Positions 1-24,000 of a stretch of DNA of 24,000 nucleotides are shown here, in pieces. The notes beneath the pieces are model-generated. The model saw nothing but the letters and a program-made list of their open reading frames with translations, had not been told where the DNA came from and did no database searches. The translations under genes and the position numbers were made by a program. Position 1 is the first letter of the stretch. Each line of letters starts with the position of its first letter. The DNA is from Patescibacteria group bacterium. GTDB taxonomy: Bacteria; Patescibacteriota; Saccharimonadia; Saccharimonadales; OMJO01. The stretch lies in NCBI GenBank assembly GCA_038064135.1, contig JBBTTS010000004.1:3677-27676 (forward strand), given 5' to 3'.

Positions 1-1135
1 GAGTACAAAAGACCATAGCTGCGGCGTTTTTAACTGAACCTGCCTGTAATGTTGGTAAATCCAATGGTCCGCCGTGTGAAATTACACATTTAATATCCGA
101 ATTAGATGCTGCTGTCAACATAGACAATTGAGCCCCAGCTGATGACCCCCAAATGCATTTTGAGAGCTGAGGTCTCCAGTATTTAATTTTTGAATATGTG
201 GATTTTACAGAATCTAGAGCTTTTCTTCCGGGATGATAGTCAATATTAATTGTTTGCCAACCTTGATTATTCCACCATATTGCTTCATTTCTCATTAACG
301 GTTGCAATACTAATCCAGGATTATCTCCATTAACCCAACCGCCACCATGAACTAAAATCATTAATCCTTTTGGGTATTTATTTATAAATTCTCCAGAGGG
401 ATATCCAATTTCATAGTATGGTTGATCGATATTACTCGAACTTGTATCAACATGCTCATACCTTAATAAGTATCCAATATTACCGGAAGGTGCTTGTAAA
501 TTATAAGGAGTCTTGATACCGCTTCCGTAAAACTGATAACCGTAGTTTGCTACTAAACTATCTGCTGTAGACTTGATCATTGTAGTAATTACTATTGACG
601 AATCATTAGGAACATTAGAGCCAGAATTGTAAGAAGGTTTGTACAACTGATATATTGCACCCGCGCCAGGGGATTTTTCTCTGAAAGAATAGCCTAAAAT
701 GCTTGTTTCGTTACCGTATATATCGGTTCCGCAGCCAATGAAATTTATCCAATTAGGATTGGACAGTAATGAATTTCGTTGGTTTAGATCAGATGTTATG
801 AAATGTATAGACTGGGATGAGTTGTATAAGCAATAAAGTGGTAATGTTCCAGGGATGATTCTGTCATATACCCACGATTTATTGTCGTTTATTGATGTAT
901 CAGACCAGTTTATTTGTTGTTCAACCCAACTATTTGTTGCAACTAATTGATCGGCTTTGTTCCTAGATGTTGTTAATAATTGATCGTTTTTTCCTGAAAC
1001 ATTATTTAGTCTAAATACTTTATTTAATTTCGGGTTTGAGCTAGCTGTTGCGATTTGTGGACTTATACTGTTAAAAATTGCTAAAATTAACGATAGATTA
1101 ATCAAAGTGACAAATAGCTTATTTTTTATATACAT
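1..1135 (-). CDS. Secreted alpha/beta-hydrolase (HSL/family-IV-like esterase) with N-terminal repeat region. The C-terminus is cut by the window edge. Absent from the supplied ORF track.
   Basis: Manual minus-strand translation from ATG (complement of 1133-1135) stays open to nt 2. The N-terminus MYIKNKLFVTLINLSLILAIFNSISPQIATA looks like a signal peptide. Two PLYxLYN..HF-type repeats follow (LPLYCLYNSSQSIHFITSD; AIYQLYKPSYNSG). Then come LMILVHGGGW (HGGG oxyanion motif, nt 335-349) and WGSSAGAQLS (GxSxG nucleophile elbow, Ser codon nt 140-142). Confidence 0.8.
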   Translation of the reverse strand, partial: MYIKNKLFVTLINLSLILAIFNSISPQIATASSNPKLNKVFRLNNVSGKNDQLLTTSRNKADQLVATNSWVEQQINWSDTSINDNKSWVYDRIIPGTLPLYCLYNSSQSIHFITSDLNQRNSLLSNPNWINFIGCGTDIYGNETSILGYSFREKSPGAGAIYQLYKPSYNSGSNVPNDSSIVITTMIKSTADSLVANYGYQFYGSGIKTPYNLQAPSGNIGYLLRYEHVDTSSSNIDQPYYEIGYPSGEFINKYPKGLMILVHGGGWVNGDNPGLVLQPLMRNEAIWWNNQGWQTINIDYHPGRKALDSVKSTYSKIKYWRPQLSKCIWGSSAGAQLSMLTAASNSDIKCVISHGGPLDLPTLQAGSVKNAAAMVFCT

Positions 1136-1206
1136 AACAAGTCTTTCAAATCAATTTTCAATGTAAATATACAATAAAAATACAAAAGAATCAAATTTTT
1201 TAAAGA

Positions 1207-1215
1207 TGTTATAAT
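1207..1215 (+). promoter_or_regulatory. Extended -10 promoter (TGtTATAAT) 9 nt upstream of the uppS ATG; near-leaderless arrangement
   Basis: TGTTATAAT at 1207-1215, ATG at 1225, no purine-rich SD in between. The motif is embedded in AAGATGTTATAATTA, which recurs upstream of proS. Confidence 0.5.
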
Positions 1216-1224
1216 TACTTCCAC

Positions 1225-1908
1225 ATGTTACAAAGTTTACCGAATCACGTTGGAATAATTTTAGACGGCAATCGTCGCTGGGCAAAAGCTCGTAATCTAC
1301 CCACACTGGAAGGGCACAGAATTGGGGCTGAAAACTTTAAAAAAATTGTTCACTTAGCATTTGACAGAGGTGTAGCTTGCTTATCGGCGTTCATATTTTC
1401 TACAGAAAATTGGTCGCGAACTGACGAGGAAGTTGGCTATTTAATGAATCTAGTAGTAAAAGCCTTTGAAGAATATCTTGAGGAATTTCACGAACGCGGT
1501 ATAAAAATTGTCATTTTGGGAAGGCGTCAAGGTATTCGTAAAAAAGTCTCGGAAGTTATTAAACGAACTGAAGAGCAGACTAAAAATAATTCAAACGGTA
1601 CCTTAGCGCTTTGTTTTAACTATGGGGGCGAACAAGAGTTAGTTGATGCTGTCGATTTAATACGGAATAAAAATGATAATAAAATTACAATACAGGACAT
1701 ACGACAAAATTTATATCACCCCGAAGTCCCGAATTTAGATTTGATGATTCGCACCTCAGGAGAAAAACGTACTAGCGGATTTATGTTAGCGCGTGCAGCG
1801 TACGCTGAATTATATTTTTCTGATAAACTTTGGCCAGATTTTAATGAACAAGATTTAGATATCGCGCTTACCGACTATAGAAGTCGCGTACGGCGCTTCG
1901 GAGAATAA
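1225..1908 (+). CDS. uppS: Undecaprenyl-diphosphate synthase (cis-isoprenyl transferase)
   Basis: GIILDGNRRWA N-terminal motif, FIFSTENWSR, IRTSGEKRTSGF and C-terminal RRFG; typical size of 227 aa. Confidence 0.95.
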   Translation: MLQSLPNHVGIILDGNRRWAKARNLPTLEGHRIGAENFKKIVHLAFDRGVACLSAFIFSTENWSRTDEEVGYLMNLVVKAFEEYLEEFHERGIKIVILGRRQGIRKKVSEVIKRTEEQTKNNSNGTLALCFNYGGEQELVDAVDLIRNKNDNKITIQDIRQNLYHPEVPNLDLMIRTSGEKRTSGFMLARAAYAELYFSDKLWPDFNEQDLDIALTDYRSRVRRFGE

Positions 1909-1911
1909 AAA

Positions 1912-3033
1912 ATGTCACTATTACTTATATTGGGCATTATACTTTTTATAGGATTGGTTATTGTACATGAATTAGGACACTTTTTGGTTGCTAGAAGATA
2001 CGGTGTCGAGGTAGAAGAATTCGGATTAGGTTTTCCGCCTAAAGCAAAGTCGCTGGGGTTCAAAAACGGAACAGAGTACACGCTTAATTGGTTACCTCTC
2101 GGTGGTTTTGTACGCCTGAAGGGTGAACATGACTCCGCAAAAGGAAAGGGCGCATATGGTTCTGCCAGTTTACCAAATAAGATGAAAATCATGGTTGCTG
2201 GAGTTGCGATGAACCTTTTAACGGCATTTTTTATACTGACTGCCTTGTCGTGGATAGGTACCCCTCAACTTGTTGAAAATCAATTTAATGTACAAGGTGA
2301 TAGTAGGGTGGTACGAAGAGACGTTTTAGTTGCATATGTAGAGCCAGATTCTCCAGCCGAAATAGCCGGGTTAAAAATACGTGATCAACTTACAAGTATA
2401 GGTACGGTTGAGCAAGGTCAATCTACGATCCAAAGCCAGGAACAATTGCCGGATATAACAAAAAAATATGCTGGAAAGACAGTTATTGTGCAATTTAGGC
2501 GACAAGGAATAAAAGAATTACAAAAAACTGAGTTAACTCTACTAAGCCAAGGTGAAATAGACACAAGTAATAGCCAAAAAGGCTATCTTGGTATAGCCCC
2601 TAACGAATACGTTTTAAAAAGAAGTACTTGGTCCGCCCCAATAAATGCAATTGGTACAATTGGCCAATTTACTAGTTTAACACTAAAGGGGCTGGGCAAG
2701 GCCTTATCAAGTCTGGTTTCGGGAAATGCCAGTCAAGCATCCGAGCAGGTGGCTGGACCGGTAGGTATTTTTGTTCTGATTAGTGACGGAACTGGCCTCG
2801 GTATTGAATTCATCTTAATGATTATTGCAATTATTTCACTCACTTTAGCGATTATGAATGTGTTACCAATACCAGCACTAGATGGTGGAAGGTTATTTGT
2901 AACATTAATTTTTCGAGTGATTAAAAAACCGCTCAAGGTTGGGGTAGAAGACCGAATTCACGGCACTGGTTTTGCCATACTAATGTTGTTATTTGTTGTA
3001 ATAACTTTTGTAGATATTCGGCGCTTTTGGTAA
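1912..3033 (+). CDS. rseP: Site-2 (M50) intramembrane zinc metalloprotease, RseP-like, with a PDZ-like insert
   Basis: HELGHF (HExxH) in TM1, a central soluble PDZ-like segment (PDSPAEIAGLKIRDQL), NVLPIPALDGG (NxxPxxxLDG) in a C-terminal TM, and multiple hydrophobic helices. Confidence 0.9.
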   Translation: MSLLLILGIILFIGLVIVHELGHFLVARRYGVEVEEFGLGFPPKAKSLGFKNGTEYTLNWLPLGGFVRLKGEHDSAKGKGAYGSASLPNKMKIMVAGVAMNLLTAFFILTALSWIGTPQLVENQFNVQGDSRVVRRDVLVAYVEPDSPAEIAGLKIRDQLTSIGTVEQGQSTIQSQEQLPDITKKYAGKTVIVQFRRQGIKELQKTELTLLSQGEIDTSNSQKGYLGIAPNEYVLKRSTWSAPINAIGTIGQFTSLTLKGLGKALSSLVSGNASQASEQVAGPVGIFVLISDGTGLGIEFILMIIAIISLTLAIMNVLPIPALDGGRLFVTLIFRVIKKPLKVGVEDRIHGTGFAILMLLFVVITFVDIRRFW

Positions 3034-3037
3034 TAAA

Positions 3038-3808
3038 ATGGTTCAACTTGACTGGCCAAAAATCCTAAAACCTACTCCTGTAAGTAACCTTTTGGCAGTT
3101 ATTGTACAAATTCTTAGCGCGTTTTTTATTTATTTATCATCACAATTTTTTGGACTTTTATTGTTCTCGGCGTATTTGATGCTAAGTGAAGGCTCTTTAG
3201 CTAATTTTGAAACCTTAGCAAATTCAATTTATGGGCAATTTACCATAAGTCTAATGATAAACGGCCTTGTGCTAGCAGAGTTGCGGTTGGCACTAAAATG
3301 GACGAGATTACGCTTTAATGACATTGGCTGGCGTGCACCTACATTTCGGGATGCATGGTTGGCAGCAGCCGGATTTACGGTTTATTTTCTAATCTATATT
3401 TTTATATATGATTTTGTTAATAAATATATTTCACAGGTAGACGTAGGCCAAAAGCAACAAATTGGCTTTGAATCGGCCAGTCAAACCAGTGAACTTGCTT
3501 TAGTTTTTGTGAGTTTGGTAATTCTACCGCCAATAATTGAAGAACTACTTTTCAGGGGATATTTATATGGTGGTTTGAGGTTCATTGGAAAAATTAAAGC
3601 AGCAGTTATTGTAAGTATTTTGTTTGCGGCTGCTCATTTGCAATTGGGCAGCGGCGCACCGCCACTATGGATTGCGGCAATAGATACAGGTTTGTTGTCA
3701 CTTTTTTTGGTATATCTTAGGGAAAAATCGGGTGGAATAATGGCCCCAATAGGACTACACATGATCAAGAATTGCCTTGTGTTTGTGTCAATATTTATTG
3801 TCACTTAA
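3038..3808 (+). CDS. CPBP-family (CAAX/Abi-like) intramembrane glutamic protease
   Basis: Polytopic membrane protein with EELLFRG (EExxxR), FAAAHL (FxxxH) and HMIKN (HxxxN) motifs in the canonical order. Confidence 0.85.
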   Translation: MVQLDWPKILKPTPVSNLLAVIVQILSAFFIYLSSQFFGLLLFSAYLMLSEGSLANFETLANSIYGQFTISLMINGLVLAELRLALKWTRLRFNDIGWRAPTFRDAWLAAAGFTVYFLIYIFIYDFVNKYISQVDVGQKQQIGFESASQTSELALVFVSLVILPPIIEELLFRGYLYGGLRFIGKIKAAVIVSILFAAAHLQLGSGAPPLWIAAIDTGLLSLFLVYLREKSGGIMAPIGLHMIKNCLVFVSIFIVT

Positions 3809-3823
3809 AAACAATCAATAAGA

Positions 3824-3832
3824 TGTTACAAT
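3824..3832 (+). promoter_or_regulatory. Extended -10 promoter (TGtTACAAT) 7 nt upstream of the proS ATG; leaderless-type
   Basis: TGTTACAAT at 3824-3832, ATG at 3840, no SD. The context AAGATGTTACAATTA matches the uppS promoter at 14 of 15 positions. Confidence 0.5.
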
Positions 3833-3839
3833 TAGCAAT

Positions 3840-5096
3840 ATGCGAATATCAACAGCTTTTATCAAAACACTTAAAAATGTACCGAGTGACGAAGTTGCTA
3901 CAAATGCTCAGCTGCTGATAAAGGCAGGTTTTATTCACAAAGAAATGGCGGGTGTTTACTCATATTTAACTTTAGGTATTCGGGTTTTAGAAAAAATTAA
4001 AAAAATTGTCCGCGAAGAAATGAACGCATTAGGTGGTAATGAGATAATCATGACCAGTTTACAGAGAAAAGAGTTATGGGAAAAAACCGATCGCTGGGAC
4101 GACCAAAAAGTAGACGTTTGGTTTAAATCCGAACTAAAAAATGGTACACCAGTTGGTTTTGGATGGTCACACGAAGAACCGATTACCGACATGATGCGTC
4201 ACTATGTAAATAGTTATCGCGACTTGCCGATTTATGTGTATCAATTTCAGACCAAGCTCCGAAATGAACTTAGAGCAAAAAGCGGTATTATGCGCGGTCG
4301 TGAGTTTGTAATGAAAGATATGTATTCGTATACAACAATCGAAAAACTACACCAAAAATTTTACGACCAAACTATTGATGCCTACCACAAGGTATTTCAA
4401 CGGGTTGGAATTGGCGAACAAACATATCTTACCTTTGCTTCTGGGGGTGCCTTCACGCAGTTTAGTCACGAGTTTCAGACAATCTGTGAGGCCGGTGAAG
4501 ATACAGTTTTTATTCATAAGAAAAAGAAATTGGCCATTAATCAAGAAGTCTTAACGGACGAAGTTATGAAGCAACTTGGTGTTTCACGCGATGAACTACA
4601 AGAAGCCAAGACCGCTGAAGTTGGTAATATATTTTCCTTCGGTGAAACCAAAGCCAAGCAACTTGGCTTGCAATATATAGACGAACAAGGTAATCATCAA
4701 CCGGTAATTTTGGGATCATATGGAATTGGCATAACTAGGTTAATGGGTGTGATAGCTGAAATGTACCACGATGACAAAGGTCTCATTTGGCCCGATGCCG
4801 TGGCACCAGCCAAAGTTTATTTAGTCAGTCTCGGCAGCGATAAGCCTGTCCTGGACGAAGCAAACAAACTTTACGAAGAGCTTAACAATTTGGGAATAGA
4901 AGTAATTTATGACGATCGTGACGGGCGGCCAGGTGAGAAATTTGCCGACTGCGACCTCATGGGTATTCCCTATAGGTTGGTTGTAAGCACAAAAACTTTA
5001 AAAGACACCAAATATGAGATAAAAAGGCGCAACGAACTCGACTCAATGCTAGTTAACAAAGACGAATTAATAAAAGTGCTGGACACTACCAAATAG
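3840..5096 (+). CDS. proS: Prolyl-tRNA synthetase, bacterial type but lacking the INS editing domain (418 aa)
   Basis: The N-terminus MRISTAFIKTLKNVPSDE..LLIKAGFI is collinear with bacterial ProRS. Motif 2 is RGREFVMKDMYSY and motif 3 is GSYGIGITRLMG. A C-terminal anticodon-binding domain is present. Only about 25 aa lie where the roughly 180-aa INS normally sits (after SHEFQTICEAGED). Confidence 0.93.
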   Translation: MRISTAFIKTLKNVPSDEVATNAQLLIKAGFIHKEMAGVYSYLTLGIRVLEKIKKIVREEMNALGGNEIIMTSLQRKELWEKTDRWDDQKVDVWFKSELKNGTPVGFGWSHEEPITDMMRHYVNSYRDLPIYVYQFQTKLRNELRAKSGIMRGREFVMKDMYSYTTIEKLHQKFYDQTIDAYHKVFQRVGIGEQTYLTFASGGAFTQFSHEFQTICEAGEDTVFIHKKKKLAINQEVLTDEVMKQLGVSRDELQEAKTAEVGNIFSFGETKAKQLGLQYIDEQGNHQPVILGSYGIGITRLMGVIAEMYHDDKGLIWPDAVAPAKVYLVSLGSDKPVLDEANKLYEELNNLGIEVIYDDRDGRPGEKFADCDLMGIPYRLVVSTKTLKDTKYEIKRRNELDSMLVNKDELIKVLDTTK

Positions 5097-5098
5097 GT

Positions 5099-5107
5099 TG
5101 CTATAAT
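5099..5107 (+). promoter_or_regulatory. Extended -10 promoter (TGcTATAAT) for greA, with a roughly 60-nt leader
   Basis: TGCTATAAT at 5099-5107 lies directly after the proS stop. The greA ATG at 5173 is preceded by AAAGGA (weak SD). Confidence 0.4.
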
Positions 5108-5172
5108 ATTCCCGTTCAGAGAGACCAAAACCGACTAAAACGTTATTTTTGATAATTAAAGGATAAATCACA

Positions 5173-5634
5173 ATGAAAAAGCAGTTCCATCTGACTAAAC
5201 AGGGTATTGAGGAATTAAAAAAAGAGCTTAAAACTCTGATTGTTCAACGCAGGCCAATTGCTCAGCGCATCAAGGATGCTCGTGAATTTGGTGATTTAGC
5301 CGAAAATGCCGAGTATAGTTCGGCCCGTCAAGAACAGGAAAAGCTGGAAATGCGTATTAGCGAGATCGAAAATATTTTGCTTAATGTAGAAGTTATCTCA
5401 AAACCAAAGGGTGACAACAAAATACAGTTGGGTTCAACTATTCAACTCAAAAATGATGACGGTAAGATCAAAGAATTTCAAGTAGTAGGCACAGTTGAAG
5501 CAGACCCCCTAAACGGCAAGATTAGTGATGAATCACCAATCGGCAAAGCATTACTTGGCAAAAAACTCGGTGAAATAGTCGAAATTAAAACTCCTGCCGA
5601 AACGGCCGAATACAAAATTACCGAAATCGGCTAG
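5173..5634 (+). CDS. greA: Transcription elongation factor GreA
   Basis: N-terminal coiled-coil with the acidic tip DLAENAEYSSARQEQ, and a C-terminal FKBP-like domain (ISDESPIGKALLGKKLGE); 153 aa. Confidence 0.93.
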   Translation: MKKQFHLTKQGIEELKKELKTLIVQRRPIAQRIKDAREFGDLAENAEYSSARQEQEKLEMRISEIENILLNVEVISKPKGDNKIQLGSTIQLKNDDGKIKEFQVVGTVEADPLNGKISDESPIGKALLGKKLGEIVEIKTPAETAEYKITEIG

Positions 5635-5672
5635 ATTTCACCAAAAACCACTACCTTGGTTAGTAGAAATCC

Positions 5673-5678
5673 TATATC
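5673..5678 (+). promoter_or_regulatory. Candidate -10 box (TATATC) 9 nt upstream of the lysS ATG
   Basis: Tandem CCTATAT CCTATAT ends just before ATG 5688, with no SD. The exact hexamer choice is ambiguous (TATATC at 5673-5678 or TATCCT at 5675-5680). Confidence 0.3.
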
Positions 5679-5687
5679 CTATATATT

Positions 5688-7202
5688 ATGGCTACACTTA
5701 AAGATTATCGTGACGAACGATTACGCAAACTTGACCAGCTAAAAAAACTCGGCATAAACCCATATCCAGCAAATACCAGCCGCACCCACTCTTGCTGCGA
5801 AATTAACGAAAAATTTAGCGATTTAGAAGGCCAGCCCGCAACGGTGGTCGGGCGGATTAAGGGAATCCGAAAATTCGGTAAGATTGCTTTTATTGTCTGC
5901 GCTGATGCCAGCAGCCAACTGCAGTTATTTTTTCGTGAAGGCGGCATTAGCCAGCCCGATCACTCTAACAGTGAACTAGCTATGGAACATTTGCCACTAC
6001 TTGATACTGGTGATTTTATTGAAGCATCAGGAATTGTAATTAAGACGCAAACTGGTGAGATTTCGTTAGAAGTAAATAATTTAAGATTATTGACAAAATC
6101 TTTACGCCCGTTGCCAAGTACTGTTGATGGATTTACAAATAAAGAAGAGCGTTTCCGTCGTCGATACATCGACACGAATGTTAATAAAGATGTGTATGAA
6201 CGCTATATTCGCCGTAGTAAATTTTGGCAGGCAACGCGCGACTTTTTAAACGAACGAGAGTTTAATGAGATAAACACTCCTGTACTGGAACATACCACCG
6301 GAGGTGCAGACGCTAATCCGTTCGTAACACATATGGATGCACTAGACGAGGATTTTTATTTGCGCATAAGCCATGAATTACCTCTTAAACGGTTGGTTGG
6401 TGGTGGATACGAAAAAGTTTATGACATTGGCCCTCGGTTTAGAAACGAAAATTACACTGAGGAACATTTGCCAGAGCACATTGCCATGGAGTGGTATTGG
6501 GCGTACGCCAACTGGCAAGATGGTATGAAGCTCATGGAAGAACTATTTTCATATGTACTTGGAAAAACATTTGGTTCACAGAAGTTCAAGGTGCGAGATT
6601 TTGAGGTAGATTTTTCAAAACCATGGGCAAAGCTAGATTATCAACAAGTAATTCGTGACGAATATGGCATTGATGTGTTTGAATGCACGCTTGAGCAAGT
6701 ACAAAAAGCTCTGCATGACCATAAATTAGAAGTTGAAAAATCTGATAACTTGGCAAGGGGAATCGACAAACTTTGGAAGCGAATCCGTGCCAGCCATGCC
6801 GGCCCTTCTTGGCTAATTAATACCCCACTATTTATCAGCCCGTTAGCGAAATCAAACCCTAATGATCCTAATACAGTCCAGCGATTCCAAGCTGTTGTTG
6901 CCGGCAGCGAGATATGTAATGGTTACTCAGAGTTGAACGATCCAATAGATCAACTAAATCGTTTTACCGAACAGCAAAATATGAGAGATGCCGGTGACGC
7001 TGAAGCACAAATGCTTGATATAGACTTTGTAGAAATGTTGGAGTACGGTATGCCACCTACGTGTGGATTGGGCTTTTCGGAAAGGGTTTTTTGGATATTT
7101 GAGGGCGTTACTGCCCGCGAAGGTGTTCCATTCCCGCATCTCCGACGTGAAGTTGACCAAGTCACCAAATCCATCTACCCTGATCTACGTCTTGAGTCGT
7201 AA
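5688..7202 (+). CDS. lysS: Lysyl-tRNA synthetase, class II
   Basis: N-terminal OB-fold anticodon-binding domain (VVGRIKGIRKFGKIAFI), class II motif 2 (YDIGPRFRNE), and the motif 3 region (PPTCGLGFSERV); 504 aa. Confidence 0.95.
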   Translation: MATLKDYRDERLRKLDQLKKLGINPYPANTSRTHSCCEINEKFSDLEGQPATVVGRIKGIRKFGKIAFIVCADASSQLQLFFREGGISQPDHSNSELAMEHLPLLDTGDFIEASGIVIKTQTGEISLEVNNLRLLTKSLRPLPSTVDGFTNKEERFRRRYIDTNVNKDVYERYIRRSKFWQATRDFLNEREFNEINTPVLEHTTGGADANPFVTHMDALDEDFYLRISHELPLKRLVGGGYEKVYDIGPRFRNENYTEEHLPEHIAMEWYWAYANWQDGMKLMEELFSYVLGKTFGSQKFKVRDFEVDFSKPWAKLDYQQVIRDEYGIDVFECTLEQVQKALHDHKLEVEKSDNLARGIDKLWKRIRASHAGPSWLINTPLFISPLAKSNPNDPNTVQRFQAVVAGSEICNGYSELNDPIDQLNRFTEQQNMRDAGDAEAQMLDIDFVEMLEYGMPPTCGLGFSERVFWIFEGVTAREGVPFPHLRREVDQVTKSIYPDLRLES

Positions 7203-7214
7203 TACCATAATAGG

Positions 7215-7220
7215 TATACT
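7215..7220 (+). promoter_or_regulatory. Candidate -10 box (TATACT) 8 nt upstream of the ABC ATPase ATG; leaderless-type
   Basis: TATACT at 7215-7220, ATG at 7229, no SD between them. Confidence 0.4.
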
Positions 7221-7228
7221 AACTGATT

Positions 7229-7948
7229 ATGATTGAGGTAAATAACGTAACCAAAGTTTATGGTAAAAAGCAAAATACCTTTATGGCCTTGGATAACGTT
7301 AATTTTCAGTTAAGCGAAGGCAGCACAGCAGCAATTATAGGCAAGAGCGGTTCTGGTAAAAGTACACTAATGCATGTTATGAGTGGACTTGATCACCCTA
7401 CATCCGGCAGTATTGTTATGCAAGGCAAAGAACTTCACGAATTAAAATCCAAAGCTATGGATGCGTTTCGTGCGCGTGAAATGAGCTTTATATTTCAAGC
7501 TTTTTTTGTAGAACCCAATCAAACTGTGTATCAAAATGTTTTATTGCCACTCGAAATTGCCAACACTCCGCGCCGAAAGCGTAAAAAAATGGTACTAGAA
7601 GCTTTAAAAGCAGTTGATTTAACTGACAAGATTGACAGCAATGCTAATAATCTTTCTGGTGGTCAAAAGCAACGTCTAGCAATTGCTAGATCAATCGTAA
7701 ATAAACCTAAATTAATTTTTGCTGATGAGCCAACCGGTAATTTAGATAGTTCAACCGGAGATATGATCATTGATTTATTATTTTACCTAAATAAAACTTT
7801 GGGCTGTACATTAGTTGTCGTGACACATGATGAAGAACTTGCCAGCAGATGCCAAACCCAGATTCGCCTTAAAGACGGACGCATTGAAAGCATATCTGAA
7901 AAAAGAATTCGAGCCAAAGTAAGCCCTAAAAAGGCTAAAAATAAATGA
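7229..7948 (+). CDS. ABC transporter ATP-binding protein, MacB/LolD (type VII) family
   Basis: Walker A GKSGSGKST, signature LSGGQKQR, Walker B LIFADEPT, H-loop VTHD. Overlaps the next gene by ATGA (TGA stop at 7946-7948). Confidence 0.9.
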   Translation: MIEVNNVTKVYGKKQNTFMALDNVNFQLSEGSTAAIIGKSGSGKSTLMHVMSGLDHPTSGSIVMQGKELHELKSKAMDAFRAREMSFIFQAFFVEPNQTVYQNVLLPLEIANTPRRKRKKMVLEALKAVDLTDKIDSNANNLSGGQKQRLAIARSIVNKPKLIFADEPTGNLDSSTGDMIIDLLFYLNKTLGCTLVVVTHDEELASRCQTQIRLKDGRIESISEKRIRAKVSPKKAKNK

Positions 7949-9315
7949 GTATCTCGGATATTATAAGGCGTTCTGGTCGAAGCTTAAAAAATGCTAAAGC
8001 GCGGACAATTCTTACGGCTATGGCAATCGCTGTTGGTACGTTTGCATTAACACTAACGCTTGCTGCTAGTAATGGCGCGCAAGGGTTTGTAGATGAAATA
8101 ATTAGTGAAAATTTTGACCCTGCAGAGCTAATTGTTGCAAATGACAATGCTGTTTTTGGAAGGGGTGATACAACTAAACCCAAAGAATATAATCAAGATT
8201 TCAGTGGTGCACTCAGCCAAGCTGGAGCTCCGATCCAAATCGAATACATAAATGACGAACAAATCGAACAGATTAAAACTGTAACAGGTGTGAATGAAAT
8301 TCGTGAAGGAATAGACCTTAACTTAGAGTATTTAACCCGTACTGGGCAAAAAAAATATATTGGCACCGTTAGCGTTTTTAATCCATTTCAGAAACCAGAT
8401 ATATTAGCAGGTGAAATACCAAAAAAATTAACTGATGCAAAGGTACTTTTGCCAGAAGCTTTCTTGGAGCCGCTTGGGTTTAAGAGTGCAGTCGAAGCTG
8501 TCGGTAAGCAAATAGTGTTGGCGGTTCGGAAACCTGCCGATCCCGATCAAATCAGGAAGATACTTCAAAAAGGTGTATTGATTGATCAAGCCGAACTTGA
8601 CAAAGCCAGCCAATCTCAGGTTAGTGAGGAAGTATTTACAATATCCGCAATTCTAAAAAAACCTACAACCTCTCAACCGGGCACTGAACTGTATAGCTTT
8701 ATAGGAATCGATGACGCCAAGCGCATAAATGATTTGGCAACAAAAAATACCGACATTTTCAGAAAGTATCAATACGTTTTCGTAAACGTAAAAGATGGCG
8801 ATGACCAAACTGTTCTTAAAGGTGTACAAGATAAATTAAAAGACATGGGATTCGTCTCGCAAAGCGCCAAAGACACCCAGGAATTTTTATTTAGGATAAT
8901 TGGTATATTGCAAGGAATTGTAGCTGCATTCGGTATGATTGCAGTAATTGCATCGGTTTTTGGAATAGTAAACACCATGTACATTAGTGTATTGCAACGG
9001 ACTCGCGAAATTGGTTTGATGAAAGCACTTGGCATGCGCAGTCGTGACATTAGTAGGTTATTTAGGTTTGAGGCAGCCTGGATAGGTTTTTTGGGCGGGG
9101 CAATTGGATCACTTTTGGCGCTTCTGGTCGGCTCGGCTTTAAACCCTTGGATCACAAAGCAGTTAGATTTAGGCGAAGACAAGCTCCTGGTTTTTAAACC
9201 TACGCAGATAATAATACTAATTGTATTATTGATGATCGTGGCAACTTTGGCAGGGCTTTTGCCAGCACGCAAAGCTGCCAAGCTTGACCCAATCGAAGCG
9301 CTCCGAACCGAGTAG
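7945..9315 (+). CDS. ABC transporter permease, MacB/FtsX family, with a large extracytoplasmic domain
   Basis: One N-terminal TM (ILTAMAIAVGTFALTLTLAA), a roughly 270-aa soluble domain, then three C-terminal TMs with the FtsX-domain signature (LQRTREIGLMKALGMRSRDI). Confidence 0.85.
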   Translation: MSISDIIRRSGRSLKNAKARTILTAMAIAVGTFALTLTLAASNGAQGFVDEIISENFDPAELIVANDNAVFGRGDTTKPKEYNQDFSGALSQAGAPIQIEYINDEQIEQIKTVTGVNEIREGIDLNLEYLTRTGQKKYIGTVSVFNPFQKPDILAGEIPKKLTDAKVLLPEAFLEPLGFKSAVEAVGKQIVLAVRKPADPDQIRKILQKGVLIDQAELDKASQSQVSEEVFTISAILKKPTTSQPGTELYSFIGIDDAKRINDLATKNTDIFRKYQYVFVNVKDGDDQTVLKGVQDKLKDMGFVSQSAKDTQEFLFRIIGILQGIVAAFGMIAVIASVFGIVNTMYISVLQRTREIGLMKALGMRSRDISRLFRFEAAWIGFLGGAIGSLLALLVGSALNPWITKQLDLGEDKLLVFKPTQIIILIVLLMIVATLAGLLPARKAAKLDPIEALRTE

Positions 9316-9356
9316 ACAACTGGAGTAAAATTAACCAAAGGAGTATAGTAAAAATA

Positions 9357-9914
9357 ATGAAAAAGTTGGTTTTGTTTATAATAATACTGACAGCTGCATC
9401 AAGCGGATATTTTATTTACTCGTCTATAAAAAATAATTCAGAATATCCAGGCTCAGCTATCTCTAGCCCGACTATAAAATCTGAAAGTAAATATGCAAAT
9501 CAGGGTTATGAAAAAATTCCAGATAGTTTATATAGTAATACAAGTATTACCTCATTAGATTTGTCCAATAACAATATAGGATCTTTACCATCAGAAGTCG
9601 GTAAGCTAAGCAGACTGACCAGCTTGGATGTTAGTAATAATAGATTAAAAAGTTTACCTGCCGAGATTGGTAAAATGACTCAACTAACACTACTGAACGC
9701 AAGCCAAAATGAAATGACCGACTTAATCGCTGAAATTGGCAAATTAAAACAGCTAGAAACATTGAATCTAAGTAATAATTCGTTAACCGATTTACCAGAC
9801 GAACTATTACAGCTAACTAATCTGAAAACATTAGACTTATCTAACAACCCAATTAATCCAGACGAGATTATTAAACTAAAGTCTAATCTTTCATCAGCAA
9901 ACATTATCAACTAA
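9357..9914 (+). CDS. Membrane-anchored or secreted leucine-rich-repeat (LRR) protein
   Basis: SD AAAGGAG lies 10 nt upstream. The hydrophobic N-terminus is MKKLVLFIIILTAASSGYFIY. Five 23-aa repeats follow of the form LxxLDLSNNxLxxLPxEIGKLxx, starting at aa 64, 87, 110, 133 and 156. Confidence 0.85.
   Translation: MKKLVLFIIILTAASSGYFIYSSIKNNSEYPGSAISSPTIKSESKYANQGYEKIPDSLYSNTSITSLDLSNNNIGSLPSEVGKLSRLTSLDVSNNRLKSLPAEIGKMTQLTLLNASQNEMTDLIAEIGKLKQLETLNLSNNSLTDLPDELLQLTNLKTLDLSNNPINPDEIIKLKSNLSSANIIN
9507..9881 (+). repeat. In-frame 69-nt periodic coding repeats (LRR units)
   Basis: Protein-level 23-residue periodicity (ITSLDLSNNNIGSLPSEVGKLSR / LTSLDVSNNRLKSLPAEIGKMTQ / LTLLNASQNEMTDLIAEIGKLKQ / LETLNLSNNSLTDLPDELLQLTN / LKTLDLSNNPINP...). 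Confidence 0.8.
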
Positions 9915-9965
9915 CGATCTAATTTATTGATGTGATTAACACTATAACTCGCTATTCAACAGGTG

Positions 9966-9974
9966 TGCTATAGT
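9966..9974 (+). promoter_or_regulatory. Extended -10 promoter (TGcTATAGT) 6 nt upstream of ATG 9981; leaderless-type
   Basis: TGCTATAGT at 9966-9974, no SD. The box is the right arm of a perfect 9-bp inverted repeat (9938-9946 / 9969-9977). Confidence 0.45.
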
Positions 9975-9980
9975 GTTGCC

Positions 9981-10877
9981 ATGGCTAACAAGAAGACAAC
10001 ATCTACCAAAAAGTCAAAAGTAAAATCTACCGGAGTTAGTAAAAAATCATCAACTAAAATAGCAGATTCAAAAGTTACTTCAATTAACAAAAGTTTTAAA
10101 TTGAAAGGTAGCACATACATCGAACAAACTAGAATGCTACAAATATTGAGCATTCCGATTTATATAGGTACCGCAATTGCAGCTTGGTTTATGATGGCAA
10201 GCACTACATTTCCACTAACTTTGTCACACCGGACTAAAAACATTCTGGCTAGTCAAAACAGCACAGTATTTTCGCCTGCATTTCATGTGATATATGATAT
10301 TCAGTTACGTTATTGCATAATAGCAACGTTAATAATTTTAGCCTTATTTGCAGCGGCGTCAGCGTTAAAAATGCCGAAAGAATACGCTCAAGCTGTAGCA
10401 AAAAAAGTAAATCCTTGGCGATGGATAACGATAGGTATAACCGGTGCAATCTTTGTTAATATAGTTAGTTTGCTAAATGGGCTTAGTGACATTGCAGCAA
10501 TTAAATTCAGTAGTTTTATTGTGTTTTTAGCCGCGATTGTTGCCTGGCAAGTCGAAAGACAACACGTAGTTGGCGGTAAAGCCCCAAAAATTACGGGTCA
10601 ACTTAGCATATTATTGGCATTTCTACCGTGGGTAACGATACTCGGCGCGATGTTCGGAACTTATTTTTACGGATTGGTTAGATCACCATGGTATGTTTAT
10701 GCAGGATCAGCAGTATTCTTAATTGCAACATTTGATGTAATTTTAAATAGTATTATGTATTTTAAGGCTAAGAAAAATTGGAAAAACTATTCATTCATAG
10801 ATCGTAATGCTCAGTTGACTGTTTTTTTCGCCGTAATTGTGCTGAGCGTAATACTAATTAGTGGCTTGCCAAAATAG
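9981..10877 (+). CDS. Heliorhodopsin-like 7-TM protein lacking the retinal-binding lysine, with a Lys/Ser-rich N-terminal extension
   Basis: Seven hydrophobic helices. By-eye collinearity with heliorhodopsin blocks: NPWRW (start of TM3), GLSDIAAI, AWQVE, FLPW, PWYVY, NWKNY, DR before TM7, and a terminal ISG. The start is moved to ATG 9981 because the ORF-track GTG at 9963 lies upstream of the -10 box. Confidence 0.65.
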   Translation: MANKKTTSTKKSKVKSTGVSKKSSTKIADSKVTSINKSFKLKGSTYIEQTRMLQILSIPIYIGTAIAAWFMMASTTFPLTLSHRTKNILASQNSTVFSPAFHVIYDIQLRYCIIATLIILALFAAASALKMPKEYAQAVAKKVNPWRWITIGITGAIFVNIVSLLNGLSDIAAIKFSSFIVFLAAIVAWQVERQHVVGGKAPKITGQLSILLAFLPWVTILGAMFGTYFYGLVRSPWYVYAGSAVFLIATFDVILNSIMYFKAKKNWKNYSFIDRNAQLTVFFAVIVLSVILISGLPK

Positions 10878-10897
10878 ATTAAAAAGGTGGTAGGGCG

Positions 10898-11590
10898 GTG
10901 AAATTACATCGCTTTTATGTGGCAAATAAGTTTGATCTAAAACATAATTTTTGGATTCATGATTCGGCCTTGGTTCATCAGATAAGCAGAGTGCTTAGGC
11001 TTCGTATAGGTGAGGATATAGTTCTGTTCGACGGGCAGAACACTGACAGGTTATATAAAATAAAAGATGCCAACCCCCTTGAAGTACATGTCGAATTAGT
11101 CACTGAATTTGAGCGAAAAGTACCAAAAAAAGATATTTACCTATTATGGTCATTGCTTAAAAAAGATAAAAACGATTGGGTAATTCAAAAATGCACCGAA
11201 CTTGGGGTGAGTCATTTTATTCCAATGTTGAGCGAGCGCACCGAGAAAATCGGTTTCGATGTCGAGAGAGCAGTGAAGATAACAATAGAAGCGGCCGAAC
11301 AGTGTGGTCGTAGCGATATACCTACTGTTCATGAACCCCTAAAACTTTCGTCGGCTCTTGAAAAATTTGCTCACAGTGTTCAACTTTTTATATGCGAGCA
11401 AGATTCAGACAATCCTGATGCTAAGTTCGACTCAAAAAAACCTCTAGGGGCAGTGATTGGCCCGGAAGGTGGCTGGAGCGATACCGAGAAGCAGTTATTC
11501 ATAGATCAAAAACTTCAACATCTGAATTTGCACGATTTCACCTTGCGCGCCGAAACCGCCTGCGTCGCAGCCGTCGCAAAGCTCCTCTAA
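10898..11590 (+). CDS. rsmE: 16S rRNA (uracil1498-N3)-methyltransferase RsmE (SPOUT family)
   Basis: GTG start with SD AAGGTGG 7 nt upstream. N-terminal HRFYV PUA-like domain, and C-terminal IGPEGGWSDTE and TLRAETA motifs typical of RsmE. Confidence 0.85.
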   Translation: MKLHRFYVANKFDLKHNFWIHDSALVHQISRVLRLRIGEDIVLFDGQNTDRLYKIKDANPLEVHVELVTEFERKVPKKDIYLLWSLLKKDKNDWVIQKCTELGVSHFIPMLSERTEKIGFDVERAVKITIEAAEQCGRSDIPTVHEPLKLSSALEKFAHSVQLFICEQDSDNPDAKFDSKKPLGAVIGPEGGWSDTEKQLFIDQKLQHLNLHDFTLRAETACVAAVAKLL

Positions 11591-12306
11591 TAGTCGTCTG
11601 GATTATAAAAAAGTTTATGTTCGGTAAACACGAGGTTGTCTTGGCTGCAATATTCGAATGTTTCACGCATACCTTGGAATACTTTTTTCTGTGCATCAAT
11701 CTCGGCAATGGTGAGCCATGCGTTTTTGCCACCCTCTATCTCTTCAGTTAAGATACCACGAAAGTTAGTTGCCTTAATCAACAAAAATAGCTTATCCTCG
11801 AGCATTTCACCGTTGTCTTCGCGGTAATCCATTTTGTGATATAGCCCTCGGTATTCCAGATCGGCCCCTAGGCCCGTTTCTTCTTTTAGTTCACGCTGTG
11901 CGGCTTCGGTAATTGTTTCGCTCCAGCGCATTTTTCCACCGATGCGCGCCCAATAACCGCAATACGGGTTTTTTAGCCGTTGTTGTACCAAGAACTCTAA
12001 CTCATTTGTACCGCGCCGTGTACGCCATCCAGTTATGATTACAGATACTTTTGGCTGGCGCTCGACGGTATTTGTGTCGGTGTCGAGCTTGTTGGCAAAT
12101 TCTTTGCCTTTGATACTAAGCTTGTAACGTCCAGTACTTATTTTGTCGACGTATCCAAGCTCTACGAGTCTAGCTATATGAAACTTAAAATGATCACTGT
12201 CTAGTCCGGTTGGTTTCTGAAGTTCAGAAAAACCACCATTTGGCTGAAAAAGCAGAGCTCTAATTATACTCATTTGGGCATCATGGATTTTTACTTCGTG
12301 TGACAT
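11587..12306 (-). CDS. Winged-helix DNA-binding domain fused to a Nudix hydrolase domain
   Basis: N-terminal MarR/ArsR-like wHTH (IIRALLF..GFSELQKPTGLDSDHFKFHIARLVELGYV). The Nudix box GKMRWSETITEAAQRELKEETGL is complete (Gx5Ex7REUxEExGU). SD GAGGAG lies 5-6 nt upstream of the ATG. Confidence 0.85.
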   Translation of the reverse strand: MSHEVKIHDAQMSIIRALLFQPNGGFSELQKPTGLDSDHFKFHIARLVELGYVDKISTGRYKLSIKGKEFANKLDTDTNTVERQPKVSVIITGWRTRRGTNELEFLVQQRLKNPYCGYWARIGGKMRWSETITEAAQRELKEETGLGADLEYRGLYHKMDYREDNGEMLEDKLFLLIKATNFRGILTEEIEGGKNAWLTIAEIDAQKKVFQGMRETFEYCSQDNLVFTEHKLFYNPDDY

Positions 12307-12325
12307 TATTTCTCCTCTAAACCAG

Positions 12326-12354
12326 AGTTTAGGGTTATGAAAGGTAATTGTCTA
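12326..12354 (-). promoter_or_regulatory. Candidate sigma70-type promoter for the wHTH-Nudix gene (TAGACA-17 nt-TAAACT on the minus strand)
   Basis: The minus-strand -35 TAGACA is the complement of 12349-12354. The -10 TAAACT is the complement of 12326-12331. The spacer is 17 nt, and the leader with GAGGAG SD precedes the ATG at 12306. Confidence 0.35.
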
Positions 12355-12355
12355 G

Positions 12356-12369
12356 GGAAGTGCGCTTCC
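12356..12369. promoter_or_regulatory. Near-perfect 14-bp palindrome GGAAGTGCGCTTCC in the divergent intergenic region; candidate operator
   Basis: The 5-bp arms GGAAG/CTTCC plus an inner G-C pair are complementary. The palindrome ends 17 nt upstream of the nuclease -10 box (12387), so it occupies its -35 position. It also abuts the -35 of the minus-strand promoter. Confidence 0.4.
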
Positions 12370-12386
12370 GTAAGTAGCAAATAGGT

Positions 12387-12392
12387 TACAAT
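12387..12392 (+). promoter_or_regulatory. Candidate -10 box (TACAAT) 6 nt upstream of the nuclease ATG; leaderless-type
   Basis: TACAAT at 12387-12392, ATG at 12399, no SD. Confidence 0.45.
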
Positions 12393-12398
12393 AAAGCG

Positions 12399-13181
12399 AT
12401 GAATTATTGGTCGGAACGCAATAAGCCTTACGAGCCTGGGCAGAAAGCTTCATTTAAGTTGTCACGTAGCAAAATAGAATTATATATGCAGTGTCGGCGC
12501 TGTTTTTGGCTGGATGTGCGACTCAAAATTAAGCGACCCAATGGTCCACCGTTTCAGATAAATAAGACTATCGACGAACTCTTAAAAAAAGAGTTCGATA
12601 GCTACCGCGTAAAGGCTCAGCCACACCCAATGATGACCGAAAACAAAATTAAAGCCATCCCTTTTACGCACCAAGACCTCGATAAATGGCGGCATAATTT
12701 CACCGGAGTAGCTACGGTGCACCAACCTACAAACTTGCATATATTCGGGGCGGTAGACGATATATGGATAAACGAGCAAGACGAGCTGGTGGTCGTTGAC
12801 TACAAGGCCACCTCAAAATCAAGCGAAGTCAGCATAGACGCCGATTGGCAAATAAGCTACAAGCGCCAAATGGAAGTGTATCAGTGGCTACTACGGGCAA
12901 ACGGTTTTCCGGTAAGCGACGTTGCCTATTTTGTGTATGCCAATGGCCGGATGGATGTTGACGGTTTTTATGATCAAGTTGAATTTACCACCAAAGTAAT
13001 TCCATATAACGGCAACTCGAAATGGGTCGAGCCAACTATATTGGCAATGAAAAAATGTATGGAAAGCGACAAAATGCCACCTGTAGGAAAGGCGGCCATG
13101 GGTGGTGACTGCGATTATTGTACATACGCTCGCGCCCGCACTGAACTAACCCTTAGTCATGTGCAAAAAAATCCTAAATAA
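12399..13181 (+). CDS. PD-(D/E)XK nuclease, Cas4/AddB-nuclease-like, with Cys pairs at both termini
   Basis: SRSKIELYMQCRRCFWL N-terminal block, catalytic-core candidates GAVDDIW ... ELVVVDYKAT (D...(D/E)xK), QMEVYQWLL (QxxxY), and C-terminal GGDCDYCTY (CxxC). Confidence 0.75.
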   Translation: MNYWSERNKPYEPGQKASFKLSRSKIELYMQCRRCFWLDVRLKIKRPNGPPFQINKTIDELLKKEFDSYRVKAQPHPMMTENKIKAIPFTHQDLDKWRHNFTGVATVHQPTNLHIFGAVDDIWINEQDELVVVDYKATSKSSEVSIDADWQISYKRQMEVYQWLLRANGFPVSDVAYFVYANGRMDVDGFYDQVEFTTKVIPYNGNSKWVEPTILAMKKCMESDKMPPVGKAAMGGDCDYCTYARARTELTLSHVQKNPK

Positions 13182-13227
13182 AATACTTCCTAAAATTGTA
13201 ATTCTTTATACTTTGAACGTTCTACTT

Positions 13228-13233
13228 TATACT
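13228..13233 (+). promoter_or_regulatory. Candidate -10 box (TATACT) 8 nt upstream of the serS ATG 13242; leaderless-type
   Basis: TATACT at 13228-13233. It lies in the second copy of the 10-bp direct repeat CTTTATACTT (13204-13213 and 13225-13234). No SD. Confidence 0.4.
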
Positions 13234-13241
13234 TAGTGTTA

Positions 13242-14549
13242 ATGTTAGATATTCAGTTTATTCGGGAAAACAAAGATCTTGTAGCCGAAAAATCTTTGCA
13301 AAAGGGTTACAAAGTAGATATAGATAAATTGCTAGAATTTGATAAAAAACGAAAAAGCTTGCTCCAGAAAATCGAAAAAATACGCGCAGATCGTAACGAG
13401 TTGGTTAGCCAAACAAAAGGCCAGAAACCAACCGACCAACAGATGGTTGATGGTCGAATGTTAAAAGAAAATTTGTCAAAACTAGAATCTGATTTGGCGC
13501 CCATTGACGAAGAGTATTTAAAATTACTGAAACAAGTCCCAAATATGCCGACAGACGACGTTCCTGTAGGCAAGAGCGAAGATGATAATGTGGTAGTGAA
13601 AGAAGTTGGTCAAAAACCCCAATTTGATTTTGAGCCAAAAAGTCATTGGCAAATCGGCGAAGCCAAAGACTGGATAGACAAAGAAAGAGCTAGCAAGGTT
13701 TCGGGTAGTCGCTTTGCGTATATTAAAGGCAACTTGGCTAGGCTGCAGTTTGCAATTATCCAATACGTAATCGACACTTTAACAGACGAAAAAGTTATCC
13801 AAGATCTAATAAAACAAGAAGGATTAAATTTAAAATCAACTCCTTTTACTTTAGTGTTGCCTCCGGCGATGATTAAAACCAGTGTTTTTGACGCAATGGA
13901 TCGGTTAGAGCCCCAAGACGATCGTTACCGTGTAGGCGAAGACGGTGATGATTTGTGGTTACAGGGCAGCGCAGAACATACCATTGGCTCGATGCATTTA
14001 AACGAAATATTATCCGAAAAACAGATGCCAATACGTTATCTTGGATATAGCTCTAGCTTTCGCCGTGAAGCCGGAACGTACGGCAAGGACACCGAAGGTT
14101 TGATTCGTATGCATCAGTTCGATAAGTTGGAAATGGAAGTGTTCAGTTCGCCAGAAACTGGTATTGACGAACATAAATTACTCATTGCCATTCAAGAATA
14201 TTTAATGAGGCAGCTAAATTTACCATATCATGTACTGATGAAATGTACGGCTGACATAGGTAAGCCTAATGTACGAGGTGTCGATATCGATGCCTGGATG
14301 CCTGCCCAAAATAAATACCGCGAAACACATACTGCCGATTACATGTCCGATTATCAAACCCGCCGCTTAAAAACCCGAATCAAAAAATCTGACGGAAAAA
14401 TTGAGCTAGCTCATACCAACGATGCCACGGCTTTTGCGCTTGGTAGGACAATGGCTGTTATAATCGAAAATTACCAAAACAAGGAGGGAAACGTGAATAT
14501 ACCAGAAGTGCTAAAAAAATATCTTCCAAGCTTGGGAGATGAATTATGA
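13242..14549 (+). CDS. serS: Seryl-tRNA synthetase
   Basis: MLDIQFIREN N-terminus, coiled-coil tRNA-binding arm, and class II motif 2 (FRREAGTYGKDTEGLIRMHQFDKLE). The start is moved from the ORF-track GTG 13236 to ATG 13242, because the GTG is only 2 nt from the -10 box. TGA stop overlaps hpf (ATGA). Confidence 0.94.
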   Translation: MLDIQFIRENKDLVAEKSLQKGYKVDIDKLLEFDKKRKSLLQKIEKIRADRNELVSQTKGQKPTDQQMVDGRMLKENLSKLESDLAPIDEEYLKLLKQVPNMPTDDVPVGKSEDDNVVVKEVGQKPQFDFEPKSHWQIGEAKDWIDKERASKVSGSRFAYIKGNLARLQFAIIQYVIDTLTDEKVIQDLIKQEGLNLKSTPFTLVLPPAMIKTSVFDAMDRLEPQDDRYRVGEDGDDLWLQGSAEHTIGSMHLNEILSEKQMPIRYLGYSSSFRREAGTYGKDTEGLIRMHQFDKLEMEVFSSPETGIDEHKLLIAIQEYLMRQLNLPYHVLMKCTADIGKPNVRGVDIDAWMPAQNKYRETHTADYMSDYQTRRLKTRIKKSDGKIELAHTNDATAFALGRTMAVIIENYQNKEGNVNIPEVLKKYLPSLGDEL

Positions 14550-14905
14550 TAGAACATTTGGAAATTTCTGGTGTTCATACTACCGTTACGCCCGAATTAC
14601 AAAAATATGTAAACAAAAAAATTGGCAAACTAGACAGGTTTATTCCACGCTATGCCCGCGAAAGCGCTCACTTTGAAGTACATTTAAAAGAATCTAAAGC
14701 AAAAGATAAAAAACAATGTACTTGCGAGGTAAAACTGCATATGCCCGGTGAAAGCTTTACCATAAAAGAATCTACTATAAATATGTTTGCAGCAGTTGAC
14801 ATTGTTGAGGCTAAGCTTAAAAACCACATTAAAAAATATAAAGAAAAACACGGCGTAGGGCGATTACATAAACGCGTCTTGACTAAACTCCGCCGCCAAA
14901 TCTAG
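14546..14905 (+). CDS. hpf: Ribosome hibernation promoting factor / RaiA family (short form)
   Basis: 119 aa with an S30AE-type fold signature: ISGVHTTVTPELQKYVNKKIGKLDRF ... FAAVDIVEAKLKNHIKKYKEK. Translationally coupled to serS. Confidence 0.85.
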   Translation: MIEHLEISGVHTTVTPELQKYVNKKIGKLDRFIPRYARESAHFEVHLKESKAKDKKQCTCEVKLHMPGESFTIKESTINMFAAVDIVEAKLKNHIKKYKEKHGVGRLHKRVLTKLRRQI

Positions 14906-14947
14906 AGATGTTGGTAAAAATACCTCGGTAATTTTTATCTGTTATTG

Positions 14948-14953
14948 TACAAT
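14948..14953 (+). promoter_or_regulatory. Candidate -10 box (TACAAT) for secA, with a roughly 40-nt leader and strong SD
   Basis: TACAAT at 14948-14953. GGAGGA at 14984-14989 lies 8-9 nt before the GTG start at 14998. This contrasts with the SD-less ATG genes. Confidence 0.4.
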
Positions 14954-14997
14954 ATATCTATTGTTCTAAAGACTGAACTGACCGGAGGATAATTCAA

Positions 14998-17601
14998 GTG
15001 AAGAAAGTACTAAAAAGAGTTCTTGGTGACCCCCAGCAACGTACCCTGAAGCGTCTAAAAAAGCGCGTCAAAGAAGTTAATGGTTTAGCCGACACATATA
15101 AAAAGATGAGTGATAAAACACTCAAAGAACAAACTGCTAAATTACAAAAACGTCTAGAAGGTGATAATCTGGATAAAATATTACCAGATGCTTTTGCGTT
15201 AGTGCGAGAGGTAGCCACTAGGACTTTGGGTCAAAGGCACTTTGATGTTCAGTTAATGGGTGGCATGGTACTACATGAAGGTAATGTAGCCGAAATGAAA
15301 ACTGGTGAAGGTAAAACATTGGTTTCGACACTGCCAGTATACTTGAATGCCTTAACTAAAAAGGGTGTTCATGTAGTTACTGTTAACGAATATCTGGCCC
15401 AACGTGACGCCGGATGGATGGGACAGATTTATGATTTTTTGAGCCTTAGTGTTGGTGTAATTATTGCCGATGAGTCGCTTACATATGACCCAAACTTTAC
15501 CAACAACGATCACGACGATGAGCGTTTCAGGCATCTTAAACCATGTACCAGACAAGAGGCGTATGCTTGCGATATTACGTATGGTACAAACAATGAATTT
15601 GGGTTTGATTATCTTCGTGACAATATGGTGCGTGAAGTTGATCAATTAAGGCAACGTGATTTGAATTTTGCAATTGTTGACGAGGTAGACTCAATTTTGA
15701 TTGACGAGGCTCGAACCCCATTGATTATTTCTGCTGCTTCGGTAACTAGTGGTGCGGCCTATCAGCAATTTTCTAAAGTGGCTCGACAGCTTAAAGACGA
15801 GAAAGACTACACCAAAGACGAAAAACGAAAGAGCGTTGTTCTGACTGATGATGGTATTGCTCACGTTGAAAAAATCTTAGGTATTGAACATCTTTATGGC
15901 ACAGAAAATATTCGAAGCATTTACCACATGGAGCAAGCATTGCGAGCTGAAGCGCTTTTTAAGCGCGATAAAGATTATGTTGTAACCACTGACGGTGAAG
16001 TTGTTATTGTTGATGAGTTTACAGGTCGATTGTTGGCTGGTAGGAGATACAACGAAGGACTTCACCAAGCTATCGAGGCCAAAGAAGGAGTTCAAGTACA
16101 AGAAGAATCAATGACATTAGCAACAATTAGCTTTCAAAACTATTTTAGATTATATGAAAAACTTTCCGGTATGACCGGTACAGCATCGACCGAGAGCGAA
16201 GAATTCCATCAGATATATAAACTGGATGTCGTAGAAATTCCGGCCAATCGCCCAGTTGTACGCGATGACAGACCAGACCGAATATACAAAACCGAACTTG
16301 GTAAATTCAAAGCCATAATTCGCGAAGTTAAAAAATTGCACCAAAAAGGTCAGCCAGTCTTAATTGGCTCAGCTTCTATTGAAAAAAATGAGTTACTAAG
16401 TAGCTTATTAAAAAAAGATAATATCCCACATCAAATGCTTAACGCCAAAAATAATGAACGTGAAGCGGCTATTATTGCCAAGGCCGGACAAAAAGGCGGA
16501 GTTACTTTAGCCACCAACATCGCAGGCCGTGGTACCGACATTGTTCTAGGTGAAGGCGTAAAAGAAATTGGGGGTTTGGTTGTTATTGGATCGGAACGTC
16601 ATGAATCAAGGCGTGTCGACAATCAACTTCGAGGTCGATCTGGACGTCAGGGAGACCCAGGTTTAACACATTTCTTTGTAAGTACCGAAGACGATTTGAT
16701 GCGTATATTTGGTGGCGACCGAATAGGCTCAATAATGCAACGACTAGGGGTTGACGACGAAACACCAATAGAAAATCGCGTAATAAGCAAAAGCCTTGAG
16801 GCCGCACAAAAGAAAGTCGAAGGTTATAATTTTGATGCTAGAAAAAATGTTGTTCAATACGACGATGTAATGAATCGTCATCGACGAGCTACCTATACAA
16901 TGCGTCGCGAAATTTTGCTACAGGCCGAAATTAAAAAACGAATAAAATTATTTATCGAAGATGAAGTGCGAATTTTGGCGCAATCACCTGACAAATTGAG
17001 CGATAAATTCGAAGAAATTATCACAGACGTATTTCCGTTTAATTCATCTACGCTAGACAGGCTATTCGATACTGATGCTACCAAATTTGAAGAAGCAATA
17101 AAAAGAGAAGCTAATGAACTTTACGAATCACGCGAACTTGCATTCACTACAGAGGTAATGCGAAAAATTGAAAGAGATATTTATCTTCAAGTCTTGGACA
17201 ATTTATGGATGCAGCATCTTGAAAACATGGAGCACTTACGTGAAGGGATTGGCTGGCTAAGTGTTGGACAACGCGATCCATTAGTAGAATATCGTCGACA
17301 ATCACAAATAATTTTTGACCAAATGCAGCTTCAGTTAAGGCGTGACGTGGTTAAGGCCATATTTAATGCTGAACCTGTTGCCGCCGATGAGCTTGACGAA
17401 CCAATTGAAACTGAACTTACAAGAGCTGCAAGACGATCAGTCGATAACGCCGATAAAATTATAGAACACGACGAATTTCATGAAACCGATTTTGTACCTA
17501 AAAAAGCTGGCCAAACAATCAAACGACAGACGGCTGAAAAACGAAAGAAAACCCGAAAAGCCGAACGCCAACGTCGTAAAAAAGGTAAAAGCAGAAAATA
17601 A
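14998..17601 (+). CDS. secA: Preprotein translocase ATPase SecA
   Basis: 867 aa with Walker A MKTGEGKTL, DEAD-like Walker B AIVDEVDSILIDEARTPLII, GRGTDI and RGRSGRQGDPG motifs. The basic C-terminal tail has no cysteines. Confidence 0.97.
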   Translation: MKKVLKRVLGDPQQRTLKRLKKRVKEVNGLADTYKKMSDKTLKEQTAKLQKRLEGDNLDKILPDAFALVREVATRTLGQRHFDVQLMGGMVLHEGNVAEMKTGEGKTLVSTLPVYLNALTKKGVHVVTVNEYLAQRDAGWMGQIYDFLSLSVGVIIADESLTYDPNFTNNDHDDERFRHLKPCTRQEAYACDITYGTNNEFGFDYLRDNMVREVDQLRQRDLNFAIVDEVDSILIDEARTPLIISAASVTSGAAYQQFSKVARQLKDEKDYTKDEKRKSVVLTDDGIAHVEKILGIEHLYGTENIRSIYHMEQALRAEALFKRDKDYVVTTDGEVVIVDEFTGRLLAGRRYNEGLHQAIEAKEGVQVQEESMTLATISFQNYFRLYEKLSGMTGTASTESEEFHQIYKLDVVEIPANRPVVRDDRPDRIYKTELGKFKAIIREVKKLHQKGQPVLIGSASIEKNELLSSLLKKDNIPHQMLNAKNNEREAAIIAKAGQKGGVTLATNIAGRGTDIVLGEGVKEIGGLVVIGSERHESRRVDNQLRGRSGRQGDPGLTHFFVSTEDDLMRIFGGDRIGSIMQRLGVDDETPIENRVISKSLEAAQKKVEGYNFDARKNVVQYDDVMNRHRRATYTMRREILLQAEIKKRIKLFIEDEVRILAQSPDKLSDKFEEIITDVFPFNSSTLDRLFDTDATKFEEAIKREANELYESRELAFTTEVMRKIERDIYLQVLDNLWMQHLENMEHLREGIGWLSVGQRDPLVEYRRQSQIIFDQMQLQLRRDVVKAIFNAEPVAADELDEPIETELTRAARRSVDNADKIIEHDEFHETDFVPKKAGQTIKRQTAEKRKKTRKAERQRRKKGKSRK

Positions 17602-17616
17602 AATTTTCATCAAAAC

Positions 17617-18903
17617 ATGAAACATACAGTAACAGAAGTGGTTTTAAATAATGGCGCAAAAGGTTTGTTTGTTCATATCCCGAATGCCACAGTTATGAGC
17701 TTCGAAATTAGTTTTCGGGCTGGCGATTACTTGGTCGATAAAACCAAGTGGGAAACACCCCATTTAATGGAGCATATTTTGTTAGGCGCGAATGAACTAG
17801 TACCAAAAGCGAAAGCCTTTCAAGCAGAGTTTGAAAAAAACGGTGCCTATAATAATGCTAGCACCAGCGCCTATGATATTACTTACGAGGCTGAATGTGC
17901 CGACTTTGAGTGGGATAGAATTGCCGGTTTGTTACAAACGGCGATTACTAAACCGTTATTTTTAGATGAGGAATTTGAAGCCGAGTTTGGGAACGTCCGC
18001 GAAGAACTTACTAGCCGGTCAAATAATCATTTTCGACACCTTAGCTTGGCAATGCGTGAAGCGTGCGGCTTTGTTGCACTTACCGACCACCAAAGGGTGC
18101 AATTAATGGACAATGTAAATATTCAGGATGTTCGTAACCACTATAAAAGAACACACACCACGCGCAATATGCGTTTTGTCATAGCAGGTAACTTGCCTCA
18201 TGCTCGTCAACGCCAACTCAGTAATTTGTTCCAGCAAACTGAGTTACCAAACGGCGAGGGGAGGCTAGAAATGCCAACCGAGATCCCAAAATCACTCACA
18301 AGCCCTTTGTATATAGCAAACGAAACCGTCGAAAATATTTATTTTAATCTTGATACATTTATGCTTAGGCGGTTGACCGATCCAGAATCCGATGCCCTGC
18401 AGCTAATAAACAGTATGTTAACAGAAACACTTTATTCCCGAATCTTAGGGACGGCTCGTGAAAGAGGCTTGGTATACGGTATGAGTTCGGGAATAGCCCA
18501 AACGAAAAACAGTAGCAATTGGTGGTTTTGCGCACAAGTAATGCCTAAAAACGCCATCGCTCTAATAGACATTATTAAAGAAGAACTTCTAAAAGTTCGT
18601 GCTGGTAAATTATCTGACCAAGATGTTGCCGACGCCAAGCAATATGCTTTGGGTAAATACCAACGAAGCGGTCAAACGGTAAGCGGCACTGCAGCTGGAT
18701 ATAGTAATAGATATTTCTTTGAAGAAATAATTGACGATTATTATAAAATTCCTGCTCGCATAGAAGCCATCCAAAAAGCCGACATCACCTGCATTGTAGA
18801 AGCAATGTTTAACGGTAACATTTGGGGATTTGGTGGATTAGGTAGCTGTGGAGATGATTTTTTAGGAGGCCTTCATAAGGAGCTATCTCCGCTTTGGCCC
18901 TAA
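17617..18903 (+). CDS. M16 (pitrilysin/insulinase) family zinc peptidase
   Basis: Inverted zinc motif HLMEH (HxxEH) near the N-terminus, a downstream acidic ligand region (NASTSAYDITYEAE), and a two-lobe size of 428 aa. Confidence 0.85.
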   Translation: MKHTVTEVVLNNGAKGLFVHIPNATVMSFEISFRAGDYLVDKTKWETPHLMEHILLGANELVPKAKAFQAEFEKNGAYNNASTSAYDITYEAECADFEWDRIAGLLQTAITKPLFLDEEFEAEFGNVREELTSRSNNHFRHLSLAMREACGFVALTDHQRVQLMDNVNIQDVRNHYKRTHTTRNMRFVIAGNLPHARQRQLSNLFQQTELPNGEGRLEMPTEIPKSLTSPLYIANETVENIYFNLDTFMLRRLTDPESDALQLINSMLTETLYSRILGTARERGLVYGMSSGIAQTKNSSNWWFCAQVMPKNAIALIDIIKEELLKVRAGKLSDQDVADAKQYALGKYQRSGQTVSGTAAGYSNRYFFEEIIDDYYKIPARIEAIQKADITCIVEAMFNGNIWGFGGLGSCGDDFLGGLHKELSPLWP

Positions 18904-18918
18904 ACAAAATCAGCTATA

Positions 18919-20013
18919 ATGCTTCTAGTGGACGAGATTTTAAAACAATTTAATATTCTTTCAAAAGAAATCGACACGGCAACCGATAAATTGGCCGTAT
19001 CTTCGCTACAGGACCATTTAGGTAAATTGCAGACCACCTCACAAGAATCAGATTTCTGGAAAGACAATTCTTTTGCTCAGGATGTCATGCGACAGATTTC
19101 AAATTTGCAAGCTCGTATAAGTCCATGGCAAGAGTTAAAGCAAAAAATCTCTGACGCTATTGAAATTGCTAAGCTGGATGACCAAAGTCTTTTACCAGAC
19201 CTTAATAAACAGTTTTTAGAGGCTCAATTAGACTTACGAAATTTAAAACAGCAACTCAAATACTCTGGACCATACGACGATCATTCGGCAATTATCAGTA
19301 TTCACGCCGGAGCAGGTGGGACTGATGCCCAAGATTGGGCAAGTATGCTGCTTCGCATGTATGTCCGGTTCTGTGAAAAAACTGGGTTAATTACGAAAAT
19401 GATCGATGAATCACCAGGCGAAGAAGCAGGAATTAAAAGTACTACATTAGAGGCCTCGGGACAATTTGCATTCGGAAAATTTAAAGGCGAACATGGCGTA
19501 CATAGGCTGGTTCGACTGAGTCCATTCAACTCAGATAATTTAAGACAAACTAGTTTCGTGAAGGTTGAAGTTGTGCCAAAAATAGAAAAACCCGAAGAAG
19601 TTCAAATAGATGAAAAAGATTTAAAAATTGATGTTTATCGTAGTGGCGGTCGTGGCGGCCAAAGTGTCAACACCACTGATTCAGCTGTGCGAATCACGCA
19701 CCTCCCAACCAATGTAGTTGTGGCAATTCAGAATGAGCGAAGTCAATTACAGAATAAAGAAACAGCTCTAACCATCTTAAGGTCCAAATTAGCTCAACTA
19801 CAAATCGAGCAACATGCTGAAAAAATCAGCGAATTAAAAGGTCCAAATGAGCAGGCGGCATGGGGCAATCAAATCCGCAGTTACGTTTTACACCCATATA
19901 AGCAAGTTAAAGATTTACGCACTCGTTATGAAACTAGTGATCCAGATGCAGTTTTAGATGGAAATATTGAACCATTTATTAACGCATATTTAGATTTTAC
20001 AATCGGATCGTAA
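18919..20013 (+). CDS. prfB: Peptide chain release factor 2, encoded without a programmed +1 frameshift
   Basis: RF2-specific SPF tripeptide (RLSPFNS) and GGQ loop (SGGRGGQSVNTTDSAVRITHLPT). A single uninterrupted 364-aa frame. The start is ambiguous (ATG 18919 or GTG 18928). Confidence 0.92.
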   Translation: MLLVDEILKQFNILSKEIDTATDKLAVSSLQDHLGKLQTTSQESDFWKDNSFAQDVMRQISNLQARISPWQELKQKISDAIEIAKLDDQSLLPDLNKQFLEAQLDLRNLKQQLKYSGPYDDHSAIISIHAGAGGTDAQDWASMLLRMYVRFCEKTGLITKMIDESPGEEAGIKSTTLEASGQFAFGKFKGEHGVHRLVRLSPFNSDNLRQTSFVKVEVVPKIEKPEEVQIDEKDLKIDVYRSGGRGGQSVNTTDSAVRITHLPTNVVVAIQNERSQLQNKETALTILRSKLAQLQIEQHAEKISELKGPNEQAAWGNQIRSYVLHPYKQVKDLRTRYETSDPDAVLDGNIEPFINAYLDFTIGS

Positions 20014-20046
20014 ATTTATTGATCCAATAAAGGCCAAAGTGCTTTC

Positions 20047-20055
20047 TGCTATAAT
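20047..20055 (+). promoter_or_regulatory. Extended -10 promoter (TGcTATAAT) 8 nt upstream of the ftsE ATG; leaderless-type
   Basis: TGCTATAAT at 20047-20055, ATG at 20064, no SD. Confidence 0.5.
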
Positions 20056-20063
20056 ACTCATGC

Positions 20064-20768
20064 ATGATATTACTCGACAGGGTAACAAAAGTTTACGGCA
20101 AATCCAACAACGCGCTTGATCGTGTAAGTTTGCACGTCGAAGCTAAAGAATTTGTAATTATTGTTGGCAAAAGTGGTGCCGGAAAATCTACATTATTAAA
20201 GCTGCTTACCCGCGAGGAACGTCCAACTAGCGGTAAAATTGTCGTGGGCGGGCTTGATTACGATAAATTAAAAGACAAAGATATCCCACTTCTGAGGCGA
20301 AAAATCGGCGTGGTATTTCAAGACTTTAAATTATTACCAAACCGAAATGTATTCGAAAATGTAGCTTTTGCACTGGAAATTGTAGGCTATGGTAACAGAG
20401 AAATTCAGCACACAGTTCCAAGAGTTCTTGATATTGTAGGACTAAAAGGAAAAGAGAAGCGAATGCCTTTGGAACTTTCTGGTGGTGAACGTCAACGTGT
20501 GGCTATTGCAAGAGCTATTGTGCGTCAGCCAAAAATATTAATAGCCGATGAACCCACAGGTAATCTTGACCCAAAACACGCCTGGGATGTCATTAAAGTT
20601 TTAGAAAAAATTAATCGTTTCGGTACAACTGTACTTTTAACAACTCATAACCAAGATATAGTTAACAAACTCAAACGTCGAGTAATAACTATCGAAGATG
20701 GTCGAATTGCAAGCGATCGAGCAAACGCTAAATATTCAAACCAAACAAATCAGGCTAAATTACAATGA
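20064..20768 (+). CDS. ftsE: Cell-division ABC ATPase FtsE
   Basis: Walker A GKSGAGKST, signature LSGGERQR, Walker B ILIADEPT, H-loop TTHN. ATGA overlap with ftsX. Confidence 0.9.
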   Translation: MILLDRVTKVYGKSNNALDRVSLHVEAKEFVIIVGKSGAGKSTLLKLLTREERPTSGKIVVGGLDYDKLKDKDIPLLRRKIGVVFQDFKLLPNRNVFENVAFALEIVGYGNREIQHTVPRVLDIVGLKGKEKRMPLELSGGERQRVAIARAIVRQPKILIADEPTGNLDPKHAWDVIKVLEKINRFGTTVLLTTHNQDIVNKLKRRVITIEDGRIASDRANAKYSNQTNQAKLQ

Positions 20769-21709
20769 GTCATCAATTCATCACATTTTGGCGAATTATA
20801 AAAGCTGGTATGCAAAACTTTGCCAGAAGTTTGGCGCTTGCAACCGCCGCCATTGCCGTAATGGTAATCACACTTACAATCGTATTATTTTCGGCGATAG
20901 CAAATTCAACCTTTACATACACAGTGCAGGGACTTACCGACAAAATCGATATATCAGTATATTTAAAAGATGAAGTTTCTGATTCACAACGTGACAAATT
21001 AGTTAACAATATTAAGCAACTTCAAAATGTTAAGAGTGTAAACTATTTAACAAAAGAACAGGCGTTAGAAGTCTACAAAGAAGATAATAAAAATGACATA
21101 GATTTACTTCTTGCGATTTCACAAACAGACAATCCGCTGCCGCAAACCATCCGCATTAAACCAGTAGACCCCGATAAGATCAACGAAATCAAAAGCTTTT
21201 TAGACAAAGAAGACATTAAAGCACTTCAGTCAGATGAAACATCTTATTCGGGCGCTCGGCAAGACGCAATAGATAAAATTGCAAAAGCTGCAAAATTTTT
21301 ACGACGAGCGGGTTTGGTGGGTGTAGTTGTTTTTGCGTTAGTATCGATGTTAATTATCTTCAACACTATCCGAATGTTAATTTTTAATCGTCGAGATGAA
21401 CTTACAATCATGCGGTTGCTTGGGGCAGGCAGTTGGTTTATAAAGGGCCCGTTTGTGGTTGAGACAATACTTTATGGAATAGTCTCTGCGGTAGTTTCGG
21501 TAAGCCTTTGTAATGCCGTGTTTGCTATTTCAGCCAATGCCTTTGAGGCAAGTAGTTTGGGCCTACTAGATATTGGTTATGCAAGCAAATATTTTGCAGA
21601 TCACTTCTGGTGGATATTGTTGATTCAGCTTGCAATTGGTATACTTATAGGTGCCGCATCCTCCCTAATTGCCACGCGGCGCTACCTGAAATTTAAGACC
21701 ACGAAATAA
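20765..21709 (+). CDS. ftsX: Cell-division permease-like protein FtsX
   Basis: N-terminal cytoplasmic segment, TM1, an extracellular FtsX-ECD-like domain (ISVYLKDEVSDSQRDKLVNNIKQLQNVKSVNYLTKEQALEVYK), then three C-terminal TMs. Confidence 0.87.
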   Translation: MSHQFITFWRIIKAGMQNFARSLALATAAIAVMVITLTIVLFSAIANSTFTYTVQGLTDKIDISVYLKDEVSDSQRDKLVNNIKQLQNVKSVNYLTKEQALEVYKEDNKNDIDLLLAISQTDNPLPQTIRIKPVDPDKINEIKSFLDKEDIKALQSDETSYSGARQDAIDKIAKAAKFLRRAGLVGVVVFALVSMLIIFNTIRMLIFNRRDELTIMRLLGAGSWFIKGPFVVETILYGIVSAVVSVSLCNAVFAISANAFEASSLGLLDIGYASKYFADHFWWILLIQLAIGILIGAASSLIATRRYLKFKTTK

Positions 21710-21802
21710 AGCTCTAAATATTAATAAAAACCATCAATTAAACCCGCGAAAATGGGGGTAGCTTATAGTCCCCTGGGCTTGATAAAGCATAAGAGGTGTG
21801 AT

Positions 21803-23005
21803 ATGATAAATATGGCTATGAAAACACAAAAAAAGAAAAATAGCCTAATTCAGATACTCCAACGACTACACCTAGGTGTTGTTGTACTTGTATTAGCTTT
21901 TAGTTTCGTGGCTGCTCGTACAGTACTGGCCGACAGATTCACCGACCAAATTAATCAAATCAAGCAAGAAAATAACGTTAAACAAGGCCGACTAGACGTA
22001 TTAAAAGTCGAGGCCGATGGTCTGCAGGCCACAATTAGTGCTTTGCAATCTCAAATTAATGGACTTCAGGCCCAGATAAATGAAAACCAAGCCAAAAACG
22101 ACCAGCTTCAAAAAGATATTATCGAGGCCGAAGCCGAGCTAGCCAAGCAAAAGAAACTACTTGGACAGAGCATTAAAGCTATGTATTTAGAGGGCCAAAT
22201 TAGTACCATCGAAATGTTAGCCAGTAGCAATGACTTAAGTGAATTTGTCGACAAACAACAGTATCGCGATGCAGTTAAAACCAAGATTAAAAACACAGTC
22301 GATAAAGTTACAGCCCTAAAACAACAACTAAAAACTCAAAAAGAAGAAGTCGAAAGGCTGTTAAAGGAACAAAAAATTCTTCAGGCAAACGTTGCTTCAC
22401 AGAAAGCCGAGCAAGACAGGTTGCTAGGCCTAAATGTTGGCGAACAGTCAACTGTTAATCAGCAAATGAAAGATAATTATGCTCGTATAGCTGAGCTTCG
22501 TCGCCAACAGGCTATTGAAAACGCCAAAATATTTAACGGTGTGCAGGCAGGAATTCCAGGCGGTGGTGGCTATCCTTGGGGCAACGCGTACTGTGTACAC
22601 ACTGGCCAGGTAGGCGGTGATTGCTGGAATTACGATTGGTATTTCAACGGTAGCCCATGGGATAGTTGGGGTTATGGGTTCAGAAATTGCACAAGCTGGG
22701 TAGCCTACAAATTGGCACTAGACGGAAAAAGCGGTTTTACATATTTAGGAAACGCAGCTGATTGGCCATGGGGAGCTCAAGCTCGTGGAATTTCGGTGAC
22801 ATACGGGAACGGTGCTCGCCCCGGAGATGCCGTCGTTAACCCAAATGGTTATTATGGCCATGTCATGTATGCCGAAGCGGTGCTCGAGGATGGTCGTGTG
22901 GTAGTAAGTGACTACAACCGAGCAGGTGATGGTTTATACCGCGGTCCAGAAGGCGGTAGCGCAATGGCTGTTTCACAGGCTGGTTTGTACTTTATTCACT
23001 TCTAA
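21803..23005 (+). CDS. Secreted peptidoglycan hydrolase with an N-terminal coiled-coil and C-terminal CHAP domain (PcsB-like architecture)
   Basis: SD AAGAGGTG sits 4 nt (TGAT) before ATG 21803; the ORF-track start 21752 lacks an SD. TM/signal segment LHLGVVVLVLAFSFVAARTVLA. About 200 aa of heptad-rich Q/K/E/L sequence. The CHAP domain carries catalytic Cys (FRNCTSWVAYKL) and His (YYGHVMYAE). Confidence 0.85.
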   Translation: MINMAMKTQKKKNSLIQILQRLHLGVVVLVLAFSFVAARTVLADRFTDQINQIKQENNVKQGRLDVLKVEADGLQATISALQSQINGLQAQINENQAKNDQLQKDIIEAEAELAKQKKLLGQSIKAMYLEGQISTIEMLASSNDLSEFVDKQQYRDAVKTKIKNTVDKVTALKQQLKTQKEEVERLLKEQKILQANVASQKAEQDRLLGLNVGEQSTVNQQMKDNYARIAELRRQQAIENAKIFNGVQAGIPGGGGYPWGNAYCVHTGQVGGDCWNYDWYFNGSPWDSWGYGFRNCTSWVAYKLALDGKSGFTYLGNAADWPWGAQARGISVTYGNGARPGDAVVNPNGYYGHVMYAEAVLEDGRVVVSDYNRAGDGLYRGPEGGSAMAVSQAGLYFIHF

Positions 23006-23081
23006 ACTTTATTTAAAAAATTAAAAAAGTTATTTTTATGCGATAATGTAACGACAAGTTATTTGATATTCGGAGGGAAAT

Positions 23082-24000
23082 TTGCAAGTTTTACCACATA
23101 AAAATCAAACACGAAAATCTAAAAAAATCTTACAAAAAATTGGACTAGTTCTGGTCGCTTTTTTAATTTTTGTATCAGGCTGGGGTGTGGGCAACGGTAT
23201 TATCGGTATCCCCGCTAAAAAAATTAATACCAATAAACAATTGCCAAGTGACTTAAATTACAAAACGGTCGAACAAGTTTATGATAGCTTAAAGTCTAAC
23301 TTTGACGGCGAACTTAGTGAAAGCGAGCTATTAGATGGCTTAAAACAAGGTCTTGCTAAAGCCTCTAAAGACCCATATACCGAATATTTAAATATCGAAG
23401 ACGCCAAAGAATTTAGCGAAGATATTACAGGCACCTTTACCGGCATTGGTGCCGAACTAGAACGCGAAGAAAAAAATATCATCATTGTATCGCCAATAAG
23501 TGGATTTCCAGCCGAAAAAGCTGGCCTGAGGCCGCGTGACATTGTTGCCGAAATTGACGGCAATAGCGCTTATGATATTAGTGTTCAAGAGGCCGTTAAA
23601 AAAATTCGCGGCCCTGAAAACACTGTAGTTAAACTTAAAATTGTGCGCTCTGGTTCGCAAGTAATAGACGTTGAAATCACTCGGGCCAAAATTTCTATAC
23701 CAAGTGTTGAACAAAAAATCCTGGACGGCAACATCGGCTATGTTAAAATTTCTCGCTACGGAGATGACACGACTAGGTTAGTTCGAGATGCCGCACTTAG
23801 TTTTAAATCTAAAAACGTAAAAGGTGTAATTTTAGATGTTCGTAATGACCCTGGCGGACTGCTTGATGCGGCTGTTGACGTGTCGAACATTTGGCTCGAA
23901 AAAGGCAAAACTATTCTAGAAGAAAAACGTGGAAACGTTGTGGTAAAGCAATTTAATGCAAAAAATACACCGATTCTTAAAGGTGTACCAACAGTAGTTT
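23082..24000 (+). CDS. S41 C-terminal processing (tail-specific) peptidase with a PDZ domain. The 3' end lies beyond the window. Absent from the supplied ORF track.
   Basis: Manual translation from TTG 23082, with SD GGAGGG at 23072-23077. TM anchor LQKIGLVLVAFLIFVSGWGVG, PDZ block GIGAELEREEKNIIIVSPISGFPAEKAGLRPRDIVAEIDG, and S41 block GVILDVRNDPGGLL. The frame stays open to nt 24000. Confidence 0.85.
   Translation, partial: MQVLPHKNQTRKSKKILQKIGLVLVAFLIFVSGWGVGNGIIGIPAKKINTNKQLPSDLNYKTVEQVYDSLKSNFDGELSESELLDGLKQGLAKASKDPYTEYLNIEDAKEFSEDITGTFTGIGAELEREEKNIIIVSPISGFPAEKAGLRPRDIVAEIDGNSAYDISVQEAVKKIRGPENTVVKLKIVRSGSQVIDVEITRAKISIPSVEQKILDGNIGYVKISRYGDDTTRLVRDAALSFKSKNVKGVILDVRNDPGGLLDAAVDVSNIWLEKGKTILEEKRGNVVVKQFNAKNTPILKGVPTVV

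Follow-up and report, generated by a model that had tools for sequence, protein, structure and literature searches.

A lysine-less heliorhodopsin of Candidatus Saccharibacteria as a putative light-independent member of its family

Here, we describe a gene of Candidatus Saccharibacteria encoding a heliorhodopsin (HeR) in which the retinal-binding lysine is replaced by valine and the counterion glutamate by threonine, and which is maintained by purifying selection. Its product is very probably a functional, retinal-free protein with the HeR fold. Our preferred reading goes further and regards it as a "blind" HeR that, as a scaffold or regulator, carries on those HeR tasks for which light is not needed; taken as a whole we hold this statement at somewhat better than even odds (roughly 0.55). 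The particular mechanism, a constitutive membrane scaffold or regulator, is put forward tentatively, at a little under even odds.

The gene and its origin

The coding sequence lies on the + strand at 9981..10877 of the analysed stretch of DNA (24,000 nucleotides, hereafter the window), running from the ATG at 9981 to the stop at 10877 and specifying 298 amino acids; it was assigned from the open reading frame and its translation, from Pfam (PF18761) and from Foldseek. A program-made list of open reading frames puts the start at GTG 9963, but ATG 9981 is favoured because the N-terminus MAT(T)KK is found family-wide. The product is deposited as MEK7602667.1 with the locus tag AAB459_00285 under the NCBI annotation "hypothetical protein", and the identical protein is present in NCBI/JGI/ENA. 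The contig, 107,897 bp long, bears the name Hain_H51_01um, which stands for Hainich groundwater well H51, 0.1 µm fraction (PMC8672522), and the aquifers concerned are called light-deprived in PMC12960796. The source habitat of this lysine-less HeR is a dark aquifer, an assignment resting on one contig name.

Heliorhodopsin fold

A sequence-only reading of this DNA had recognised a seven-helix protein of the HeR family by eye, and both profile and structure comparison bear this out. The Pfam profile Heliorhodopsin (PF18761) matches with E=1.2e-14 and 54.7 bits (gathering cut-off 26.7) over profile positions 18-217 of 242; the type-1 profile Bac_rhodopsin has no Pfam match to MEK7602667.1 even at E up to 10. 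A phmmer search of the PDB returned heliorhodopsins as sole matches (48C12 with E=1e-4), and the alignment to 48C12 recovers the family blocks proposed by eye (RWITI/RWVEY, GLSDIAAI/GIADIVAL, AWQVE/GWLQE, FLPW/IVPW, PWYVY/PGFVY, NWKNY/KWSNY, DR/ER). Aligned along its whole length, a family profile of 100 sequences matches 48C12 with E=1.3e-44 and TaHeR with E=1.6e-49, and the family-conserved TM7 lysine falls on K241 and K238, respectively. The NCBIfam equivalog NF038020 "HeR" has a cut-off of 100 bits, which is reached neither by the protein (57.2) nor by two orthologs (59.7 and 44.2); lysine-bearing Saccharibacteria HeRs score 91-122 bits and canonical-like members 229-294.

The AlphaFold model based on the 100-sequence alignment has a pLDDT of 90.8 and seven transmembrane helices (residues 46-71, 109-141, 145-165, 171-198, 203-229, 237-262 and 270-295); a run with an 8-sequence alignment gave a pLDDT of 56.9 and was discarded. 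Superposition on a HeR crystal structure, proposed as a check by the sequence-only reading, yields TM 0.90 and rmsd 1.9 Å against TaHeR (6is6, Foldseek). The best 10 Foldseek matches are all HeRs, and type-1 rhodopsin structures reach a TMt of 0.48-0.61 with E of at least 0.009. Both the model and the end-to-end profile alignment with TaHeR and 48C12 place the seven-helix core at 10116..10868 (+; residues 46-296). It includes the extracellular β-hairpin between TM1 and TM2 that is a hallmark of HeRs (10206..10304, +; residues 76-108, strands 76-86 and 97-108 in the model); the family-conserved A100 of this hairpin and R110 at the start of TM2 are both present.

With 48C12 (6su3/6uh3) and TaHeR (6is6) the protein shares the fold (TMt 0.80-0.90), the predicted N-in topology, the order of the sequence blocks, the TM1-TM2 β-hairpin and the residues R104/W105, E149, Y92, N101, Y226, D127 and P172/W173 (48C12 numbering). 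It differs from them in an identity of only 17-19%, in numerous pocket residues (see below) and in a 45-residue polybasic N-terminal tail that both of them lack. This tail (9981..10115, +; residues 1-45), already noted as a Lys/Ser-rich extension of about 45 residues, contains 13 K, 10 S and 7 T with a net charge of +12, and is predicted to be disordered and cytoplasmic: residues 1-44 have a pLDDT of 53-62 and no predicted secondary structure in the AlphaFold model. The cytoplasmic placement suggested by the earlier reading agrees with the positive-inside tally, in which 24 K+R fall on predicted cytoplasmic segments against 4 outside, and which supports, by computation, the inverted topology with a cytoplasmic N-terminus and an outside C-terminus. 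Of 154 family representatives, 105 have a tail of at least 30 residues, with a composition of K 25%, T 19%, A 16% and S 11%. The basic tail is thus a feature of the whole subfamily and is not peculiar to the lysine-less clade.

Remodelled retinal site

In TM7, the segment V281-F-F-A-V285 (10821..10835, +) stands in place of the SxxxK retinal-binding motif, V281 being at the position of Ser237 and V285 at that of the Schiff-base Lys241 of 48C12, as given by profile alignment and by direct reading of the codon (gta, 10833-10835). The whole helix (residues 270-295) is free of lysine and the nearest one is the C-terminal K298. In TM3, the motif R147-W148-I149-T150 (10419..10430, +) keeps the R104/W105 pair of 48C12, and T150 (codon 10428-10430, in RWITI) falls into the column of the counterion Glu107 in the HMMER profile alignments. 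Valine for lysine, threonine for glutamate and a last helix devoid of lysine had all been called from the letters by the sequence-only reading, and all three calls stand. Misalignment as the cause of the apparent lysine absence was ruled out by the profile alignments and the kept subfamily positions.

Compared with 48C12, the replacements comprise K241V, E107T, S237V, S76L, H23Y, H80A, Y108I, N138V, M141A, I142A, F206T, Q213S, Y233A and W246V, and N207 is likewise missing. Most of the residues lining the retinal have thus been exchanged, along with Ser237 and Ser76, which stabilise the Schiff base. The polar residues of the Schiff-base cavity that are highly conserved in all HeRs are S76, S111, H23, H80, N101, Y108, N16, E230, R104 and Y92 (PMC7049168). 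From this set the protein keeps R104, Y92, N101 and E230 (the last as Asp), and it shows S76L (L120), H23Y (Y61), H80A (A124), Y108I, N16Q and S111T. Its match to the subfamily consensus is 0.57 at pocket positions versus 0.68 at non-pocket positions, the corresponding values for members with both lysine and acid being 0.80 versus 0.76, and about 40% of its pocket positions differ from that consensus. The summed side-chain volume of 25 pocket positions amounts to 3632-3733 cubic angstroms in lysine-less proteins versus 3509 ± 159 in lysine-bearing relatives; since this is an increase of about 1 SD only, pocket filling cannot be claimed and a cavity for another ligand may remain. We infer from the sequence that the protein cannot attach retinal through a Schiff base and does not act as a photoreceptor.

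Evolution of the lysine-less clade

The Saccharibacteria/CPR HeR subfamily corresponds to the Patescibacteria-dominated cluster C17 of Bulzu et al. (10.1101/2021.02.01.429150), and CPR "new clades" are presented in PMC9166423. Our protein shows the marks of this subfamily: the "MATTKK..." tail, the extracellular-face motifs G167, D170, K175, T227, G231, SPWYVY and G295-L296, and the C-terminal "LI(V/S)GL". The subfamily-specific stretch S235-P-W-Y-V-Y240 (10683..10700, +), which spans the loop joining TM5 to TM6 on the extracellular side and the first part of TM6, is fully kept and invariant in the homologue alignment; across 154 other representatives W237 is conserved in 90% and Y240 in 97%, and the protein has both. 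Among the 37 positions conserved to at least 70% in the rest of the subfamily it retains 29, including the cytoplasmic cluster Arg147/Trp148/Glu192/Tyr270/Asp274, and the chromophore lysine is one of the eight lost. Unlike the majority of the subfamily, which has the lysine (115/157) and an acidic counterion (102/157), its clade carries V and T, reaches about half of the HeR-model score and has diverged faster.

Within the 157 family representatives the Schiff-base site is occupied by K in 115, R in 18 and V in 6, so that 42 are without lysine, and the counterion site by D in 74 and E in 28; T occurs in only three, which make up the clade described here. An NJ/Fitch estimate gives about 21 lysine losses among 154-157 representatives, and on this estimate lysine loss is recurrent in the Saccharibacteria HeR subfamily. 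The acidic counterion is absent in 19 of 24 non-basic lysine replacements versus 34 of 115 lysine-bearing members (Fisher p=1.1e-5), and 16 of the 18 K-to-R variants have kept it. This offers a simple, testable structural rule, with the acid retained when K turns into R and lost when a hydrophobic residue takes the place of K.

An ortholog alignment, suggested earlier as a way to see whether both changes are fixed in a clade, shows V and T to be common to two syntenic orthologs (P0002 and P0003), which are 71-74% identical to our protein. For the HeR gene of the three orthologs pS is about 0.75 (saturated) and pN 0.16-0.19; for comparison, pN is 0.135-0.185 in rsmE and 0.26-0.33 in the CAAX protease gene. 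The lysine-less HeR gene is under purifying selection with a pN like that of rsmE. Given this selection in three orthologs, the gene is best read as a derivative that has kept a function for which light is not required; a pseudogene is ruled out by saturated pS versus low pN and by the subfamily positions kept.

Lysine-bearing homologs in Saccharibacteria MAGs sit in the block GreA-LysRS...HeR...RsmE-PDDEXK-SerRS-HPF-SecA. Because our gene occupies the same chromosomal slot as the HeR genes with K and D in other Candidatus Saccharibacteria, it is a positional ortholog of these genes and not a stray paralog. Genome-resolved syntenic orthologs outside the clade have K in 8/8 and additionally D in 7/8. 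The ratio of HeR identity to housekeeping identity is 0.49 between lysine-less and lysine-bearing lineages, 0.68 among the lysine-bearing ones and 0.85 within the lysine-less clade; these sequence ratios describe a lineage with fast divergence followed by renewed constraint.

Genomic context

An extended -10-like element, TGcTATAGT (9966..9974, +), is located 6 nt upstream of the ATG, and the form TGnTATAGT is invariant in the three orthologous loci, a conservation that is notable because their synonymous sites are saturated. It is probably the gene's own promoter, giving a leaderless mRNA or one with a very short leader. Further upstream, the conserved 16-mer TTGATGTGATTAACAC (9927..9942, +) is identical at 15 of 16 positions in the window and the loci L001 and L002, and may be a regulator site or a UP-like element. 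A consensus scan around the gene gave 20 promoter-like sites versus 14.8 expected and 4 terminator-like sites versus 4.9.

The gene rsmE (10898..11590, +), assigned to the 16S rRNA m3U1498 methyltransferase by Pfam and NCBIfam matches, begins 20 nt downstream, and the consensus scan found no terminator-like site in this gap. The HeR gene is likewise followed by rsmE in L001, in L002 and in further loci of Saccharibacteria, and rsmE is probably co-transcribed with the HeR gene. On the upstream side follows a MacB/LolCDE-type ABC transporter pair (7229..9315, +) composed of an ATPase (7229-7948) and an FtsX-type permease (7945-9315). The pair is directly upstream, with a gap of about 60 nt, in L001 and L002, and is near in one of eight lysine-bearing genome loci (L010). 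A functional tie to this MacB-type transporter, by analogy with OcHeR-OmrDE, was considered and dropped, the adjacency not being kept in lysine-bearing orthologs. Apart from the ABC pair the HeR neighbourhood consists of housekeeping genes in the loci examined, with no conserved specific neighbour that would indicate a partner. Co-occurrence with a functional pump paralog in tandem or with a flotillin gene, a mark of Rh-noK and FArhodopsins, is not seen here: the ORFs of the 24-kb window with 90 aa or more that were scanned versus Pfam include neither a second rhodopsin nor a flotillin/SPFH gene.

Comparison with other retinal-free rhodopsins

We found no paper describing lysine-less or retinal-less heliorhodopsins in the literature, but HeR cases are possibly included in the count of Yamauchi et al. 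2019, which puts Rh-noK at about 600 in a set of 5,558 microbial rhodopsins "including HeRs" (quoted in PMC7714340). Rh-noK (Yamauchi et al. 2019, cited in PMC7714340, PMC10308929 and 10.1101/2025.04.29.651185) resemble our protein in that the Schiff-base lysine was lost and the protein kept; they are expressed, and a regulatory role was proposed. Rh-noK are type-1 proteins, whereas ours belongs to the HeR family and its gene replaces the ortholog, with no second rhodopsin in the window. Flotillin-associated rhodopsins (FArhodopsins), for which a role in membrane organisation or regulation has been proposed (PMC10308929, 10.1101/2025.04.29.651185), likewise represent a retinal-free fold in a streamlined genome with many pocket changes besides the lysine. 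They are, however, type-1 rhodopsins, flotillin-linked and paralogs of proton pumps, and none of these three properties applies here. In MORN-HeR and Znf-HeR (Bulzu et al.) the HeR core also bears an additional N-terminal module on the cytoplasmic side, interpreted as serving interaction or output, but the module of our protein is a disordered tail rich in Lys/Thr/Ser/Ala instead of a folded MORN or zinc-ribbon domain.

Alternative readings

The changed pocket invites the question of whether it serves another ligand. A small hydrophobic molecule (carotenoid, quinone or lipid) bound non-covalently would make the protein a chemosensor or ligand carrier, and the bulky-to-small changes M141A, I142A, F206T, Y108I and Y233A, together with the pocket volume that would let a cavity persist, are in line with this. 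Moreover, a carotenoid-binding site is reported in most HeRs (10.1101/2025.11.27.691015), and retinal-less type-1 opsins have been suggested to sense other stimuli (PMC10308929). We nevertheless rate this reading as unlikely: no ligand-related genes are nearby, and the bulkier changes S76L, S237V, A210I, L238F, M115F and G145A fit a partial filling. That the protein is still a photoreceptor, with retinal or another chromophore bound non-covalently or via another residue, is very improbable. In type-1 Rh-noK, as cited in 10.1101/2025.04.29.651185, putting the lysine back revived both the binding of retinal and proton pumping, so that such pockets can remain competent, and the HeR subfamily has a conserved lysine in TM4 (K175). 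This residue, however, is near the extracellular end of the helix, and it is no substitute for the TM7 lysine because it is conserved with or without the latter. Lysine, counterion, Ser237, Ser76 and both His are gone, as is the consensus residue at some two fifths of the pocket positions; the source is a dark aquifer, and rhodopsin-encoding Saccharibacteria were reported to be without blh, the retinal-producing enzyme (PMC9296517).

A light-independent role in membrane housekeeping, for example as a phospholipid scramblase useful for scavenging host lipids, is improbable as well. The HeR gene is syntenic and widely kept in the small Saccharibacteria genomes examined, and pN/pS indicates that HeR function outlives the loss of the chromophore site. 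Opsin folds are able to scramble lipids without retinal, and Saccharibacteria depend on host lipids. For a proteorhodopsin, light-independent scramblase activity is reported (PMC10730872); for HeRs, no report of such activity was found in the literature surveyed, and scrambling leaves the conserved polybasic tail and the extracellular motifs unexplained. Finally, the gene could be a decaying relic, a pseudogene in the making after loss of photoreception in the dark. Its clade indeed contains the most divergent HeRs of the subfamily (44-60 bits in NCBIfam versus 91-122 in lysine-bearing orthologs) and its stem branch is accelerated. But the frame is intact in three lineages with saturated synonymous sites, pN is as low as in rsmE, conservation relative to housekeeping proteins is higher within the clade (0.85) than among lysine-bearing orthologs (0.68), 29 of the 37 subfamily-conserved positions are kept and the promoter-like element upstream is conserved, so that we give decay hardly any credence.

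Conclusions

The biological role of HeRs has been open since 2018, and few partner-binding functions have been reported. Characterised HeRs bind and modulate partner proteins, namely glutamine synthetase, photolyase and an ABC transporter (PMC9529153, PMC11109279). The lysine-less HeR described here would perform the light-independent share of such a job as a constitutive scaffold or regulator in the membrane, probably as a dimer and held in one signalling state, and would engage its partner via the cytoplasmic loops and the basic tail. Permanently dark life in the aquifer probably permitted or favoured the loss of the chromophore site. Since selection preserves an HeR devoid of this site in a dark-aquifer bacterium, the fold probably has a further role in which light plays no part.

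Loss of the chromophore site combined with rsmE-like conservation separates light sensing from the rest of the HeR job, and comparison with the lysine-bearing positional orthologs would give direct access to what the fold does independently of light. The "opsin without retinal", known in type-1 rhodopsins, is now extended to a third rhodopsin family. A broader view, possible but doubtful, is that a HeR core function free of light and retinal has been isolated repeatedly through the approximately 21 lysine losses, in a gene that is passed on vertically, keeps its synteny and encodes a polybasic cytoplasmic tail; at least one lysine-less lineage, the one from the dark aquifer, shows a burst followed by constraint. 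If true, lysine-less HeRs would be natural "dark-locked" HeRs whose partner or activity would show the actual role of HeRs; candidate activities are lipid scrambling and the use of the basic tail to tether a partner, be it a nucleic acid or a protein, to the membrane.

Family membership and fold

The gene (9981, ATG, to 10877, stop; + strand) encodes 298 amino acids, and a protein of identical sequence carries the accession MEK7602667.1 and the title [quoted passage not shown]. A GTG start at 9963, taken from the mechanical ORF list, is less likely because all relatives begin with MAT(T)KK..., which fits the ATG. By sequence and fold this protein is a member of the heliorhodopsin (HeR) family, yet it is probably no functional heliorhodopsin in the photoreceptor sense. 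In HMMER the Pfam profile PF18761 (Heliorhodopsin) matches at E=1.2e-14 with 54.7 bits (gathering cut-off 26.7), and in a phmmer search against all PDB sequences heliorhodopsins are the sole matches (48C12 at E=1e-4). The alignment to 48C12 recovers each motif correspondence on which the sequence-only reading had based its assignment to a seven-transmembrane HeR-family protein. When 1.84 billion cluster representatives were searched exhaustively by HMMER with a profile built from the query plus seven relatives, 243 proteins came out at E<=1e-30; a profile from 100 of them gives full-length alignments with TaHeR (E=1.6e-49) and with 48C12 (E=1.3e-44).

The AlphaFold2 model reaches pLDDT 90.8 and pTM 0.83 with a 100-sequence alignment (pLDDT only 56.9 with eight sequences) and contains seven helices, the HeR-type β-hairpin between TM1 and TM2 and 44 disordered N-terminal residues. 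In Foldseek the ten best PDB matches are heliorhodopsins, led by the TaHeR structure 6is6 (target-normalised TM-score, TMt, 0.90; rmsd 1.9 Å; 254 columns), and type-1 rhodopsins score far lower (TMt about 0.5–0.6). The distribution of Lys and Arg (24 on predicted cytoplasmic segments, 4 outside) agrees with the inverted, N-in topology. The annotation as hypothetical protein results from the NCBIfam “HeR” equivalog model, in which the query attains 57 bits and thus falls under the 100-bit cut-off.

Chromophore site and recurrent lysine loss

In the profile alignment the conserved TM7 lysine of the family coincides exactly with K241 of 48C12 and K238 of TaHeR. This position is occupied in the query by Val285 (codon gta, 10833–10835), its TM7 contains no lysine, and the counterion Glu107 is replaced by Thr150 (RWITI versus RWVEY), all as had been read from the sequence. 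Among the residues listed as conserved across heliorhodopsins by Kovalev et al. (PMC7049168), R104, W105, E149, Y92, N101, Y226, D127, P172 and W173 are kept (48C12 numbering), E230 as Asp, and the replacements comprise S237V, S76L, H23Y, H80A, Y108I, S111T, N138V, M141A, I142A, F206T, N207F, Q213S, Q216Y, Y233A and W246V. Judged by these alignments, the protein is shown to lack the residues required for a protonated retinal Schiff base.

Lysine loss is, as far as the phylogeny can indicate, recurrent among the 157 representatives of the Saccharibacteria/CPR subfamily, which have Lys (115), Arg (18) or another residue (24) in the Schiff-base column. Fitch parsimony on a rough neighbour-joining tree places Lys at the root and counts about 21 changes to non-Lys, a number that is only indicative for such a crude tree. 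An acidic counterion accompanies Lys in 81 sequences (absent in 34), Arg in 16 (absent in 2) and a non-basic residue in 5 (absent in 19); it is absent far more often in non-basic than in lysine-bearing members (Fisher p=1.1e-5), and the Arg variants, which hold on to the acid, are distinct from the non-basic ones (p=2.5e-5). Since non-basic replacements mostly lack the acid, the double change in the query (K to V, E/D to T) looks like compensated removal of a buried ion pair. The Arg variants (including P0007, P0008, P0020, P0023, P0047 and P0048) may represent “blind” heliorhodopsins in which an Arg–Asp/Glu salt bridge imitates the pairing of protonated Schiff base and counterion.

Opsins without retinal have already been described in the type-1 family, including Rh-noK, FArhodopsins, haloarchaeal opsin-like proteins and fungal ORPs; the query differs from Rh-noK and FArhodopsins in belonging to the HeR family. 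Patescibacteria heliorhodopsins are already known as a distinct cluster, and published screens looked for SxxxK and listed the most frequent motifs. Full-text searches brought up no account of a heliorhodopsin without the lysine, though a 2019 count gives about 600 Rh-noK in a total of 5,558 rhodopsins “including HeRs”, and such cases may be among them.

Genomic context

A scan of GTDB species genomes revealed eight relatives (six titled Candidatus Saccharibacteria or Saccharimonadales, one “Patescibacteria group bacterium” and one “bacterium”), all with the TM7 lysine and seven with Asp at the counterion site. They share with the window the block (UppS-RseP-CAAX-ProRS-)GreA-LysRS ... HeR ... 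(RlmD-like) RsmE-PDDEXK-SerRS-HPF-SecA. Judged by this gene order, the query is a positional ortholog of the lysine-bearing Saccharibacteria heliorhodopsins.

A promoter-like extended -10 element TGnTATAGT (9966–9974), 6 nt before the ATG, and the 16-mer TTGATGTGATTAACAC (9927–9942) are conserved in the window and in two orthologous loci of the lysine-less clade (L001, L002), where synonymous sites are saturated. The position of the -10-like element and the lack of an evident Shine-Dalgarno sequence upstream of the ATG suggest a leaderless mRNA; the conserved elements are perhaps a regulator site.

A MacB/Lol-type ABC pair lies directly upstream of the HeR gene in the lysine-less clade (7229–9315 in the window, MacB/LolCDE-like) and near it in only one of eight other genome loci. 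The window holds a second, separate FtsX-fold system, a genuine FtsE/FtsX pair (20064–21709) followed by a CHAP-domain peptidoglycan hydrolase (21752–23005). A small membrane-anchored or secreted leucine-rich-repeat protein just upstream of the query (9357–9914; also on the JGI contig L014) and a NUDIX-domain protein with a winged-helix-like N-terminal region just past rsmE (11587–12306, minus strand) are absent from L001 and L002 and therefore lineage-specific insertions. The lysyl-tRNA synthetase slot contains a class II enzyme in the window (5688–7202; TIGR00499, 432.8 bits, above cut-off) and a class I enzyme (TIGR00467, 372.7 bits; PF01921) in the two closest orthologous loci, L001 (6293–7825) and L002 (6306–7835). 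Flanking genes are 75–86% identical, and this looks like in-place non-orthologous displacement between close relatives. The class II type also occurs in loci L005, L009 and L011; L007 and L008 have a 510-aa ORF without match to class II.

In several lysine-bearing Saccharibacteria orthologs the HeR stop is followed directly, or almost directly, by the start of a gene for an RlmD-like 23S rRNA (uracil-C5) methyltransferase of about 416 aa (L004 2202/2203, L007 8684/8685, L010 4144/4145, L012 946/947, L005 8945/8949), a spacing that suggests translational coupling. The lysine-less clade has no RlmD-like gene at this place.

Selection and possible function

The close clade comprises only three 90%-identity clusters, the query and its orthologs P0002 (73% identical) and P0003 (71%), whose loci are syntenic with the window; Val at the lysine site and Thr at the counterion site are common to all three. 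Decay of the gene is an unlikely rival explanation. Its pN is 0.16–0.19 at a saturated pS of about 0.75, equal to that of the neighbouring rsmE (0.135–0.185), and the CAAX-protease gene is higher (0.26–0.33); by these rates the gene is functional and under purifying selection, not decaying. At similar housekeeping divergence HeR identity depends sharply on the pair type: 32% (housekeeping 66%, ratio 0.49) for lysine-less versus lysine-bearing pairs, 47% (70%, 0.68) between lysine-bearing members and 71% (84%, 0.85) within the lysine-less clade. The ratios show the pattern of rapid change along the stem branch of the clade with constraint restored afterwards, which speaks for a shift in function and not for decay.

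The query retains 29 of the 37 positions conserved in at least 70% of the other 154 representatives, on the extracellular face (A100, R110, G167, D170, K175, T227, G231, R234, P236-W-Y-V-Y240, G295, L296) and in a cytoplasmic cluster (Y135, R147, W148, E192, Y270, R275); the Schiff-base lysine, Tyr233 and a few others are lost. The match to the subfamily consensus is lower in the pocket (0.57) than outside it (0.68; 0.80 and 0.76 in members with Lys and acid). Less probable alternatives to a retinal-free heliorhodopsin are a pocket repurposed for another ligand, membrane housekeeping, e.g., lipid scrambling, and residual photoreception. [quoted passage not shown]

Two features of the extracellular face are subfamily-specific: K175 (codon 10503–10505; 86% Lys, Leu132 in 48C12), near the extracellular end of TM4 and not far from the conserved Asp170 (D127 in 48C12, at the dimer interface), and the conserved EF-loop insertion T227-x-x-Y-G231, absent from TaHeR. 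The polybasic N-terminal tail, which measures 30 aa or more in 105 of the 154 representatives (K 25%, T 19%, A 16%, S 11%; net charge +0.28 per residue), is by its distribution a subfamily trait also kept by the lysine-less clade.

Photolyase is one partner of characterised heliorhodopsins. Glutamine synthetase is bound and modulated by a heliorhodopsin (PMC9529153), and an ABC transporter is modulated through positively charged residues of cytoplasmic loops (PMC11109279). Because characterised members bind and modulate partners, our preferred interpretation is a constitutive scaffold or regulator in the membrane, which would act through its basic tail and cytoplasmic loops. Given the missing retinal-site residues and purifying selection, the light-independent derivative proposed by the sequence-only reading is the most likely one, and the partner precedents suggest that it may serve as a scaffold or regulator. 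We infer that the query is a retinal-free heliorhodopsin which would perform the light-independent part of the family's role.
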